Positions 1 to 64,000 of a stretch of 64,000 bases of DNA are shown piece after piece. The first letter of the stretch is position 1. Every line of letters starts with the position of its first letter. Source of the stretch: a virus; IMG/VR virus record IMGVR_UViG_3300018962_000001, positions 121,705 through 185,704 of that record; one strand, written 5' to 3'. The notes beneath the pieces are model-generated. The model was not told the origin of the DNA. It saw nothing but the letters and a program-made list of their open reading frames with translations, and searched no databases. The position numbers and the translations under genes were made by a program.

Positions 1-199
1 GAGCGCGCCCGACGATGCGATCCTGGATTTCTTCTGTGGGTCCGGGACAACGGGCGTGGTTGGTGCGGCGCTGGGGCGGCATCCAACCTTGTGTGATCGC
101 AACCCGATCGCGATTGAGAAGGCCGTGTATCGCCTGCGCCGCCTGGACCCCGTTCCAGACGTGCATGTGTGGCGCTACGCGACTGATCCGATAGCATGA
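1..199 (+). CDS. 3' part of an N6-adenine/N4-cytosine DNA methyltransferase (runs off the left edge)
   Basis: Frame 2 reads SAPDDAILDFFCGSGTTGVVGAALGRH...; LDFFCGSGTT is the SAM-binding motif I (FxGxG), located C-terminally as in beta-class MTases; TGA at 197-199. Confidence 0.85.
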   Translation, partial: SAPDDAILDFFCGSGTTGVVGAALGRHPTLCDRNPIAIEKAVYRLRRLDPVPDVHVWRYATDPIA

Positions 200-204
200 G
201 ATAC

Positions 205-290
205 GGAAGGACAAGCCGATTGGCGACGGCATCCGGCTCGAACCCGGACGAGCGCAAGCCTTGGGGGTTCAACTCCCTCTCCTTCCGCCA
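205..290 (+). tRNA. tRNA-Ser(CGA)
   Basis: Acceptor GGAAGGA/TCCTTCC, anticodon loop CT-CGA-AC, long variable arm, GGTTCAACTCC T-arm, encoded GCCA end. Confidence 0.9.
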
Positions 291-312
291 GAAACCTTGA
301 AAGGATGAGCCA

Positions 313-576
313 ATGCCCCATGTACCACCATTTGAGCCAGATTTAGACCAGCCCACGTTTAGTTCCGAGCAGTGGGATGCGATCGAAGCCTTGCAGCGAG
401 TATTCAAGCGTTGCGCGCGCTTAGGTATCGGTATGTATGCGCAGTGCGATACGTTATATGTCTTTCAGGCTGCCGAAGAAGCCAAAATCCCGATTGCAGA
501 GATTCATGACTTTTTACAGCGGCGCGGCCACGACATCGACCATCATCGAGTCTTTAAAGATTGCGGAGCGTTCTAG
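313..576 (+). CDS. hypothetical phage protein
   Basis: 87-aa ORF with AAGGA RBS upstream, filling the gap between two tRNAs. Confidence 0.6.
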   Translation: MPHVPPFEPDLDQPTFSSEQWDAIEALQRVFKRCARLGIGMYAQCDTLYVFQAAEEAKIPIAEIHDFLQRRGHDIDHHRVFKDCGAF

Positions 577-588
577 CGGATTGACTAC

Positions 589-664
589 GCCCGCATAGCT
601 CAGTGGACAGAGCAGCAGCCTTCTAAGCTGCGTGTCGCCGGTTCGATCCCGGCTGCGGGTGCCA
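589..664 (+). tRNA. tRNA-Arg(TCT)
   Basis: GCCCGCA/TGCGGGT acceptor, TAGCTCAGTGGACAGAGC D-arm, GCAGC-CT TCT AA-GCTGC anticodon arm, GGTTCGATCCC T-arm, GCCA end. Confidence 0.92.
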
Positions 665-668
665 GAGC

Positions 669-908
669 ATGATCGTGAAAGGAGACTCGATGCCGCTTGA
701 TCCCTTTGCGCGAACCTATGCGGGTTGGGCCGAGGCATTCAGCATCTTTGCCCGCTATCCTGATGACGAACCGGGAGTTGCCGTTGAACGGGATAAAATT
801 CTGGCTGGGCCAGATCCCAATATCGTCTCGCTTCCCGACCTGGCCCGGCTGCTGGCATTAGGGTGGTATTCTGATGACACCCTGGAATGCTTTTATCGTC
901 TGGTCTAA
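669..908 (+). CDS. hypothetical phage protein
   Basis: ORF track; AAGGAG RBS suggests the real start may be the ATG at 690. Confidence 0.55.
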   Translation: MIVKGDSMPLDPFARTYAGWAEAFSIFARYPDDEPGVAVERDKILAGPDPNIVSLPDLARLLALGWYSDDTLECFYRLV

Positions 909-919
909 GGGGATCGCCG

Positions 920-1138
920 ATGCGTCCAGTCATTCATATGTGTGGCGTGGTGATCGAATATCTCCGCGAATCAGGATTCTTTGATCCGAGAACCTATGAG
1001 CAGATTCACCAATGTCCCCAGTGCAAGGAATACCTGTGCCTGACCGACTGCCTGGATTTGGGAGGCCAGCCCGTGTTTATTCCGTTTCAGAGTGACTGGA
1101 GCCGCCGCCGCCGCCGGGAACGAGGATGGCCTGAGTAG
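920..1138 (+). CDS. small Cys-containing (putative zinc-binding) protein
   Basis: MRPVIHMCG...QCPQCKEYLC; AAGGGG upstream of ATG 920. Confidence 0.5.
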   Translation: MRPVIHMCGVVIEYLRESGFFDPRTYEQIHQCPQCKEYLCLTDCLDLGGQPVFIPFQSDWSRRRRRERGWPE

Positions 1139-1141
1139 TCC

Positions 1142-1170
1142 TTGACAACAGCGTAAATATGCGCTATCCT
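1142..1170 (+). promoter_or_regulatory. sigma70-type promoter with shared spacer motif
   Basis: TTGACA-acagcgtaaatatgcgc(17)-TATCCT. Confidence 0.7.
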
Positions 1171-1206
1171 GGTGGAAACGATGGATAGCTGAAAGGATCA
1201 GGCACC

Positions 1207-1860
1207 ATGTCTCAAGGACCAACGAGTGGATCGGACGATGATCGCGAGGTTGAAGGAATTGTCCGGCTCGGACTCAGGACCTATCTTGGCCGGATTTGTA
1301 CCAAGTGTCAGCAGCCCCTCGCAACCCAGGGGGATTGCATTACGAACATTCACGTGGGCGGCGGCGAGATTCAACATTTCGACTGCCACTATGATCGGAC
1401 AACCCTCGCACCAGGGGCATTGGAGCTGCCCGCCTGGGCGATTCAGGATCTGGAACGGCTAGGGGATGATCGCGCGCAATTCTTCCGTCCACGTGTGGCC
1501 TGGACTCCCACGATTATCGTGGAACGAGTACCTCCACCCTTGTTGACGACAACTGTTCCCCTACAACAGCTCATGGTCGATAGTCGAACCGCCCTGGATA
1601 CCTTGGATGTGGAGCTTCAATCGCCGGTGGACGATAGCCCCAAGGCAGGCGACCGGATTCGCTTCTTAGCCACGCCGGAGACGAGCGGGCGCGGGATTGC
1701 GGGCGGCCCTGGCGTGATTGAGTCGGTGCTTGAAGGAGGCACCGAAGTGCTGGCGTTGTACACCGATCCACTCTTTGGCCCGGCAGGACCGTATCGATTG
1801 CCCGTTACAGCGATCGAGGTCGTTCGTCCAGCCCAGGAGCGACCGCATGCCCAAGATTGA
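1207..1860 (+). CDS. hypothetical protein
   Basis: 217-aa ORF downstream of a promoter and AAGGA RBS; CxxC near the N-terminus. Confidence 0.6.
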   Translation: MSQGPTSGSDDDREVEGIVRLGLRTYLGRICTKCQQPLATQGDCITNIHVGGGEIQHFDCHYDRTTLAPGALELPAWAIQDLERLGDDRAQFFRPRVAWTPTIIVERVPPPLLTTTVPLQQLMVDSRTALDTLDVELQSPVDDSPKAGDRIRFLATPETSGRGIAGGPGVIESVLEGGTEVLALYTDPLFGPAGPYRLPVTAIEVVRPAQERPHAQD

Positions 1861-2146
1861 AGTTACAACGATCTATGGCGTGAATACGCAAACGCCGATC
1901 GTTGAGATTCGATTTCCCAAGCCCGCCAAAGGAGCGCCCCCACATCGGGAACGCCTAATCCAGATGACGGTCCCTGAAGCGCGGAACCTGGCGGTTAATA
2001 TCTTGCAAGCGGCAGAAGCAGCTATTCAGGATGCATTTCTGGTCGAGTTCTTTAAGGAGCTGGGAATCGATGACGCGGAGGTGTCAGCCCTTCTCTCGCA
2101 GTATCGTCTCCGTCGCCGTGATCGCCAAACCGATTCCACAGCCTAG
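1847..2146 (+). CDS. hypothetical protein
   Basis: MPKIEVTTIYG...; AGGAG RBS before ATG 1847. Confidence 0.6.
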   Translation: MPKIEVTTIYGVNTQTPIVEIRFPKPAKGAPPHRERLIQMTVPEARNLAVNILQAAEAAIQDAFLVEFFKELGIDDAEVSALLSQYRLRRRDRQTDSTA

Positions 2147-2164
2147 CCAGGAGCAGAACAGGTA

Positions 2165-2401
2165 GTGGATATTCCCGATCTCGTCCTAAGCCGGAATCAG
2201 GAGCGCGTGGTGAAACGGACGGCCACCGTCGTGATGACGCGCAGTCGCGATGTTGGTTCGGCGGATCATCGTCCGACCTTCACCTACCACGTGTACTTCT
2301 ACGAGGACGGCACCTGGCATCAGCAGCGCGGTCTGTCGGGAGTCAAACGGGACGTGGAACGGTCCTATCGTGGATGGACCGCTGCCGTTGAGTTAGGGTG
2401 A
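2165..2401 (+). CDS. hypothetical protein
   Basis: 78-aa ORF, GTG start, AGGAG upstream. Confidence 0.5.
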   Translation: MDIPDLVLSRNQERVVKRTATVVMTRSRDVGSADHRPTFTYHVYFYEDGTWHQQRGLSGVKRDVERSYRGWTAAVELG

Positions 2402-2460
2402 ATCCCTAGCAAGGATCTCATCCTCCTGGATCATGGATGTCGGGCGAAAGGAGTGCTCTG

Positions 2461-2658
2461 ATGCGAATCTGGGGGATTGGTTGGCTGGGCCGTCCGTCGT
2501 TCTGGGAGGGCATCGCCCGCATTGTCGATCTGGGGGGGACGCTGAGTGATCCCTTGCCCGATTCCGACTATCAGGGATGGAACGCAGATCAGGCGGCTCT
2601 TGCCGAGGATTGGCGTGTCGTGCTGGATGATCTGCTGCGGTTCCCACCACACGAGTAA
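2461..2658 (+). CDS. hypothetical protein
   Basis: AAGGAG RBS before ATG 2461. Confidence 0.5.
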   Translation: MRIWGIGWLGRPSFWEGIARIVDLGGTLSDPLPDSDYQGWNADQAALAEDWRVVLDDLLRFPPHE

Positions 2659-2668
2659 GGAGCGCTGG

Positions 2669-2908
2669 ATGCCATTTCGGCCATCGCCACGTCGTCTGGT
2701 CCGCTGGGGATCAGCCGGTGCAATGCACCGGCTCTATGAGTATCTCTTTGCGATCCCGTACCTGGGCATGGTCTGCCCGATCTGTGATGTGCCGATTGAC
2801 GATCTCGACACGTTTAAACAGGCCCGGTTCGGCCATCCCGGCGATCTGGTGCATCGGGCCTGTTGGCCGATCTACCTTATACGCTACCCGAAGGATCATC
2901 CACGATGA
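2669..2908 (+). CDS. hypothetical protein with CxxC...HxxC zinc-finger-like motif
   Basis: AAGGAG RBS; CPICD...VHRAC. Confidence 0.5.
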   Translation: MPFRPSPRRLVRWGSAGAMHRLYEYLFAIPYLGMVCPICDVPIDDLDTFKQARFGHPGDLVHRACWPIYLIRYPKDHPR

Positions 2909-3312
2909 CACCGATACGACGACTTACCTCGGCTGAGGAGCACCAGGAAGCGCTGGAACGCCTGGGCACACTTGTGGAATCTGATCCGCCCCGCGATAGC
3001 CCACTCGGCCAGGAAGCGTATCTCCTGGGGCTGGTAATCGAGGACTATGAACGCCAGGCGTTCCCGATGCGATTTCCCGATCCCATTGACGCCATTCACT
3101 TTCGGATGGAGCAGCAGGGTCTAGGATTGGGCGATCTCGTTCCCATCCTCGGAACACGCGTTGTCGTTTATGAGGTAATGCACCGACAGCGTCGTCTGAC
3201 TCTCTCGATGATCCGCAAAATCCATGCGGCCCTCAAGATTCCAGCCGAGAGCTTAATCCAACCGTACTTCCTGACTGGAAAGGGTCCATACGATGATGCG
3301 AGGATCACATGA
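2905..3312 (+). CDS. higA: HigA-like antitoxin / XRE-HTH transcriptional regulator
   Basis: EEHQEALERL...LLGLVIEDYE...PDPIDAIHFRMEQQGL..DLVPILG...EVMHRQRRLTLSMIRKIHAALKIPAESLI matches the HigA antitoxin pattern. Confidence 0.8.
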   Translation: MTPIRRLTSAEEHQEALERLGTLVESDPPRDSPLGQEAYLLGLVIEDYERQAFPMRFPDPIDAIHFRMEQQGLGLGDLVPILGTRVVVYEVMHRQRRLTLSMIRKIHAALKIPAESLIQPYFLTGKGPYDDARIT

Positions 3313-3620
3313 TCTATGTTGATGAACTCCGTCGCTACTTCCAAGCGCCCAAGCCAGGATCGGAGCGCTGGTTTGGCAATGGCAAAGAGTCCTGCCACCT
3401 GACCGCAGACACCCCGGAGGAGCTGCATGCCTTTGCCCAGCGACTCGGCCTCCGGCGATCGTGCGCACAAAGTAGTGGCTATACCCTTCACTATGATCTC
3501 ATTCCGCAGAAGCGCGCACGCGCCGTCGCGCTTGGGGCCAGGGAAGTCACCGCACGCGAGCGTGCGCGGATGATCGCGGCGCAGATTGAAAAGGATCGCC
3601 CTGATGTGTCCGGCGTGTGA
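3309..3620 (+). CDS. DUF4031-family protein
   Basis: MIYVD...SCHLTADTPEELHAFAQRLGLRR...HYDL...RARAVALGAREV is the typical DUF4031 signature. Confidence 0.8.
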   Translation: MIYVDELRRYFQAPKPGSERWFGNGKESCHLTADTPEELHAFAQRLGLRRSCAQSSGYTLHYDLIPQKRARAVALGAREVTARERARMIAAQIEKDRPDVSGV

Positions 3621-3861
3621 GGGGCGGGGGGGATCGGAGGTTATCGCCTGTCCGGGCGCACGGCTCCTGTGGAAGTCCTGCGGGGCATGCGGGGGACGCG
3701 GAACCATGACCGAGGCCGAGATCGCGGCGTATCACGAGCGGCAGGTGGTTGCGCGGGCCTTGCGCGAGGACCGGCGGCGGCGGCGGCGGACGATCGCCGA
3801 GGAAGCGGCGGCGCGCGGGATGGATCTGGTTGCCTATAGTCGGTTGGAACGGGGGTATTGA
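3604..3861 (+). CDS. small protein with two CxxCxGxG (DnaJ-type zinc finger) motifs and an HTH-like C-terminus
   Basis: CPACEGRGG...CGACGGRG; TIAEEAAARGMDLVAYSRLERG. Confidence 0.55.
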   Translation: MCPACEGRGGSEVIACPGARLLWKSCGACGGRGTMTEAEIAAYHERQVVARALREDRRRRRRTIAEEAAARGMDLVAYSRLERGY

Positions 3862-4658
3862 TGGAGGGTGGATCGAGTCTCCAGGAAATCCGCGCGGTGG
3901 ATCTGTGGATGGCGGTGCAGTATTTGAGTTGGGAACCGCTGGGCGAGGATCGCTACGCCACGCCTGACGGGGAGCGGCGGGCAGATGACGCTCCCTATCT
4001 CACGAGCAGCTGGGATTGGATGCTTCCACACCTCCCGCCCGGATGGTATGTATTCCGGGTTGAGCGCCTTGATCTGTGGAATGTCTGTGAGCGACGTTGG
4101 CCGTATGCGCCTGATCGGATCTGGGCACAACACTGGAATGGCCCTCTGGCGATTGGCCTTGCCCTCCAAGCGCATGCCCAGGGCCAGATCCATCAGATCC
4201 CGCTTGATCCCAAGAACCCGTGGCTCTACATCGATGTCGATGGCGTGTTGAACGGTACCTATGAGGGATGGGTCCAACTCCGCCCAAATGCGATCGGCTT
4301 TCTTCGGTGGTGTACGGAGCATTTTAATTGTTTCTGGCTGACACGCTGGCCGAAATCTGAGCGTGATCGGCTGCTGCGGCTCTTATACGCGAGTGATTTG
4401 ATCCCAAAGATCCGAGAAACGCCCTATACCTCCTCAAAAGTTGATGCACTCGACTTAACGCAGGATTTCTACTGGATCGAGGATGGTATTCTGCCCGATG
4501 AACAGGCACGGTTAGACAGCCTGGGGAAAGGCGATCGGTATCTTGCGGTGCATGCCGAAGGCAAAGATGAGCTGGATCGTATTCAGGGCGAGCTTCGGAA
4601 GATTCTCGTCGATCGGATCAAAGAGCGGCTCCAGGACCGACACCGGAGGACGGAATGA
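3858..4658 (+). CDS. protein with C-terminal HAD-superfamily phosphatase-like domain
   Basis: LYIDVDGVLN (DxD motif I), FWLTRW (motif II), FYWIED (motif IV). Confidence 0.6.
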   Translation: MMEGGSSLQEIRAVDLWMAVQYLSWEPLGEDRYATPDGERRADDAPYLTSSWDWMLPHLPPGWYVFRVERLDLWNVCERRWPYAPDRIWAQHWNGPLAIGLALQAHAQGQIHQIPLDPKNPWLYIDVDGVLNGTYEGWVQLRPNAIGFLRWCTEHFNCFWLTRWPKSERDRLLRLLYASDLIPKIRETPYTSSKVDALDLTQDFYWIEDGILPDEQARLDSLGKGDRYLAVHAEGKDELDRIQGELRKILVDRIKERLQDRHRRTE

Positions 4659-5170
4659 CAGACACAGCAAAACCTCGCCATGCCGCAGGAACAACGGTCG
4701 GTGTGGATCGATCCCAAGCGGAGATTAAAAAGCTCCTTCGGGATCATGGGGCAACCGGCATCGCGTTCGGCTGGCGCGCTGATCCTCCGGCGCATGTGGT
4801 GGCGTTTGAAATCGACGATCGCAAGATTCGCTTCGTGCTGACCCTCCCGACACACGAATCCTTTCGTGTGCAATACCGTGGAGCGGTGGCTGCGCGCGAA
4901 CGGACGCCAGGGGAGATTCGGAAGGTGGCGGACCAGGAAGAACAACGCCTGTGGCGAAGCCTGGCCGCGACCATCAAGGCTCGTCTCATTGCAATCGCCG
5001 ACCATATTGAAACGGTCGAACAAGCCTTTCATGCCTATCTGGTCATGGCGAACGGACAAACGCTGGGAGAATGGTCAGCCCCGCAAATTGCTGCGATGTA
5101 TGACTCCGGCGCGATGCCACCCATCCTACCCGGCCTGCCGGATGCTGCGCCGCCGCAGTTAACGGACTAG
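4655..5170 (+). CDS. hypothetical phage protein
   Basis: 171-aa ORF translationally coupled (ATGA overlap) to the upstream gene. Confidence 0.65.
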   Translation: MTDTAKPRHAAGTTVGVDRSQAEIKKLLRDHGATGIAFGWRADPPAHVVAFEIDDRKIRFVLTLPTHESFRVQYRGAVAARERTPGEIRKVADQEEQRLWRSLAATIKARLIAIADHIETVEQAFHAYLVMANGQTLGEWSAPQIAAMYDSGAMPPILPGLPDAAPPQLTD

Positions 5171-5400
5171 AATATGCTATACTACCCGTGTCTTGGATCG
5201 AGGGGCGTGGTTGACACGCAGGCGGAGTGGCCCGGACCCGGAGCGCGCAGCCGAGTTCGGTGACCCAGCAAGTCGTCACGGGTGACATCCGATAGTCGGA
5301 ATCGAGAACCGCGGCTCGTTCTGACCCGATCCTCGCCACGTCCGCGTGGCGGAACGATCTTTGCAGATGCCCTTCTGACGACCAACAGGAGGGCGTTTGT

Positions 5401-6081
5401 ATGCCAGCGAAACAAGAGCGACGGAAATCTCCCCAACGCACGCCACGGAAGGGCCTGGATATGCAGGCCAAGTTCACCCTGGAAGTCCGGCGTGTGCTCG
5501 GAGCCGAACAGAGTGGCCTGGAAGCGTTGCGCCAATTCAGCCAGGAGGCGCAGAATCCCAGTTTACGGGCGACGCTCGATCATCATGCGACGGAAACCGA
5601 GCAGCAGATCGAGCGGTTGGAGGAAGTCTTAACGCTGTTGGGTGGGGCCACCAAGCCGGAAAAAGATGCCGTGACGGAAGCGCTGCGCAAGGACACGGAC
5701 AAACTGCTGAAACGCCTGACCGATCCAGCCCTAATCGACTGTGCCGTGTCGGCGGCGGCGGTGCGTGGTGAGCATCTGGAGATTGCCGCGTATCGCGATC
5801 TGGTCCAGGCCGCCGCAACCTTCCATCCTCAGATTCTTCAGTTGCTTCAGGCCAATCTTCAGCAGGAGGAGATGGCGGCATCACTGCTCGAAAGTAATGC
5901 GCCAGGGCTCCTCCAGGCGATTCCCGCTGAGCTGCGCGGACAGCCGGTGGCACAGCCGTCAGCGGGAGCGCCGTCACAGATCGTCACTGCCGTTCAAGAA
6001 GCGCAGGCTGTGAGCGGTACCGCGTCTGGTGATCCGATTGCCCAGCAGGCCATCGCGGATGCCGCGCAGCGTGCCCCGTAG
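5401..6081 (+). CDS. YciF/DUF892 ferritin-like protein
   Basis: AEQ..LEAL...A.NPSLRATLDHHATETEQQIERLEEVL...DCAVSAAAVRGEHLEIAAY matches DUF892; strong AGGAGG RBS. Confidence 0.75.
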   Translation: MPAKQERRKSPQRTPRKGLDMQAKFTLEVRRVLGAEQSGLEALRQFSQEAQNPSLRATLDHHATETEQQIERLEEVLTLLGGATKPEKDAVTEALRKDTDKLLKRLTDPALIDCAVSAAAVRGEHLEIAAYRDLVQAAATFHPQILQLLQANLQQEEMAASLLESNAPGLLQAIPAELRGQPVAQPSAGAPSQIVTAVQEAQAVSGTASGDPIAQQAIADAAQRAP

Positions 6082-6122
6082 CGTGGCCGATCGTCTTAGC
6101 CCCCCGAAAAGGAAGTGCTGAA

Positions 6123-6368
6123 ATGTCCACAGCCGACGAAAAAGAGCAAGCTGCTACGAAAGGGAATGAAGCGTTCCCTGATGGAAAAGTCCAGGTCGAT
6201 GCGACGGAGGTGGGTGGCGAACACCGATCGACGAATCAGGCTCCCACGGATGATTATGATCACCGCCCGGCCCAAACGCAGAGTGCGGGAACCGTAACAA
6301 CACCCGCGTCAACGCCCCAACCGCCGCAGCCCGCAACCGAGTCCGGGCCGGAAAGCGTCGGTACCTAA
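6123..6368 (+). CDS. low-complexity hydrophilic hypothetical protein
   Basis: AAGGAAG RBS; 81 aa, T/P/Q/E-rich. Confidence 0.45.
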   Translation: MSTADEKEQAATKGNEAFPDGKVQVDATEVGGEHRSTNQAPTDDYDHRPAQTQSAGTVTTPASTPQPPQPATESGPESVGT

Positions 6369-6374
6369 CAAGGC

Positions 6375-6404
6375 TTGACACCGGCTGGGCAATTCCAGTA
6401 TACT
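6375..6404 (+). promoter_or_regulatory. sigma70-type promoter
   Basis: TTGACA-18 nt-TATACT. Confidence 0.65.
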
Positions 6405-6442
6405 CATCCTATCTTCCCCAGCCGGGCACCTGCTCCCTGGCC

Positions 6443-6472
6443 CCCGCCGAGTCGCGACTCGGCGGGACTTTT
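6443..6472 (+). terminator. intrinsic terminator
   Basis: CCCGCCGAGTC-GC-GACTCGGCGGG followed by ACTTTT. Confidence 0.7.
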
Positions 6473-6485
6473 GTATGGTCATCCC

Positions 6486-6570
6486 TTGACAAGCGTATGT
6501 ATCTGCGCTATGATGGAGCTAGATAGATTGATGGCGCTGTCTTGACAAGCGCTTAAGGATACGCTACACT
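6486..6570 (+). promoter_or_regulatory. two tandem sigma70-type promoters with shared spacer motif
   Basis: TTGACA-agcgtatgtatctgcgc-TATGAT (6486-6514) and TTGACA-agcgcttaaggatacgc-TACACT (6542-6570). Confidence 0.7.
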
Positions 6571-6586
6571 ATGCGAGGAATGGTCT

Positions 6587-6802
6587 ATGCCGGAGACAAA
6601 ATTTACCGAAACCCGCGCGTTAGAATGTGTGCTTGCGGATGACGATGAGGGCTTAGCGCAGATTCTTGACGGGATGACGGAAACGGAGTTGGCACATCTC
6701 GCAAGTGCCTGCCGGTATCTTGGCACCGAGGCAATGGATGTGTGGGCGCGCAAGCGGAATACCGATCGCATCCAGGGCACGGTAGCACCAGCAGCAGATT
6801 AA
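6587..6802 (+). CDS. hypothetical protein
   Basis: GAGGA RBS; 71 aa, directly after the promoters. Confidence 0.55.
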   Translation: MPETKFTETRALECVLADDDEGLAQILDGMTETELAHLASACRYLGTEAMDVWARKRNTDRIQGTVAPAAD

Positions 6803-6803
6803 T

Positions 6804-6881
6804 GGGATGGTAGTTCAGCCTGGTTAGAACACTGGCCTGTCACGCCAGAGGTCGTGGGTTCAAATCCCATCCATCTCGCCA
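6804..6881 (+). tRNA. tRNA-Asp(GTC)
   Basis: GGGATGG/CCATCTC acceptor, CTGGC-CT GTC AC-GCCAG anticodon arm, GGTTCAAATCC T-arm, GCCA end. Confidence 0.92.
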
Positions 6882-7000
6882 CCCCAATTGCTGCCGGTCT
6901 GAGGGAGCCTTCGGGCGACATACCTCTGGATTGGGACCTACGGAGGCCTCCTGCCGTGGGCAGACAAGTGGAGGCAATACCTTAGTCGTGCGGAGGATGT

Positions 7001-7183
7001 GTGAAAATTCTTGAGCGCGGTACACCGCCGTCCGAGCCGAGCTATGAGGTTCGCTGCAAGGCCTGTGGGAGTCTCATTTGCTTTCAAGAATCCGAGGCCA
7101 AAAAGACGGAGACTCAGTTCTATGGGACATCGATTGAGATCGCGTGTCCGGTGTGCCAGCAGACGATCACCATAACTCTGTAG
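7001..7183 (+). CDS. zinc-ribbon protein
   Basis: CKACG...CPVCQ; GGAGG RBS, GTG start. Confidence 0.6.
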   Translation: MKILERGTPPSEPSYEVRCKACGSLICFQESEAKKTETQFYGTSIEIACPVCQQTITITL

Positions 7184-7206
7184 AGGGAGGTCCGTGTCGG
7201 CACTAC

Positions 7207-7283
7207 GTCCATGTAGCTTAGTTGGATAGAGCATCAGTTTGCGGAACTGAAGGCCGGGGGTTCGACTCCCTCCGTGGACGCCA
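7207..7283 (+). tRNA. tRNA-Arg(GCG)
   Basis: GTCCATG/CGTGGAC acceptor, TCAGT-TT GCG GA-ACTGA anticodon arm, GGTTCGACTCC T-arm, GCCA end. Confidence 0.88.
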
Positions 7284-7286
7284 TGA

Positions 7287-7361
7287 TCGGTCGCAGCTCG
7301 ACGGTCGAGCAACACCCTGATACGGTGCAGGCTGCTGGTTCGAATCCAGCCGACCGAACCA
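7287..7361 (+). tRNA. tRNA-Ile(GAT), with atypical C8 and a mismatch at the top of the anticodon stem
   Basis: TCGGTCG/CGACCGA acceptor, GCTC..GAGC D-stem, CT GAT AC loop, GCTGG-TTCGAAT-CCAGC T-arm, ACCA end. Confidence 0.8.
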
Positions 7362-7434
7362 AGACAATTCTTTTGTCTGCTACCTGGCCTGCCCATCCTT
7401 TTCGGATGGGCAGCGCTAGTTAAAGGAGCGGAAT

Positions 7435-8124
7435 GTGGATCATCCAATCCTATTGTGCTTTCGCTGCAAGGATCGACGCGCCGATGCCGGTGAACGATGG
7501 AAATGGCGATGGAGCGGATTTTCGCGGGGACCGTGTGCTGACTGTGGACACCGCTACGCAGAGCAATGGGACCCATGTCGACTCCTCGTGGTTGAGTTTG
7601 ACAAGGATCTCCACCCGCTCCGAGCAACGGTGGAAACGATCCGGGAGCATGGCCCACATGAGGAGGAATTTGACTGTGCCTGGAGTCGCGCCGACCAGCG
7701 TATGTACTATCATGGTGTTGGTGGTGGTCCAGCCCACTTTGGAAGGGGGAAGACCCCGTATATCGTTGCTCAGTTGCTCTGTGGGCCAGGCTCTGTCGAA
7801 TCGACCCCGGATACTCCTGCGGGGATGGGGTTCGCGCCGCATTTCGTCTGGGCAACTCCTGATGTGCGTTTGGACATCCAAAGCCGAACGTGTACGCGCC
7901 TTCCGACTCTGCCCGCTGGCTACGCCGAGATGGAGTTAATTGAGGCCTTTGAGCTTGATACGCGGACCGTGTACTGCCAGATGTGCCAGGATGAGTATGC
8001 CGATGAGATCGGACGGACCTGTGATCACTTGATCTGGTGTGACCAATGCAGTGCCTGGTCGGGGACGGGAATGGTGCGCGAGGATAGTGGCTGTGAGCAT
8101 TATCCTGAAGCGGTGGAATCCTGA
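7435..8124 (+). CDS. Cys-rich hypothetical protein (several CxxC motifs)
   Basis: AAGGAG RBS, GTG start; CFRC, CADC, CQMC, CDQC. Confidence 0.55.
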   Translation: MDHPILLCFRCKDRRADAGERWKWRWSGFSRGPCADCGHRYAEQWDPCRLLVVEFDKDLHPLRATVETIREHGPHEEEFDCAWSRADQRMYYHGVGGGPAHFGRGKTPYIVAQLLCGPGSVESTPDTPAGMGFAPHFVWATPDVRLDIQSRTCTRLPTLPAGYAEMELIEAFELDTRTVYCQMCQDEYADEIGRTCDHLIWCDQCSAWSGTGMVREDSGCEHYPEAVES

Positions 8125-8534
8125 CTCCAGGCCGCACGGGCCGCCGCCGCCGCCGCCGGGATCGCCGACCGCACGGCCCGGCAGTGCGTCTCCACCAGGG
8201 CTGCGCCGCCGAGAACCGCCAGATGCGCCACTTGATCGCCCCAGATCGCGACGTGGATCGACACCGGATTCGCGGGATCAGTGGTTTGTCGAATCCGTCG
8301 TCGCCACCACTGGAGCGGTACGCGGGTGTCGATCAGGAGATGCGTGAGACCGATCGCGATTGCTACCGGCCAGGAATACACCAGGCGCTGCGCGATCGTA
8401 TGCAGGCCGCTATGCACGTAGGCCGCAGGATGGCGAAGGTCGGTCTTGTTGGTGGCTTGCCATTCGTTCTGCATCATCCAATCGACGATCCAATGAATCA
8501 GCGTGCCCCAGACAAGCTTCTCGGTTGCGCGCAT
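8100..8534 (-). CDS. DUF3307-family membrane protein
   Basis: LIHWIVDWMMQ...K...YVHSGLH...THLLIDT...DQVAHL His/Asp pattern of DUF3307; start MRATEK with RBS. Confidence 0.75.
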   Translation of the reverse strand: MRATEKLVWGTLIHWIVDWMMQNEWQATNKTDLRHPAAYVHSGLHTIAQRLVYSWPVAIAIGLTHLLIDTRVPLQWWRRRIRQTTDPANPVSIHVAIWGDQVAHLAVLGGAALVETHCRAVRSAIPAAAAAARAAWSQDSTASG

Positions 8535-8647
8535 GGCGGTGGTCCTTCCAAAACGAGGGGAGCGGTTCCCGACCACGCCCCCCAGCATAGTCGATTCCCA
8601 CTCCCGCTTGTATCCTAGCACACCCGGTCATTCCCTGCAAGCATCAA

Positions 8648-8929
8648 TCAGGAGCGCGGTGCGATTCGTCGCAAGATCTCCAGATGCTGCATGTTGGTTT
8701 CCTTGATCCCGCGATACCGCCCAATCTCGTGATTGGCATTGGCAACCATCTGTTCGAGCTGGGTATCAATTTGCTGATTCTCCCATTCCAACCGCGCGAT
8801 CATTTCTTCCACCGTTTGGGGATTCCCCGATGGTTCAGGCGATCCGCCAGTCGGTGGGGTATAGGGCGGTGGGTCCAGTCGTTGGGTTGGGCCAGTGGCC
8901 GCCTCTGATCCCGTGGGATTCTGAGTCAT
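8648..8929 (-). CDS. small coiled-coil protein at the end of the tail module
   Basis: GGAGG RBS; coiled-coil-like C-terminal half. Confidence 0.6.
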   Translation of the reverse strand: MTQNPTGSEAATGPTQRLDPPPYTPPTGGSPEPSGNPQTVEEMIARLEWENQQIDTQLEQMVANANHEIGRYRGIKETNMQHLEILRRIAPRS

Positions 8930-8937
8930 GGGTCCTC

Positions 8938-9234
8938 CTAGCGAAGTAAGTGATCGAGTTCTTTGGTGATGACATTCATCAACCCGGTTAATTGCCCGGC
9001 GGCGGCGGCGGGCAGGGGTCGCCAGCTTGGGGGTGGGCCGGACACCACCCCATTTCCTGCGATGGTTGGACCGGGCACCTCACGCCACAACGTAAGACTT
9101 CCTTGCTCCAGGACACGTCCGCCCTGCTGCGCTGGCTTATCCAGCAACGCATACACCACCGTGATGGTCTGATCCGCCGGATTGATCGTGATCATCTGAA
9201 TATCGTACGCGGTGATTGTAACATTTCGGGGCAT
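8938..9234 (-). CDS. hypothetical protein downstream of the tail fibre
   Basis: AAGGAGG RBS before MPRNVT. Confidence 0.6.
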   Translation of the reverse strand: MPRNVTITAYDIQMITINPADQTITVVYALLDKPAQQGGRVLEQGSLTLWREVPGPTIAGNGVVSGPPPSWRPLPAAAAGQLTGLMNVITKELDHLLR

Positions 9235-9244
9235 CCGATCCTCC

Positions 9245-12200
9245 TTATCCCGCGCGCAGGCGCGTGATTTCTGCTTCCAAGGTTTCCACACGCGCAATGA
9301 GTTCTTTTAAGGCGACCAGCTCGGCCAGCGGCAGCTGCGATAAATCGCTCGTCAGCACCGGCGATCCGTCGATCAGGCGGTGATCGGCGTGGGTTCCCAC
9401 CCATTCCGGGGCCACTCCCTGTAGCTCCTGGGCGATAAAGCCCACGGCAGATCGGCCAGCCGTGGTTCCGCCCAGACCATTGAAATCGAATCGATCAGGA
9501 TGGGGCAGCCGCTTAATAAACTCAATCCCGTGCTCATAGGGCCGGATGTTCTCTTTCACACGCCGATCGGAGCTGTCGGCAAACGTGCCGCCACCCGGTT
9601 TGTACACGGTCGTGTCAAAGTACACGGCTCCTGGCGTGATCCCAATCTCACGATACCACGTGACGGACTCACCACGATACCCCGTCCCGGTTCGTTTGCG
9701 TGACCAGAAGAATCCCCAGGTTTGGGCATTCGCGTCCACTTCCATCATGGCCGCATTTGGATTGAAGGTTCCGGTATCCGTGCCCCATACACAGATCCCC
9801 GGTGAGCGGAGCAGGTTGGCTTGGCTTGTTGGGTAGGCATGGAATAATAGCCCGATCGATTGCCCATAGGGATGATAGCCCCACCAGCTCCATCCGGCAT
9901 TGCTTGCTGCGTTTAATTCCAGGCAGGGCCGACTGATCGAGGGCGATCCGTTGGCGTGGCGGAACGGACCCACCGAGATTGCGCTCATGCCGGTAATAAT
10001 GCCGGTGCCATTAATAGCATCGACCGTGACTTTTGCTCCTTGCAGAGTGGCCCCTGTTCCATTGAGCGTCACCAACGACGATCCACACACCAGGCGTGAG
10101 TCCGTTGTACCGACCTGAAGGAGTCCCTGATCGCCCACAATATGCGGGGCATTCGTGTACTGATCGCGCGCCAGTACCCGATACCGCGCTTGTCCATAGA
10201 CTCCCGCATGCACCACTTGAATGTAGTGGCCGATCCCGACCGGCGACCCTCCTCCATCGACCTCATGGGTGATGCGATCTTCGGACACCAGCCGCGCTGC
10301 GGTATCATACCAGCGATAGAGGAAGTAATCATCTGCACGGTTGATCGTCATACCTGCCGCACTTAAGATGAGATTCCCGCCTCCGGCCAGCACTCGACCT
10401 GCCGCGCCGACAAACAGATCCCCGCTTACATTCAGTGACCCGGTATTCGCACTCACTGCCGATAGACTACTGGCCCGAATGGTATCTGACACAATCAAGT
10501 TGCCATGAATCTGCGCGTGGGCGATCTGCCGCAGGGACGGATTATAAAAGTCGTTGCGAACGGTCACTCCGGCATTATAGAAGTTCAAAAACCGAAGCCG
10601 AATATAGCGTGTGTTGGGAAGCATCCGATAATGCCAAAGCACGTTCTTGCCCTGCGGAATTTCCGGCTCCGTCGCACTTTGCCGAAGGAGATACATCGCG
10701 AGATCGCGCCATTCACCGCCATACACCGATCCATACCACCAGTACGGGTTGAGCTGATCCGCTTCCCAGGTACGATTAATCGCGTGAAACGGCGTGATCG
10801 CGATCGCTTGTTTATTCTCATCATAGGGCAAGAGGCCCACGAATCGGGTTCCGGTTGCGTCAGGATGATCGGAATACACGCTCAGGGTAAACTCGTAGGA
10901 ACTATTCGGATCGACCTCGATCAAATCACTATGGACGATCGCATCACCACTGGTCGTGAGGCGTAACGTCCGCACCGGCACGCCCTGCTTGGTTCGATCC
11001 ATGACCAGAGTGCCCGCTGTTTCCCATCCGATCCAGCCGGTGAGTCGGTTGGTTTGTGAGAAGTTGTTGAGTAAATTGCTGGGTGATCCGAGGACAAGCT
11101 TTTGCGCGGTAATCGTTCCATCTTGCAGATGCACGCCACGCAGCTGCCGCCGTACATCGACCTCATCCAGATAGATGCTGAGGGGCGTTGCGGTGGTTGC
11201 GGTTGTGCGCACCGCGAACGATGCCCAGAGAACACCAGGAGGGACCGTATAGACATATTCGAACAACGTCCACGTTGCCGGGATCGGCACCCCACTGATG
11301 ACATCCGACACGCTGGTCCTCGCGGTTGCGGTAATCCAGTCGCCCACGACATCAGCATTGGCTTCTTGCAGGCGTAGTGCGAACTGCCCCGCCCCGCCGG
11401 TGCCCATCACCTTGACGCGCACCGTATAGGTTGCGCCAGGGGTGACCGGAATCTTGCGTGCGCCCACCGCGCTGCTGGTGCTGGTGGTGCATTGAATCGA
11501 TGCTCGACCTTCGGTACGGTAGGTCGTCGAGATCCCCAGGGTGCCTGATCCTTCCACGATCGTCCACCCTTCGGTCCCGGCCTCGCCGGAGGGATTCAGG
11601 ATCAGATTGTCACTCCAGGTTCCGATGGCAATCTTGGACGCCGTGATCGAGTTGGCGGCCAGCGCTGCCGCGGTGATCGTGCCGGTCTGAATGGCTCCGC
11701 CATTGATATTCGTAATCCCCCCACCATTCCCGACGACACTGAAAGCCGATCCATCATATTGAATATACTCACTGGCACTTCCGAAACGGAAGGTGCCATT
11801 ATTTCGTATATAGACCGGCCAGGTGGTCCCCGTATAATAGCCGAGGTACTCTGCTGTCAGGTTTAACCCAGCCGTTGGCCCCCCGCCCGTCAAGGCTGCT
11901 CCATTGATAGCCGACGATCCCGGCTGAATCGTGACCTGGCCCTTCACGGCGAGAGTCGATCCATCCCAGCTCACGCCGCTCGTCAGTATGCCGTTTGCGG
12001 TTGCTCCAACGCGGAAGATACTGGTATGCGCGGGCACGCCATTGGGCGGGGTGGCTCCCGTGGTTTGCAGCCATACCCCGTTGCCGGACAACCAATCCGT
12101 CGCCCCTGATCGGATCGCGCCACCACGCGCTACGACCAGGCCCGTGGATTCAAGCTGCACAGCGGGATTCGCCGCTGTGCCGCCAAAGCCGCCACGAGTC

Positions 12201-15169
12201 CACCAGAGCGTTCCTTGATTGTCGATGCGGCCCGTTTCCTGGCTGCCGAAATACCCCGAGATCGCCGACGTGGACATGACAAAGCCACTGCTTGTCGTCC
12301 CAACTCCCGGAGCACTTTCGACAATCAAGCCTTCGGTCAAGGACAGGCGGCGACCCATAAACAGCTGCGCGGCCTCATAGGTTTCGACCCGGATTTCACT
12401 TAAGGTGGTCGCCTGGGCAAAGTGGACGATCAACCGCCGTGTGGTGATATTCCGCACCAAGCGAGTTTCCGGGGCGATGTGGATGTCGCCGAAGCGCCAG
12501 GTTCGCGCATAGCTGGTCCCGATCGCCTGGAGTGGTTCGGCGACATAGAATGCTGCATGCGCTCCAGGGACCGTCTCGGCGACCCGCCGAAGGAGGATAT
12601 TGCCTGGTGTTCCAACGACCGTATGATCACTCGCACTATTGGCAACCAGGGCTGTTAACGTCCCATCAGTCTGCTCAAATTCGATCCACCAGGCGGGAGT
12701 CACCGCCGTTGCCGCGGCCAGGGTCAGTCCCGTGATATTGCGGGCAAGCGGAAACTCGATCGTAAACGACTCGCCAGCGGCGATCGGGATCGCGTCGGTA
12801 TCCATCCGGCCATTGACCAGCGCCTCGATGCCTGGGTCGGACGCCGGGCGCAGCGTTGAAAACATGCGGAGCTGCTGCATCGTTGCCAGATCATGGAATC
12901 CGAGGTCGAGCGCCGCAACCATGATCTCCGCTGCCGGACTATACGGGCTTACCCGATTAAACACATCCTGCCAGCGATATTGGACCCGATAAGTCTGGGC
13001 CGCTGGGGCAAAGACGGTGGTGCGGCGATCCGGGGCCGGGATGGGGATCAGCAGATCCGGCGCGAGAATCGCATCACTATTGGGCGCACTCAGAAAGGGT
13101 GCTCCGTCAAAGAGCATCTGCGTGCTGCGAAGGAAGGCGGGCAACGGCTCTGTGACCGGAACACTGGCCGTCATTTGTTTAAAGATCGTCTCGATCGCGG
13201 GCGGGGTGCGGGGGGCTGCCGCGATCGGAGCAACACAGATCCGGGTGACCCACGCGCTGCGGCCCGCCGTGGGACTTGTCTGGGAAAAGACATCGATGGA
13301 TCGAATTGCAACCATCACGGTGGATTCCGGGTAGCGGGCGTGATCCGGCGACTCCGGGCTATCCTGAAGGTTCTCCGCAAGGGTGTATGTTGCGCGCACC
13401 GGCTGGCCCGGCAACCCGACCCGACGCCGAATCACTGCCTGAGACGATCGCCACTCCACCTCATAGCCCATCCAGGCCCGGCGCATCACTGGGGGCGTCC
13501 AGGTGACTTCCAGATCAGGGGTTGCGGTTTGTGCATTGTCCCAGGTGCTGATTAACTGGCTCGGCGGATCGGGCGGCGTTGGGTAGCGATTCACGATCCC
13601 AACCCAGGCAGAGGTTCCGCCCAAGAAGACATCGCGCCGTCGTATGCGCAGGAATACCTCGCTTCGTAATCCGACCGTCACATGCGTGTCATACCGATAG
13701 ATGATCTGCGACGGATTCCCTGTCAGCAGCCCCGCGTGCAGCAGTTCAGTCTGATCGGCAGACCACCACTCGTACTCAATGCCCCGCCAACTATCCCGCG
13801 CCGCGACGTGATCCCACGTCACCACAATATCGAGGTCGGGTCCAGGTGCGGGTGTTTCGGGCGACCACGAGGTGCGTACTCCGGTCGGGGGACTCGGCGG
13901 CGAGGGATAGAGCACAGTCACGCGCTCCGATTCCGTCCTGCGCCCGAAGGCATCCTGCGCCGCGACGACCAGGCGCAGGTGCGCAACCGGCTGTTGGTCC
14001 GCCGCTTCGCTATCACTGGCATTTTGATCGAGCCGATACGTGTACTGCGGTGATCCTGCTGCAAGATCCACGATTCGCCGCGGGGACCCATCGAGATTCA
14101 GAATGGTTAATTGATAATTTACAAGGGCCGGAAGGACCGGCTGGCTGTGCCAGCGCAGCGTCAAATCCACCGCGGGATCGGCCTCATCACGCCAGTTCAT
14201 CCGGCTCCACAGGGGCGCAGGCAGCGGAGGATAGCGCGCACTAATTGCCGCTGGAGACGAGCGATTCCCATCGTGATCGCGCGTGCGGATGATGATCGTC
14301 ACCGCCGCCGCCGCCGCCGGGCCATCGCTCTGGTTGTCCTCAATCGCATAGGTGAACGTGCTCTGGATTCCGGCGATCTCCACGATCCGGCGCACCGATC
14401 CCTGGAAGTCTTGCACTTCCACGGTGTAGCCTGCGAAGTCGGACGGGATTAAGTCAGGATTCGTCCAGCGAATTGTAAGGCTGGGGTCCGGCAGCGAGGA
14501 CGCCTCCCAGGAGGCACTATGCGTAGCCCCAGGCCGGAAATCAAAGCGGACGGGATCGGGCGGTGTGCGATCCGCCGTTGCGATCGCCGTATGTGGAGTG
14601 CTCCACTCGCCGGTTTCGCCAGTGCTTAGGACTGCCTGGACGTGGACCTGATACTCGCCAGGCGGAACGATGATCGTCCCTTGGTGGTCCGACGCCGGAA
14701 CCCGGTGATCATGAATCGATCCTGTGGTCGATCGGGCTTGGAGTCGATACTCAGCCAGATGGGCGACCGCGACTCCTTCCCAGAACCCCGTTAGTTGCTT
14801 TACGCCACCCACCACAGCAGGATCACGCCACACGGGCGGCGCAATGCGTGGGGCGGTTGGGCGGGGGGCATACGATGGCGCGGAGCGGCGATCGGCGGTG
14901 GCGACCGCCGCCACCAGGCCCACGATCACGCCATCCCGGATCGTGACGGTTGGTGTTGTCCCCCGCTGCACAGCGGCAGCAAGGTGATCCGTGAGATCGC
15001 GTCCGGCAATCGGCATCACGAGCGCACTGGGAGATCCCGCCATTCGAACGCGCGCGGTTTGATCATCTCGACTAACGCGATCCACATTCCCTTCGTGAAA
15101 ACTCACCGAAGGAGTGGTGAGCGCGGACACCACGCGCCGCTGGATTGCTCGCAGATCTCGATTCGCCAT
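9245..15169 (-). CDS. central tail fibre / host-specificity protein with FN3-like repeats, CBM-like domains and a C-terminal peptidase S74 intramolecular chaperone
   Basis: C-terminal SDRRVKENIRP...GFIAQELQGVAPEWV...coiled coil is the S74 pattern; NLILNPSGEAGTEGW is CBM-like; ITAAALAANSITASKI is a fibre repeat; start MANRDL after GGAG. Confidence 0.8.
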   Translation of the reverse strand: MANRDLRAIQRRVVSALTTPSVSFHEGNVDRVSRDDQTARVRMAGSPSALVMPIAGRDLTDHLAAAVQRGTTPTVTIRDGVIVGLVAAVATADRRSAPSYAPRPTAPRIAPPVWRDPAVVGGVKQLTGFWEGVAVAHLAEYRLQARSTTGSIHDHRVPASDHQGTIIVPPGEYQVHVQAVLSTGETGEWSTPHTAIATADRTPPDPVRFDFRPGATHSASWEASSLPDPSLTIRWTNPDLIPSDFAGYTVEVQDFQGSVRRIVEIAGIQSTFTYAIEDNQSDGPAAAAAVTIIIRTRDHDGNRSSPAAISARYPPLPAPLWSRMNWRDEADPAVDLTLRWHSQPVLPALVNYQLTILNLDGSPRRIVDLAAGSPQYTYRLDQNASDSEAADQQPVAHLRLVVAAQDAFGRRTESERVTVLYPSPPSPPTGVRTSWSPETPAPGPDLDIVVTWDHVAARDSWRGIEYEWWSADQTELLHAGLLTGNPSQIIYRYDTHVTVGLRSEVFLRIRRRDVFLGGTSAWVGIVNRYPTPPDPPSQLISTWDNAQTATPDLEVTWTPPVMRRAWMGYEVEWRSSQAVIRRRVGLPGQPVRATYTLAENLQDSPESPDHARYPESTVMVAIRSIDVFSQTSPTAGRSAWVTRICVAPIAAAPRTPPAIETIFKQMTASVPVTEPLPAFLRSTQMLFDGAPFLSAPNSDAILAPDLLIPIPAPDRRTTVFAPAAQTYRVQYRWQDVFNRVSPYSPAAEIMVAALDLGFHDLATMQQLRMFSTLRPASDPGIEALVNGRMDTDAIPIAAGESFTIEFPLARNITGLTLAAATAVTPAWWIEFEQTDGTLTALVANSASDHTVVGTPGNILLRRVAETVPGAHAAFYVAEPLQAIGTSYARTWRFGDIHIAPETRLVRNITTRRLIVHFAQATTLSEIRVETYEAAQLFMGRRLSLTEGLIVESAPGVGTTSSGFVMSTSAISGYFGSQETGRIDNQGTLWWTRGGFGGTAANPAVQLESTGLVVARGGAIRSGATDWLSGNGVWLQTTGATPPNGVPAHTSIFRVGATANGILTSGVSWDGSTLAVKGQVTIQPGSSAINGAALTGGGPTAGLNLTAEYLGYYTGTTWPVYIRNNGTFRFGSASEYIQYDGSAFSVVGNGGGITNINGGAIQTGTITAAALAANSITASKIAIGTWSDNLILNPSGEAGTEGWTIVEGSGTLGISTTYRTEGRASIQCTTSTSSAVGARKIPVTPGATYTVRVKVMGTGGAGQFALRLQEANADVVGDWITATARTSVSDVISGVPIPATWTLFEYVYTVPPGVLWASFAVRTTATTATPLSIYLDEVDVRRQLRGVHLQDGTITAQKLVLGSPSNLLNNFSQTNRLTGWIGWETAGTLVMDRTKQGVPVRTLRLTTSGDAIVHSDLIEVDPNSSYEFTLSVYSDHPDATGTRFVGLLPYDENKQAIAITPFHAINRTWEADQLNPYWWYGSVYGGEWRDLAMYLLRQSATEPEIPQGKNVLWHYRMLPNTRYIRLRFLNFYNAGVTVRNDFYNPSLRQIAHAQIHGNLIVSDTIRASSLSAVSANTGSLNVSGDLFVGAAGRVLAGGGNLILSAAGMTINRADDYFLYRWYDTAARLVSEDRITHEVDGGGSPVGIGHYIQVVHAGVYGQARYRVLARDQYTNAPHIVGDQGLLQVGTTDSRLVCGSSLVTLNGTGATLQGAKVTVDAINGTGIITGMSAISVGPFRHANGSPSISRPCLELNAASNAGWSWWGYHPYGQSIGLLFHAYPTSQANLLRSPGICVWGTDTGTFNPNAAMMEVDANAQTWGFFWSRKRTGTGYRGESVTWYREIGITPGAVYFDTTVYKPGGGTFADSSDRRVKENIRPYEHGIEFIKRLPHPDRFDFNGLGGTTAGRSAVGFIAQELQGVAPEWVGTHADHRLIDGSPVLTSDLSQLPLAELVALKELIARVETLEAEITRLRAG

Positions 15170-15173
15170 TGCC

Positions 15174-18100
15174 TTACTCCCGTGGTTGATAGTAGCGAGC
15201 GCGGACCAGGGCGGTTGCATTTTGCTCCTGGAGCCGAACCGTCATTTGTGCGCTCATCGCAGGACTCTGCTCCTGCCGCTCCCAGGAGCGCTGCACGCCC
15301 ATGATATACAGGGGGCCATTGGTATCGTCGAGCGTGTTGGTAACCTCGACCAGATCAAACCGTTCATATTGAAGGGACGGATGCACCGGATACGCGCGCG
15401 GACGGAGACTTCGCTCAATGGTTAACAACTCTTGCCAGGCGCGCTCCCGACATTCGTCCTCATCGCGTAATCCATCAACCGAGATGACCCGCCACAGGAG
15501 TCGTCCGATTCGCTCCGCGATGGTTGGCGAGTACGCTGATCCCCAGATTTGAAGGCCACTTGCGGTTTTGGAGACGACCCGGATGGCGCACGGCAACTGG
15601 TCATAGGCCACGCTATAGCCGCCCCCCATGATTCGCGCATCGCGCAGCGTTCCAACCGGCGTGTGGGCCAGGGTCCGCCCCACACGCAGCGTTCGTCCAT
15701 CGGCGACCATCCAGGCTTGGCGACCCTCCAGCAGCGTCGTCAGATATTTATCGAGCGTTTCCCCTGGCGGAATCGGATCGTAGTTGGCGAGGCCAAGCCA
15801 CGGAATGCGTACCTGATAAATCGTCGTCGTTTGATGGGTGCCACCGACCATCCCTAGTCCCGCCGAAAGACCCCAATACCCTTCGGCTACCAAGGTCTCA
15901 TCGTAGAAGGTCCGGGCGAGGACGCCATTGGCGTACACGCTATACCACGGTCCATCGACGACAAAGCGAAACCATGTCCGCCCCTCCCCATTCCCAAAGA
16001 TCGGCACGAGACTTTCCGACTCGGCAAATCCCACAAAGGTCGGGCCTTCCGGCTGGGGCGCGTTCACATATAAGCGGACACGCGCCCAGCGCGGATCAGT
16101 GGCATCGACACACCCACCGCCAATGGAGATCGTGAGCAGGGCATACCGTTGTCCGTCCGGACTGGCGCGCGCCAAGATCCCAAATCCGCCGGTCCCCTCC
16201 ATTTGCATATCGAGATCGATCACGAGATTCTGCGCCCAGACCCCGCTTTGCAGCCCCCAGATCCGATACATTGGAGCACGCCCAGTATCCACATACTGGA
16301 GGCGGCCCGGATCGACACGCCAGTGGCTTTCCGCAGGCTGGCCCGCGAGATCGCGTCCGCCCAGGACCGTCCAGCCGTTCAGTGATCCCGAAGCCCAGCG
16401 CTCATCCAGCTGGGCTTCGGCGCGGAGATGGGTAAAGCCGCGTTGCGTCGCGATCCGGTGTAAGAATTCCTCAACGGTGGTTTCGCGCTCGTGACTCACG
16501 ACCCGAATCATATCAAAATGTGTTGCGACTGCATAGTCGTTGATCGTAACGGGTTTTTCGGGATCATTGAGATCCTGATGGGAATACAGCGCCGTTTGGA
16601 CCTCCAAGGGCGGAATCTCGACTCGAACCGCACAGTTGGCAGTGGATTGCAGCTCTCCGTAGCTCTGTCCATCTGGTCCAGCGAGCAAGACATCCAAGAG
16701 GGGCACCGGGTCCTCAATATTAATATAGGTAAATCCATCGATCTGCACGAGAATGCGGTGCATTTGGTGAGTCACTTCGACCTCATGGAATTGCGGCCAG
16801 GTCGTTTGCGCTCCCTCAATCATCGGCACGGCGCTGGATCGTGCCAGCAGGGTCCGATAGATGTTCTGCCGGAGGTCACGGGTGGCTTTGCCCGTTTGGG
16901 GATCGCGATACTCATACGTTGCTCGGACTTTCCACAGCTCCATCCCGACGCAAGTCCGCCCCCACTTCACAATATAGTATTGTGAGAAGTCGCTGGATGC
17001 GCCGAACACAATGCCGACTGTTTGACGACCTCCCAGATCGGGATCTTCTGGCATCACCGTGATCGCATGATGCGGATGCATGGTGCGGACGTTCACCGCA
17101 ATGGTGACCCGCCCTGCCAAGCCGGTGGTAAATCCGAGCCAGTGGACACCGGGTTCCATGCCCCCCTCGTCGTGGGAAGCGGTCGTAATATACTGTTCGC
17201 CGTGCGCTTGATCATTAACCCAGCGCCATTTTGACTGGGCCACCGGCACCAGTGCTTGCAAATCCGATTCGGTATCAAAGCGATAGGTGACGCGCTCTCC
17301 CGGATCGGGCACCACAATGGCGCGATCGGTTTGGCCGTGCCGGATCTGATTGCTATAATCCGTGGCTTGTACCTGAAGGGTCCCCGCCACGTTCGCAACA
17401 TCCTGGGGTCCGACCTGATCAATATGTCCTTGAAACACCCGCACAAGCTCGGTGTCTCGCCAGACTGATTCGCCGGTTGTGTACGCGCTCACCTGGGAGC
17501 CGTGTTCGAGCTGGGCTGCGTCTGCGAAAAAACTCTGGTGGAGATCCGTGACTCCGGTAAATCGCACAAAAAAGGCCGCGTGCGTCCGATCCGGCTGATC
17601 TGCCCGAAACGGGGCGGACACTCGTCGCCAGGTGCCAACTGCCTCGGCGACCAAACCGACGAGCAGCACCTGCGCCGCCGCCGCCACCGCGCCGCCGCGA
17701 TACACGGCATGCAGCTCGATCGTCCCGGTGCCGGGAACTGTCTCATTGCGGACATGGATCGAGAAGGTATCGGTGACCGCAGGATCGATCGGCTGATCCG
17801 TCACTCCGACCTGAAGAAACGTGGTTGGTTGGACCGCGATCACATGCAGCCCAACCACGCCGTCATAGGCCGCGTGGGCACTTCGCTCCAGATGAGAGGC
17901 CGAATCCCCCGTCGTCCATCCGACCGAATCTGACTCGACCGAAGGATTCCGCAGCCGGTTGACCAGCGTGCCCTGGCCGACATAGCCCGCCCGGATCTCC
18001 AATTCTCCCCCATAGCGAACAAGGGGATGATCGTGATACAGGCGCAGCTCATTCTTCAGCGTAATATCTCCCTGTGCCGCCGCCGTTGGGTTTTCGGGTT

Positions 18101-19454
18101 CATCGACCCGAACACTGCGAACATGCGCCGTTACATCCAGTGCGGGGCCTTCAATCCCGCGCAGGGGATCACCGAACAGGCTCGTTGGTTCGGTGCGCCA
18201 GAGGCTATCATTCCCGACCAACCAGAGTGCCTTGCGCCACAGGATCGGCGTGCCCCAGTTATAGGGCGCTCCTTCATTGACGGGATCATAGCCGGGATCA
18301 CCCGGTCCTGCGCCGCTGGACTCTCCAATATAGTAGGCATCTGACCAATCTCGCCCATTGGTGCTGTAATACAGCACGCCGTGCCGGGCATGCACAAAAT
18401 CGCTATCACTCAGGATACGACGGCCTGCGAGAACGACCTTATCTCCGATCCGACTTGCCCGAAACCCACGAATCTCATCTTGCTCAGGCTCAGCGAAATC
18501 GATAGCCTCGACGGGATAATGATCGGAAAACATGCGATTTTCATAGAGCACGGCAGCGGGTCGTCCCGCCAGATCATCCATATACACCAGCACACAGCTC
18601 CCGCGATCAGGGTCAACGATGGCCGCCGTAAACTGAAATTCTCCATCCCAGAATGCCTGCGAGGAGACCAACCGGGCACGAGTGCTACTCTTAATATGCC
18701 GAGTCCGTTGCCAATAGGCGTTCGGACGGGACACGCCCTGGGAGTCCGTGCCGGAAGGGAAGAGTTGCCAGGCATGGAGATCAATCCACATGGTGCCCGG
18801 ATCGCCATTGGTATGTCCGGCGTGTTGGCGCGAGGCAGCAAACAGGAGATCGGGCCGCGGCGCGGCCAGCGCCGTAAGATTCCAGTGACGACTCCCGTCG
18901 AGGCGCACTGGGTTAAGCCAGGACATCCCCGGTCGGGTTGGGTGCCGCATCGAATCTTGATACCAAATCGCGCCATCGTGCTGGCTAATCCAGAAACAGC
19001 GGAGCCAGTGCCCAACCGAGGCTGAAAAGGCAGCGACCGCTTCGCGCGTCCCTTGCAACATGGTTGCGTTGGGGACGCGCGACCACTGCTGAAGCAGCGA
19101 AAGGACGCTGGTCTCGGCAGCCGTTCCAGGCACCGTGTTTAAAAAGATCGGTCCTTCCCGCCAATAGCGTTGGGGAACCCCAAAACTCCGCACCAGCGTA
19201 TCGTCGGGAGTGACGCACACAGAGCCGGTGGTTCCACCTCCATGAATGGCGTCCGCTCCTTGCCACCCATAGGCCGCCCCAGGACTTCCAGCGGCTTCCA
19301 TGCCGGTTGGAATGACACCGGCTCGGCCCGTCCGCGAATAAATGCGATTCCACCGCAGAACTGTTGGGTTGGGGCGGATAACCGCCTGGACTCGCGGCGT
19401 TTGAATCGCCGCGGAATCGGCGCGGAGAAAGTCGAGACTCAGATCCGTGCGCAC
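15174..19454 (-). CDS. large minor tail / baseplate-hub-like protein with CBM- and lectin-like domains
   Basis: 1426-aa ORF in the tail module; LDVTAHVRSVRVD...ITLKN...RYGGELEIRAGY hub-like segment; NRLRNPSVE CBM-like motif. Confidence 0.65.
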   Translation of the reverse strand: MRTDLSLDFLRADSAAIQTPRVQAVIRPNPTVLRWNRIYSRTGRAGVIPTGMEAAGSPGAAYGWQGADAIHGGGTTGSVCVTPDDTLVRSFGVPQRYWREGPIFLNTVPGTAAETSVLSLLQQWSRVPNATMLQGTREAVAAFSASVGHWLRCFWISQHDGAIWYQDSMRHPTRPGMSWLNPVRLDGSRHWNLTALAAPRPDLLFAASRQHAGHTNGDPGTMWIDLHAWQLFPSGTDSQGVSRPNAYWQRTRHIKSSTRARLVSSQAFWDGEFQFTAAIVDPDRGSCVLVYMDDLAGRPAAVLYENRMFSDHYPVEAIDFAEPEQDEIRGFRASRIGDKVVLAGRRILSDSDFVHARHGVLYYSTNGRDWSDAYYIGESSGAGPGDPGYDPVNEGAPYNWGTPILWRKALWLVGNDSLWRTEPTSLFGDPLRGIEGPALDVTAHVRSVRVDEPENPTAAAQGDITLKNELRLYHDHPLVRYGGELEIRAGYVGQGTLVNRLRNPSVESDSVGWTTGDSASHLERSAHAAYDGVVGLHVIAVQPTTFLQVGVTDQPIDPAVTDTFSIHVRNETVPGTGTIELHAVYRGGAVAAAAQVLLVGLVAEAVGTWRRVSAPFRADQPDRTHAAFFVRFTGVTDLHQSFFADAAQLEHGSQVSAYTTGESVWRDTELVRVFQGHIDQVGPQDVANVAGTLQVQATDYSNQIRHGQTDRAIVVPDPGERVTYRFDTESDLQALVPVAQSKWRWVNDQAHGEQYITTASHDEGGMEPGVHWLGFTTGLAGRVTIAVNVRTMHPHHAITVMPEDPDLGGRQTVGIVFGASSDFSQYYIVKWGRTCVGMELWKVRATYEYRDPQTGKATRDLRQNIYRTLLARSSAVPMIEGAQTTWPQFHEVEVTHQMHRILVQIDGFTYINIEDPVPLLDVLLAGPDGQSYGELQSTANCAVRVEIPPLEVQTALYSHQDLNDPEKPVTINDYAVATHFDMIRVVSHERETTVEEFLHRIATQRGFTHLRAEAQLDERWASGSLNGWTVLGGRDLAGQPAESHWRVDPGRLQYVDTGRAPMYRIWGLQSGVWAQNLVIDLDMQMEGTGGFGILARASPDGQRYALLTISIGGGCVDATDPRWARVRLYVNAPQPEGPTFVGFAESESLVPIFGNGEGRTWFRFVVDGPWYSVYANGVLARTFYDETLVAEGYWGLSAGLGMVGGTHQTTTIYQVRIPWLGLANYDPIPPGETLDKYLTTLLEGRQAWMVADGRTLRVGRTLAHTPVGTLRDARIMGGGYSVAYDQLPCAIRVVSKTASGLQIWGSAYSPTIAERIGRLLWRVISVDGLRDEDECRERAWQELLTIERSLRPRAYPVHPSLQYERFDLVEVTNTLDDTNGPLYIMGVQRSWERQEQSPAMSAQMTVRLQEQNATALVRARYYQPRE

Positions 19455-19458
19455 ATGC

Positions 19459-22400
19459 CTATCCTTTCAAGATATACCACCGATGTAAGCAGGCCGTCCC
19501 TTCACTGACCGCCAGCATTGCCAGCGGCACCTCGCTCAGAGTCACCGGCCACGGAATCGTTCCGACACTCACCATCCGTTTGCGATTCTGCCAGATTTCG
19601 AGTCGTGCCCCCCCAGGCCGCGCCGCCAGCACGACGAGATAGCGGCCTGCCACACGACCGTCGACACTGCCCGCGACTCGTGCTGTCTGGCCGGTTGGAT
19701 CAGCGGGGTCCACCCCCCATAGGAGAAAGCCCTGCGTTCGCCATTCTAACCAGATCCCGGCGCTGCCAAATCGTCGGTCGCGGGAGCTTGGGAGGGACAA
19801 TCCGATTTTGCCGGTTGCCGCCCCGCGCACGGCCTGAATCGTTAGATCGGCGACCAACGTGGGCTGGAATCGTGTCCCCGCTGCGCGTTCCCGAATCGAC
19901 GTACTTGCGAGGTGCGAGCCGTTCCCCGTCAAGACGATTCCAACATCCGGCTCATGGTCCACAACCCCCTGGATCGTATACAGCGGAGCAGGCAGATCGC
20001 TATAGGCGAACGCCCCCGTGGCTGATCGCCAAAAGACATCGGCCAGGGCTACGTCATGGCGGACGCGCCAGGTCGTTTGATACTGATCGGTTCCGCGCGC
20101 ATAGTGTCCCCGAACGCTGTGTGCGCGCAGCTCCGGCGTTTCGACCGCCACGCGCGTCCCATCCAGTAAAATCATGGGAAGAACGCCTGGGAGGGCCAGG
20201 AGACGCGGAAGGACTGCCGCCGTCGCCGCATCCGGCGGATAGGGTTCAACGGTCAGCGTTGTCAGATGGACGGCGCTCCGTTGGGCCACCGTTCGGCCAC
20301 TCGTGGTTTCGGTAGCCTGAACCATGCCGCCACCAAAGCCGCGCTCAATCGTCCCTGCGCGGGTGTATAACGCCACCCCGCCCAGGAACAGCATATTCCT
20401 GGGCACCTCCGACTCTGCCGGAAGGGTGGCTCCCGGTACCGGCGGCGACCACGGCGAGGGGCCACTTGGCCCCACGGTACGAATCTGGTACCAGTACACA
20501 CTTCCGCGTGGGAGGGGAACGTGATCCCACTGATAGGTGCGCTGCGTCGGATCGATCGGCAGCTGCGCGACGGGAGTCCACGTCAGCGCAGCTAAGGCAT
20601 ACGCGATTTCAAACCGCTGGGCAGTCGGGCTTGCCTGGGGATCGAAGGTCCAGTGGACTCGAATCCGATCAGCAAAGCCGCTCTCCGTCCGTACCGACTC
20701 CGGCGGCGGCGGCAGGACCGGCAAGGAGCCACTGACAAAGGACGACCACGGAGACACGCGCATGCCACTGACGGCGCGAACCGCATACGTCACAACGGTT
20801 CCGGGAGGCACCTGCGGATGCACCAACATCGGATGCGTCGCAGGCACGGATGGGAAACGGTACCACTGGCGGCGGTCAATGGTCCAGATCAGCTCATTAC
20901 TTTCTACCAGCGGCGTTGGATTGGTCCACTGGACCACGAGATCCGGTGCTTGCGGAATTACCACTAGATCAACGGGAGCTGCGAGCGACACTTCTTCGTG
21001 CCGGACGAGCGCGGCATGCTGGGTGGGGCGTCGCCCCGCTGCTCCGAGCAACATCGGCACCATGCGCAGGAGGACATGGTTTCCAGGGCGTCGTGGAATC
21101 ACCGCCCCACCCTGGGCCAGAGTATGCAGGAAATCAAGTCCGGCGACAGCGGGGTGGCGATTCCACCCCGGACTTCCGCCCAATGGATGCCGCAGACCAC
21201 TGATCGTTGCCGCCGCTCCTGCCATTCGCACGGGCATGGCTCCCCCAAGCGGATGGTGGCGATCGAAGGCGGCGGTGGGTGCGCGGGGTGCGGCTGGGAC
21301 CGATCCGCGTAGACTCACCTGGACCTGAAGCAGTGCGGCCCCGCCCTTCGCGGCTGCATGCTGGTGCCCCTGGATCGCGTGGCCGACTCGCACGGAGGCC
21401 GCCCCGGTAGGCCGGTGGCCGAAACTCGTCCCTTGGAGTGACGCGGCGGGAATCGCGGGCGTGCTACTCAGGAGCGCCACGGGCCGGACACGGCGGGCCG
21501 CCGCTGCCGCCCATAAGGTCGTCACTCCCCCACCCCAGGTAAGGCCACCCTGGATCGGGACGATCGCGGTCCCGTCCCGGCGACCCACGGTGCGCCGCAG
21601 GAGCCGCCCCTGGAGTCCCATACTGGCAGGAACCATACGGCGCAGGAGGGTACGGCGCAGGAGGGTTGTTCCCGGTGCTCCTGGGAGTGTAGGAAGGGCT
21701 ACCGTGCGCCACTTCTGGCGATGAACGGCCAGGGCTGCTAGAATCGAGTGTGTGCCCGTGCGTTGGAGCACCACGCGCCGGAGCACACTTCCCTCCACGC
21801 CCACCGTTGCTGCCACACCGCGCGCACGCCCCGTTCGCCACCCCACGGTGATGAGCAGCGCCGCCCCGGCCTGCTGGAACCGAGCACGGCCCACACGGTA
21901 TCCCAGGCTGGTCGTATTCGGGGTGGTCGCCGCAACAGCCCGCGGGACCGCCACACGGATCGTCAGATCCGTGGCGGCGCGACTCCGGCTCAAACTCGCC
22001 CCGGTAATGGCATGGGTCGTCATGAGGGCATTCACGTTATCGTAGGCGAGGGTATTCGGGGCACTTAGCGCTCCACCCGTACTGACATACGAATCGAATC
22101 GCACTCTGGTCGTGGCAAGCTGGCCCGCCGTGTAGAATCCTTGCCAGGCCAGATTCCATCCTGGCGGGTTCGTCCAGGTCGTGCCATCCGGCGAGAACTC
22201 AGCATAGATCGTCCCGCCGGTTTCCCGAATTCGTGCCCAGCGATTAGCATTCAAGTCAAGCGGTGCGGAGGCAATCGTGGTATCCACGCCTGCCACACGC
22301 CGCTCAAAACTTAATGTCGCCCCAATGATTCGGATCTGAATCCAATGGCTTGAGTCAAAGCGGAGCGTGATTTGGTTGCGTTGCCGACTATCCAGCGTGC

Positions 22401-25400
22401 CGAAGTCCGTAAATTGCCAGTGCAACCCGGATTCGGTGAGATCATAGGTCCCAGCACTCTGAAGCACCGGGAAAATGCCCGGCGCACTGGTATCAAACGC
22501 GATCTGGAGCACTTCCTGCTGGGTAATGGTCGCCCCCATCGCTGCCGTCATCGCCCAGCGGGTGGAATCGATCGTCGTCCCGGTAAAGCGATCGACCAGA
22601 TCACTCAATCGCCGAGATTCGAGTCGTCCTCCAAGACTAAAGGCCGTTTCCGACGCCTGGAGGTGCCCACTCACGCCAAAGCTCAGATCCTGAAGTGCCC
22701 GCAGCTGGCCGCTCACCAGAAATGACGCATCCAGTTGTTGCAGGAGCGCGGCCTTGATTTCGACCGCATGGAGCACCCAGTAGGTTGCGGCAGCAAAGGT
22801 GCCATCCAGAGTCACCTGCCCTGGCACCGGAACATCCGCGTACTCAATCGACACACTGGAGTTTGCGGATGCCGAGCTGGCTCCGGCGCGATGATTCAGG
22901 CGCAGGGGACTTTCGCCCTCACCCACGGCGAAGGTCGCATCCCGTGTCCCAACAATGGCAAGCGCACGCGCCTGGGCCGAGGTCGTCGATAACGCCACAC
23001 TTGGCGTGGTTTCTTGGGCCGTATCCTTCGTCGTCACGGGAACGCCGAATGCGCCACTCCCGCCGCTTCCCGTCGTGGCCGCATTGGTAAGCGGGACTGC
23101 GAGAATAACCGCCGAGTCGGACACCGCACTGAGGGTGGCAGTGGTTGGCCCGGTGGTTGGCGCAGCGCCAATACCACGAAACACGGCGAGCTGCGATCGT
23201 CCGCCACCATCAAAATCGTGAGTGATCCGAGTCCAGGTGATTCCATTCCCGGCCACCGAGTCGATCGTGAGGGGGACTTGCCGCCGCGCAACCACGGCGA
23301 CCAGAATGGGCGTATTCGACGGCGGGGACCAGGTGCTCGTGGCGACCGTTTGCGCGGCAAGCGCTGATCCCACCACCTCGGTGCCGAATCCCAGCGGCGC
23401 AATCTGTGGCGGAGCTTGCAGCTTTGCTCCCACGCTGAAGCTGCACTCTCGTTCCTCAACGGTCATGATCGCAGGTTGAATCACCAGAACCGAGGCCGCC
23501 GCCGCCGCCGCATACGTGAACCCCGATGTTTTCACGCCACTGGGGGAAAGAGCACTGAGGTGTTGTGATGCGGTGGCGAAGCTGATTTGGACGCCGGAGG
23601 TTTTTCCCTGTGCCTGGATCGTCATCTCGCCTGGTGGGGTGATCGTATTCAGCGCGCCAATGGAGGAAACAAAAAGCAATAAGAGTCCATCGGCGACATC
23701 TGGTTGGAGTGACGGAGCAAGGATCTGGGATTCGGTCGACAGATTGGTTGAGCCATCGATCACATTGACCAGGCTGGAACGGTCCACATTGTTGAGGGTA
23801 TAGATCGTTCCCCCACTCGGGACCGCTTCTTCAAGGGTAAAGGTAAACGGCTGCGCTCCACCCGCCGGGGCGTAGCGTCCAAACACCGCGTCGGCGACCG
23901 AATAGTCTTTGTTGGTTCGGATCAGGAGACTCCACCCTTCGGGCGGCGTAATCTCCACGCGCGGTAACGTCCCTGTATTACGAATGGCAACATGCGCAAT
24001 CAGCGCCTGATCCGCGAGGGTCTGTGCCACGCTCGTGAGCGTGATCGTCCCCGCAGCGGCTTGGGGTGGCGTGACGCCCACCCCGACAATCGAGATCGGC
24101 TTCGATTGCACACGCTGTCCAACGTGCAGCATGCCGCCAAGCGGAACCAGGAGCGAATGTTCGCCCGTGGTCGTGCCTGCTGCAATTTTGCCCCCTACCG
24201 TAAAGGACCGATCCACAACCGTGATCCCGGCACTCGCTGCTAAGACCGAGATCGATCCCAGGAGATAGGAATCATCGGCTTGTTTTCCGTTCTGAGCGAG
24301 CCGGAGATTCGGGGCTTTGCCCGCCTGATCCACGATGACCACATGCAGGTTATACGATCCAGCGGGAACCGTGAGCGGTATATTGATGGTATCAAGGACG
24401 GTCACCGGCGCTTCGCCGGTGGGCAGCAGTTTCGTGAGATCGAGACTCGATGCGGGACTTTGCCACGTGACCGTTCCCGTCGAGGGATGGCGGAATTGGT
24501 AATAGATTAGCCAGCGGAGAAAGCTGCGGCTCACGCCCAGGTTCTTCCACTCGCTGGTGATCGTCGTTTGTTGCCCTGCACGAATCGTGGTCCCTCGGAT
24601 GCCAGTCATCGCATAGCGATACCCCGACGTGGACATACAGAGGATAAAGTTCTGCTGTTCTTCAAGCGTTAAGTTGCTATATGCCTGTGAGATGTTGCCA
24701 TTCATCACCGAATCGACGCCGTAATAGCGGATGTGATCGAGGGTCAGGGCATAGTTCTCGCTGCCTCGGTACCATTCCCCGGTAAACGGCGCATCATAGA
24801 TCTGGGTCCGCAGCAGTGCCCATAGGGTACGACTCGCCCCCATTTTGCGGCGGAGGTCAAAATGCTCGATCTTGCCGAGGCTTTCGCGTCGCGCGCCGAC
24901 CCAGGGATAGGTCGATCGGGCATATTCGTAGGAATAGGTGTCATCGGTCATGATGTACACAAACGTGTTTGGAAACATCGCCACCAGTTGATCGATGACA
25001 TATTGCTTGGTCGCGTTCGTTGCAAAATACGGGGCGTTGCCCGGAAGATACCCCTCCCCAAATTGTCCATACCAGAACAGATCGATCGCCTCGAAGTTCA
25101 CATTCTTATCGTAGCGAGTCGCAATCGCTTGAAAGCAAGCGAGCAACCGTTCCAAGAAGTAGGCATGATTCCAGTTCGGACACCACAGGTCGCCGAGCCA
25201 CGCGCCATACGGGGAAACCGTGAGGTAGCCGGGCACTTTTGATCCGGTATAACCGCCCCCACCCATCGGGTTTAACCCAAACTGGAAACGTCGCCCTTTC
25301 TGGGTTGCCCACCCGACCCAGGTATCCAGCGAGGACCAGTCATACACGCCCTGGCTGGTTTCAAAGTCATTCCAGAACCGCCGTCGATACGAGACGCGCC

Positions 25401-26166
25401 CCGGCATCGCAACGACCTGCGAACTAAACCATTCAACCGAGCCACGCATGGGATTGGGAATCTCATTGGCGGCAACCGTGGAATACGGGATCAGGGTGGG
25501 AGTAAACTGAAATGCGGGGGACGGCGGAACCGTGCCGGGCGCGAGCCGCAGGACAACCATTTGCCCGATATTGGTCGCCGCCGCCGCCGCCGAGGCGGTT
25601 AAGGAGGCAATCGTGCTGGCATTCAGGATCGTGCGATCGGCGACGGAGACGGTCAGGCTTAGGTTGGCGGCACGTGCTTGGGGAGTCCAGGTAGTCGGAT
25701 CGGTGATCGTGGTTCCCGCAGCGGTCGCCGTAAAGACGAGGACATGGACATCCGCCACCTGGGGGAGCGTAACCCCAGGAATCGCGATCCCCGTGCTGGT
25801 ACTGGTAAAGACGCCGGTGGAGTCGAGGACGGGAGCGGTCGGATCGAGTCCACCCAGACAGGCAATGGCACCCGCAGCTTGGTACTTGGTGTCAAAGGTT
25901 GCAAGATGATAGCGTGGCTCAGTCGCCGTCACCTTACGGATATACAGCGCCGAGGCGATCGTCGATCCCGACTGCGTACGTCGGATGGGCGTCCAGTTGG
26001 GCAGCGTGATCGTCACCGTGGCACTGGTGACCGCGATCTGCGCGATCAGCCATTCGCCGGGCACGGCATTATACGGAGTCACGAGGAGGAGAAAGTCGGC
26101 GAGCGCCGCTCCCCCACTCGTCGTTCCGTTGTGATCGGCGAGAATGCCGCGCCGGACAATTGGCAT
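19459..26166 (-). CDS. giant virion protein with a glycoside-hydrolase-like (DUF4832/GH42-like) domain, a lectin-like domain and FN3 domains
   Basis: IPNPMRG..YRRRFWNDFETSQGVYDWSSLD...PNWN..YFLERL...IATRYDKN...YGQFGEG...GYRY...WKNLGV; FN3-like YAVRAVS..SPWS and YQIRTVGPSGPSPWS. Confidence 0.7.
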   Translation of the reverse strand: MPIVRRGILADHNGTTSGGAALADFLLLVTPYNAVPGEWLIAQIAVTSATVTITLPNWTPIRRTQSGSTIASALYIRKVTATEPRYHLATFDTKYQAAGAIACLGGLDPTAPVLDSTGVFTSTSTGIAIPGVTLPQVADVHVLVFTATAAGTTITDPTTWTPQARAANLSLTVSVADRTILNASTIASLTASAAAAATNIGQMVVLRLAPGTVPPSPAFQFTPTLIPYSTVAANEIPNPMRGSVEWFSSQVVAMPGRVSYRRRFWNDFETSQGVYDWSSLDTWVGWATQKGRRFQFGLNPMGGGGYTGSKVPGYLTVSPYGAWLGDLWCPNWNHAYFLERLLACFQAIATRYDKNVNFEAIDLFWYGQFGEGYLPGNAPYFATNATKQYVIDQLVAMFPNTFVYIMTDDTYSYEYARSTYPWVGARRESLGKIEHFDLRRKMGASRTLWALLRTQIYDAPFTGEWYRGSENYALTLDHIRYYGVDSVMNGNISQAYSNLTLEEQQNFILCMSTSGYRYAMTGIRGTTIRAGQQTTITSEWKNLGVSRSFLRWLIYYQFRHPSTGTVTWQSPASSLDLTKLLPTGEAPVTVLDTINIPLTVPAGSYNLHVVIVDQAGKAPNLRLAQNGKQADDSYLLGSISVLAASAGITVVDRSFTVGGKIAAGTTTGEHSLLVPLGGMLHVGQRVQSKPISIVGVGVTPPQAAAGTITLTSVAQTLADQALIAHVAIRNTGTLPRVEITPPEGWSLLIRTNKDYSVADAVFGRYAPAGGAQPFTFTLEEAVPSGGTIYTLNNVDRSSLVNVIDGSTNLSTESQILAPSLQPDVADGLLLLFVSSIGALNTITPPGEMTIQAQGKTSGVQISFATASQHLSALSPSGVKTSGFTYAAAAAASVLVIQPAIMTVEERECSFSVGAKLQAPPQIAPLGFGTEVVGSALAAQTVATSTWSPPSNTPILVAVVARRQVPLTIDSVAGNGITWTRITHDFDGGGRSQLAVFRGIGAAPTTGPTTATLSAVSDSAVILAVPLTNAATTGSGGSGAFGVPVTTKDTAQETTPSVALSTTSAQARALAIVGTRDATFAVGEGESPLRLNHRAGASSASANSSVSIEYADVPVPGQVTLDGTFAAATYWVLHAVEIKAALLQQLDASFLVSGQLRALQDLSFGVSGHLQASETAFSLGGRLESRRLSDLVDRFTGTTIDSTRWAMTAAMGATITQQEVLQIAFDTSAPGIFPVLQSAGTYDLTESGLHWQFTDFGTLDSRQRNQITLRFDSSHWIQIRIIGATLSFERRVAGVDTTIASAPLDLNANRWARIRETGGTIYAEFSPDGTTWTNPPGWNLAWQGFYTAGQLATTRVRFDSYVSTGGALSAPNTLAYDNVNALMTTHAITGASLSRSRAATDLTIRVAVPRAVAATTPNTTSLGYRVGRARFQQAGAALLITVGWRTGRARGVAATVGVEGSVLRRVVLQRTGTHSILAALAVHRQKWRTVALPTLPGAPGTTLLRRTLLRRMVPASMGLQGRLLRRTVGRRDGTAIVPIQGGLTWGGGVTTLWAAAAARRVRPVALLSSTPAIPAASLQGTSFGHRPTGAASVRVGHAIQGHQHAAAKGGAALLQVQVSLRGSVPAAPRAPTAAFDRHHPLGGAMPVRMAGAAATISGLRHPLGGSPGWNRHPAVAGLDFLHTLAQGGAVIPRRPGNHVLLRMVPMLLGAAGRRPTQHAALVRHEEVSLAAPVDLVVIPQAPDLVVQWTNPTPLVESNELIWTIDRRQWYRFPSVPATHPMLVHPQVPPGTVVTYAVRAVSGMRVSPWSSFVSGSLPVLPPPPESVRTESGFADRIRVHWTFDPQASPTAQRFEIAYALAALTWTPVAQLPIDPTQRTYQWDHVPLPRGSVYWYQIRTVGPSGPSPWSPPVPGATLPAESEVPRNMLFLGGVALYTRAGTIERGFGGGMVQATETTSGRTVAQRSAVHLTTLTVEPYPPDAATAAVLPRLLALPGVLPMILLDGTRVAVETPELRAHSVRGHYARGTDQYQTTWRVRHDVALADVFWRSATGAFAYSDLPAPLYTIQGVVDHEPDVGIVLTGNGSHLASTSIRERAAGTRFQPTLVADLTIQAVRGAATGKIGLSLPSSRDRRFGSAGIWLEWRTQGFLLWGVDPADPTGQTARVAGSVDGRVAGRYLVVLAARPGGARLEIWQNRKRMVSVGTIPWPVTLSEVPLAMLAVSEGTACLHRWYILKG

Positions 26167-26168
26167 GC

Positions 26169-26567
26169 CTATGCTTCTCCGGTCGTCAGTTTCAGATCAC
26201 CGTTCGGATAGATGTACAGACGCACCGCGCGGACGCTGGTGATCTCAAGCTTGTCCGCAACGAGGCTCTGGGTCACCGTTCCCTGCATCACCTGGAGACT
26301 TTTCTCAACCACCCATGTTTTCGCCCAGCGTTCGTCAGCCGCCACCTCCAGGATGATCCGGCGGTGCGTTAAGTAGATGGGGGTGAGCACGATACGTCGC
26401 AGGGCCGACTCGCGCACCACGTCGATCGATTGTTCAACCCATCGATCGTGCTCCCAGCGATATTGGGAAATCGTGGTCCCATCCACCAGATCCGCGTTCC
26501 AGATGTACCCCCCGCGGAGATTCTCGACGCCCACCTGAGCCACCAGATCGACAACCGATAGATCCAT
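26169..26567 (-). CDS. hypothetical protein (tail module)
   Basis: AAGGAGG RBS; tight gene packing. Confidence 0.6.
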   Translation of the reverse strand: MDLSVVDLVAQVGVENLRGGYIWNADLVDGTTISQYRWEHDRWVEQSIDVVRESALRRIVLTPIYLTHRRIILEVAADERWAKTWVVEKSLQVMQGTVTQSLVADKLEITSVRAVRLYIYPNGDLKLTTGEA

Positions 26568-26576
26568 CCAGCCTCC

Positions 26577-27083
26577 TTAGGTTTCGTCATACCGATACGT
26601 CAGCGTATAGTTTGGAAGCACCCCGGCGGCGGCGGCGGCGGTCACGCCCATTTGCGCATGCACATAATCTTGTGTGCCAACGCCGGTGCTGGCACTCAGC
26701 ACCGTCCCCGCATTCACCACAAGGGGACTGGCGGCGGTATAGGAGGCCGCACTGACTCCATTGGAAATCCGCGTGGTTTCTTCCGCCGCATTGGGCTGGC
26801 TATAGGTCGAAGTTGTGCGGAGATACAAGGTTACGCCGGTTGCCCAAGCCCCTGATCCAAACAGCCGCAGATTGCTAATGCTGCCACTTGGCGCGGTGGT
26901 CGCTTCCATCTTAAAATACTTCGACCAGGAAAAGACCTCCCCCTGTCCCGGTATCTGCACGGGAACCGTTGCGACATCGGTGGTCGGATCACTATCACCT
27001 TTATGAAACCGCCCACCAGCAGCCAGCGCGGTCCCTGCCGCCACCGCACCGTGATAGGAAAGTGCCCGCGTGGTTGCTGGCAT
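26577..27083 (-). CDS. putative virion structural protein
   Basis: A/T/G/S-rich, beta-strand-like 168 aa ending TYRYDET; GGAGG RBS. Confidence 0.6.
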   Translation of the reverse strand: MPATTRALSYHGAVAAGTALAAGGRFHKGDSDPTTDVATVPVQIPGQGEVFSWSKYFKMEATTAPSGSISNLRLFGSGAWATGVTLYLRTTSTYSQPNAAEETTRISNGVSAASYTAASPLVVNAGTVLSASTGVGTQDYVHAQMGVTAAAAAGVLPNYTLTYRYDET

Positions 27084-27094
27084 GGAGAGCCTCC

Positions 27095-27724
27095 TTAGCC
27101 TTCATAGAGCGCCAGTGCGCCGGGGGCAATCGACGGCGCACTATCGCCCGCGTTGATCGTGCGTGGCAAGCCCAGCAGCACGCCTGCGGAGTCCGTGTGC
27201 CCGGTTGCTCCAGCACCGCGCGTCACGGTCCACACGGTGGTTCCTTGCCCGGCGGTCACCGTCAGTTGCTCATCGTCGATCGTGATGGTATAGCTCCCGG
27301 AGGTGGGAAAGCCACTCGCAGACGCGACGGTGATCGTCGTCGCCACGGCAGTGATTGCGCCGACCAACAAGGTGTACGCGCCGACCGGACCACCTTCCCA
27401 ATAATTGCCCCCCACCGCCGCATCCCAGATTCCAAAGAAGGCCACCGTTCCCCAGTTCGCGCCGGTCGGCACCGGAAACGTAATGGCATTCACATTCGTA
27501 ATGCGCTGCACCTCATTCCCCACGGCAACGGGCGCAAACCACGAGGCATCGCCAACCGGCACCGCCACGCGGGCATAGCCTCCTCCGGACACCTCATTCG
27601 CGCCGGTATCTCCTGGATCGCCGGTATGGAGGGATACATACACGGTGGTTGGTTTTGCCAGGGTGGCCGATCGGTAGCGATGATTCAGGAGGGCTGCCTC
27701 CAAGTAGTTCGACTTTCCAGCCAT
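27095..27724 (-). CDS. phage tail-fibre-associated structural protein
   Basis: MAGKSNYLEAALLNH...TVYVSLHTGDPGDTGANEVSGGGYARVAV...ITFP..TGANWGTVAFFGIWDA is a recurrent phage minor-tail pattern. Confidence 0.7.
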   Translation of the reverse strand: MAGKSNYLEAALLNHRYRSATLAKPTTVYVSLHTGDPGDTGANEVSGGGYARVAVPVGDASWFAPVAVGNEVQRITNVNAITFPVPTGANWGTVAFFGIWDAAVGGNYWEGGPVGAYTLLVGAITAVATTITVASASGFPTSGSYTITIDDEQLTVTAGQGTTVWTVTRGAGATGHTDSAGVLLGLPRTINAGDSAPSIAPGALALYEG

Positions 27725-27729
27725 ACGGC

Positions 27730-28038
27730 TTAGACTCCTTCCATGACAATTTCAAGGATCTCCAGCGTCAGCGTCACCGGGCGCTGCGGGTCGGGGATCG
27801 CAACCGGCGTGATCGCTCCTGCCGGAAGGTGGATTCCAGATGGCAAGGTGATCGGGAGCGGCATGCCACCCATCGCCAGCAGCAGGGCGGATTCTTGGGC
27901 GGGTGTTTCCACCACCACACCGATTTGCCAGCGCCGTGCCGCCTGCCAGATCTGTCCCCCGCCGAGTTGTTGGGTTTCCGATCCGGCAACCGTGTAGAAC
28001 GGGGTCGATCCGAGATAGAATGGGCTTAATAGTACCAT
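27730..28038 (-). CDS. hypothetical protein following the tape measure gene (distal-tail position)
   Basis: AAGGAG RBS; position in module. Confidence 0.5.
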   Translation of the reverse strand: MVLLSPFYLGSTPFYTVAGSETQQLGGGQIWQAARRWQIGVVVETPAQESALLLAMGGMPLPITLPSGIHLPAGAITPVAIPDPQRPVTLTLEILEIVMEGV

Positions 28039-28050
28039 CCCCTGGACTCC

Positions 28051-31000
28051 TTAAATATATCCAGCGGCACGCAGATCGCGCAAAAAGCCTGCCCAGGCTT
28101 CTTCTTGCCGGGCATCAATCATCCGGGCAATTTGATCAAGGGTATAATTGACGCCCTCAATCTGGTAGGTCGGAGCATAGGTGATGGGCGGCAGGTTCAG
28201 CCGGGTCGCCACGGCAGCCAGCGCGGGCGCTGCTGTTTGTGCCCGGAATCGGTCAAAGGTCGCAGCGCCGCCACCAAGCGAACGGTCGAGCAATCCATGC
28301 TCCAGCTCCTGTGTCAATGCGACTAATTGATCCTCCATCGCCGCCCGCAATCGCGCGAGTCGTTCGCGTAACCGATCGACGGGAACGACGACCTCCGGCC
28401 CAGCCTCGCCCAATAAGTAATTGGTACCAGTATGCGCCCCGATCCCGGTCACCGGCTCCCGAATGACGCCACCTGTGGCATACCCAACCCAGCCACCACC
28501 ACGCATCACCGACTGGACCCCAGGCAGATCACGAATATGGCCGTACCGGCGTTTAATATAATTAATCGCGGCGATCAGGTTTTCAATGGGATCATAGATG
28601 TCTCCGGGATTGCCAAGATCCCGTCCGTTCGCATAGCCCAGATCTCCGGTATAGGCACGGGCGGATGCCCGTTTGTTGGCATTAAAGGTTTGCGGAATCG
28701 TTTGAGCCAGGCCGCGCGATGGATACCCCGCGCGAAAATTCGAGTCCCATAGATTGATAGATCGGGGATTCCAGCCTGACTCATACTTGCCAAGAATGGA
28801 CAGCCCCTGAAGCCAATCGCGGGTAACCGCAGCCCCTGCCAGTGCCTCGCTGATCCACGATCGCGCTGGCCCCGGTGTGCCCGGCCAGTACTCGCCACCC
28901 CGTGGGTCCGGCGTGTCTTGAGTCACGCCCCGCAGTTCGCGGAGGAAGGCCGCGAGTTCCAGCTTGGGATCAACCCAATTGCCCCGTTTGTCACTAATCT
29001 GATAGTGGAGGTGATCGACCATTTCCCCGTCGCGGTAGGGCGTATGCCCGACGTTGCCGATGTCATAGCCCCGCTCGATCTGCTGGCCCGCGCGGAAGTT
29101 GGCTGGATCAACGAGGTGGGCATAGTAGTGTTCGCGACCCGATTGCCCGCGAATTTGAATATAGTTTCCACCGAATCCGTTCCAGCCCTGATAGGAAACG
29201 ACGCCGCTCTCCAGTGCTCGGATGATCGTCCCTTCATCGGCGAGAATGTCGATGCCCTCGTGTCTCCCGGTGGTATCAGGACGCGCATCCCCCCACCACG
29301 ATACGATCTCCCGGCTGCCGACCATAAACTCGGCAGCGTCATAGACATCGGTCCCGACCTGGGCATCCTCAAAGGCACGCAGTAAGCCTTCGACCAGCGC
29401 GAGTGCCCACTCTTTCACTTTGCCGAAGATCGCCGTGCCCACACCAGCAAAGGCATCACCAGCAAAGTCGAACGACTCGAATCCCACGGCGCTCAGCCCA
29501 CGATCCAGCACCCACCCCGCACCTTGACTGATCCAGTTAATGACATCGCCGATCGCGTCGCCAATGCCAAGTTCATAGGCCGGGTAGTTCCCCGGTAGCA
29601 ACCCACGCCGCCGCAGGCGCGCGGTCTCCTGATGCGGGAGGACCGTTGAGCCGCGCGGCAACATAACGATTTCCGGTCCCTTTTCTCCCACAATGGCCGG
29701 GCCACCTGGATGGTACCCCCGCCGCGTGCCCCGCGCATATTGGGGAATGGTCGGAAGATTAAAGGTATCGGGAAGCGGCGCGGCAGCACCGAGCTTCTCG
29801 GCAATCCAATTGATCGCGTCGCGGAATTTGTTGACAAAGAACTCAAACCCTTTAATGGCAGCATTAAGTCCCGACGATCCATCCGCCGGGCCGATGGCCG
29901 TGTTTGCCATCTTTTTCATAATGGTGCCGATCTCGTTAGCAGCTCCCACGAACGGGGCGAGAATGGCCTCCTTGATCTCGCTGATTCGGTCGCTCATCCC
30001 TTTCCAGGCGCGATAGCCTCCATTGAGCACGCCATTGCCCCGGTCATCCCAGGTGCCGACAAAATCACGCATCGCGGTTTTGCCACCCTCGACGAGATTC
30101 GCAAAGAGTCCCAGCACGCCAGGGCCACCAACGGTGTACGTTCCCACCAAATTGTTCCGAATAAGATTCGGAAGATTAACGACCAGTTGTGCCACCTGGC
30201 CGATTAAGGAGTCGCCGCTGGTATCACTCAGCCCAATCCACTGCTTCACGGTGCGACTGGTATCGTTGATTAACCCCCAGAATAGCCCAAGGACGCCGCC
30301 GCCGCCGGACGCATAGCGCCCGACCAACTCGCCGATGAGTCGGAAGAATCCATTCGCGAGGCGTTGGATCGTGCCTAACATCGATCCGGCAGCAGAATCC
30401 GATCCGACCCAGGCAATCAGCGCATCGAGGCCTTCATTGACAAGCCAATACAGCCAGCCCAGTACCCCGTTCTGCCCGGACGCATACGTGCCAACCATCC
30501 ATCTGATCGCAGCGAGATAGTCATCCGCAAGCGTGCGGATCAGACCGAGCATCCCCCCCTGTTGGTAGGCTCCGATCCATCGCTCAATATTTGTTAGCGC
30601 GGTATCCACCAGCGTTGCCAGGAGTCCAAGCAGACCGCCGCCGCCGGGAGTCCACGTGCCGACCATCCAACGGATGGTCTGAAGCATGGCATCCGCGAGA
30701 CCCTGGATTTTCGCAAGCCCCCAGTCCCATAAGTTCTGGAACCACCGCACGATCCCGTTGACCATATCGGGAATAATCGAGTGCCCAACCAGATCCACCC
30801 ACAGCTGGTAAAAGGCGTTTTTCACCCCTTCCCACAAGCCAACTGCCAGGCCGATCACCGTGGTCACTGCCCCGGTGAAGATCGATACTACACTGTCAAT
30901 AATCCCCTGGACAAAATCGCCAACCGCTTGCCAAAGCGGCTGCCAATCGCCGGTATAGAATCCGTAGATGATTCCCGCAACAATCCGCACCACCCCGGTG

Positions 31001-34000
31001 ATCACCGTCGCGATTAGTTGAATCACGCCAAGGAAGACCTCAATGATTCCGCCAAGCCCGACGATCACGCCCGGCAGCACCCCGGACAGCAGATTGATGA
31101 TGAATCCCAGGACATAGAGAAACGTCGTTCCCAGAATCGTGCCCACCGTCACCAATACCGCAGCGATACCTCCTAAGATGGGCATGAGCGACCGCAGGGT
31201 ATTGAAAAAGATGGTGACCAGAGGACTCAGCACCTGGAACGCGGTTTGGAGATTCGCCCAGAGGCGTCCGAACGCTAACCCAACCGCTCCCACGGCACGT
31301 TGAAAATCATGAAAGAGCGGTTGCAGGAAGGCGATGAATCGACTCCAGGTCGGCGTGACCGTGGTGTTCCAGTACTGAACAAACTCGGCGACGCGCCCCT
31401 GAATATTGCCCCAGTTCTTCAGCCACGCCACCGTTAACAGCCCGATCACCAGCGCGATCGCGCCAATCGCGAGGGTGACGGGGTTGATCGCGACCGCTAA
31501 GGCTGAGAAGATGGCTGGCCCGGTGCGGAATAGCCCCAGGAGGTTGCTGACAGGATTGGTCAGCATGGTGAGCGGGTTCAATGCCCGCCAGATTGCGCTG
31601 AACACCGGTCCCAGCCGTGATCCCACGGCTGCCAGGACCGGGAAGCGCGTGCCGAGGGCCGTAAATAGGCCCGTAACCGTGTTGACAGGGTGGATTAACA
31701 GTTGGAATGGATTCAGGATTCCGCGCAGCGCAGGGGCTAGGGGACCAAGGTAGGTTGTCACCCCTTGGATTCCAAGATGAATCGCACCGCCAACGCGGAA
31801 GACGGCAAAGGCCGTCCCAATCCCCGCGACGACACTGAGAATCGTCCCGCCATTGGTTTGCAAGAAGGCAAAGAAGGGCTGGATTTCGGCCCGCACCCCT
31901 TGCATCGTCGCCCGCAGATTGGCAAACTCATCGGGGAGTTGACCGAGTCCGCCGAACTCGGATTCCCAATCCACCCGTGCTTCGCCCCCCGCAGGCATCG
32001 GAGGCAGCGGGATGTCGGGAGCCGTCATGCCAAAGAGGGCAGTGACAAATTGGACAACCGCATTGCGGGCTAAGTCGATTCGCTCCTTAGCCGTATCAAT
32101 CGTGGTGCTGAATGATTGCCATGCTTGTTGGCCTTGGGCCAGGCCAGTCGTGATATTGTCGGTGAGCTGCGTGATCGCCTGGGTCGCGTCACCAAAGGTC
32201 GATTGTTGTCCACGAGCCGCTTGATCGGCTGCTTTTTGCGCCTTTTCCTGAATGTTCAGGATCATCTGCTCAATTTCTGAGTACTCTTGTGATCCCTCGG
32301 CATAGCGACTGCGAAGGCCCATCAACAGCTCAAGGGCTTCGTTATATCGTCCTTGATCCGTCAGGAGGCGCGCTTGGGCCTTGATCTGCCGCTCATAGGC
32401 GTTTTCTGCCTTGATCCCCGAACTTGCGATCGAACGATCCCGCTGGGCTTGCAGACGCTCAATCTGCGCCTCGATGTTGAGCCACTCTTTCGATCCCTCG
32501 GCAAAGTGCGACTGTCGCTCCCGCAGCTTCGCAATCGCTCCATCATAATCGCCGGTTGCCTTTTCCAGATTGGCTTGCGCGGCGATCTGTTGATCCATCG
32601 CCTTCGCAGCCTTGCCGGTTGCCTCCTCCTGCAACCGTGCCCGGCGTTCTTCGAGCACCTGGATCTGGCGCAGCGTGTCAAAGTACTCCTTGCTCCCCGG
32701 CTCCAAGCCCGCCAACTTTTCGCGCAAGATGGCGATCTGCCCGTTGGTGTCCTCCAGTTCCAGGTTGTATTTTTCCTGGGCGGTTCCCACCTTGGCAGCA
32801 TCGCGGGCGGCGTCCTCCGCTTGCTGGCGTTGGAGATTGGCGATCTGCTCCATGATGCGGTAGCGCTCTGCCGGATCAGTGGTTCGTTCAAGCTCCTCGT
32901 TAAGCAACGCGATTTTGCCGGGCGTATCCGCAATGGCGAGCTGGTAGTCGAGGAGGGCTTTTCGCTGCCGTTCCTGTTCTTCCGTCGCTTCACGCCGGGC
33001 TTGATTGAGTTCTCGCTCCGCTTCCAGATATTCCAGTGTGCCGGGGGTCAATTCACTTAAGCGTTGCTCTAGGATCGCGGTCTTTTCCGCCGCCGTCGCC
33101 GTTTCGAGGGCATTGCGGCGCTGCGCCTCGGCCAAGGCTTCCGCTTCTTTGCGCGACTTTTCTTCAGCCGCCGCCTGAAGCTGCGCCAACTGGGTCCGCA
33201 GCCGGTATCCTTCTTCAGACTCTTCGCCAACCGCCGCGATCCGGTCGCGCAACATTTGCTGGCGTGTTGCATCATCGGCAATCGCGTATTGATAATCCCA
33301 CTGTGCGTCCGCTAAGCGCTTGAGCCGATCTTCTTCCTTTTTGGTCCCACTTTCGCGTTCATCGGCCAGGCGATGCTCCAGGTCATAGATCTGCGCGAGA
33401 ATCTTGTAGTATTCTTCACTTCCATGCTCAACATTCGCAAGTTCACCGCGCAGGATCGCCAGTTTCCCGGCAGTATCGGCAATATGGAAGTTGTAGTCGC
33501 GCTGGGCTTTCGCGCGGCGGTTGGCTTCCAAGACCGCCTCGCGTTCCCCCGGCGTCATGCCCGGCAGCAGCCCAAGTTTGCGATCTTCATTGATCTGGCG
33601 TTGAATTTGCAGCACCTGCTCCATGAAGCGGAGTTCCCGCTCTTGGAGGCGGTCGGCGGCGGCAAATCCGGCCAAACGGTCGGCGACCACCTGCTGCTGC
33701 TGTTTCAAAATCTCAAGCTGCTGCTGGAGTTGGGTCTTTTGATCGTCTTGGGCCTGTTCCTGGGCCTCCAACATCGCCAGCTGATCGCGCGCGGCACGTT
33801 GTTGCGTAAAGGTGCGTGCGTTGCGCAGGGCACGTTCTGCCGAGCGTGTTGCTTCTTGGAGACGGCGGCGGGCGGCGGGATCATCCAAGGCCCGCAGCTT
33901 CGCTTGCACCTCATCGATCTGTTGGGTAAGAACGGCCTGATTCAACCGCTCTTGAATACGTAGGAAGATGTCGCGGTTTTGTTCGCCGAGGCGCGACTCG

Positions 34001-35694
34001 ATCTGCATCAATGATTCGGCACTGATCCTCCCCGTTTGATTGATGGAGTCGATCGCCTGCGCGACCAGTTGCGTGATCCCCGGATCTCCATTGGTGCCCA
34101 CGGAGATGCGAATCGCTTCCTCAGCACTAATTTTGCCCGCCGTAACCAGCGCCGTCAGCCGATCTTGAACCTCCTCGGCGATCGTCGTCAGTGCGCCAAA
34201 GTCCGAATCGTCCCACTCAAGATAGGCCCGGAGGACCGGACTAAACCACGTGTCAATGGTCGAGAGCGGCCCTTCTCGCGGCGGCGAGAAACCACGCAAG
34301 AACGCTTCGATCCGGCTAGTGATTGCCAGGATTGCCATCTCGACGTAGCTACTGGCTCCTGCTAACATGCCATCGGCGAAGGCTGCAATGCTGTTCACAC
34401 CGCCAAGGAACAGTTCACGCGACAGGTTCTGAATCAGGCGAAGAATGAGTCCACTTAATCCCAGCAGGAGATTCGTAATCTGGGTGGCAGCCGTGCCGAA
34501 ATCGCCGCTAAACAGGGAGATCAAGGCTCCCCGGAGCGGCGCGAGCGCGGCCAGCACCTGCGCTGCAAACTGGCCGTATCCTCCCACGACCCGATCCACA
34601 AAGGCCAGCGCTGGGGCGGTTGCCTGGCTGAATCCGGTTGCCATTGCCTGAACCGTGCTGATAGCGAGGCGCATGCCTGCGGCAATGCCCTGCCCCAGCG
34701 TGGCGGCGGCGGCGAATAACGCCGGGTCTTTCAGTAAATTTTCGAGGCCAACCAACTGCTCTTTGATGACATCAAAGATTGGTGCTCCGAACACGCTGCG
34801 CAGCATGAACCAGCGGTCAGAAATATTCGACAGAATACCGTCCATCGATCGGGCGGCAAGTTGGGCGGCACCGCCGAACTTCTCGGCAAGAATCTCGTTG
34901 AGGGCGGTGAGCGCCTGATCCGCCGTGCCGAGATACGTTCCCTGCGCATCGAACTTGAGTCCCTTCATCTCAAGATCGGAGCGAGTCGCAATCGCAAGCT
35001 CTCGGAGGCGGCGGAAGGCATCGCCGAAGTCACCCGTTCCAACACGAGCAATCGCGAAGGTGACTTGTTCCAATTGGCTGCTTAAATCACGGATCGCCGG
35101 ACGAGTGACGACCGCTGCGTTGGCGACGTTGAGGAGAAATTCTTGCGTGCGCGCGCCAGCAACCTGGAGTTGCCGATCCGCTTCCACCAGCGCGGGCAGA
35201 TCAAACGGGGTTTGCACATTAATCGCCTGCAATTCGGCAAGGCGACTTCGGGCGCGCGCGAGCATCTGCGCTGTCGTATCGCCTTCCTGTCGCAGCAGGG
35301 TCATGTAGGAGATGATGCTGTTTTCGAGTTGCTGGTTGGGACCAACCAGCCCGGAGAGTGCTGCCGAGGCAATCCGGCCTAACTCACGGAATCCAAAGGT
35401 CAACGCGCCCACGCGCGTGATCAGGCCGACCATCCCCCCGCCTAAGACGTTGATCGACGATGACAATCCTGACGAGGTTTGCTGGGCACGGACGAACGTG
35501 TCGCGAAGCACGGAAGCCAGGGTTCGGGCTGACGCGGTAAGTGAACTCATGGATCGCGTGCTCGTCTGCGTGTTGACGTTAAACCCCTGGAGCTGTGATC
35601 CAAGCGCTTGAAGATTTGACCCGATGGCGCGGAGGGCGTTCAGCGCCGACTGGGCATTGCCCGTAAAATTTAAGAGAACCTGAATTTGATTCAC
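28051..35694 (-). CDS. tape measure protein with C-terminal M23 peptidase and lytic transglycosylase (SLT) domains
   Basis: Long helical, coiled-coil and hydrophobic repeat protein; HEGIDI...YYAHL...HLHYQI (M23); YESGWNPRSINLWDSN...SRGLAQTIPQTF (SLT); GTG start after AAGGAGG. Confidence 0.9.
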   Translation of the reverse strand: MNQIQVLLNFTGNAQSALNALRAIGSNLQALGSQLQGFNVNTQTSTRSMSSLTASARTLASVLRDTFVRAQQTSSGLSSSINVLGGGMVGLITRVGALTFGFRELGRIASAALSGLVGPNQQLENSIISYMTLLRQEGDTTAQMLARARSRLAELQAINVQTPFDLPALVEADRQLQVAGARTQEFLLNVANAAVVTRPAIRDLSSQLEQVTFAIARVGTGDFGDAFRRLRELAIATRSDLEMKGLKFDAQGTYLGTADQALTALNEILAEKFGGAAQLAARSMDGILSNISDRWFMLRSVFGAPIFDVIKEQLVGLENLLKDPALFAAAATLGQGIAAGMRLAISTVQAMATGFSQATAPALAFVDRVVGGYGQFAAQVLAALAPLRGALISLFSGDFGTAATQITNLLLGLSGLILRLIQNLSRELFLGGVNSIAAFADGMLAGASSYVEMAILAITSRIEAFLRGFSPPREGPLSTIDTWFSPVLRAYLEWDDSDFGALTTIAEEVQDRLTALVTAGKISAEEAIRISVGTNGDPGITQLVAQAIDSINQTGRISAESLMQIESRLGEQNRDIFLRIQERLNQAVLTQQIDEVQAKLRALDDPAARRRLQEATRSAERALRNARTFTQQRAARDQLAMLEAQEQAQDDQKTQLQQQLEILKQQQQVVADRLAGFAAADRLQERELRFMEQVLQIQRQINEDRKLGLLPGMTPGEREAVLEANRRAKAQRDYNFHIADTAGKLAILRGELANVEHGSEEYYKILAQIYDLEHRLADERESGTKKEEDRLKRLADAQWDYQYAIADDATRQQMLRDRIAAVGEESEEGYRLRTQLAQLQAAAEEKSRKEAEALAEAQRRNALETATAAEKTAILEQRLSELTPGTLEYLEAERELNQARREATEEQERQRKALLDYQLAIADTPGKIALLNEELERTTDPAERYRIMEQIANLQRQQAEDAARDAAKVGTAQEKYNLELEDTNGQIAILREKLAGLEPGSKEYFDTLRQIQVLEERRARLQEEATGKAAKAMDQQIAAQANLEKATGDYDGAIAKLRERQSHFAEGSKEWLNIEAQIERLQAQRDRSIASSGIKAENAYERQIKAQARLLTDQGRYNEALELLMGLRSRYAEGSQEYSEIEQMILNIQEKAQKAADQAARGQQSTFGDATQAITQLTDNITTGLAQGQQAWQSFSTTIDTAKERIDLARNAVVQFVTALFGMTAPDIPLPPMPAGGEARVDWESEFGGLGQLPDEFANLRATMQGVRAEIQPFFAFLQTNGGTILSVVAGIGTAFAVFRVGGAIHLGIQGVTTYLGPLAPALRGILNPFQLLIHPVNTVTGLFTALGTRFPVLAAVGSRLGPVFSAIWRALNPLTMLTNPVSNLLGLFRTGPAIFSALAVAINPVTLAIGAIALVIGLLTVAWLKNWGNIQGRVAEFVQYWNTTVTPTWSRFIAFLQPLFHDFQRAVGAVGLAFGRLWANLQTAFQVLSPLVTIFFNTLRSLMPILGGIAAVLVTVGTILGTTFLYVLGFIINLLSGVLPGVIVGLGGIIEVFLGVIQLIATVITGVVRIVAGIIYGFYTGDWQPLWQAVGDFVQGIIDSVVSIFTGAVTTVIGLAVGLWEGVKNAFYQLWVDLVGHSIIPDMVNGIVRWFQNLWDWGLAKIQGLADAMLQTIRWMVGTWTPGGGGLLGLLATLVDTALTNIERWIGAYQQGGMLGLIRTLADDYLAAIRWMVGTYASGQNGVLGWLYWLVNEGLDALIAWVGSDSAAGSMLGTIQRLANGFFRLIGELVGRYASGGGGVLGLFWGLINDTSRTVKQWIGLSDTSGDSLIGQVAQLVVNLPNLIRNNLVGTYTVGGPGVLGLFANLVEGGKTAMRDFVGTWDDRGNGVLNGGYRAWKGMSDRISEIKEAILAPFVGAANEIGTIMKKMANTAIGPADGSSGLNAAIKGFEFFVNKFRDAINWIAEKLGAAAPLPDTFNLPTIPQYARGTRRGYHPGGPAIVGEKGPEIVMLPRGSTVLPHQETARLRRRGLLPGNYPAYELGIGDAIGDVINWISQGAGWVLDRGLSAVGFESFDFAGDAFAGVGTAIFGKVKEWALALVEGLLRAFEDAQVGTDVYDAAEFMVGSREIVSWWGDARPDTTGRHEGIDILADEGTIIRALESGVVSYQGWNGFGGNYIQIRGQSGREHYYAHLVDPANFRAGQQIERGYDIGNVGHTPYRDGEMVDHLHYQISDKRGNWVDPKLELAAFLRELRGVTQDTPDPRGGEYWPGTPGPARSWISEALAGAAVTRDWLQGLSILGKYESGWNPRSINLWDSNFRAGYPSRGLAQTIPQTFNANKRASARAYTGDLGYANGRDLGNPGDIYDPIENLIAAINYIKRRYGHIRDLPGVQSVMRGGGWVGYATGGVIREPVTGIGAHTGTNYLLGEAGPEVVVPVDRLRERLARLRAAMEDQLVALTQELEHGLLDRSLGGGAATFDRFRAQTAAPALAAVATRLNLPPITYAPTYQIEGVNYTLDQIARMIDARQEEAWAGFLRDLRAAGYI

Positions 35695-35706
35695 GGTTGT
35701 CCCTCC

Positions 35707-35735
35707 TTGCCGAAGGGACGAACGTGATCTACAGT
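35707..35735 (+). promoter_or_regulatory. putative promoter of the stand-alone pentamer-tract RNA
   Basis: TTGCCG-17 nt-TACAGT, placing the predicted start (~35742) just before the tract. Confidence 0.5.
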
Positions 35736-35746
35736 GCGGTGAACGC

Positions 35747-35826
35747 GGCCTGGATCGGCCTGAGACGGCATCGACGGGCAAGGCACGGTTGGGCTATCCG
35801 TGGCTAGGTATGGTTGGGCGTGGCGC
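35747..35826 (+). ncRNA. stand-alone GG(Y)NN pentamer tract (candidate guide RNA)
   Basis: 16 in-phase pentamers: ggcct ggatc ggcct gagac ggcat cgacg ggcaa ggcac ggttg ggcta tccgt ggcta ggtat ggttg ggcgt ggcgc. Confidence 0.65.
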
Positions 35827-35854
35827 AGCACCTCACATGTGTGAGGTGCTGTTT
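35826..35854 (+). terminator. intrinsic terminator ending the stand-alone tract
   Basis: CAGCACCTCAC-ATGT-GTGAGGTGCTG-TTT. Confidence 0.65.
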
Positions 35855-35984
35855 GATTCTTGGGATGCCAACGGTGCCCCATCCGAGCCTCGCACGATAC
35901 GGATCATGTGTCGGATGGGCGAGCACGGGGGAATGGTGGCCCATATAGGAGAAGTCGGGGCAGATGCGCGGACTTCTGCCCCGT

Positions 35985-36013
35985 AGTATAGCAAAGACCA
36001 GCGGCGTCGTCTA
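35985..36013 (-). promoter_or_regulatory. putative promoter for the tape measure/tail operon
   Basis: Minus strand TAGACG-17 nt-TATACT with extended -10 TG; followed by a CGGGGCAGA/TCTGCCCCG hairpin. Confidence 0.5.
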
Positions 36014-36202
36014 GGATGGGTCGGTGGGGGACTCCCACGGGAAGGGAATCCCATTGGCGAGAAAATACTTCCGCCAAAACTCGGTGTCGAAGGGATGGCG
36101 ATCCGGCGGCGGCGGCGTGAGATGGCGCGTCTTAATGGCTGCCGCGATTGCCACCAGCGAACGGTAGATCACGGCCCAGAACAAGCGATCGGCGTTCTTC
36201 AT
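36011..36202 (-). CDS. small hypothetical protein (MKNADRLFW...)
   Basis: AAAGGAGG RBS; 63 aa. Confidence 0.6.
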   Translation of the reverse strand: MKNADRLFWAVIYRSLVAIAAAIKTRHLTPPPPDRHPFDTEFWRKYFLANGIPFPWESPTDPS

Positions 36203-36212
36203 TGTTCCTCCT

Positions 36213-37220
36213 TTAAGGAGCAGTGCGCTCCGCTGCTTCGATGGTGTGAATCCCGGTGAGAAGTTGATAATACGCCAAGCTTCCAGGCTGAAATAAGAGC
36301 AGATAGCCTTGGAGCAACTCTTTCCGCGTGGCACGCGCGGGTTCTAAGGTGATGCGTGCTCGAATCAGCGCCATCCGTTCGTCATCCGTCAACTGCGGAT
36401 CGGCCAGCCGATCTTCAAGCAGCAGGATCTTCTGGACGCGCGCAGCGGCAGCGAGGGCCATTGTGGTCGGCGAGATGATCGAGTCGGAGTCGTCCTCCGG
36501 TGGCGTATAAGGCCGGGGGGCAGCTAATCGGGTGGTTGGCCCCGTCGCCGGACGCAGACGTTGATAAATCTCGACCCACGACAGGCCCAACCGCCGGAGT
36601 GCGAGGATTTCCGCACGCCGGTTCGGCAGATTCTGATAGGCCACCGACTGACGCAGATCCTCCCAGAGCGGCTGAATCTCGCTGAACCACTGCTGACGGC
36701 GGAGAACATCCTGTGGCCCCGGATCAAGCACTCGCACCTCCTCCGGCCAGAAAGCAATCGCCTGATCGATCTGGAGATTAATGAGTCCCAGTGGCACGCC
36801 CGCAGCATCGCACTCAACACCATCTTGATCGATCCACGGCTTGTGCGGTGATCGCCGGATGAGATGGGGTTTCGTTCCCTGGATGACCGGGAAGATCGCC
36901 GGATCGAGTGGGGGGACAAAGGCCGCATGCGACGTGGGATCATCCACGCGGGCCAGATCTGGGATCGTGTGCCCACACCCGGAACAAAACTTCGCACCGG
37001 GTTCGATTCCACGATACCCACAGCGGGTACACTGATTTGCTGCGCGCGCGCGCTGTAGGCACTGATTTGCGAGCAATGTCCGGGACCGAAACTCTGCCAG
37101 ATCAGATCGATAGAGCAGGGTGGTCCGGTAGGCTGCATACAAGGTCGCCATCAGGACTCCTACCTGAACTCCCTCACTCGAAAGATGGAATAGGAGATCC
37201 ACGAACCAATCATTCATCAC
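36213..37220 (-). CDS. protein with N-terminal hydrophobic segment and zinc ribbon
   Basis: CTRCG...GAKFCSGCG; coupled to the upstream HTH gene. Confidence 0.6.
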   Translation of the reverse strand: MMNDWFVDLLFHLSSEGVQVGVLMATLYAAYRTTLLYRSDLAEFRSRTLLANQCLQRARAANQCTRCGYRGIEPGAKFCSGCGHTIPDLARVDDPTSHAAFVPPLDPAIFPVIQGTKPHLIRRSPHKPWIDQDGVECDAAGVPLGLINLQIDQAIAFWPEEVRVLDPGPQDVLRRQQWFSEIQPLWEDLRQSVAYQNLPNRRAEILALRRLGLSWVEIYQRLRPATGPTTRLAAPRPYTPPEDDSDSIISPTTMALAAAARVQKILLLEDRLADPQLTDDERMALIRARITLEPARATRKELLQGYLLLFQPGSLAYYQLLTGIHTIEAAERTAP

Positions 37221-37432
37221 TCCTCCCGTTCCTCCGGCGGCGGCGGCGCGAACAATGCCAGCAACGGCACACCGAGCGCGGCAGCCATTTTGTCAAGCGA
37301 TCCGATCGTTAACGTCTCGACGTGGCGATTATGCCAGGCTTTGCGAACCGTCCCCACCCCCAGATCGGCCCGTCGTGCCAGCTTCGAGATATTTAACGCC
37401 TGGGCGGTGGCGATAACAGCTACTTGAAACAT
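37217..37432 (-). CDS. XRE/Cro-like HTH transcriptional regulator
   Basis: LNISKLARRADLGVGTVRKAW...IGSLDKMAAALGVPLLALF; AAGGAGG RBS. Confidence 0.85.
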   Translation of the reverse strand: MFQVAVIATAQALNISKLARRADLGVGTVRKAWHNRHVETLTIGSLDKMAAALGVPLLALFAPPPPEEREE

Positions 37433-37472
37433 TCGATCCTCCTTCCTCGTGTGGAGCGCGCATCATTGTGCA

Positions 37473-37558
37473 TTGACAGACCGCATATCTATGTTATACT
37501 GTCATTATAATGTATAGTATATAGAGTATAGCATACAAAACCTATGCTACATTATACT
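37473..37558 (+). promoter_or_regulatory. AT-rich control region between divergent genes, with promoter(s) and inverted repeats
   Basis: TTGACA-16 nt-TATACT (37473-37500); second TATACT at 37553; inverted repeats TATAATGTA/TACATTATA and TAGCATA/TATGCTA. Confidence 0.65.
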
Positions 37559-37605
37559 CCCACTCCCGGCAGAATGCTAGACATTCGACAGATGAATTCG
37601 GACAT

Positions 37606-38006
37606 GGTTGGGTGTGGATTGGCTAGGCTAGGAGAGGCACGGTGAGGTCTGGCACGGATGACTCTGCACTGAGTCCAATCCCTTCGGGGTATCTGGGTAT
37701 GGCATGGGAACGGTTGGGTCCGGTAAGGATCGGCTGGGAGCGGCAAGGTGTGGCAAGGTCGGGCTGGGCCGGGCAACGCAGGGCACGGATGGCGGTGTAT
37801 TCCGCCACCATTCCCCACCAGGGGAATACGAGGATGGCTGGGCGCGGGCATGGCGAGGCGTGGCAAGTCGAGGCTGGGCCGCGCTAGGTGCGGCAAGGCA
37901 CGGATGATCGTGGATTCGATCACCATCCCTCACACGAGGGTTATTTGGCTCGGATCGGTCAGGATTGGCTAGGTCAGGTGGGGCTGGGTGAGGCTTGGTT
38001 TGGTAC
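37606..38006 (+). repeat. array 1: four GG(Y)NN pentamer tracts separated by hairpin spacers (candidate guide-RNA array)
   Basis: Tracts at 37606-37655, 37696-37786, 37836-37901 and 37947-38006 with GG every 5 nt; the first three end GGCAC-GGAT-5-bp hairpin-(A)CCA followed by a second hairpin. Confidence 0.85.
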
Positions 38007-38016
38007 AAGGAGCAGT

Positions 38017-38655
38017 ATGATGGCATCCAACATGATTCAAGCGACGGTTGAGATCCAGGGAACGAAGCCACTGTTGTGGCACGCCTTTACGCCCGACAGC
38101 ATTCCGGCGGACGGCAAGAAGGAAAAGACCGGGGTGGCGGGTAACGATCCCCAGGAATGGCGGCGATCCTTCCTGGCGGATCACGAAGGCCGCTTGTTTG
38201 TGAACCCGGAATACATCTTCGGCTGCCTGCGCGATGGCGCGCGACACACCAAAAAAGGCCGTGGATCGATTATGTCGAATGTGGCGGCAACGCTTCAGAT
38301 CGTGGACGAGCGGATCTACACCGATCGCTATTTCCCACGCAACGGCGCGACTGGCCCCTTTGATCCGGCATCGGCGGATCGCCCGCCGATCGAGATCACC
38401 GAGCCGGTTTATCTCGACGTGCGATCGGTGAAGAACCCGTCCACGAAAGGTCGGAACGTCCGCTACCGGGTGGCGGCGAGTCCAGGGTGGCGGGCGAGCT
38501 TTACGATTCTGTGGGACAAAACCATTGTCAGCCGCACCGAGATGGAGGCGGTCATTACTGATGCGGGCCGACTCGTCGGGCTGGGTGATGGCCGATCGAT
38601 CGGCTTTGGTCGATTCATGGTGGTGCCAGGGTCCATCACGTTTACCGAGGTCTAG
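38017..38655 (+). CDS. solo RAMP / Cas7-like RNA-binding protein (Vipr-like)
   Basis: N-terminal strand ATVEIQGTKPLLWH, FVNPEYIFGCLRDGA helix, WRASFTILWD strand and C-terminal glycine-rich loop AGRLVGLGDGRSIGFGRF, all typical of RAMP/Cas7; AAGGAG RBS; no other cas genes in the window. Confidence 0.75.
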   Translation: MMASNMIQATVEIQGTKPLLWHAFTPDSIPADGKKEKTGVAGNDPQEWRRSFLADHEGRLFVNPEYIFGCLRDGARHTKKGRGSIMSNVAATLQIVDERIYTDRYFPRNGATGPFDPASADRPPIEITEPVYLDVRSVKNPSTKGRNVRYRVAASPGWRASFTILWDKTIVSRTEMEAVITDAGRLVGLGDGRSIGFGRFMVVPGSITFTEV

Positions 38656-38665
38656 AGTCTTTCGA

Positions 38666-38724
38666 GGCGAGGCATGGTGAGGTGAGGTATGGGGTGGTTG
38701 GCGAGGTACGGCCTGGCAAGGAGT
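38666..38724 (+). repeat. GG(Y)NN pentamer tract between the RAMP and HNH genes
   Basis: ggcga ggcat ggtga ggtga ggtat ggggt ggtt ggcga ggtac ggcct ggcaa ggagt, running into the HNH RBS. Confidence 0.75.
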
Positions 38725-38730
38725 TTGAAC

Positions 38731-39048
38731 ATGGGCATGAAACGACAACCTCCGAAGATCTGGGAAGGAACCCGCAAACGAATATTCGAACGCGATCGGG
38801 GGATCTGCCAATCTCCCCTGGCTCCACCCCTGTGTCAAGGGAAACGCGGCGAGTTAACGCTTGCCACGGCGCATATCGACCACCGGCGAAGCGGTCGGTT
38901 TGGCACGAATGCGGATAGCAACCTCCGGGTGCTCTGCCGCGCGTGCCACGTCCTCCGCGACGATCCGCGCCACCGAGGCATGATCGGCGGAGCCTTGCGC
39001 GACGGGATCATCCCTCCCCATTGGCGGGAGCTAACCTGGGGAGAGTAG
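38731..39048 (+). CDS. HNH endonuclease
   Basis: W...RKRIFERDRGICQ...C...AHIDHRRS...GTNADSNLRVLCRACH; AAGGAG RBS 7 nt upstream. Confidence 0.85.
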   Translation: MGMKRQPPKIWEGTRKRIFERDRGICQSPLAPPLCQGKRGELTLATAHIDHRRSGRFGTNADSNLRVLCRACHVLRDDPRHRGMIGGALRDGIIPPHWRELTWGE

Positions 39049-39270
39049 ATGGGTCGTCCAAGGCACAGAACGGGTGCCGTGCGCCAGCTGCCGTGGCGCA
39101 GAGTCGTCACGGCAGCACGTGATGGCGGAATCATGGGGGCGGTGCTGGGAGGGGTGTTCTTTGGCCCTTCTGGCGCGCTGGTGACCAGCTTAGTAGGAGC
39201 GGTGGCAGCGGCGGCGGTTCGCTGGTATCGAAGCGTCAAGGCGAGAGGTCGCATGGGAAGGCATGGATGA
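39049..39270 (+). CDS. small membrane protein with glycine-zipper-like helices
   Basis: GGIMGAVLGGVFFGPSGALVTSLVGAVAAAAVRW; starts immediately after the HNH stop. Confidence 0.45.
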   Translation: MGRPRHRTGAVRQLPWRRVVTAARDGGIMGAVLGGVFFGPSGALVTSLVGAVAAAAVRWYRSVKARGRMGRHG

Positions 39271-39626
39271 TCGTGGATCGATCCCACTTCTCGGTTGGGC
39301 AAGCGAGGGTCTGGCAAGGACAGGCAAGGCTTGGCTCGGCAGGGTCGGGTTCGGCTGGGCAAGGATACTGGTGTTTCCAGTACCATCGATTGGGTGTGGC
39401 GGGGCGGTGGTAGGGTGGGGCTTGGCTTGGTCCGGCACGGCAGGGATGATGGTGTCTCCATTCCACCTCATGGTCGGGCGAGGAGGGGCGAGGCAGGGCT
39501 AGGCGGGGCAAGGTGAGGCCCGGCAAGGTTCGGCACCGATCCTCGTGTCATCGAGGCCACCACGGGGTATGCCGAGGCGTGGTAAGGTGAGGCTAGGCTG
39601 CGGTGAGGTCCGGCGAGACGGGGAAC
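39240..39626 (+). repeat. array 2: GG(Y)NN pentamer tracts separated by hairpin spacers (candidate guide-RNA array)
   Basis: Tracts at 39240-39264 (degenerate), 39293-39362, 39393-39443, 39472-39536 and 39566-39626; spacers (G/C)GAT-5-bp stem-TG..T loop-stem-(A)CCA at 39265, 39363, 39444 and 39537. Confidence 0.85.
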
Positions 39627-39654
39627 AGGACGGGTGCTGGTCACCCGTCCTGTT
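39624..39654. terminator. 13-bp hairpin between converging transcripts (array 2 and tail chaperone)
   Basis: AACAGGACGGGTG-CTGGT-CACCCGTCCTGTT. Confidence 0.65.
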
Positions 39655-40090
39655 GATTCTCCGGTGCCTGGTCGGCGAACTCATCAACCTTGTTGGCACG
39701 TTTGTAGGCTTGCCAGAAGGCTGACTGCATCGGCGGCGGCGGCGGCGGGGCGAATGGATCTTGATAGACCTTCTCAAACGGCGGCAGCGCCTGCGGTTTC
39801 TTGCCACCGAACGCGGGTCCAAGGACGCGGGCCAGGGCGGTTTCGAGGGCCATAATCTGACTCATTTGCTGGTCCCAGCGATTCCGCGCGACCTGCTGGT
39901 ACTCGCGATGGAGTCGCCGCCACCGCCAGCCCAGCACCTCCTCCAGGGGCAAATGCCGGGTTGCCACGATCTCGGTCACCATGTCGTCGATCAGGGTGCC
40001 AATGGCTCCTATGATGTCGAAGGCGAGTTGACCACCGTTGCGCCAGCTGGTGGTGGAGTCTTGGCCGGTTGTTGATTGCGCTTGCCCCAC
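39641..40090 (-). CDS. tail assembly chaperone frameshift extension (gpT-like)
   Basis: Overlaps the chaperone gene in the -1 frame and is open from the slippery site at 40120-40126. Confidence 0.65.
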   Translation of the reverse strand: MGQAQSTTGQDSTTSWRNGGQLAFDIIGAIGTLIDDMVTEIVATRHLPLEEVLGWRWRRLHREYQQVARNRWDQQMSQIMALETALARVLGPAFGGKKPQALPPFEKVYQDPFAPPPPPPMQSAFWQAYKRANKVDEFADQAPENQQDG

Positions 40091-40674
40091 AGCTCCACCG
40101 CTTGCCGGGCGAGCGTGAAGTTTCCCAGTGCCGCTGCCAAGTCTTCGGACTGCCGGATGCGCCAGGCCAGTGCCTTCACAATCGGCGCGACCTTTACATC
40201 GTCCTCCGACAGCTGCCGGAAAAACAACTCCGCCTCTTTCTTCTGGTGATCCTTGCCACCGAACAACACGATCGCGGCAATCCGCAAAAAGTGTTGCACA
40301 TTGATGGTTGCAAGCAAGGCGAAGATCGTGGCTTCAAATGGCTGCGCCGACTGGACCTTGCCGTTCACCAGCGCTGTAAACGCACTGCCCAGCTGCCCGG
40401 CGAGGTATTTTTCAGCCCGCAACGACACGTCCCCAATCACATTACACAGTGCCAAGATCGCGTGAATATCGGGTTCTCCGATCTCAAAGACTCGTCCGCC
40501 AAAGGTGACTCGATAGTCCACCACTTCCTCGACCACCGCCTCCGTAGGCCCGTCCTCGGCAGCTGGTGGAAACAAGGGTTCATCGGGCGCAGCGATCGGT
40601 TCCGATCCCCAGAGCGATTGGTCGTTGGGCAAGGGAGCCTGGCCCCCCAGGTCGAAGCTATTGCCGTCTGCCAT
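40009..40674 (-). CDS. tail assembly chaperone (gpG-like)
   Basis: Located between tail tube and tape measure genes; in-frame G GGA AAC heptamer near the 3' end. Confidence 0.7.
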   Translation of the reverse strand: MADGNSFDLGGQAPLPNDQSLWGSEPIAAPDEPLFPPAAEDGPTEAVVEEVVDYRVTFGGRVFEIGEPDIHAILALCNVIGDVSLRAEKYLAGQLGSAFTALVNGKVQSAQPFEATIFALLATINVQHFLRIAAIVLFGGKDHQKKEAELFFRQLSEDDVKVAPIVKALAWRIRQSEDLAAALGNFTLARQAVELWGKRNQQPAKTPPPAGATVVNSPSTS

Positions 40675-40686
40675 AGCGAATCCTTC

Positions 40687-41352
40687 TTAGGTAAGCTCAA
40701 ACAAGAGTCCGAAGTCCGAGCCGTCCGTGACGCCGGGATCGGGCAGGATGTTAAAGCTAAACTCGTTCGTGGTCGTGCCACGCGATTGAATTTGGAAGTC
40801 TCCGGCGGAGGCGATCCGCGCTTTCCGCAAGAAGAACATGCGAATCTTGCCGGTCACATCATTTTGCTGGAGCACCACCAGCGGGCGCTCGATCAAGGCA
40901 GATGGCGCACCAAGCCCTACCCGTCGCTGCGCAGCGTTGGCGGGCGTCCCGCTCGGGTTTGCGGAAATCGCGGTGATCGCGCCGAGTGCCCACAACCATT
41001 TCATACGGTCGAGACTGGTATCCATACTGGTCCCGCCGAGCGTCATGGCAAAGTTATTCGGACGACCGCCGCGCAGCGGATAATCGCGTTGATCGATATT
41101 GATGCCGTCTTGTATATCAAAGCTGCGACCGAGCGTAATTCCATCCTCACTGGTCGCCCCGAAGTCATGATAGCCATCTTCCAGGGCGTAGCTCGTCAGA
41201 TTCAGGATGTCCTCAATGTAGCGCGGCACCGCCTGAGTCGGCACCGGCGTTTCCGGCGCGACCGCGGCATAAACGAGGCGTGCCCCGCCTTGCCAGATGC
41301 GCGCATCTGCGCTGGCATCAATACTAATGGCACTAACCAGTTGCGTTGCCAT
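40687..41352 (-). CDS. major tail (tube) protein
   Basis: DFGATSEDGITLG motif, 221 aa, position upstream of the chaperone. Confidence 0.75.
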   Translation of the reverse strand: MATQLVSAISIDASADARIWQGGARLVYAAVAPETPVPTQAVPRYIEDILNLTSYALEDGYHDFGATSEDGITLGRSFDIQDGINIDQRDYPLRGGRPNNFAMTLGGTSMDTSLDRMKWLWALGAITAISANPSGTPANAAQRRVGLGAPSALIERPLVVLQQNDVTGKIRMFFLRKARIASAGDFQIQSRGTTTNEFSFNILPDPGVTDGSDFGLLFELT

Positions 41353-41365
41353 CTACTCCCTCCTT

Positions 41366-41875
41366 CTAGTCCGTTGAGTCGGTGCCACTGGTCCGACTTC
41401 CGCGACTTCCTGCACCAGTGGCACGGGGGGGAGTTCCAGGCGTGCTACCCGGTGTGGGATCGGCGGCGGTGCTCGTGTGGACCGTACCGGGTGCGTCCAC
41501 ACCGCCCTGCCCAACGCTTCCGCCGCCGCCGTGTGGCGTGGTTGCGCCCGTCGTCAGCGCGGCCCCCGACTGGAGATGCGCACTGATCTCCGCGGAGTAA
41601 CGCTGCTCGGCAAGCCGCCGCTGTTTCGGCGACAACCCCCGCAGCGCTTCGTCCCGGCTGGGCGGCGGCGTCGCTTCCTTGATGTGAAATTTAAAGTCAG
41701 GATGCCCGCGGAGATACTCGGCCATGTCGCCATCCACCGGAACGGCGACACCCCGCGCAAAGGTCAGGTCATCGATCTCGACCGCATCGGCGTAAAAGTG
41801 TCGCCCGGCCACGAACTCAGCCAGGTAGCTTGTGGGCTGATCCTGGGTGGGCGCATCATCTTGCTGCTTTGGCAT
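41366..41875 (-). CDS. hypothetical structural-module protein
   Basis: MPKQQDD...; low-complexity C-terminus. Confidence 0.55.
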   Translation of the reverse strand: MPKQQDDAPTQDQPTSYLAEFVAGRHFYADAVEIDDLTFARGVAVPVDGDMAEYLRGHPDFKFHIKEATPPPSRDEALRGLSPKQRRLAEQRYSAEISAHLQSGAALTTGATTPHGGGGSVGQGGVDAPGTVHTSTAADPTPGSTPGTPPRATGAGSRGSRTSGTDSTD

Positions 41876-41879
41876 CGCA

Positions 41880-42389
41880 TTATCCCATCGTTCCCAGCGC
41901 ATCGCGCGCCACCTGCCGCAAACGAGCGATCGTCTCGGCCTGCGTCCGCTGCCACGCGCGTTCAATAAATGGATTGGGCCGAGTACCGGGATGATTGACC
42001 TTCCGAAAGAAGTAGATCCCCCCGGTCCCAAACGGCGCATTCGGCCATTCAAACGCCAAGGCCCGGCCACGGCGCGATCGAATGACGTGAGGCGGTGATC
42101 CTTCCACGACCAGCGGGATCAGATCGGCATGCGGGCCTTCGGCAATGATTTGTGCTTGTGCCCGACCTGGCCCGAGCGAACGAATCCGATACGTGATCGA
42201 ATCGGCCATGTGCGGATCGGCCCGATTCGCCTCAGTTCGCACACCGCGCGGCGCTTCGGCACGCAGCGCCTCCACGACTCGCTCGGCTTCTTCCCGCAGC
42301 CGTTGGATCTGGGCACGCTCTAAACTGCTGGAATACCGGGCATAGCGACCTTGCGCATCGCGGAGTCCCGTCGTCGTCAGGGTAATCAT
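41880..42389 (-). CDS. HK97 gp10-like tail completion/neck protein
   Basis: LRAEAP.G...MADSI...VVEGSPPHVIR..RGRALAF.W...FFRKVNHPGTRPNPFIERA. Confidence 0.75.
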   Translation of the reverse strand: MITLTTTGLRDAQGRYARYSSSLERAQIQRLREEAERVVEALRAEAPRGVRTEANRADPHMADSITYRIRSLGPGRAQAQIIAEGPHADLIPLVVEGSPPHVIRSRRGRALAFEWPNAPFGTGGIYFFRKVNHPGTRPNPFIERAWQRTQAETIARLRQVARDALGTMG

Positions 42390-42919
42390 CGCGTGTACCT
42401 CACTTGCAGGCCGATCGTGGTTGATCCTCCGGCGAGCAGGCCCAACTCCGCGCCAATGTTCGGGCCGGTGTCCGGGCGCAGGCTCGATGCTTGGCCTTCG
42501 TCCACCGGCGGCGTGATCGACATGATCTCGTAGGGCCAGCGTGGCTCTGCGGCGAGGATCGTTTCCAGCAGGGCTTCGCCATACCGCCAGCCCATCAGGG
42601 TTGCTTCTCGTACAGTTGGTCCCAGGACCTGCCATTCCACCAGCACGCTGTGGAGCGCCAGCGCAATCTTCTGACTTGTCTGGCCCGGTAGCGGCGACCG
42701 AGGCGCAGCGATCACGGCTACGCGCGGAAAGTCGTCGATAAACAAATCCAGCACGTTCTCCCGAAAGCCGAACGTGATCTCGGCAGGCGGGGGGAGCACA
42801 ATCGGCTCACGGGCTGCCCAGCGCGTTTGCACCGTGCTCAGCCAGGTAGGCAGATCCGCGCGAATGGCCTCCTCGACGGCCCGCGCCACATACTCGGTTT
42901 GCAGCGCTGGTGTTGCCAC
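42386..42919 (-). CDS. putative tail terminator / head-tail joining protein
   Basis: Size and position in the neck cluster; coupled genes. Confidence 0.5.
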   Translation of the reverse strand: MATPALQTEYVARAVEEAIRADLPTWLSTVQTRWAAREPIVLPPPAEITFGFRENVLDLFIDDFPRVAVIAAPRSPLPGQTSQKIALALHSVLVEWQVLGPTVREATLMGWRYGEALLETILAAEPRWPYEIMSITPPVDEGQASSLRPDTGPNIGAELGLLAGGSTTIGLQVRYTR

Positions 42920-43290
42920 TAGCTCGGTCCTCCTCGATTCCGGCGAAGATGAATGTCCAGGCGATACACGATCCCCATCCCACCCTCGTCGTTGATTCGC
43001 CGGATACCATATTCGCCTTCTGTGACCATCCGATCATGCACAACCGTTGCTTTATCAGCGGTCGTGACCACGGGAATCCCGGTGGGAACGAGCGCTGCCG
43101 GAACGTACACCAAGAAATCCACATCATCATGATCGGGATCAGTCTGAATCACCGCCGCGAGATCCTGCCACTCCGGAATAGGCACCCAGGTTCGCGTTTC
43201 GTGAACAAAGCGCCAGATCGTGACCGTTCCATTAAACGCTTCGAGGTCTTGGAGCAGGCCGAGGGCATCCTCATCCGAAATCAGGCCCAT
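42919..43290 (-). CDS. putative head-closure protein
   Basis: 123 aa, beta-rich, in the neck cluster. Confidence 0.5.
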   Translation of the reverse strand: MGLISDEDALGLLQDLEAFNGTVTIWRFVHETRTWVPIPEWQDLAAVIQTDPDHDDVDFLVYVPAALVPTGIPVVTTADKATVVHDRMVTEGEYGIRRINDEGGMGIVYRLDIHLRRNRGGPS

Positions 43291-43778
43291 TCATCCTCCC
43301 GGACACCACCCAATGGGATCGGCGTCACGGACGCTTGGCGTCCGGCAACATGGTTGAGATGGATTAACGCCAGTTCCCAGGAGGCATCGGCTTCCACGAT
43401 CAGGCCGCGCTGCTGCATGGCAACCGCTGCCCCATACACTTTGTTATCCAGCAGATCCTTAAGATGGGCGAAGGTTTGGGATCGGGCCTTGCTCATCGCC
43501 AGCCCACCGCCCATTTGGACATTCACCTGCGGCACGGCCTTCCGAAGAAAGCGCAGCAGCGCGAAATAGGTCGCCGCCCACTGCACGTCATCCACCGAGC
43601 TATAGTGCAGGCCGGGGATTAACTCAGCAGGCGGCGGATGAATTCCACTAAACAACCGCAGGGTTGCGTCGAGGACGGGCTTATAGCCATCGGGATCGTC
43701 GCGATCCGACAGCTTAAGTTCAGCAGTGACCGCTGAAAACTCATTCCGTAGCCAACTCAGCAATTCCCCACGTAGCAT
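43281..43778 (-). CDS. putative head-tail adaptor protein
   Basis: 165 aa, helical, downstream of the capsid gene. Confidence 0.5.
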   Translation of the reverse strand: MLRGELLSWLRNEFSAVTAELKLSDRDDPDGYKPVLDATLRLFSGIHPPPAELIPGLHYSSVDDVQWAATYFALLRFLRKAVPQVNVQMGGGLAMSKARSQTFAHLKDLLDNKVYGAAVAMQQRGLIVEADASWELALIHLNHVAGRQASVTPIPLGGVREDEWA

Positions 43779-44332
43779 TAGCGCCTCTGCTGCTTGGTCG
43801 CGATCGGGACGCCATCGGCGTCCACTTCCACGCCACCGACGATATAGACCGGGCCGCCAGGTCCAGCCTGGTCTAAGCCCAGCCCGGCCAGTTCCGCAGC
43901 GGCACTCGCCGCCTGGGCGGATCGCAGGATTGCCTCACTAATCACGATCTGGCCGCCGCCGTGGGCCGCCGCCGCCGCCGACTGGGCTGCCTGAACATCC
44001 TGCGCCAACGTCCGTTCGCGCTGCGTTTGCTGCTGGATCGAGACCTGCGTGGTCGCCTGGGCTGCTTCCTCCGCGCGCGGCGCGCGCACTTCGCCCGTCG
44101 TTAGCTCTTTGCCATCCGGCGGATTCTGCGCCAAGGTGTCTGCGAGCGCCTGCTCCCGCGCCAAGCGTTCTTTTGTCGCCGCACGTAGCTCCTCGCGCCG
44201 GGCTTCCTGCTGCTCCTGTTCCTGGCGGGCTTGGGCCTCGGCGACCTCTTTCGTGGTCTGATCCGCGACCTTCGTGGCTTCCCGGTCCAGTGCCGCATCC
44301 CGCTTGGCCTGCTCGTCTTTCTTCTCAGCCAT
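43778..44332 (-). CDS. hypothetical A/E/Q-rich protein after the capsid gene
   Basis: AAAGGA RBS; 184 aa. Confidence 0.55.
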   Translation of the reverse strand: MAEKKDEQAKRDAALDREATKVADQTTKEVAEAQARQEQEQQEARREELRAATKERLAREQALADTLAQNPPDGKELTTGEVRAPRAEEAAQATTQVSIQQQTQRERTLAQDVQAAQSAAAAAHGGGQIVISEAILRSAQAASAAAELAGLGLDQAGPGGPVYIVGGVEVDADGVPIATKQQRR

Positions 44333-44374
44333 GATCGGTTCCTTTATGCCGTGCGCCCGGAGGCGCGATTCGGC

Positions 44375-45436
44375 CTAGATCGTTGGAGCCGTATAGGTTG
44401 CGCCCCCAACATAGAGGACGGCCCCGTTCGTCCTATTCCAGACCCCGATCCCAAACTCCCTGTCCATCGTCTGGGCGCGCAGTGGATAGTGCTCGTGGTC
44501 GGCAGCAATCGTCAGATCCCCGGCGAGACCACCATCACGGGTGCGCAGCACCAGCGGTTTCAGCGGCGAGGCGGCATCGAAGCAGAAAAGGTAGCCGGAT
44601 GGAACCCACGGCTTCACCCACACCTCCGCTGGCCCGAAGATCCCGATGGCGCGGTTATACATCGTGCCCATATCGAGAGTCCGACCCGGTGCGGTTCGCT
44701 CGTTGGCTCCCGGCTGAATCCGCATATCGAAATAGGGCGTGAAGTTCGAGAATGCCCGGAACGTGGCTTCCGACGCGCGATTGATATACAGCCGGACCCC
44801 TACGCCAAACCCGTGCTCGACCACCGTCTCAACCACGTTCAGCGCTGCCGCTTCGGTCAGCGTGGTGGTTGCGAGGTAGTGGGTATGTGTGCTTGAATCA
44901 AACGGCTGCCCGTAGGGATCGTTGGGGATGGCCGTCCCATCCGCATTGACCAACGCCCGCAGCGGCACGTTGACGTTATCCACCAACCGATCGATGTAGG
45001 CAAGGTTGTTCGTTGGGGTAAATAACGCACGCTTAATCTGCCGTTGGATATTCCGAATATCCGCCGTGCGGGCCGCGACATATTGTGCGTCCAGCTCGGC
45101 GACGGTTCGGTTCATCATGTAGAGTCGCGTCCATTGAATCGAGTACTGGAACAGGCGCATCGGAAAGCCCACGGTAACACCGGCGGCGATCTTCTGCGCG
45201 TCTGCCGTGCCGTACTCGTCAACTTCGACCATCTCGCCCTCGGCCACGCCACCGTAGCGGCGCTGGCGATCGACGGTCGGATCGACCAGATCCCCGATCA
45301 TTTCGCGCACAATCATATTGTGGGCATCGAGGTTGGCTTGAATCGCGGCGAACGCACGGTCCTCCCCAAACTGCGCAATCGTCTGATTGGCGGCCTGGGT
45401 GTCAAGGACCTGTAAGGTACCGTATGAGGTTGCCAT
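44375..45436 (-). CDS. major capsid protein
   Basis: 353 aa after scaffold and decoration genes; GEMVEVDEYG E-loop-like segment, THTHYL, and C-terminal REFGIGVWNRTNGAV, consistent with an HK97-fold MCP. Confidence 0.8.
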   Translation of the reverse strand: MATSYGTLQVLDTQAANQTIAQFGEDRAFAAIQANLDAHNMIVREMIGDLVDPTVDRQRRYGGVAEGEMVEVDEYGTADAQKIAAGVTVGFPMRLFQYSIQWTRLYMMNRTVAELDAQYVAARTADIRNIQRQIKRALFTPTNNLAYIDRLVDNVNVPLRALVNADGTAIPNDPYGQPFDSSTHTHYLATTTLTEAAALNVVETVVEHGFGVGVRLYINRASEATFRAFSNFTPYFDMRIQPGANERTAPGRTLDMGTMYNRAIGIFGPAEVWVKPWVPSGYLFCFDAASPLKPLVLRTRDGGLAGDLTIAADHEHYPLRAQTMDREFGIGVWNRTNGAVLYVGGATYTAPTI

Positions 45437-45448
45437 TGCAGATCCTCC

Positions 45449-45847
45449 CTAGTATGAGCGCATCGTATGGATGCGCGTGCCGTCGAGCGTTCGTCCAACC
45501 GGCACGGTGCCACCCGTCGAGGCCACCGTATCATAGCCACCCGGCACCGTGCCGGACAGGTACAAGAAGATTCCGGGCGTTAGGCCCGCGCCATAGCGCA
45601 CGTTCACATCGTAGTTCAACGTGCATGCTTCACCAATGGCCGCTGCCTGTAACGCCATACCGTCCACCACGGCGGCGGCATTGGCCGCCGCCCCGGACGA
45701 GCGGTAGATCCGCCCGTCCACTGCGGAGATATAGCACAGGTCACCGGCAGCGATCGGCTCGCCTGCGATCAAGCCCGTATAGCGATTAACGGCGGGCGGG
45801 ACCACATGCGAGAGGGTTGGAACCCCACTTTTCGCGATAGCAGCCAT
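45449..45847 (-). CDS. capsid decoration / cement protein
   Basis: AGEPIAAGDLCYI..DG...GMALQAAAIGEACT...GLTPG.FLYLS..VPG pattern; located between scaffold and MCP. Confidence 0.7.
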   Translation of the reverse strand: MAAIAKSGVPTLSHVVPPAVNRYTGLIAGEPIAAGDLCYISAVDGRIYRSSGAAANAAAVVDGMALQAAAIGEACTLNYDVNVRYGAGLTPGIFLYLSGTVPGGYDTVASTGGTVPVGRTLDGTRIHTMRSY

Positions 45848-45862
45848 AATGCTGAGACCTCA

Positions 45863-46714
45863 CTACAGGGAATACATGCCTGTCTGGTGCAGGCGTGCGC
45901 GCTGTTCATCGGTCGCTTGCTGCGAGGCCGATGGCTGCGCACTCCCATCTGGTTTCGGGGGGCGCGGATTACCGGGCGGGATTGGGGTCATGAGTCGCTG
46001 GGCAAGCGATCGTGCTTGTTTCGCCCACTGGACCCGCTGCTCCAGGGCAGCCGCTCCGGGGTCGAGCACTTTCACTTCAGTCGGCCATTCACCCGTTTCC
46101 GTGTCGATTAATTCATTGACCATCGCGGCATACCGCTCGGCCTGGGCACGCGCCGTGGCGAGTTCGCCCTGCGCTTGCTCCTGCTGCACGGTCAGCTGGG
46201 TCGTCAGTTGCGTGGTCTGGGCTTCCAACTCGGTGACTCGGCGTTTGTGATCACCGATCTCGCGTTCGCGTTTATCGGCGAGCTTTTGCCACTGTCGTTG
46301 TTTTTCAGCTTCCTCCTCCTCGGCTTTGCGCGCGGCCTCCGCGGCCTCCGCTGCTGCCGTCGCCGCCGCCGCCGCCGCTTCCTCCTGGGCCACCCGTTCC
46401 TGGGTTTCGCGGTCCAGAATTTGTTGCCGCAAGCGCGCCGCTTCCGCCTCCGCATCCTGCTTGGCCTTGTTCACTTCGTCAAACCGGGCCTTGGGGATCA
46501 TATGGTCCGCCGGGGCAGGCGTTGGTGCGGGGCTGGGCGTTGGTGCAGGATCGGTCCCCGTAGGCGCAGGATCACCGTCACCCGGCGCAGGATCAGTCGT
46601 GAATGACCGGGTAAGGAGGAATAACGACCACAGCGCCAATTGTGGGAGCATGAATGTGCCAAACATACAGGAATCTCCGGTACGATCCGTTTCGAGTTTT
46701 TCGTGCAACGCCAC
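45863..46714 (-). CDS. capsid scaffolding protein (start uncertain)
   Basis: Pro-rich N-terminus, MIPKARFDEVN motif, long coiled coil. Confidence 0.75.
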   Translation of the reverse strand: MALHEKLETDRTGDSCMFGTFMLPQLALWSLFLLTRSFTTDPAPGDGDPAPTGTDPAPTPSPAPTPAPADHMIPKARFDEVNKAKQDAEAEAARLRQQILDRETQERVAQEEAAAAAATAAAEAAEAARKAEEEEAEKQRQWQKLADKREREIGDHKRRVTELEAQTTQLTTQLTVQQEQAQGELATARAQAERYAAMVNELIDTETGEWPTEVKVLDPGAAALEQRVQWAKQARSLAQRLMTPIPPGNPRPPKPDGSAQPSASQQATDEQRARLHQTGMYSL

Positions 46715-46769
46715 GGGATCAATACTGCTAGGATGGGGGGATTGAGCAGCTGCTTCAGCGGGGGAGGTT

Positions 46770-46816
46770 AAACAACAACAGCGCTCGAACTACCTCGTGA
46801 GGTAGTCTGAGCGCTG
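46770..46816 (-). terminator. terminator-like hairpin in the leader of the scaffold/capsid operon
   Basis: Minus strand CAGCGCTCAGACTACC-TCACGA-GGTAGTTCGAGCGCTG followed by TTGTTGTTT. Confidence 0.6.
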
Positions 46817-46852
46817 ACGAAACCGTGCTCCGCAGCTATACGTAATGCCCAT

Positions 46853-46881
46853 AGTATAAGGACCGCTGGTGCTGGTGTCAA
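46853..46881 (-). promoter_or_regulatory. sigma70-type promoter for the capsid operon
   Basis: Minus strand TTGACA-17 nt-TATACT. Confidence 0.7.
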
Positions 46882-46895
46882 TAGCGGGGGTTGAC

Positions 46896-47150
46896 TCAGG
46901 CGGGATCTCGCCTCGATTCTGGGTCGGAATCGAGCAGCGGTGAGCTGGAATCATGGCGCAGCCGCTGACGATCCGCGCGGCGTTCCGTTCGCGACAGCAC
47001 GCTATGCGGGAGTCCCAAATAGTCCTCCAGGCTGGTCAACAGCAAAATCAGCGCCTGACGTGCCGCCATGCCGAGTCGATAGTGATCTCCTTGGGCACTT
47101 GGCCGGAGCGGTACCGGAGATTTCGTGGGCGAATCGTGAGCCATACCCAT
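46896..47150 (-). CDS. small hypothetical protein
   Basis: AAGAAGGA RBS; amphipathic helix RLGMAARQALILLLTSLEDYLGL. Confidence 0.55.
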   Translation of the reverse strand: MGMAHDSPTKSPVPLRPSAQGDHYRLGMAARQALILLLTSLEDYLGLPHSVLSRTERRADRQRLRHDSSSPLLDSDPESRRDPA

Positions 47151-47163
47151 TCCTTCTTGCTCC

Positions 47164-47529
47164 CTACAGGGGATTCAGATCTTCGATCACTCGAATGGTA
47201 AAATAATCGTCGGTTGGAATTGTGAGTCGCTGATCTGGCGACCCATACTGGACCTCGATTTCGGCGAGATAATCCCCCGGCGGGAGCGCGGTCTCGCCCG
47301 GAAGCCACTGAAACTGAAAGCGCGTGGTTACCCGCCCATCATACGTTCCGGTTTCCGCCGTTCCAGGACGTTGAATGACCAACACCCCCCGCTCATTCCG
47401 CACGAAAAACCAGAACACGCCATTGAGTGTTGGGAGGGGCGTGCCATCCGCCTGCCACAGATCGGCCCGAAACGGCGTGAGTGTATCATTGCGCTTCTGA
47501 TAATGAACCAGATTTGACCCGCGATTCAT
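47164..47529 (-). CDS. BppU-N-like Ig-fold virion protein
   Basis: KRNDT...L...DGTP...FQWLPGETALPPGDYLAEIEVQY...TIPTDDYFTIRVIEDL; GGAGG RBS. Confidence 0.7.
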   Translation of the reverse strand: MNRGSNLVHYQKRNDTLTPFRADLWQADGTPLPTLNGVFWFFVRNERGVLVIQRPGTAETGTYDGRVTTRFQFQWLPGETALPPGDYLAEIEVQYGSPDQRLTIPTDDYFTIRVIEDLNPL

Positions 47530-47533
47530 TGTG

Positions 47534-50500
47534 TCACCTCCGTACCTGGGCGCGTGTTCGGCTGGGGAGCACCATGCTGCGACAACGATGGCTGACCACT
47601 GCTGCGCGCATCCGCAGATCACGCACGACGGCGCGAATTGGGAGCGCGAGCGTCGGGATCGCGCCCTGAAGATCGCCTGCCACGACCGCAAAACTGAGCA
47701 CGGCGTGGCCGATCGATCGACTCAGCACCTGCCCGGCCCGCAGGGAAGCCTCCACGCTGAGCACGACCAACAGCGCACGCTGTCGGTGCGCTGTCGCGCC
47801 TGGCCCGACATCAAGCGCGATTCCGGCAGTCACCGATCGATACCCCGCACGTCGGGTGCCAGCAGCAATGATACTCGGTGCTGCGCTGACCAGGCTCCGA
47901 GCCACCGTGCTTTTGGCATGGAGGCTTCCCGTTCCAGCGGCGGTGCTGGTGAGCTGCCGCTGGGAATCTCGTCGCACCTGGGCGGTCATCAGATCGAGGA
48001 CGCTTATCGCAATCGTATGCCCCCGCGCACTGATTCGATCGACGGTCCCCTGTACCGGGCCATGCCATCCACCAGGCCGGTGCGATTCTTGTGCCCGCGC
48101 GCCGGTGATGGTGGTGGCATGATCCACCTCGCCGAACCGAGTAGCCCCACCCCGACGCAGCACGTGGGCTTCCCCAACGACCCCCGCCGACACTCCCTGC
48201 CGGACCAGTGCTTGCCGGGCCAGCTGGAGACCGGTCTCCAGCGGAACGCCGAGACCGCGCACGGTGCTTGCCTGCGACCCAATCACAGCCTCAGCTTCCG
48301 CGTCCACCGTCCCGCTTCGATCGCGTCGACTCCACCGTTCAGCAAAGGTGCTCCCCGGAATAACGAATCCCGCATGGCGGGCACTTTGCCCCCCCGGACT
48401 CACCAGCGGGACCGCTGCCAGGCTGTCGCTCACGGCCCGAATCAGGCGTTGATCGCCACGCAGCCACGCCACCGCCAGCGCCCCCCACGGAGCTGCGCGA
48501 CCAAAGCCCCGTCGCGTCGCGCTGGCCGGGTCGATCCCTTGGCTCACTGAGGGCGCGCGCGCGAGGATCTGGCGGCCTCCGGTTGTCGCGACCGGAGCAA
48601 TTGCCTCTGCCACCCACTGGATCATGGTTGTGACTCGATCCCCGATCGTGGTTGTGACGATGGCGATCGGAGCCGTGCGGCGCTGGGCAAGGATGCGCGT
48701 CCCAACACTCATGACTCCCGTACCCCAGCCTGGCACACGGCGCACGGCCTGATGGGCCGCGAGGCCGATCGCTGGAAGATTTGCAGTTGCCGTTTGGCGA
48801 GACGCCGCCGTTCCCGCAGCGATGCCGGTGCCGATCGGCATCACTTGACTACGCAGGCGGGTTAACGCTTGGGCAGTGCGTAGCAGGCCGATCCCTGGCA
48901 GGTCCAGTAGCACGCCCCGCAGCGCCTCACGGCGCTGGGTAAGTCCGGCGGCGGCGGCGGCGATCGCCATGATCCCCCGGCGAATCGTTTGCTGTCCGCC
49001 CAGCGCGAGGGTGCTGCCGGTTCCCGCCGCGATCTGGCGCTGGGTCATGGTGCGATACCCAAGCCCACTGTTCGCCGCCTGGGTGCTGCCGATCCCGCGC
49101 AGGCCGTGGGTCATACGACTCGTGGTCATGGTGATGGGGACGGGCACCGCTGGGACCTTCAGTGCGTGTCCGCCTTTTGCCAGAGGGACCCCGATCTCGG
49201 TGGCGATTGCCACCGAGCGCGTCACCACTTGGCCCGCAGCAACGGTTGTATAATCGAGGTGATAGTCGTCAACATCAAAGATTTGCTGGGTTCCCGCAGG
49301 GACATTATCGATCTGCAAGGCGGCAACAATCCGGGGTGAGTTCCACATATCCACCACGCCCGGATAGCTTTCGTTCAGGACAAACAGCACGCCATCCGAA
49401 AGAAGCCAGCGGTAGGTAATCTGGTCATTCGCGATGTCCACAACAAACTCCAGGCGATGCCATACATCTGGGTCTAGCTCCTGCGTGAATCCATAGGCTT
49501 GCTCCGTTGAGGGCCGGTTGGCATCCCAGCCACGAGTCGCGCCAAACGGTCGCCAGTGCCGCGTTGGCGCGGTGATGATGTACGTAAAGGCAGCCTCCAA
49601 GCGCCGTCCCTGCTGGTACACCGAAAACGGAAACTCGACGGCTTGCGGGGCATTGACCGTGCCCGCATAGCGCCAGTTGATCCGGTAGATCCATCGCACG
49701 GCATCGACCCACGGAAGATCCTGGTACCGATACACATTGACATAGACCGGCTCACTCCCCGTATTGACCCCACCTGAGGTGGTGATTTCGATTTGATAGA
49801 TCTGTCCATCGCCCGATGGAGCCGATGCGTCCGCGACGATTCGATGGGTCTGCGTCATCGTATAGCCGGGCGACCCATCATTCGGGTTGAAGGTTGTGAG
49901 CGCGCCGTGAGTCCAAAATGCCTCGGTGTAGAGTTTCCATGCACTCAGCGCCGCCTGATCCAGCGGACCAAAAAATCCCTGGCTGCTACTGTCTCGCCGG
50001 GTCAGCGCTCCACTTGCAGGGAGGTTGACCCCTCCAGCGCGCTGGAGTGCCCGCCGCCCAATAGGCAGAGCGGCACTGTTTGCGAGGGTTGTGACTGCCT
50101 GGCGGCGTGCGGCGATCGTCCGCCAGATGCCGCGACTTCCGGGCAGCAACACACTGAGTTGTTTCGTGGCCTGGCCGCGCAGGCTTAACGCGGCCAGGGC
50201 TGGCCCGACCCAGGAGCCAGCAAGATGGGCACCTATGCGACGGACCAGCAGGCCGTTAACAGGGATGATGTGGTCCACCCCGCGCGGCTGTCCGATCCTC
50301 CGCCCAGCACTCGTCTCCAAGGCGATCGAGGTCGTGGCAGCGCGCGTGATCGCGTTGCCAGCCGCAGGCGGGGCATTTAGATTGTCAAAGCTCGCGGTGT
50401 AGGCAGCGGCAGCGGCTCCCGCCGAGGACGTGCGTGCCCCAAATTGGACATATACCGACTCCAGCTCCGCGCCGGTGAGGATGGAGGTACTTTTCCACGC

Positions 50501-52594
50501 GGTTGTCCCATCCGGCAAGGCATCAGGATGACTCCAGGTCAGCCCGTCTGCCGATACATCTCCATACAGAACCCCCGCCGTTTCCCGAATCCGCCACCAT
50601 CGATGGGCTGCCTCCTGGTAGCTGATCGTAATCGCTCCAATCCCGGTTTGCTGCCATTCCAGCGCCTGGGTATTCCCGTTATACTGAATCCAGACCGCAT
50701 CCGCACTGGGATTGACGACCGCGGTTGCTTGCACCCGCAGCAGCACCCGCACGTTCGTTGTTGCGACTAAGGGGAGCACTTCCACGTGAATCGCTTGGCC
50801 GGTCAGGCGATAGGCGCTCGCAGAGGTGTAATAGCCGTAGTCACTCCCTGCTCCGGCGGAGGAAAGACTGATCTGAAGAACGGCTCCCGTTTCTGTCAGC
50901 GTTGGGGTTGCTGTCTTGTGGACGGTCCACATCGGACTCGCCACCGTGTCACTAAACGTATCGACCAGGCTTCCAAGGTTGGCGGTACTACTCATCATCT
51001 GGATCGTCGGTTCGACGCCAACACCCACCGCCGGACCGATAAAGGCACCGCGCGCCACCGAGTCGATCGAATTTACTCCCAGAGACGCATTCCCGCTGAT
51101 CAGCGCTCCTCGGCCAGTGCTTCGGATCGGTGCGGGTCCTGCCGTGGCGGGTATCGCGACGGTGCTGGATCGTGGATAGGCGGATCGATCGCCAAGTCCT
51201 GATGTGTTTGGCGAGGCAATCGTGCTGGCACGGCGAATACTAACGCCCACGCCAACACCGGGGGTGACACTGACTCCGACCGTTGGCTGACGGATGACCG
51301 CCGTGGCTCCGGCGGCGGCCTCCTTATAGGTCACAATACCGCCAATCCAGGTTGCCGTGGCCGACAGGGTAAAGCCCACGGTTTCCGCTGCCCCACCCAC
51401 AAGGTCGCGGGTCCCCACGGTTAACGCGGCAGTCGTGGCGTCAGGATAACTCCCGCGACTCGCGTATGGACTGGCAACGCTGACCGACGCGACGGTCGCC
51501 GCATTCGCCAGCAGGCCGATCGCGAGGCGATTGCCACTGCCAAGGGCGGCACTGGTCGTCGCACTCGCAGCAGTCCCCATCCCGCCGCTGAACCCCGTGC
51601 GATCAACGGGATTGGTTGTGGCAATGCCAACAAACTCAAATGCGATGATCGAAAGATTGCCGGACCCAGCGCCACGCTGCACGGTGATCAAGGGATTCGT
51701 GGTTGTCTGATTGTTTGCGTAGCGCCAGATCTGAATTTCATCACTCCCGCTAACCTGAACAAAATCGCGCGTGAAGCCGAGACCGCTGTTGTAGCTGACA
51801 CTGGTAATCTCACTGGTTCCCGACATGCGATTATTCAGGGCGACGATCAGGGACGATCCTGATCGCGCGGCTTGCGGGAAGGAAAGGTTAAAGGTCGTGG
51901 TCGAGATTCCCTGGTTCCGGGCGGATTGGCAGAGGCCAAACGCACTGGGGGTCGCTGGGACGAGAAACACCGTGAGTCCACTATAGGCTCCGCTTCCCGC
52001 GTCATGCGATCGTGATCCGGTGACTCCTTCGGCAAGATCGTAGCCATACGCGACAAACTGGCGGCAATGAGCCGTGGTGGTCCCACCACTATTTTGATCG
52101 GTCTCCTTGAACATCCGCCAATCCGCGGTGTACGTCGTGCCGGGCACCGCGCTCGTCTCTACCGTTAACCGCATCGCGCCGCGATAGCCAAGCCCTGCCC
52201 CATTGGTGGCAGCCGCATCCGTATGGGTGGTTCCGGTGGTACCACTGTACGACAAGAGACCGACCGCGCGCGCGCCCGCCGTGGTGAGCACGCCAGAGAT
52301 CCCGCAACATGACCAGACACCGCGGCCCGATGTTCCCCAGGAAATGACGGGCGCGGCGGCGTTCCAGGCCGCTGAGAACAGCGCGGTACAGGTGGCGTTC
52401 GTCGAATCCTGGACCTGGCCTTCCTTGGTCCATCCGGTCGTTGCCGTTGTCACGGTGATGGCCGTGCTCGTTTTGATCGACACAAACACCCACAGCGTAT
52501 CCTCGCTTGTCAGTGCAGGCGAGGATGGCAACGTGGGCGTTACCGACGCGGCGCTGAAGGTGCCCGTGGTTTTGTTTTTATGGCGAATGGGCAC
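47534..52594 (-). CDS. giant virion-associated protein with lectin-like domains and R/A/T-rich stalk-like regions
   Basis: 1686 aa; T/S/G/A-rich beta domains; one domain is visibly paralogous to a domain in 19459-26166. Confidence 0.65.
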   Translation of the reverse strand: MPIRHKNKTTGTFSAASVTPTLPSSPALTSEDTLWVFVSIKTSTAITVTTATTGWTKEGQVQDSTNATCTALFSAAWNAAAPVISWGTSGRGVWSCCGISGVLTTAGARAVGLLSYSGTTGTTHTDAAATNGAGLGYRGAMRLTVETSAVPGTTYTADWRMFKETDQNSGGTTTAHCRQFVAYGYDLAEGVTGSRSHDAGSGAYSGLTVFLVPATPSAFGLCQSARNQGISTTTFNLSFPQAARSGSSLIVALNNRMSGTSEITSVSYNSGLGFTRDFVQVSGSDEIQIWRYANNQTTTNPLITVQRGAGSGNLSIIAFEFVGIATTNPVDRTGFSGGMGTAASATTSAALGSGNRLAIGLLANAATVASVSVASPYASRGSYPDATTAALTVGTRDLVGGAAETVGFTLSATATWIGGIVTYKEAAAGATAVIRQPTVGVSVTPGVGVGVSIRRASTIASPNTSGLGDRSAYPRSSTVAIPATAGPAPIRSTGRGALISGNASLGVNSIDSVARGAFIGPAVGVGVEPTIQMMSSTANLGSLVDTFSDTVASPMWTVHKTATPTLTETGAVLQISLSSAGAGSDYGYYTSASAYRLTGQAIHVEVLPLVATTNVRVLLRVQATAVVNPSADAVWIQYNGNTQALEWQQTGIGAITISYQEAAHRWWRIRETAGVLYGDVSADGLTWSHPDALPDGTTAWKSTSILTGAELESVYVQFGARTSSAGAAAAAYTASFDNLNAPPAAGNAITRAATTSIALETSAGRRIGQPRGVDHIIPVNGLLVRRIGAHLAGSWVGPALAALSLRGQATKQLSVLLPGSRGIWRTIAARRQAVTTLANSAALPIGRRALQRAGGVNLPASGALTRRDSSSQGFFGPLDQAALSAWKLYTEAFWTHGALTTFNPNDGSPGYTMTQTHRIVADASAPSGDGQIYQIEITTSGGVNTGSEPVYVNVYRYQDLPWVDAVRWIYRINWRYAGTVNAPQAVEFPFSVYQQGRRLEAAFTYIITAPTRHWRPFGATRGWDANRPSTEQAYGFTQELDPDVWHRLEFVVDIANDQITYRWLLSDGVLFVLNESYPGVVDMWNSPRIVAALQIDNVPAGTQQIFDVDDYHLDYTTVAAGQVVTRSVAIATEIGVPLAKGGHALKVPAVPVPITMTTSRMTHGLRGIGSTQAANSGLGYRTMTQRQIAAGTGSTLALGGQQTIRRGIMAIAAAAAGLTQRREALRGVLLDLPGIGLLRTAQALTRLRSQVMPIGTGIAAGTAASRQTATANLPAIGLAAHQAVRRVPGWGTGVMSVGTRILAQRRTAPIAIVTTTIGDRVTTMIQWVAEAIAPVATTGGRQILARAPSVSQGIDPASATRRGFGRAAPWGALAVAWLRGDQRLIRAVSDSLAAVPLVSPGGQSARHAGFVIPGSTFAERWSRRDRSGTVDAEAEAVIGSQASTVRGLGVPLETGLQLARQALVRQGVSAGVVGEAHVLRRGGATRFGEVDHATTITGARAQESHRPGGWHGPVQGTVDRISARGHTIAISVLDLMTAQVRRDSQRQLTSTAAGTGSLHAKSTVARSLVSAAPSIIAAGTRRAGYRSVTAGIALDVGPGATAHRQRALLVVLSVEASLRAGQVLSRSIGHAVLSFAVVAGDLQGAIPTLALPIRAVVRDLRMRAAVVSHRCRSMVLPSRTRAQVRR

Positions 52595-52596
52595 CG

Positions 52597-52908
52597 TCAG
52601 GCTCCAAGATCATCAAATCCGTAGGAGAACTCGTCGCTAACCGTATTGACGTTAAACAGCCCCGCACCGATCGGCGGGGTGCTCGCTATGGGACTGCCGG
52701 TCGTGGGATGGCGTGGACTGGGGGGCACCTCATAGGTCCACCGCCGCCGCCGCCGGACGTTGGCGGCCCAGAACCGCAGGGTGTTGGGCGTGAGGTTCGT
52801 AATCACGATTCCGTTTTCGACATTCGCGCCGGTCACCGTGTCATACGAAACAAGGACTCGAATCAACCCCTGCTCGTATTCAGCCACCAGATCCGTCACC
52901 ACAGCCAT
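52597..52908 (-). CDS. hypothetical protein
   Basis: AAGGAGG RBS. Confidence 0.6.
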   Translation of the reverse strand: MAVVTDLVAEYEQGLIRVLVSYDTVTGANVENGIVITNLTPNTLRFWAANVRRRRRWTYEVPPSPRHPTTGSPIASTPPIGAGLFNVNTVSDEFSYGFDDLGA

Positions 52909-52923
52909 GATCCCTCCTTCGCG

Positions 52924-53568
52924 CTAGTTGGAGATGGTCCAATCCACGCGCAGGGTGTCATTGGTGGCTAAGACGGCATTCGACGAGAAATTGTCCTCCG
53001 CATACAGCACCGATCCCGCCACTGTCGCCGAGTCAAATAATCCGGCTCCATACGCCGTGGCCGCGCCGGTGGCGGTATAGGTGTACTGGACAAGCTGGCT
53101 GAATTGTGCGCCGTTGGTGGCGGGAGCCGTGTAGTTGCCCGTAATCACCGTTGCCGCCGCACGCGCGAGGCCCAGGGTCGTGAACTCGTTGGTGGTAACC
53201 CCCGCCGAGGTTGACCCGAGCGACAGATTGGCTTTCGATTTGGTGAGGGCAGCGCTGGCAACAGCGATAATCTTAAACTGGTTGGTATTGACCGCCCCCG
53301 GCGAGGCTCCGCCCCCAAAGATCTGAAGCGCCTGACGATTCGCACCCGAATCGACGCGCTCGTTACAGGACAGATCGACCCAGAGGGTGTCCCACCTCAA
53401 GATCTGCCCCGCCTCCATCACAGGTCGCCGTTGCACGGCGACGACCAACCCAAATTCTCCCGGCTGCCGGGTGGCTTTCCGGCCACCAGGGTAGATCCGC
53501 ATGGCATCCCAGGAGGCCGGGCGAAAAATGCGTCCCAGCAGGGGATGCGTATAGAGCACCTGCGTCAT
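52924..53568 (-). CDS. putative virion structural protein
   Basis: C-terminal YGAGLFDSATVAGSVLYAEDNF...LATNDTLRVDWTI resembles tail-collar/fibre-attachment domains. Confidence 0.6.
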   Translation of the reverse strand: MTQVLYTHPLLGRIFRPASWDAMRIYPGGRKATRQPGEFGLVVAVQRRPVMEAGQILRWDTLWVDLSCNERVDSGANRQALQIFGGGASPGAVNTNQFKIIAVASAALTKSKANLSLGSTSAGVTTNEFTTLGLARAAATVITGNYTAPATNGAQFSQLVQYTYTATGAATAYGAGLFDSATVAGSVLYAEDNFSSNAVLATNDTLRVDWTISN

Positions 53569-54236
53569 GACCCGGACTCCTTCTGCTGTGTGGCGGTGGC
53601 ATCGCTACTCAGATCCTCGCCTTGGCGGGACCGTTCGGCACGAGCGAGCGTTTCGGCGGCCTGGTCGGCTTGCTGCCGGAGCTGTTCCTCCGGCGGCGGC
53701 GCAGTCTGATTCGTCGGATTGAGATTCATCGCCCGAAACCCGTCCCCCTTCCGGTATAACCGCTCCTGGCTGGGATCAACGTCCCAGGATCGTCCATGTG
53801 GATCAGTGACCGTGACCGGGGTGGACCGGGGACTCGTCTGGTACTGGCGGAGCGCACTATCCCGCAAGATCGTCCACTGGGCGACCAGGGTATTCACCGC
53901 AACCTCCGCCGCCGCCAGTGCGCCTTCATCTGCCGCATCGACGACTCCGTCGTCTTCCACGCCTTTGAGAAAGGTGGTAATCGCGGTTCGTGCGCCATCA
54001 AAAACCGGCTTTAAGTCACGGGCCAGGGTTTTGAGGTCAGCCCGATAGGGATTCCAGCCCTGCGCCTGGAGCGCGGCCACGGCTGTTTGGGGGGCTTTAA
54101 TACAGATTTCGCCGCGCGCATCCCAGAGATCAACGAGCACATCACCATTGACCTCAACCGTGGTCGCTGCCTGAGAGGCAAGCTGAACAGCCCCGCCACT
54201 TTCGACGGTCGCGCCGATGGCTTGTGGATCAGCCAT
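53565..54236 (-). CDS. hypothetical protein, first gene of the leftward structural operon
   Basis: AGGAGG RBS; promoter upstream. Confidence 0.6.
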   Translation of the reverse strand: MADPQAIGATVESGGAVQLASQAATTVEVNGDVLVDLWDARGEICIKAPQTAVAALQAQGWNPYRADLKTLARDLKPVFDGARTAITTFLKGVEDDGVVDAADEGALAAAEVAVNTLVAQWTILRDSALRQYQTSPRSTPVTVTDPHGRSWDVDPSQERLYRKGDGFRAMNLNPTNQTAPPPEEQLRQQADQAAETLARAERSRQGEDLSSDATATQQKESGS

Positions 54237-54272
54237 ACGTATCCTCCTGGTGTCGGTGGGGGGCGTGCCTAC

Positions 54273-54359
54273 AGTATAGCATCTGCCACGCGGTTGTCAC
54301 ATGGTCCGTGCAAACTCCGATCGATGCCCCTTGACATACGCTGATACATGCGCTAAGCT
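54273..54359. promoter_or_regulatory. divergent promoters at the structural/early boundary
   Basis: Minus: GTGACA-16-TATACT (54300-54273, extended TG). Plus: TTGACA-tacgctgatacatgcgc-TAAGCT (54331-54359). Confidence 0.65.
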
Positions 54360-54386
54360 GGGAGCAAGCAAGGGAGGTACCGGACA

Positions 54387-54782
54387 ATGAGGGATCGTGA
54401 ACTGCTGAACCGGGTCCGCGAAATATTAGCCCGCATCGGATTGAAGCCGACGCACCAGCAAAGCGGCCTGGATACGCGACGGATCGATCCGACCATGCTT
54501 GCCAGGAGCGGCGGGCGCATGCCGTATCGGATGAAACCACAGCACCGCGCCGGGTATCGACTCGCCAACCATGTCCTCCGAGTTGCGGATCAGCACCAGC
54601 ACACGATGCGGATCGTGTGGCAACCGGAGTCGGACAACTACGCAGCGACCACCATGCCCCAATACCAGTATGTGTTGGAGCGTGCCCGTGCCGCCTGCGA
54701 ATCCGCAGGCGTTCGGGTCATCACCGATACGCAGTATCCATATGATCTCATTCTTTTGCCCACTGAGGAGGATCGCCCATGA
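54387..54782 (+). CDS. hypothetical protein
   Basis: GGAGG RBS after promoter. Confidence 0.6.
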   Translation: MRDRELLNRVREILARIGLKPTHQQSGLDTRRIDPTMLARSGGRMPYRMKPQHRAGYRLANHVLRVADQHQHTMRIVWQPESDNYAATTMPQYQYVLERARAACESAGVRVITDTQYPYDLILLPTEEDRP

Positions 54783-55501
54783 CTCGATCGATTGGCCCTG
54801 GATGGAATGGCTACGCCACCATCGATAACCTGGAGGCCATTGCCACGGCCATCAGGACGCTTCTCGCCGGACGCCGCTATGTATTTATCGCGGTTAACGA
54901 ATCGTATCCCTACCGAGTCGACGCCCGCACCGGCCAGCGACTTAGCCCGGAAAAAGCCACCTCGCGCCAGTCCCTGCGAGTCTGGTATAACGATGACGTG
55001 AAGCACCCGGCGACCGCGCGCTTTGGCGGCCTCACCGCGATCGATACCTATGGAACCTGGGGAATTACGACCAGCGCGCGGGACACCATGAAAGTTAATG
55101 AGCTGGACACGTTGCAAACCCCTTACATCAGCTTCGATGGGCGCGGGGAGCACGCGAAAATCCAGATCCGGCACTACAATGGCATGAGCGAGGTGTTAAA
55201 CTGGACCATCGCCGTTGAAGCCGAGCCGGATGCCGATGCGACTTGGTGGCCGCGCCTGTCGCCGGAGCGGGTCATGGAGCGGCTTACGCAGCAGCGAGTC
55301 AACGTCACCGCCTGCTATATGGACGGGGGAACGCATCATCCCTATTGGGTGATCGCAGGCTATACCAGCGGCGGCGAATTTGCGGTGCTATACGACGATA
55401 CCACCTGGAGCGTTCGGGGTGATCGATCGATGCAGCCGGTGGTTGAGGAGTGGCTCGCGCCGATCCTGGGTGGGCGAGTCTATCGGGAACGCCCGGTATG
55501 A
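54779..55501 (+). CDS. hypothetical protein
   Basis: 240 aa, ATGA-coupled, GAGGAGG RBS. Confidence 0.6.
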   Translation: MTRSIGPGWNGYATIDNLEAIATAIRTLLAGRRYVFIAVNESYPYRVDARTGQRLSPEKATSRQSLRVWYNDDVKHPATARFGGLTAIDTYGTWGITTSARDTMKVNELDTLQTPYISFDGRGEHAKIQIRHYNGMSEVLNWTIAVEAEPDADATWWPRLSPERVMERLTQQRVNVTACYMDGGTHHPYWVIAGYTSGGEFAVLYDDTTWSVRGDRSMQPVVEEWLAPILGGRVYRERPV

Positions 55502-55809
55502 GCCCTCATACCCCTGGCTACTTTTACGCGATCCGGTGTGTCTGTGGGTGTATTCACGGCTGGATCACCCACCCTGCCGTTCGCAAAGTGACCCGCGAAT
55601 CGCGAACGGCGATGGAAACTGTCTGGTACTGCCCGGCATGCGGTCGCCAACATCGCACCACCGATGGTACCTGGCTAGGCCAACCTCGCAAAGCCTATGA
55701 GGAAATCACGGACGAATCGCAGCTGCCCACACAAGGCAGTCGTGGTCATGGGCCAAGGCGGATACGGAACGGGCAGATCTTCGAGGTTCCTGAGGAGGAT
55801 AGCTGGTGA
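55498..55809 (+). CDS. zinc-binding hypothetical protein
   Basis: RCVCG...YCPACG; coupled start. Confidence 0.55.
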   Translation: MSPHTPGYFYAIRCVCGCIHGWITHPAVRKVTRESRTAMETVWYCPACGRQHRTTDGTWLGQPRKAYEEITDESQLPTQGSRGHGPRRIRNGQIFEVPEEDSW

Positions 55810-56246
55810 GTGATTCATTGGTGTCGGAGGGAGCGTATCGGCATCCGCGTGGCGTCTATTTTGCGCACGAGTGGGATGCGTGGCGCAAGCGCGTTGTCGC
55901 CGCCCAGGAGGCCGTGAGTGCCGCCAATCGGGCAGCAGAGCGTGCTACGGAGGAGTATGATGCCGCGATGGCCGAGTATGCCGAACGGCTGGTGACGCGC
56001 TGGGCCACATATAGCGCGGGTGGGGTGCTGCCAGATGTCATCTATGCCCGGCTGCGGCAGGAGGGACATCCCGGCCAGCTCATTGCCGATAGCATCTGGT
56101 GGGTCTGGCGGCGACTCGATCGCGAGTTTTATGCCATCGAGCATATTACGGACGATCAGGCGCGGACAGGGTATGAACAGCTCGATCAGTTTCGCACGTG
56201 GTGGTCGATCGCCAATCGCTGTGCCGAACAGGAAGGCACCGCATGA
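55806..56246 (+). CDS. hypothetical protein
   Basis: GTGA-coupled, GAGGAGG RBS. Confidence 0.6.
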   Translation: MSDSLVSEGAYRHPRGVYFAHEWDAWRKRVVAAQEAVSAANRAAERATEEYDAAMAEYAERLVTRWATYSAGGVLPDVIYARLRQEGHPGQLIADSIWWVWRRLDREFYAIEHITDDQARTGYEQLDQFRTWWSIANRCAEQEGTA

Positions 56247-56722
56247 TTCTGCAAGTTGGGAATATGTGGGATATGTGGGATACTGCCGACCTGTTTCTCA
56301 TTACGACCAACAGCACGATCAAAAAGAACGGCGCGCTCGTGATGGGTCGCGGGATTGCGCACCAGGCACGCGACCGTTTTTCAGGGATCGATCATACGTG
56401 GGGCCAGCACATTGAGCAGCTGTGTGGACATCTCGGAGTCTATGGCCTGCTCATCAGCGCCGCGTGGCCCGACAAGAAGATTGGGGCGTTCCAGGTCAAA
56501 CAACATTTCCGCGATCGGGCAGATCCGGCGCTGATTGCCGCCAGTGCTGCTCGCCTGCGGGCGTGGTGTACGACTCATCCCCAGGCCACCGTGCATCTCA
56601 ACTTTCCCGGCATTGGGAATGGTCGTTTAGATCGATCGGTCGTCCTGCCCCTGCTTCATCGCTTACCGGATTCGGTAACGGTCTGGGAATTGCCCAAGGA
56701 GACTCACGATGACCCGGCCTGA
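56243..56722 (+). CDS. Macro-domain (ADP-ribose-binding/hydrolase) protein
   Basis: GNMWD...ITTNSTIKKNGALVMGRGIA...FQVKQHFRDRADPALI..S...VHLNFPGIGNGRLD. Confidence 0.75.
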   Translation: MILQVGNMWDMWDTADLFLITTNSTIKKNGALVMGRGIAHQARDRFSGIDHTWGQHIEQLCGHLGVYGLLISAAWPDKKIGAFQVKQHFRDRADPALIAASAARLRAWCTTHPQATVHLNFPGIGNGRLDRSVVLPLLHRLPDSVTVWELPKETHDDPA

Positions 56723-57050
56723 TTCCCCCATTGTCACCATTTCCGGCGATGTCAGCAGCCCGACAGAGGGGTCGGCTACCTATGCCATCGGAGCACTGCG
56801 CGGTGGGCCGGTTCGCCGGGTCTTTGTGTATGGTCCCGGCGAAGGGATGCCGCCCATGTTTGAAATGATCGGTGTCGTCCGTGGGCGCACCCCTGGGGAC
56901 GCAATCGCGACGTGGCTCCAAGATCGCTTTCGCGAGGCCAGGGAAATTCACGCCAGCATCTTCTGGCATCCGAAAAATGTCCAGCTGCGCCGATTTGTGT
57001 ACGATGTTCATATCCAGATTGCGGGAGAAGAACGCGATGCCACGATTTAA
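56709..57050 (+). CDS. hypothetical protein
   Basis: AAGGAG RBS. Confidence 0.55.
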   Translation: MTRPDSPIVTISGDVSSPTEGSATYAIGALRGGPVRRVFVYGPGEGMPPMFEMIGVVRGRTPGDAIATWLQDRFREAREIHASIFWHPKNVQLRRFVYDVHIQIAGEERDATI

Positions 57051-57345
57051 CCGCTCCAAGACCTTATTCCGGGTGTATCGATTGCTGTGCATTCCCTTGC
57101 CCCAAGGCGGCGGCGGCACGAAGTCTGCCGCAACGACCGGCTATGTATCCTTTAGCGAAGATATGCGCCATGCCTTGCCGCTGATTCAGGACGTGATCCG
57201 CCAGTGTTATCAAGGCGAGGATTACCAGGGATCGGTAGAGGAAACGTTAACCAAACTGGAAGCCTGGCATGCCGCGCGTACCCGTGCGAATTGGGATTTT
57301 GCCGGGTCTGGGTGGAAACAACGGGTGTCGGAGGACGGCCAATGA
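57037..57345 (+). CDS. hypothetical protein (paralog of next gene)
   Basis: MPRFNRSK...; shares a motif with 57342-57605. Confidence 0.6.
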   Translation: MPRFNRSKTLFRVYRLLCIPLPQGGGGTKSAATTGYVSFSEDMRHALPLIQDVIRQCYQGEDYQGSVEETLTKLEAWHAARTRANWDFAGSGWKQRVSEDGQ

Positions 57346-57605
57346 CGATTCAAGAAGCACTCCAACGACTCGGACGGGTGATCCGCATCCCGATTCACAA
57401 TGGCAGTAATCAGTATGCTGCCGACCTGATGTATGCCCTGCCAAAGATCGAAGCGGTTATTGATGAATGCTCTCGCAACACCCCCGATATGGAGATCATC
57501 GAGCAAACACTCCAGCTCATGGAACGCTGGCACGCCATCCGCGTCGAGGAGGGGTGGAGCTACCTGGGCGCGGGCATTGTGGGCGTGATCCGGCGCGCTC
57601 CCTGA
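57342..57605 (+). CDS. hypothetical protein (paralog of previous gene)
   Basis: GGAGG RBS, ATGA-coupled. Confidence 0.6.
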   Translation: MTIQEALQRLGRVIRIPIHNGSNQYAADLMYALPKIEAVIDECSRNTPDMEIIEQTLQLMERWHAIRVEEGWSYLGAGIVGVIRRAP

Positions 57606-57679
57606 TATTATTTCCGGTTGTGGCCCTCCGAGACGATTAACAGAGTGGGAGCCTTTTCCCGTCGTAGGAGTGTCACGAT

Positions 57680-57988
57680 ATGCCACGGAAACCAATCACG
57701 GAAATCCTGCGCGAAGTAACGGAGCAACTGGAGCGCGAAACCCCGGAAGAACGCGAGGCGCGGCATCGCGCGCAAATCCCTGGCGATCTGGTGTGTGAGT
57801 GGTTGATCCAGAAAGAGGACGAGCGGCAGGCACGCGAGTCAGGGACTCCCATCCCGACCCTGCGCCTGCACACCTTTGTCACCCGGTTATACCACCACTA
57901 CGGCCAGGAGGTGGCCCATGAGGTCGTCGAGTTGATCCTGCTCCATCACCAGATGACCGACTATGAAAGCCTCGAACCCGAAGTCTAG
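57680..57988 (+). CDS. hypothetical protein
   Basis: AGGAG RBS. Confidence 0.55.
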   Translation: MPRKPITEILREVTEQLERETPEEREARHRAQIPGDLVCEWLIQKEDERQARESGTPIPTLRLHTFVTRLYHHYGQEVAHEVVELILLHHQMTDYESLEPEV

Positions 57989-58353
57989 GTTTCGTCGCGG
58001 GGGCGCGTCTCGCCCGCCCGCTTACATGCCAGGAGCTGGCGCGCGGTATCAGTTGGCATCGATTCGATATGGAGATCATCGCCCACGACAACCGTGGGCG
58101 ATCGTTTCGTCCATCCCGCCACCAATGCTTCACCGAACGACTGCGCAAACGCCGCCGCCGCCGGATCATCGGCATCGAACCCGATCAGGACAATGGCGCG
58201 TGCCGACGAGACCACCTCGCGAATAGTTGTCCGCAGCCCCAACTGTTCTTCAAGCCACTGAATGCGCGCGTAGCAGCGCTCCAGATGGTCGTGTGCAGCC
58301 CGTTCTCCATCGGTTAAGGGACGGGCATCGGGCGGCCAGGTTGCTTCACTCAT
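57985..58353 (-). CDS. hypothetical protein
   Basis: GGAGG RBS and a minus-strand TTGCAC-16-TATACT promoter at ~58388-58415. Confidence 0.55.
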   Translation of the reverse strand: MSEATWPPDARPLTDGERAAHDHLERCYARIQWLEEQLGLRTTIREVVSSARAIVLIGFDADDPAAAAFAQSFGEALVAGWTKRSPTVVVGDDLHIESMPTDTARQLLACKRAGETRPRDET

Positions 58354-58432
58354 CGAATTAATCCTCCCTGATAGGCATACCAGGAGCAGTATAGCGACCT
58401 TTGGAATCTGTGCAATCTGCGCGATGTGCCTC

Positions 58433-58461
58433 TTGACATTCGCGTGTATATGCGCTATTCT
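58433..58461 (+). promoter_or_regulatory. sigma70-type promoter with shared spacer motif
   Basis: TTGACA-ttcgcgtgtatatgcgc-TATTCT. Confidence 0.7.
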
Positions 58462-58520
58462 ACCCTCATCGGAACCGCGTGACGAAGAAACGGGCCATAT
58501 ACGAAAGGACAGGAAGCCAC

Positions 58521-59600
58521 ATGGACAACATTCTCGGCGATCGCTTCATTATGCACGGGACGGATGAACGGGACAAAGCCTGGCACCGCAAGGGAAACAC
58601 CTTCACAAAGGATGTCATGTCAGCAATGGAAGCCTACGAGCGCCTGGGGCGCATGCCGGTTCGCCTGGTCCCACTGCAAACCGCGCCGGAGATCGCGCCT
58701 GATGGCAGCACCATCCCTGGGATCACGATCCCGAATCGGGCGATCATGCGCGGCCCGATCCCGGAGGACCAAACGGATGTGTGCTTCGGAGTCGTCGGGC
58801 CGGAGTATGTCCTCATCACCCCGGAGCAAGTCGCCCGTATCTGGGACGAGGTTTCAGGGCAGGGTCGAATCGAAACGATGGGCTTTCTGGGCCAGGGCGA
58901 GCGTCTGTTCGTCACGCGCAAGGAACGCCCGCTGGAAATCGACGGCGACGAGGTGGAGATGTACACGGTCCTCGACTCGCCGATGCAGCAGGGCTATAGC
59001 GCCCAGATCTTGATCACGCCCTGGCGAGTTGTCTGCCAAAATACGCTGATTGCAGCGATCGAAGGGGCACGCGAACGCTGGCAAATTGCCCACAGCGAGG
59101 GGGCACATATCAAGCTGATGGAATGGCTCTCGCTCGCCTTCGCGCGCACCGACGAGAAGGTTAACAACATCAAGACCGCCTTTGAAGCCCTGGCTGCCGG
59201 AGGCTCCTGCACGATCGAGGAGATCGAATACGTCGCGATCCAGACCTATCCCGATCCGAAAAAGCCCCGCCGCAACTGCCCGCCCGCGCAGTACACGCAG
59301 CGCATGGAAATCTTCGAGGACGTGCTGACTCGGCAGCGCAACCGGCGCGCGGCGGCGATCGAGTTTGCGCAGGGGAAGGGTGCAGGGCTGGCGGATCGCG
59401 CGATCACCCCCTGGGTCATCTATAATGCAATGGCCGAGCACGCCCAATACTGCTCATCCACACGGGGCAAGATCGGTGCGGACACGTTGTTCGGAGAGCG
59501 GGCAAAGTGGATCGCGAATGCCTTTAACGCATCGATGGATCTGGTGACGGGCAAGCGGCACGCGACTCCCGAAGTCGAAATGGCCGCGCTCGCCAACTAG
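58521..59600 (+). CDS. DUF932-family phage/plasmid protein
   Basis: AWHRKG...FGVVGPEY...IETMGFLGQGERLFV...TPWRVVCQNTL..A...H...TPWVIYNAMAE. Confidence 0.8.
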   Translation: MDNILGDRFIMHGTDERDKAWHRKGNTFTKDVMSAMEAYERLGRMPVRLVPLQTAPEIAPDGSTIPGITIPNRAIMRGPIPEDQTDVCFGVVGPEYVLITPEQVARIWDEVSGQGRIETMGFLGQGERLFVTRKERPLEIDGDEVEMYTVLDSPMQQGYSAQILITPWRVVCQNTLIAAIEGARERWQIAHSEGAHIKLMEWLSLAFARTDEKVNNIKTAFEALAAGGSCTIEEIEYVAIQTYPDPKKPRRNCPPAQYTQRMEIFEDVLTRQRNRRAAAIEFAQGKGAGLADRAITPWVIYNAMAEHAQYCSSTRGKIGADTLFGERAKWIANAFNASMDLVTGKRHATPEVEMAALAN

Positions 59601-59609
59601 AATCGCTCT

Positions 59610-59636
59610 GGGGGGAAGCAACCTCTCGCTTCCCCC
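59610..59636 (+). terminator. terminator-like hairpin
   Basis: GGGGGAAGC...GCTTCCCCC after the DUF932 stop; weak U-tract. Confidence 0.45.
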
Positions 59637-59668
59637 ACCGTATCTCTCCTTAAGAGAAAGGAATCGCT

Positions 59669-60250
59669 ATGTTAAGCTTCATGCACCGCTGGATTGGCCT
59701 GCTGCTCGTACTCCTGATGCTGGCCGCTTGCGGCACGAACAACGCCCCGCCACCACAAAGTGATGCGCGCGGGACGAGCTGGAATGTCTCAACCTTCGGC
59801 GGTGATCTCGCCGTCGATGTCGATCGCGCCTACTACCGGATTGAAGGCGAGGTGATTGGGGAGCTGCGCGATCTGGAGCGCTATCGCAGCAGCAGTTCCT
59901 TTACTGCCGTGAATGGGGTTGCGTCCGGCTCCAGTTGGAGTGAAACAGACGGAAAAGGGTTTGTCCGGGTGCGTGTCTCTCGGATCGAACCCGCAGCGCC
60001 CCATATCGGCACGGTCGAGCAAGTGCTCCTGCTCAAATCCACGGATAGCAAGATTAAGGCGGTCTTGCCCGGCGATCGGGTGACCTTTATCTGCCGGGCG
60101 AATTTTGAAGCGGTTGCCCCCGTCCTCGTCGATCAGGTGTACACCGCCGAGGATAAAGAGCAAGGCGGCGTATGGGAATTCGATTACTGCCGTATGGACA
60201 CGCCGCAGCTGGGCGTTCCCGACCCCACCCCCACCATCCCCAAGGAGTAA
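59669..60250 (+). CDS. predicted lipoprotein
   Basis: Signal peptide with lipobox LLMLAAC-G. Confidence 0.75.
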   Translation: MLSFMHRWIGLLLVLLMLAACGTNNAPPPQSDARGTSWNVSTFGGDLAVDVDRAYYRIEGEVIGELRDLERYRSSSSFTAVNGVASGSSWSETDGKGFVRVRVSRIEPAAPHIGTVEQVLLLKSTDSKIKAVLPGDRVTFICRANFEAVAPVLVDQVYTAEDKEQGGVWEFDYCRMDTPQLGVPDPTPTIPKE

Positions 60251-60319
60251 CGACTCAATCCACACACGGAAGGGGGGATCATCACGATCCCCCCTCGGCT
60301 TGCTGAAAGGAAGAACGCG

Positions 60320-61057
60320 ATGCCTAAATATCACACGGCACACGATACGCTGCGCACCAAGAACCAGCTTCACGTGGTAGGGCACTGTCCAATCTCGCAC
60401 AAGCGCCAGTTTGCTGCCTTGGAACCGGCGACCAGCGAGGCCAAGCGACTCAGCGACGAGTCCGGGTATGTCATCCTTCCCTACCAAGCAGTGTGTTGCC
60501 CGTATTACCACGTCGGCAAGCAGCGGTGTCCCCGTTGTTCGGGGTATCTGAAGCTGGCAGGCCATGTGTGCCCCAATCCTGATATGACCGTGCCACCACG
60601 CGGCTTCGATCTAGCCGATCTTCCCGCGATTGACTCCGAGTATGCTGCGCTGGGCGCGCAGCTCACGGCCCTTTCACGCGATCTCGCGCAGATTCGCCAG
60701 GGCATTCTCGATCCGGCGCTCCGGGCGGGCCAGCCCGTGGCGGTGTATCGGGCAATGGCAATCGCTGAATGTGAGCGAATCAAAGATCGCCGCCGGGAGC
60801 TTCAGCCGATTCGCCATCGCCTCCATCAGTTTCGCGACTATCAGGCAAAAGTCGCGCGGATCAGCACGTGGAGCGCCGATCCCCCGGATCTCGCCGACAC
60901 CCGTGATCTCCTCATGCAGATTCGGACCTATTTTGCCATCCGTGAGATCGAGGGCGATCTCACGCCTGTGGAACAGGCACTCCGAACGGCAATCTCACGC
61001 TGGCTTGTGGCAAATCAGCCCCCCGACCCACTGGAAGCTGCCGATGAAGCCCCTTGA
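60320..61057 (+). CDS. hypothetical protein with a Cys/His cluster and coiled coil
   Basis: CCPYYHVG..RCPRC...HVC; AAGGAAG RBS. Confidence 0.6.
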   Translation: MPKYHTAHDTLRTKNQLHVVGHCPISHKRQFAALEPATSEAKRLSDESGYVILPYQAVCCPYYHVGKQRCPRCSGYLKLAGHVCPNPDMTVPPRGFDLADLPAIDSEYAALGAQLTALSRDLAQIRQGILDPALRAGQPVAVYRAMAIAECERIKDRRRELQPIRHRLHQFRDYQAKVARISTWSADPPDLADTRDLLMQIRTYFAIREIEGDLTPVEQALRTAISRWLVANQPPDPLEAADEAP

Positions 61058-61082
61058 CTTGCGCGCCGGAATACGCTAAGAT
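61054..61082 (+). promoter_or_regulatory. sigma70-type promoter with shared spacer motif
   Basis: TTGACT-tgcgcgccggaatacgc-TAAGAT. Confidence 0.65.
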
Positions 61083-61110
61083 GAGTGAGTAGCAAGACAG
61101 GAGCGCACGT

Positions 61111-61764
61111 ATGACATATCCACTCACGCAGGAGGGACCGGCGGCGGCGGGCCGGTATCTGACACGCGAGGAAGCCCGGCAGATCTACCACCAGTACGAC
61201 TCGGAGCATACCGCCCTGAAGGGTCAGATCGATCGTCTCAGCGAGTGTGTGCTGGCACGCGAGATCGCTGAAGGGGCAGCGGCGGCGGTTCGCTTTGCCG
61301 ATGATCTGACCTCTGACCCGTGGACCGGATTCTTTCTGTCGGTTGCGGAGCAACCGACGCGGTTTCCCGGCGTCTTTTGCAATGCCCGCTGCGAGGCAGA
61401 GGGACGAATCGCGTATCCCGACAAGTCCGATGCCGCGTGGCATGGCGCGCAAACGGGACATTGCCATGCCCCGACCTGCGGCCAATGGGATGTACGGCAC
61501 GAGGCTCCGTTATGGAGTCCCCAGAACCCCATCTATCTGATCGTGCGGCACCGCAGCGCGGCGCTGGACTATCTGGATGGCTATGCCGTGATCGCCGCGC
61601 GCGTGGGAGCCTTCCTGATCGCCGCTGTGCGGCCCCAGGATGCCGTCTATTGCCGCGACCGCATGATCAGCGGTATCCGGGTGCTGGGCGCGCGCGAGTT
61701 CTTTCCCACGCTCGCCACGGCGGTCACGGTGGCGGCGGGGCTGGATCGGTTTGAAAGAGTCTAA
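61111..61764 (+). CDS. hypothetical protein
   Basis: AGGAG RBS after promoter. Confidence 0.6.
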   Translation: MTYPLTQEGPAAAGRYLTREEARQIYHQYDSEHTALKGQIDRLSECVLAREIAEGAAAAVRFADDLTSDPWTGFFLSVAEQPTRFPGVFCNARCEAEGRIAYPDKSDAAWHGAQTGHCHAPTCGQWDVRHEAPLWSPQNPIYLIVRHRSAALDYLDGYAVIAARVGAFLIAAVRPQDAVYCRDRMISGIRVLGAREFFPTLATAVTVAAGLDRFERV

Positions 61765-61765
61765 C

Positions 61766-62083
61766 ATGGTACAGCCATTTACCGAGAAAACTCCTGCCCA
61801 CACGATTGCGCAGGAACCATTGTCGGAGCAGCGCCAGAGTGATCAAAGCATTGTGATTGTTGCCGCGCGCCGCCTCCTGCGAATCTCGCCCTATCCGTGG
61901 ACCTTTCGCCGATGTACACCGGGAAGTCAAGTCGTCGAGTTTCAAGCCCTGATCCCAGGGGACGGCGTGATTGCGACCTATTACCCGTTTACACGGCTCA
62001 TCACCTTCGCGTTCATGTCCGGGTTACAGGCGCGGATTGAGTTTACCGCGCCGCTGGAGCCGGACTCAACCGGCACTAGCTAA
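61766..62083 (+). CDS. hypothetical protein
   Basis: Starts 1 nt after the upstream stop. Confidence 0.5.
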   Translation: MVQPFTEKTPAHTIAQEPLSEQRQSDQSIVIVAARRLLRISPYPWTFRRCTPGSQVVEFQALIPGDGVIATYYPFTRLITFAFMSGLQARIEFTAPLEPDSTGTS

Positions 62084-62096
62084 AAGGAGCGTGTGC

Positions 62097-62507
62097 ATGT
62101 CGACTCAGGATGATCTGATCCCACCACGATCCAAGGAGCGATTCCTGGTTCAGTTTGAATCTACCCGTGAGGAAGTGGACGCCCTGCTGCGGTTGCTCGC
62201 TTGCGCGCCATCGATTGTGTCGATCGTCGATCCCGACAGCTTCCATCTTCTGCGCATCGAACCAGCCGTGCATAGCGCGCTCCTCCTCCCTCTGCCGCTG
62301 GATGGGCCGACCGTGCCATCCTTGGAGCTGTATCAGCTTGAAATGCAGCTCGCGCAGGCGCGGCAGAACGCCTGGGAGTCGCTGACGCGCTCGGTAGCGG
62401 AGGCGGATCGCAACGCCGCCTTCGAGGCGCTGGAACGGGCGCGAGTCGCCTACGATCAAGCACTGGGGCGACTTCCAGGCCGCGAAGCACCTGAGGAGTC
62501 CCGATGA
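62097..62507 (+). CDS. hypothetical protein
   Basis: AAGGAG RBS. Confidence 0.55.
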   Translation: MSTQDDLIPPRSKERFLVQFESTREEVDALLRLLACAPSIVSIVDPDSFHLLRIEPAVHSALLLPLPLDGPTVPSLELYQLEMQLAQARQNAWESLTRSVAEADRNAAFEALERARVAYDQALGRLPGREAPEESR

Positions 62508-62977
62508 AACCACCCCTGTTTGACGAGCCGCCCCCAGTTGACGAGCCGCCGCCGGATCTCAGCCTTGCACTCCGGCAGGTGGCGGCCTGGGAGCAGATCG
62601 CCGCCGCCGCCGCCGGGAGGGTTGCCATTCTCCGGGCAATCTTCGTTCTTCTCATCCTGTATATCTTGATGTACGGGTACTTCCTCTCTCCAAGCGCCGA
62701 CGATCTGCGCATTCAAACCCTGCCCGGCGCAACCTGCGTCTGGATTGAAGGCCAAATGCGACTTACGATGCAGTGCGTCCCGAATGGTCGGGCCACGATT
62801 CCATCACAGGAGGAGACCCCCGATGACTCTGTCCCGATGGGGCGAACTAACCACCGTTCAGGTAGCCTACTTTCGCACGGGCGATCACCCCTGGACGGCG
62901 CTGGACGGACCGATTGCCACGAGCGCAGAGTCGGACTCTGCGCTCGTGGGGACCGTCATTGCCGGGTTGTCGATTGA
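62504..62977 (+). CDS. membrane protein (one TM helix)
   Basis: AILRAIFVLLILYILMYGYFL; ATGA-coupled; 3' end overlaps the next gene. Confidence 0.5.
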   Translation: MKPPLFDEPPPVDEPPPDLSLALRQVAAWEQIAAAAAGRVAILRAIFVLLILYILMYGYFLSPSADDLRIQTLPGATCVWIEGQMRLTMQCVPNGRATIPSQEETPDDSVPMGRTNHRSGSLLSHGRSPLDGAGRTDCHERRVGLCARGDRHCRVVD

Positions 62978-63836
62978 GCCATTTTCGACCGATGAGCTGG
63001 AGCGGCTCGTCGACGCAGCGGAGATGCCCGCACCCTCCGAAGCCAGTCCTCTGCGACTGTGCGGCTGTTGCGGGGCGGTATTAAGCGGATCGCCGCCGTT
63101 TGATCCGGTCTGGTGGCAAGGTGGCGAACTCTGGTGGTTGGCCGACCAAGACTATGGCACCGTGGAAACCGCCTGGGACGAGGCGACCGGCCTGCTGTTG
63201 TGCGACGCGGCACGATTCGAGATCGCGGCGATCGCCTGGGGATCGACCGATGAGCCAGGAAACGGTCCCAGCTATCTCGCCACAGAGATCGGGAATGTCA
63301 GTATGCGCGACCTGTTTGCGCCGTTTCTCGGGGATCTGAAGGTCGCTGCCGATTGGGTCCGCTGGCGGCGCGGTGAAGGGCGCGATCGGTTCGTCAGCTT
63401 CGTGGTCTTGTGGGAATGTTCCCAGGAGATCGGAGGCGGCTATTTTGGCGATGATTGGGAGGTGGCGGTGGATTTCGTCGGGATTGTGCGGCCCACACGC
63501 ACCGGCCTCGATGTGATCCCTCCCGCCCAGTACGATACACGAGGAGGACCGCAGATGCAAATTACAACCCAGCGCCGATCCGGCGATTGGATGGCGTGCC
63601 TGGATGGGGATCTCACCAAGTTTGAAACCGGACGGACGGAGGAGGAGGCGGTTGGGACGCTGATTCGGACTCGTGCCGCCGAAGTGCCCGATCATACCGT
63701 GATCCAAACGCAGCTGACCAACTGGCGGGCAAGCCGGGCGGGCGTGGCGGTGCTCGGAGCGGAGGCGATCGCCTCCGGCAGCGTCCAGATCCGGCGGCTT
63801 CCTCCCGAATCGGGTGGAACTGGAGCCCCACGATGA
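62823..63836 (+). CDS. hypothetical protein (possibly two fused genes)
   Basis: AGGAGG RBS before MTLSRW; second in-frame GAGGAGG+ATG at 63555. Confidence 0.55.
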   Translation: MTLSRWGELTTVQVAYFRTGDHPWTALDGPIATSAESDSALVGTVIAGLSIEPFSTDELERLVDAAEMPAPSEASPLRLCGCCGAVLSGSPPFDPVWWQGGELWWLADQDYGTVETAWDEATGLLLCDAARFEIAAIAWGSTDEPGNGPSYLATEIGNVSMRDLFAPFLGDLKVAADWVRWRRGEGRDRFVSFVVLWECSQEIGGGYFGDDWEVAVDFVGIVRPTRTGLDVIPPAQYDTRGGPQMQITTQRRSGDWMACLDGDLTKFETGRTEEEAVGTLIRTRAAEVPDHTVIQTQLTNWRASRAGVAVLGAEAIASGSVQIRRLPPESGGTGAPR

Positions 63837-64000
63837 GCACCGAGACTCCCGATTCCTTGGATCTGTTGCGCCATTGGCCGACCCCGTGGACCGTTCGCCC
63901 CGTAACCCGGTATCACATTGGACTCTATGATGCCGTGGGAAAGCTGGTGCTATCCGCAGAAACGAGTCACCAGACCTTGCTGCTCAGTCTCATCGCTACC
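63833..64000 (+). CDS. hypothetical protein, truncated by the window end
   Basis: ATGA-coupled; MSTETPDSLDLLRHWPTPW... open to the edge. Confidence 0.5.
   Translation, partial: MSTETPDSLDLLRHWPTPWTVRPVTRYHIGLYDAVGKLVLSAETSHQTLLLSLIAT

Follow-up and report, generated by a model that had tools for sequence, protein, structure and literature searches.

A VIPR locus with an HNH accessory in a 205-kb phage, probably directed at stress-switch and toxin-antitoxin genes of resident mobile elements

A 205-kb phage, whose host is likely a Chloroflexales bacterium, carries in its tail operon a VIPR locus with an HNH accessory, and we consider it probable that during infection this locus acts on resident prophages and other mobile elements, silencing or cutting them at stress-switch and toxin-antitoxin genes. 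VIPR, a CRISPR-related RNA-guided DNA-targeting protein system, was first described in 2026 (bioRxiv; 10.64898/2026.04.26.720920), and an HNH Vap already appears in the fig. S21 legend of that preprint. The system is therefore a known one, its HNH accessory included, and the suggestion in a sequence-only reading of the same DNA that the HNH partner might mark a distinct variant went too far. The locus lies in the 64,000-nt stretch of the phage contig that was analysed (the window; Table 1) and consists of vipr and one vap. The sequence-only reading had seen neither a CRISPR array nor cas1/2/5/6, and we likewise found no CRISPR-type period in the window and no Cas family among the 83 contig ORFs scanned (of 137 candidates) or among 8 local ORFs. 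The phage also encodes RNA ligase and PolyA_pol-family genes.

Table 1. Features of the VIPR locus and its flanks (window coordinates).
Feature	Position	Strand	Remark
Very long gene, flank	28051..35694	-	Presumed tape measure, from size and position; no named family match
Guide tract 1, 16 units, stand-alone	35747..35826	+	Just upstream of presumed tape-measure gene (opposite strand)
Terminator-like hairpin closing tract 1	35825..35860	+	
Zinc-ribbon ORF, 335 aa from first start	36213..37220	-	Weak Pfam match, below cut-off; passenger
Cro/C1-type HTH gene	37217..37432	-	PF13443, E 1.6e-5; divergent from VIPR promoter
Sigma-70-like promoter, extended -10	37473..37500	+	Predicted array transcript start; 11/12 consensus bases
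Guide tract 2 and hairpin-CCA tail	37606..37678	+	
Guide tract 3 and tail	37696..37811 (in register 37707-37791)	+	NN code: putative ImmA/IrrE HExxH-motif codons, antisense
Guide tract 4 and tail	37836..37926 (in register 37847-37906)	+	
Guide tract 5	37947..38006	+	3' end at vipr ribosome-binding site
vipr gene, 212 aa	38017..38655	+	RAMP/RRM fold, G-loop
Guide tract 6, one register slip	38666..38724	+	Between vipr and HNH gene
HNH nuclease gene, 105 aa	38731..39048	+	Conserved Vipr partner
Small glycine-zipper-like ORF, 73 aa	39049..39270	+	Family match below cut-off; 3' end overlaps decayed tract 7
Decayed tract 7 and intact tail	39240..39289	+	
Guide tract 8 and tail	39293..39386	+	NN code: putative motif preceding HExxH, HTH-IrrE fusion genes by HigB-like toxins, antisense
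Guide tract 9 and tail	39393..39466	+	
Guide tract 10 and tail	39472..39561	+	Weak DUF2188 link
Guide tract 11, one register slip, and terminal hairpin	39566..39660	+	
Two ORFs, flank	39641..40674	-	Presumed tail-chaperone position; no family match

Judged from sequence comparison and structure prediction, the 212-aa protein is a Vipr. Its closest solved relative is the SUSP1 Vipr (PDB 36pp; E 8.4e-6 with the single sequence, 4.5e-9 with a profile), and SUSP1 residues R138, D177 and R179 align with R151, D191 and R193 here. The predicted structure (pLDDT 88.8) has the stand-alone RAMP organization of VIPR (RRM core, thumb and G-loop), with Csm3/Cas7 as the top Foldseek matches. The ORF is confirmed, as is its earlier description as RAMP/Cas7-like with a C-terminal glycine loop, and the earlier identification of the layout as that of VIPR was correct, given the SUSP1 relative, the RAMP fold, the same-strand tracts in related loci and the behaviour of the NN code at the 1-nt skip. 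The RAMP fold and G-loop are shared with Cas7/Csm3 of Class 1 CRISPR systems, from which this locus differs in its non-contiguous code and in that no CRISPR array or further cas genes were found. A tblastn search against annotated phages gave no match.

In 92 of 101 related loci vipr has an HNH gene as its neighbour, and the HNH protein here has the invariant D50, H51, N64 and H73 of that family; a quick tree places the phage Vipr within the HNH-linked group, with no finer placement. The HNH-domain Vap would put the locus in VIPR type III, an assignment that we infer by combining the preprint's fig. S21 legend with its passage on nuclease-bearing types (10.64898/2026.04.26.720920). On that reading, type III combines a Vipr with a single HNH-domain accessory, GGY/NN guides and no self-targets, as seen here. 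Types III and V are described there as aimed at viruses and enriched in defence islands, which is an enrichment and not a requirement. Relative to the typical type III of that description, the present locus sits in a phage tail operon rather than a defence island, has 10-11 tracts and shows IrrE matches. A phage-borne multi-guide array is also found in type II, in SUSP1 and a P. fulva prophage (PDB 36pp; 10.64898/2026.04.26.720927, 10.64898/2026.10.15.759431), and common to both are a 1-nt skip on codon position 3, a conserved 3' tail and equivalents of R138/D177/R179. The present system is distant from these in sequence (E 1e-5 to 1e-9), has Gly at the position of W178, encodes a nuclease where they have the DNA-binding Vap1, and carries a hairpin-CCA tail where SUSP1 has a pseudoknot tail. 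Among phages, VIPRs with an HNH gene are common and often adjoin the tape-measure gene.

A phase-aware scan of both strands of the whole 204,685-bp contig returned ten tracts at a score of at least 10, all on the + strand at window positions 35747-39600, and no GGYNN tracts elsewhere in the contig; order-3 Markov genomes, used as background, yielded 0.2 tracts per genome, at the lowest score only. Eleven same-strand tracts had been counted in the sequence-only reading: ten are strong and lie on the strand of the gene, whereas the eleventh (about 39240-39269) is decayed, its array tail still present. That reading had also described GG followed by C or T, sometimes A, every 5 nt; the composition stands, with 100 of the 126 units beginning with GGY and 16 with GGA (1 with GGG, 9 with other starts), but one-base register slips interrupt the period in several tracts. 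All 16 dinucleotides occur at NN. Tandem YNNGG tracts with hypervariable NN, adjacent to vipr on the same strand, are as in VIPR (about 9-16 units), as is a structured tail 3' of the tracts. The expected co-occurrence with homologues was found, 89/101 related loci having tracts on the strand of the gene and 7/101 on the - strand. These relatives have at most four tracts, and 55 of them a single one, against nine here by the same rule. Tract 1 lies 1.8 kb away from the others, with the divergent HTH gene and the zinc-ribbon gene between. Seven tails have in common GAT, a 5-6-bp stem, a loop beginning TG, and then CCA; of the tract ends that lack such a tail, 1 and 11 are terminator-like hairpins, and 5 and 6 lead into ribosome-binding sites. 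Nothing in an Rfam scan came near a gathering score, so we see no hammerhead.

With the published code, in which 1 nt is skipped, guide 3 is supported as matching the codons of the HExxH motif in ImmA/IrrE peptidase genes, a family that had been spotted by eye ahead of testing. All three exact 11-unit viral matches, 2 of them distinct, lie in frame in PF06114 genes, and the one exact 13-unit metagenome match, also in a PF06114 gene, is the best at 28/30. On 30 loci chosen by Pfam alone, guide 3 reached z 10.6 at the 1-nt skip (0/200 shuffles) and z<2 at other skips, and none of 95 guides from related loci exceeded z 3.2 in this test. The guide-3 core also matches oligoendopeptidase F-type genes (16/25 matches in one search), but the three units before the core do not. 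Guide 8 is likewise supported, as matching HTH-IrrE genes linked to HigB (best 25/30), with z 7.0 in Chloroflexales loci at skip 1 only and z 0.6 on the Pfam-picked set. Its seed matches lie in frame in HTH-IrrE-type genes in 11 of 27 cases (about 7 distinct), and its off-seed His unit matches in 11/11 of these as against 1/16 other seed matches. The best IrrE-gene scores in Chloroflexales genomes were 23/30 for guide 3 and 21/28 for guide 8, and neither guide (14 and 12 units, respectively) has a site within 3 mismatches in 167 such genomes, so that the true targets were not found there. The earlier idea that the variable NN spell a non-contiguous target code is thus upheld, in that real genes are found, and for guides 3 and 8 at skip 1 only. 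The putative targeting of ImmA/IrrE peptidase genes by two guides had not been foreseen, and a literature search for VIPR with IrrE returned unrelated papers only.

Because two guides match ImmA/IrrE peptidase genes, the attack is likely directed at whatever those proteases would switch on, be it resident prophages, mobile elements or defence modules. ImmA triggers prophage/ICE excision (10.1101/2022.04.27.489752), and P. fulva VIPR guides match prophage switch regulators. The promoter at 37473 would drive an array transcript that may be processed at the hairpin-CCA tails to yield the guides; by analogy with SUSP1, one Vipr subunit would occupy each GGYNN unit, NN pairing with DNA and every third base being skipped. 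The HNH protein would be recruited and then nick or cut, and a block of ImmA/IrrE-type genes would prevent damage-triggered excision of competitors. Cutting fits better than repression, because an antitoxin gene that is only repressed could leave its toxin unchecked. Since the skipped base is position 3 in the codons of a catalytic motif, synonymous escape would be ineffective; and as a guide gives the first two positions of each codon, its target family can be named without the target genome. VIPR has been known for months, and the experiments consulted here were done on SUSP1 and P. fulva systems of the repression type; with a Vipr of 212 aa, an HNH partner of 105 aa and guides whose targets are readable, the present locus makes RNA-guided cutting by a nuclease VIPR directly testable.

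We regard it as possible, if somewhat unlikely, that this jumbo phage instead uses its nuclease-armed VIPR as a library for programmable counter-defence, cutting or silencing DNA-damage-sensing immune switches of the host (CapP-like IrrE peptidases, HigB-linked HTH-IrrE modules and DUF2188 operons) rather than competitors, with catalytic-motif codons letting one guide cover a gene family. If the IrrE targets were defence regulators, this would be RNA-guided counter-defence by a phage, the opposite of the published picture of nuclease VIPRs that protect the host from viruses. The best guide-3 site adjoins a Schlafen/AlbA_2 gene, guide-8-type genes sit after HigB-like toxins and IrrE genes occur in 39/61 Chloroflexales genomes, all of which would suit such a role, as would the RNA ligase and PolyA_pol-family genes; several IrrE matches of guides 3 and 8, however, come from viral contigs. 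Guide 10 can be read both ways: 5/36 of its seed matches fall in DUF2188-type genes (Pfam confirmed the 4 that were checked), a family that occurs in CapP/CapH operons, but the link is weak, the guide reaching only 21/26 and DUF2188 being present in 1/167 Chloroflexales genomes. Also against counter-defence, guide 9 gave 30 matches versus 43 with the reversed control, and guide 4 gave 3 versus 1, in unrelated genes. Guides 1, 2, 4, 5 and 9 have no supported target in public collections; guide 2 had 9 matches versus 16 in controls, and seeds of equal length from guides 1 and 5 revealed no recurring in-frame family. Guide 6 was searched against its own contig and the fetched loci. Eight of the 30 guide-9 matches lie in a gene family that we take to be CARF, a candidate rejected for lack of enrichment and failure of the off-seed units. 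Three post hoc readings were set aside as unsupported or weak: a nuclease (D/E)xK motif for guides 4/11, a tyrosine-recombinase motif for guide 1 if one additional unit is allowed, and DUF2188 for guide 10 if a gap is allowed.

It is improbable that the array is decaying or serves repression only, with most guides dead and a non-cutting HNH protein. One tract has decayed, 26/126 units are non-GGY, slips occur in several tracts and most guides are without targets, yet the vipr and HNH frames are intact with their conserved residues, the predicted promoter is near consensus, seven tails keep a 5-6-bp stem despite six different sequences, and the VIPR paper itself calls internal degeneracy of guides frequent. 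We give very little credence to a selfish RNA-guided homing cassette whose HNH protein cuts insert-free sister phages at the chaperone/tape-measure junction: the antisense insertion by the tape-measure start and the tape-measure genes that make up 10 of the 18 long ORFs examined next to viral relatives would fit it, but with the two flanks as a stand-in for the empty site none of the guides matches above shuffles, and guides 3 and 8 point at genes absent from this phage, no IrrE gene being present in its contig. A search for sister phages via the gene in the tail-tube position found none.

No self-target at 80% or more was found in the phage contig at skips 0-3 for tracts of at least 9 units, and its guides matched nothing above chance in 103 fetched loci; a guide from a related locus matches another phage 27/32 at skip 1. 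Tracts 4 and 11 have their first five NN in common. The 73-aa glycine-zipper-like ORF has no counterpart in the 101 related loci, and a 41-aa stretch of the zinc-ribbon ORF resembles the protein encoded at 45863-46714 of the same phage.

Structure prediction for the vipr product (pLDDT 88.8) followed by fold comparison placed Csm3/Cas7 chains first (E 8.5e-9), in agreement with the Cas7/RAMP fold claimed in the sequence-only reading; a Pfam search of the same product returned no match. The VIPR identity proposed there was also borne out, as the Vipr of phage SUSP1 is the only clear relative of known structure (E 8.4e-6 by sequence, 4.5e-9 by profile). The RNA-contacting residues described for SUSP1 Vipr, R138, D177 and R179 (10.64898/2026.04.26.720927), align with R151, D191 and R193, whereas W178 of SUSP1 is replaced by glycine. 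Among 2,277 candidates, 2,031 were relatives of the vipr product. We regard it as close to certain that the locus is a real VIPR member.

The same-strand arrangement of the GG(Y)NN tracts was upheld by a scan of both strands of the 204,685-bp contig, which found ten tracts, every one on the + strand of one region, plus an eleventh that is decayed with its tail still present. Markov control genomes gave 0.2 tracts per genome at the lowest score. Unit starts (n = 126) comprise 100 GGY, 16 GGA, 1 GGG and 9 others, all 16 possible NN dinucleotides are used, and several tracts contain one-base register slips. Seven tails share a GAT, a 5-6-bp stem, a loop starting with TG and then CCA, with six different stem sequences. 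A near-consensus sigma-70 promoter is predicted upstream of tract 2, tract 1 ends in a terminator-like hairpin and tract 11 in a strong hairpin. An Rfam search gave no credible match. The T-rich bases at the ends of the two terminal hairpins are nearly identical, which suggests that tract 1 and its terminator are a copy of an array end. Guides 4 and 11 have their first five NN pairs in common, suggesting guide duplication or a common target family.

The comparison set comprised 101 related loci, 59 from genomes and 42 viral (redundant, with at least six near-duplicate pairs). Homologues do carry adjoining tracts, on the vipr strand in 89/101 and on the opposite strand in 7. Merged tracts numbered none in 12 loci, one in 55, two in 25, three in 7 and four in 2; the same rule gives 9 for the present locus. 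An HNH-gene homologue lies downstream of vipr in 92 of the 101, and residues D50, H51, N64 and H73 are invariant across 93 aligned HNH sequences. This linkage and conservation suggest that the HNH protein would be recruited and would cut. Six divergent viral Vipr loci (L097-L102), one with a 29-unit tract, have no HNH gene and fall outside the HNH-linked group. Four Vipr genes of the present family (L282, L288, L290, L291) occur in one Oscillochloris genome.

VIPR and an HNH Vap are already published (10.64898/2026.04.26.720920). In that paper the nuclease types are given as III and V, and HNH is listed for types II, III and VII in the legend to fig. S21; from this we infer type III for the present system. 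Types III and V are there tied to defence islands and viral targets; the present locus does not share that setting and also stands apart in array size and in its class of targets.

For target searches, NN pairs were linked by one wildcard base, per the published rule, and public collections were searched with guides 1-5, 8, 9 and 10. Read antisense as codon positions 1-2, guide 3 spells RxRFTLAHELGH, which we take to be the ImmA/IrrE motif, and guide 8 spells DRLDNFWF, presumably a motif of HTH-IrrE fusions; both likenesses were spotted by eye before the tests. Eleven exact units of guide 3 had three matches in viral contigs, all in frame in PF06114 (ImmA/IrrE peptidase) genes, two of them distinct. 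Thirteen exact units had a single metagenomic match, in a PF06114 gene (28/30 without tail units) adjoining a Schlafen/AlbA_2 gene. A search of 167 Chloroflexales genomes with the 10-unit core yielded 25 matches, against 2 for reversed controls: 8 IrrE-type, 16 oligoendopeptidase-F-type (one Pfam-checked) and 1 other. On 30 loci selected by PF06114 alone, guide 3 scored z 10.6 against shuffled guides at a one-base skip (0/200 shuffles) and z<2 at skips 0, 2 and 3, while the other nine guides stayed at z <=1.9 and 95 guides from relatives at z <=3.2.

The guide 8 seed had 27 matches, 11 of them in frame in HTH-IrrE-type genes (about 7 distinct, 8 confirmed PF06114), and an off-seed His unit fits 11/11 of these against 1/16 others. 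Its best site reaches 25/30. On 31 Chloroflexales loci, 30 of which came from a protein search queried with one seed match, guide 8 scored z 7.0 at skip 1 only, with 18-21/28 at the motif; on the PF06114-selected loci it scored z 0.6. The guide-8-type genes sit after HigB-like toxins. Neither long pattern had a site at <=3 mismatches in the 167 Chloroflexales genomes, and long guides had no self-targets in their own contig. The locus very probably carries guides that match IrrE genes. Such targets are not mentioned in the available text of 10.64898/2026.04.26.720920, though its data S3 may list them, and have 0 occurrences in that of 10.64898/2026.10.15.759431.

Guide 1 and guide 5 seeds gave 25 matches each with no recurring in-frame family, and guides 2, 4 and 9 gave matches not meaningfully above controls. 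Guide 10 matched DUF2188-type genes, rare in Chloroflexales, in 5/36 cases (best 21/26), a weak link. Elsewhere, a guide of one VIPR phage (L071:5622) matches a gene, presumably portal, of a related VIPR phage (L062:1135) at 27/32 with a 1-nt skip.

By analogy with SUSP1, Vipr would coat each guide with one subunit on every unit, and NN would pair with DNA with every third base skipped; the skipped base of guides 3 and 8 is the wobble base of the peptidase motif. ImmA is described as cleaving repressors, leading to prophage and ICE excision (10.1101/2022.04.27.489752), and the likeliest purpose would be to stop or destroy resident elements once infection damages DNA. The main rival is counter-defence, with guides aimed at host immune switches; the same source describes CapP as cleaving repressors of defence operons, some with DUF2188. 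A homing cassette is not supported, since comparing guides with the flanks of the insertion gave nothing in its favour.

The contig, a virus record, encodes terminase, major head protein, DnaB, tRNAs, an RNA ligase and a PolyA_pol-family gene. Among the 83 ORFs scanned out of 137 candidates there was no integrase, and no sister phage turned up. Chloroflexota, with Herpetosiphonaceae at the top, supplied the best named relatives of DnaB, which makes a Chloroflexales host likely. Flanking the antisense cassette are, on one side, ORFs in the tail-chaperone position and, on the other, a gene of >2,500 codons with no named match, taken as the tape measure by position and size. Because tape-measure proteins account for 10/18 tested long ORFs adjoining viral relatives, the insertion site near this gene is recurrent. 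Unrelated phages have VIPR-HNH cassettes near the tape-measure gene, some antisense and some sense. The genes for the RNA ligase and the PolyA_pol-family nucleotidyltransferase lie outside the window, as does a JAB/ThiF pair; these may be linked to the guide tails, which end in CCA.

Features of the locus, the contig and compared cassettes (window positions unless a locus is named)
Feature	Position	Strand
GG(Y)NN tracts (ten)	35747-39600	+
Decayed eleventh tract (tract 7)	~39240-39269	+
vipr	38017-38655	+
HNH gene	38731-39048	+
T-rich hairpin ends	35853-35860 / 39653-39660	
Common NN pairs, guides 4 / 11	37847-37871 / 39566-39590	+
Zinc-ribbon ORF	36213-37220	-
Protein in scaffold position	45863-46714	
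PolyA_pol-family / RNA ligase / JAB/ThiF genes (contig, outside window)	L364:13915-15390, L366:507-1163, L366:4644-5786	
Tape-measure-adjoining cassettes	L066, L069, L075, L087	antisense
Tape-measure-adjoining cassettes	L070, L073, L074, L076, L085, L093	sense

Within the zinc-ribbon ORF, a 41-aa stretch (residues 145-185) resembles the C-terminal region of the scaffold-position protein encoded by this phage (39% identity, E 1.9e-4).

Follow-up and report, generated by a model that had tools for sequence, protein, structure and literature searches.

The window analysed here is a 64,000-nucleotide stretch (positions 121,705 to 185,704) of the virus record IMGVR_UViG_3300018962_000001, a phage genome of 204,685 bases (~205 kb). 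Near the genes for the major head and tail proteins lies a phage VIPR system, composed of a vipr gene, an HNH accessory gene and ten guide tracts of GGY/NN units (Table 1). VIPR, whose systems are mostly encoded by phages, is a published, recently described relative of CRISPR (10.64898/2026.04.26.720920,.720927, 10.64898/2026.10.15.759431); an earlier sequence-only reading had described the spacer hairpins between the tracts, with the system itself going unrecognised. Two DNA runs from one study give an identical locus sequence with zero variants.

Table 1. Features of the VIPR locus (positions in the window; R1, hairpin model built from other genomes only, with the window hairpins left out).
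Feature	Position	Strand	Details
T0, stand-alone GGY/NN guide tract	35747..35826	+	16 units; without hairpin-CCA
HTH gene, Cro/C1-type, divergent	37217..37432	-	PF13443, E 1.6e-5
Sigma-70-type promoter (predicted), upstream of array 1	37473..37500	+	11/12 consensus matches
T1, guide tract	37601..37655	+	11 units
H1	37656..37678	+	GGAT, 5-bp stem 37660-37675, then CAA (no CCA); R1: not found
T2, guide tract	37696..37786	+	16 in-phase units from 37707; two before phase slip
H2	37787..37827	+	GGAT, stem 37791-37806, ACCA, 7-bp second hairpin; R1: 34.6 bits
T3, guide tract	37832..37901	+	11 in-phase units from 37847
H3	37902..37940	+	GGAT, stem 37906-37921, ACCA; R1: 29.5 bits
T4, guide tract	37947..38006	+	12 units; ends into vipr ribosome-binding site, without hairpin
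vipr gene, RAMP-family guide-binding protein	38017..38655	+	212 aa; match to SUSP1 Vipr
T5, guide tract, vipr/HNH interval	38666..38724	+	ends into ribosome-binding site, without hairpin
HNH endonuclease gene	38731..39048	+	PF01844 21.5 bits (cut-off 21.4); PHROGs HNH families E 1e-8
Degenerate stretch upstream of H4	39240..39264	+	five units; from sequence
H4, head of array 2	39265..39286	+	GGAT, stem 39269-39283, CCA; R1: weak, 14.7 bits
T6, guide tract	39293..39362	+	14 units
H5	39363..39385	+	GGAT, stem 39367-39381, ACCA; R1: 29.2 bits
T7, guide tract	39393..39443	+	~10 units, one phase slip
H6	39444..39465	+	GGAT, stem 39448-39462, outer G-U pair, CCA; R1: weak, 15.1 bits
T8, guide tract	39472..39536	+	13 units
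H7	39537..39559	+	CGAT, stem 39541-39556, CCA then second CCA; R1: not found
T9, final guide tract	39566..39620	+	11 units, 3' part degenerate; without hairpin-CCA
Terminal hairpin, strong, terminator-like	39625..39653	+	without long U run; -22 kcal/mol, z -5.0

Searched as a single sequence, the vipr product matches the structure of SUSP1 Vipr (PDB 36pp_D) with E 8.4e-6, and with profile A1 SUSP1 Vipr is the sole match among solved structures (E 8.1e-10, positions 8-193 of 198), the match taking in the G-loop; the predicted structure model has a pLDDT of 84.5. The HNH gene directly downstream is likely the vap accessory gene of the system and, if so, would point to a nuclease-type VIPR among types III-V, those with a nuclease or helicase vap. 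The divergent Cro/C1-type gene is a possible regulator of the cassette. A search of the phage genome for one Cas6 family, PF10040, gave no match, in agreement with the previous claim that no Cas6 is present. The genome carries 39 tRNA genes and a search for type A RNase P RNA found none in it, so the phage is likely to depend on the RNase P of its host.

GGY makes up 98 of the 122 guide units over all tracts, with 11 GGR and 13 other, and tracts of this kind are found beside vipr and nowhere else in the genome. The stand-alone tract T0 ends in a 12-bp terminator-like hairpin (35825-35852); the terminal hairpin behind T9 is absent from the list of predicted terminators. Under the one-base-skip rule, the guides gave nothing above shuffled guides either in their own genome or in 3.1 Mb of related loci (both strands counted).

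The stems, loops and start coordinates of the seven spacer hairpins (H1-H7) are exactly as first described, as is the GGCAN preceding each (GGCAC four times, then GGCAT, GGCAA and GGCAG). All 35 stem positions are paired, 34 by Watson-Crick pairs and one by G-U, over six distinct stems rather than seven because H3 (37906) and H4 (39269) are identical; when the two arms are drawn from different copies, only 2/42 combinations pair 5/5, both of them H3/H4. The pattern of SGAT, 5 bp and a TG..T loop has seven + strand matches in the whole genome (204,685 bases), precisely at these hairpins; its single - strand match lacks CCA. The stems covary outside the window as well: in eight spacers from four other genomes 39/40 cells are paired and four of the five pairs have changed on both sides. 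Selection on RNA structure, as proposed, is thus supported within the window and in other genomes. Folded alone, H1-H5 contain the named stem in the minimum-energy structure, and H6 and H7 do not.

The placement of the hairpins is different from what had been claimed. Instead of ending each tract, they follow 6/10 full tracts; H4 heads array 2, with only the degenerate stretch and no full tract upstream, and no hairpin-CCA follows the four tracts whose ends meet a ribosome-binding site or a terminal hairpin. Hairpins separate successive guides or, in the case of H4, head an array; none comes behind a last guide. Of the (A)CCA-like end, RCCA stands in three of the seven (H2, H3, H5) and CCA flush on the stem in another three (H4, H6, H7), H1 with its CAA being the exception, and of the second hairpin attributed to array 1 spacers, that in H2 and that in H3 (5 bp with a U-rich tail) are solid, H1 being trailed by a weak 3-bp UUCG hairpin. 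AU lies ahead of the stem in 7/7 and a G at +1 in 5/7. Other folds were considered and rejected: a pseudoknot between loop and downstream strand has, by eye, six possible pairs in H2, weak ones in H3, and no pairs either in H1 or among the relatives, and it would compete with the second hairpin; a kink-turn would need tandem GA, which the bulged strand lacks. Over 35500-39800 Rfam gave three matches, the best at E 0.57 and not one of them a ribozyme, and the window spacers lack the hammerhead core (CUGANGA, GAAA, three stems).

The sequence leading into the hairpins has a wider distribution. A scan of IMG/VR for tract ends matching GGCANGGAT-N5-TG returned 22 stretches, or 18 distinct tract ends, and 0/18 carry the 5-bp stem. 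GGCAN-GGAT marks VIPR tract ends in general and is not specific to the hairpin; the GAT or AU before the stem consequently lends weak support to any reading based on RNase P.

In sister loci the slot is taken by a hammerhead ribozyme, by the short hairpin again, by a 12-bp stem with RCCA, or by a tRNA mimic of the acceptor-plus-T-arm kind. The close loci (L001-L120) and the window together have 78 distinct inter-tract spacers; by motif, 20 of these resemble hammerheads, and Rfam confirms Hammerhead_II in 2/20 loci scanned. Hammerheads also stand at 7/129 tract heads, and loci with a Vipr 52-64% identical to that of the window use them. Since hammerheads share the slot with hairpins, we believe the slot to be one for processing. 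The short hairpin of L052:5128 is found at an array head, like H4. Three loci (L012, L013, L021) each have G+1, 12 bp and G-CYA, and at a distant locus, L298 (Vipr match E 4.7e-9), RCCA follows five stems of 12-13 bp, four of which bear T-loop-like loops. An acceptor plus T-arm can be read or folded in spacers of L119, L025 (by eye only), L027 and L095; the sole Rfam match of L119, to mascRNA, lies below threshold (E 1.6), and a set of 15 loci whose spacers are tRNA-like or multi-hairpin gave one Rfam match, an unrelated one. CCA is replaced in some related spacers, by GGUA in L052:5128 and by GCUG in L083:4985 and L109. Taken together, the hammerheads and clear tRNA mimics in one slot lend comparative support to the suggestion that a host RNase may read the CCA end. 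The kinds of spacer cannot be ordered on the Vipr tree (40 rows, 62/102 having been excluded for lack of an internal spacer), which is too poorly resolved for this, L052 + L078 being its sole supported grouping.

The association of stem and CCA was then counted. A stem followed by N0-1 and CCA occurs in 9/52 internal spacers that are neither from the window nor hammerheads (6/36 loci, the L027 match being doubtful), against a mean of 1.1 and a maximum of 4 in 200 shuffles, and in 1/120 terminal tails. CCA is the top triplet after such stems in this 52-spacer set, with 9 against 7 for the runner-up; over all 191 non-hammerhead internal spacers its count of 15 falls below GCG (17), GGC (17) and GGT (16). 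Where a hairpin is followed by N and CYA, in 22 internal spacers, the stem has 4-6 bp in 14, 12-13 bp in seven and 9 bp in one; at array heads, stem-CYA is found in 14/129 against a shuffle maximum of 12. L298, together with L281, L319, L270 and L360, comes from a scan that required CCA near a tract and is thus part of a biased sample; in the DNA of L319, L270 and L360 that was examined, Vipr had no match. Within the short class, a G-C pair closes the loop in 14/15 and the loop begins with U in 15/15, the same closing pair and initial U as in the T-arm of 28/30 CCA-ending phage tRNAs, and the H2 stem is identical to the T-stem of the phage tRNA-Gly.

Model R1, run over 100 loci, recovered only its eight training spacers and L052:5128; a short-hairpin scan of IMG/VR gave 119 matches, of which none lay inside a tract and one was fully paired, and a further such scan gave 0. 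A scan for CCA-N6-tract gave 127 stretches with 69 distinct sites outside tracts, where a stem lay at offset 0 in six and at offset 1 in two, no better than at other offsets. One of six matches in a minihelix-spacer scan was true, that one on the L298 contig; a phylum-wide search had a match in 7/401 genomes and zero inter-tract spacers, and an annotated phage collection had no match. By these searches the short hairpin element is clade-limited. In the literature searched we found no tRNA-like or RNase P spacers in VIPR, although fig. S17 or data S4 of the first VIPR paper may show such loci.

From these patterns we suggest, with a probability of roughly 45%, that the hairpins are shrunken tRNA mimics at which a cut by host RNase P would free the unit guides. 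A long transcript carrying many guides would start from the promoter at 37473, and the spacer slot would serve as the cut site, the mimic consisting of a 5-bp hairpin that resembles a T-arm and is joined to NCCA. With RCC paired to the GGU of the enzyme, RNase P would cleave where the stem begins on its 5' side, leaving an upstream guide that ends in GGAU and a next guide that begins with the hairpin(s); a second cut or trimming on the CCA side may take the spacer off entirely. Vipr would then coat the GGY units, with the NN pairs reading DNA with a one-base skip, as in the VIPR papers. RNase P measures 12 bp, the length of acceptor plus T-stem, and its optimal leader is A(-2)U(-1) (PMC10731613). 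It also cuts small model hairpins that carry RCCA in vitro, most rapidly when U stands at -1 (PMC12710915). The optimal 12-bp helix with a T-loop is absent from the window, where stems have 5 bp, and is not required for model hairpins; a 5-bp stem cannot put its loop on the T-loop site of the enzyme, so loop conservation goes unexplained by RNase P. A broader version, slightly more tentative still, is that some VIPR phages have natural arrays of tRNA mimics and guides, in which the mimics run from an acceptor plus T-arm, via 12-bp minihelices, to a 5-bp T-arm plus CCA, matured by host RNase P and interchangeable with hammerheads.

The main alternative is that the upstream guide retains the hairpin as a 3' tail equivalent to the SUSP1 pseudoknot tail. 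The last GG of the tract would pair with CC, stopping exonucleases as well as the Vipr filament, and a downstream cut with trimming would make the 3' end at or near CCA. Two of the four SUSP1 tails begin with GGAT and a 5-bp stem very similar to that of the short class (GGTAG/CTACC, GGCAG/CTGCC), the last GG in SUSP1 pairs, on our reading, with CC inside the pseudoknot described in the VIPR papers, and the SUSP1 tail stays at the guide 3' end (10.64898/2026.04.26.720920;.720927). GG:CC also appears in the predicted folds of H2-H5, and the CUA variants retain it as G-U; since hammerhead cuts and terminal hairpins would likewise leave a hairpin directly behind the guide, a 3' hairpin could be a common rule. 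We nevertheless consider this less likely than cutting by RNase P: H4 and L052:5128 have no full guide upstream to be capped, H7 and L016 retain CCA despite a GG 7 nt before the stem, a cap needs neither exactly 12 bp nor a T-loop, features seen in L012, L013, L021 and L298, and the SUSP1 pseudoknot would require longer loops than those of the window, which moreover lack CC.

Cleavage by the system's own proteins seems improbable. In that case Vipr or the HNH protein would act in the manner of Cas6 and cut behind the 3' arm of the stem, so that the next guide keeps a 9-11 nt leader. It fits that the four single-hairpin spacers of array 2 have their stem end 9-11 nt ahead of the next GG, that the loop is conserved, and that Vipr, as Cas6, is a RAMP (10.64898/2026.04.26.720920). 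Against it, loci with a Vipr 52-64% identical use hammerheads instead, and RNA cutting by Vipr was not found in the searched parts of the VIPR papers. The window stems, moreover, vary freely, whereas Cas6 hairpins are read by sequence. We give as little credence to hairpins that stay uncut and insulate the guides in one long RNA, ending the Vipr filament and resetting the five-base register. Some spacers in the clade are indeed short and barely structured (e.g., L001), but insulation needs no CCA, self-cleaving ribozymes occupy the slot in sister loci, and published VIPR arrays yield unit RNAs of ~100 nt (10.64898/2026.04.26.720920). Least probable is a small self-cleaving ribozyme in the spacer itself, or a role as DNA: other loci do have ribozymes in the slot, but no Rfam ribozyme family matches 35500-39800, the shortest spacers are single hairpins of ~30 nt, and the tolerated G-U pairs fit RNA.

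Guide release in VIPR has so far been described, in the searched parts of the VIPR papers, only for hammerhead and staggered arrays; the present finding adds a third kind of spacer and a specific candidate host enzyme, with cut sites predicted to the base. If RNase P does cut here, the window hairpin would be among its smallest natural substrates, and a RAMP-guide system, in a lineage proposed as the precursor of CRISPR, would mature its guides without Cas6 by host tRNA processing. It would parallel in nature the tRNA-guide cassettes that have been engineered, with a ~30-nt spacer usable for multiplexing VIPR guides. If the hairpin is instead a retained tail, it would define a minimal 3' tail for such guides.

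Among known systems, the closest are the type II VIPR of SUSP1 and of a Pseudomonas fulva prophage, which like the window have a phage-borne vipr with one accessory gene, tracts of 9-16 GGY/NN units, and an element of GGAT and a 5-bp stem 3' of most tracts. The window differs in having a plain hairpin with NCCA in place of the pseudoknot (its loops are 5-6 nt, with no CC to pair the last repeat), in lacking the element behind last tracts while having it at an array head, and in its HNH nuclease accessory gene and ten tracts; SUSP1 tails follow 4/4 tracts, the window hairpins 6/10. Hammerhead-interspersed arrays (with inferred cut sites) and staggered VIPR arrays (10.64898/2026.04.26.720920, figs. 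S18-S20) have many guides per transcript and a spacer slot for processing, as is predicted for the window; the window has no ribozyme core, and a host enzyme would take its place. The terms 'RNase' and 'CCA' are absent from the text and supplement of that paper, and 'tRNA' from its supplement. CRISPR repeats cut by Cas6 resemble the window in hairpin spacers that alternate with variable guides and in an adjoining RAMP protein, whereas here the hairpin sequence is unconserved (six stems), the guides are pentamer tracts and PF10040 is absent from the genome. Bacterial RNase P has substrates other than tRNA (pre-tmRNA, pre-SRP RNA, phage C4 RNA and model hairpins), which have U-1 and mostly G+1, as here, and a stem followed by RCCA, as in three of the seven window hairpins (PMC10731613, PMC12710915), and the 12-bp relatives of the window hairpin match the geometry of tmRNA and C4 as described there; compared with these, the window stems have only 5-6 bp, are arrayed and would free guide RNAs, by a cleavage that is predicted. 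In Haloferax, engineered t-element crRNA cassettes use flanking tRNA-like elements so that RNase P and RNase Z free the guide without Cas6 (PMC6546412); that cassette is man-made, and the window array would be its natural, phage-borne version.

The cassette is a VIPR system, the recently described CRISPR relative, as set out in bioRxiv 10.64898/2026.04.26.720920. Compared with the solved Vipr of phage SUSP1, the product of its vipr gene gives E 8.4e-6; SUSP1 Vipr is also the sole solved-structure match of its profile (E 8.1e-10, positions 8–193 of 198), and the gene has 2031 relatives. An HNH gene lies downstream, and around the two genes stand ten guide tracts (T0–T9) of five-base units, GGY in 98 and GGR in 11 of 122, the whole cassette on the strand opposite to the phage structural genes. 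VIPR guides read DNA through their NN pairs with a one-base skip, those of SUSP1 bear a 3′ pseudoknot tail, and other VIPR arrays are staggered or contain hammerheads (bioRxiv 10.64898/2026.04.26.720920). Searched against their own genome and the fetched loci, the guides gave no match better than shuffled guides.

Features of the cassette and its surroundings (window positions, except the tRNA genes)
Feature	Position	Observation
Stand-alone guide tract	35747–35852	16 units, own terminator-like hairpin, 1.8 kb from vipr; overlaps the start region of an opposite-strand tape-measure-like gene
Intergenic stretch	35863–35990	several short perfect or near-perfect hairpins after the T0 terminator
Promoter	37473–37500	near-consensus
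A+T-rich stretch	37505–37560	partly palindromic, immediately downstream of the promoter and next to a divergent HTH gene; may be an operator
U-rich run	37927–37946	with H3's second hairpin ahead of it, a weak terminator by score; may reduce read-through into vipr
T4	37947–38016	abuts the vipr ribosome-binding site, as in many relatives
vipr	38017–38655
T5	38666–38730	abuts the HNH ribosome-binding site, an arrangement many relatives share
73-aa ORF	39049–39270	between the HNH gene and array 2; weak glycine-zipper matches; first and last codons include degenerate GGY units
tRNA genes, phage record (G000)	99684–129065	39 genes, encoded CCA end called in 30

Seven hairpin spacers (H1–H7) had been read from the sequence alone, with pairing kept while the stems differ, and inspection bears out both, with stems starting at 37660, 37791, 37906, 39269, 39367, 39448 and 39541 as given: all 35 stem positions pair, 34 of them Watson–Crick, in six distinct stems. 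When the arms of different copies are crossed, 5/5 pairs form in 2 of 42 combinations, each of them joining H3 and H4, whose stems are identical. Across the genome of 204,685 bases, the + strand has the motif at these seven sites only and the − strand has it once, without CCA. The claimed CCA-like end stands for six copies, as RCCA in H2, H3 and H5 and as CCA abutting the stem in H4, H6 and H7, but not for H1, which has CAA. Folded alone, H1–H5 contain the stem in the minimum-energy structure; it is absent in H6 and H7. That a hairpin ends each tract, as the sequence-only reading also had it, proved wrong. Hairpins come after T1, T2, T3, T6, T7 and T8, while H4 heads array 2, preceded only by a degenerate stretch. 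The element is absent after T4 and T5, which lead to ribosome-binding sites, and after T0 and T9, each closed by a long terminal hairpin; it thus separates guides. Vipr binding at T4 or T5 could regulate its own translation.

The short hairpin is also found in loci with a Vipr 57–59% identical: L043 (2), L052, L063 (4) and L078. In these eight spacers 39 of 40 cells are paired, and four of the five pairs are changed on both sides, a level that no shuffle out of 500 and no slid control reached. A covariance model built solely from these eight ranked H2, H3 and H5 top in the window (34.6, 29.5 and 29.2 bits), gave weak matches to H6 and H4 (E about 0.3) and missed H1 and H7; over 100 loci its sole addition was L052:5128, a head-of-array copy with a GGUA end instead of ACCA. 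The hairpins are a real, selected RNA element within a known kind of system. The short form is not general: the stem was found in 0 of 18 distinct GGCANGGAT-N5-TG tract ends of IMG/VR, and two further scans for it found none.

Elsewhere the spacer slot has other occupants. By motif, 20 of the 78 distinct inter-tract spacers of the close loci and the window are hammerhead-like, as are 7 of 129 array heads; Rfam type II hammerheads were found in L045 (6) and L026 (1) among 20 loci scanned. A stem followed by N0–1 and CCA is present in nine of 52 non-window, non-hammerhead spacers, from 6 of 36 loci (in L027 the stem is not part of the best fold), against an average of 1.1 and a maximum of 4 in 200 shuffles, and in 1 of 120 terminal tails. 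L012, L013 and L021 have unrelated stems of common geometry, with C(−1) and G(+1) flanking the predicted cut, 12 bp, a 6-nt NUGAYN loop and G-CCA or G-CUA; L083:4985 and the L109 head element combine a 12-bp stem and G-CUG with a second hairpin (UUCG), as in window array 1. An acceptor stem plus T-arm is folded by L119, L027 and L095, and seen by eye in L025, where the predicted fold disagrees. A scan that required CCA near the tract, and is biased accordingly, selected L298, L281, L319, L270 and L360. The first is a distant Vipr locus (E 4.7e-9) whose five stems of 12–13 bp all end in RCCA, four of them bearing T-loop-like loops; the acceptor plus T-arm form is seen in L319 and L270, with no Vipr match in the DNA fetched. 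Over 191 internal spacers, a hairpin followed by N and CYA (CCA or CUA) occurs in 22, with stems of 4–6 bp (14), 9 bp (1) and 12–13 bp (7), the L078 row resting on a wrongly chosen stem; 15 of 295 terminal tails pass as well, and CCA ranks fourth among triplets.

Additionally, multi-hairpin spacers (GCUG..CAGC, a long middle stem, GGUG..CACC) recur in other VIPR-like arrays (L276, L289, L323, L359, L361, L374, L378, L264 and L303); the eight of them scanned against Rfam gave no match, and the family may represent a further tRNA mimic or a ribozyme not yet described. The very long arrays of L252 and L253, with 10–12 tracts and only 2–7 extra bases between them, are probably of the staggered kind. 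In the same clade as the window, the L001:4700, L048:818, L069:1319 and L070 minus-strand spacers are short and barely structured, retain RCCA or RCUA, have an ACNN end ahead of the next tract, and fit none of the models.

We infer that the spacers are a series of tRNA mimics that would pass processing to host RNase P, since the 12-bp class fits and the short class has the loop and closing pair of the phage tRNAs; the cut would fall after GGAU. Bacterial RNase P measures the 12-bp acceptor-plus-T helix, pairs its GGU with a 3′ RCC, prefers an A(−2)U(−1) leader, and also acts on tmRNA, SRP RNA and phage C4 RNA (PMC10731613). In vitro it cuts small RCCA model hairpins, nearly 500-fold faster with U(−1) than with G(−1) (PMC12710915). 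The 12-bp spacers match these features closely, and the window's short class looks like them minus the 7-bp acceptor. The short class has a G-C loop-closing pair in 14/15 and U first in the loop in 15/15, features shared by 28 of the 30 CCA-ending phage tRNAs, and the H2 stem is identical to the T-stem of one phage tRNA-Gly. A search of the phage genome for type A RNase P RNA found none, which suggests that the phage lacks an RNase P of its own.

Against host RNase P count two pairings that slow the enzyme: the tract's last GG can pair with the CC, and a pair between −1 and position 73 (the base between stem and CCA) is possible in 18 of 22 spacers, though 17 of 30 phage tRNAs permit it as well. 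Four related or own elements have no CYA, and RNase P does not account for the conserved short loop. The GG:CC pairing also suits a 3′ cap ending at CCA and kept on the upstream guide, a strong rival even if we think it rather unlikely, because two of four SUSP1 tails start alike, with GGAT and GGYAG and a matching 3′ arm, and SUSP1 tails remain on the guide 3′ end in the structures (10.64898/2026.04.26.720927). Both ends of the hairpin may be cut. That Vipr itself does the cutting seems improbable, and just as little weight falls on spacers that are never cut.

Published work already covers VIPR systems with their tails and hammerhead arrays. In the text of the VIPR-guide papers searched, 10.64898/2026.10.15.759431 and 10.64898/2026.10.21.760802 among them, tRNA-like or RNase P-processed spacers were not found. 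The predicted processing by host RNase P is likely undescribed, and it is directly testable. Its nearest precedent is an engineered one, in Haloferax, where t-elements cleaved by RNases P and Z free the crRNA (PMC6546412).
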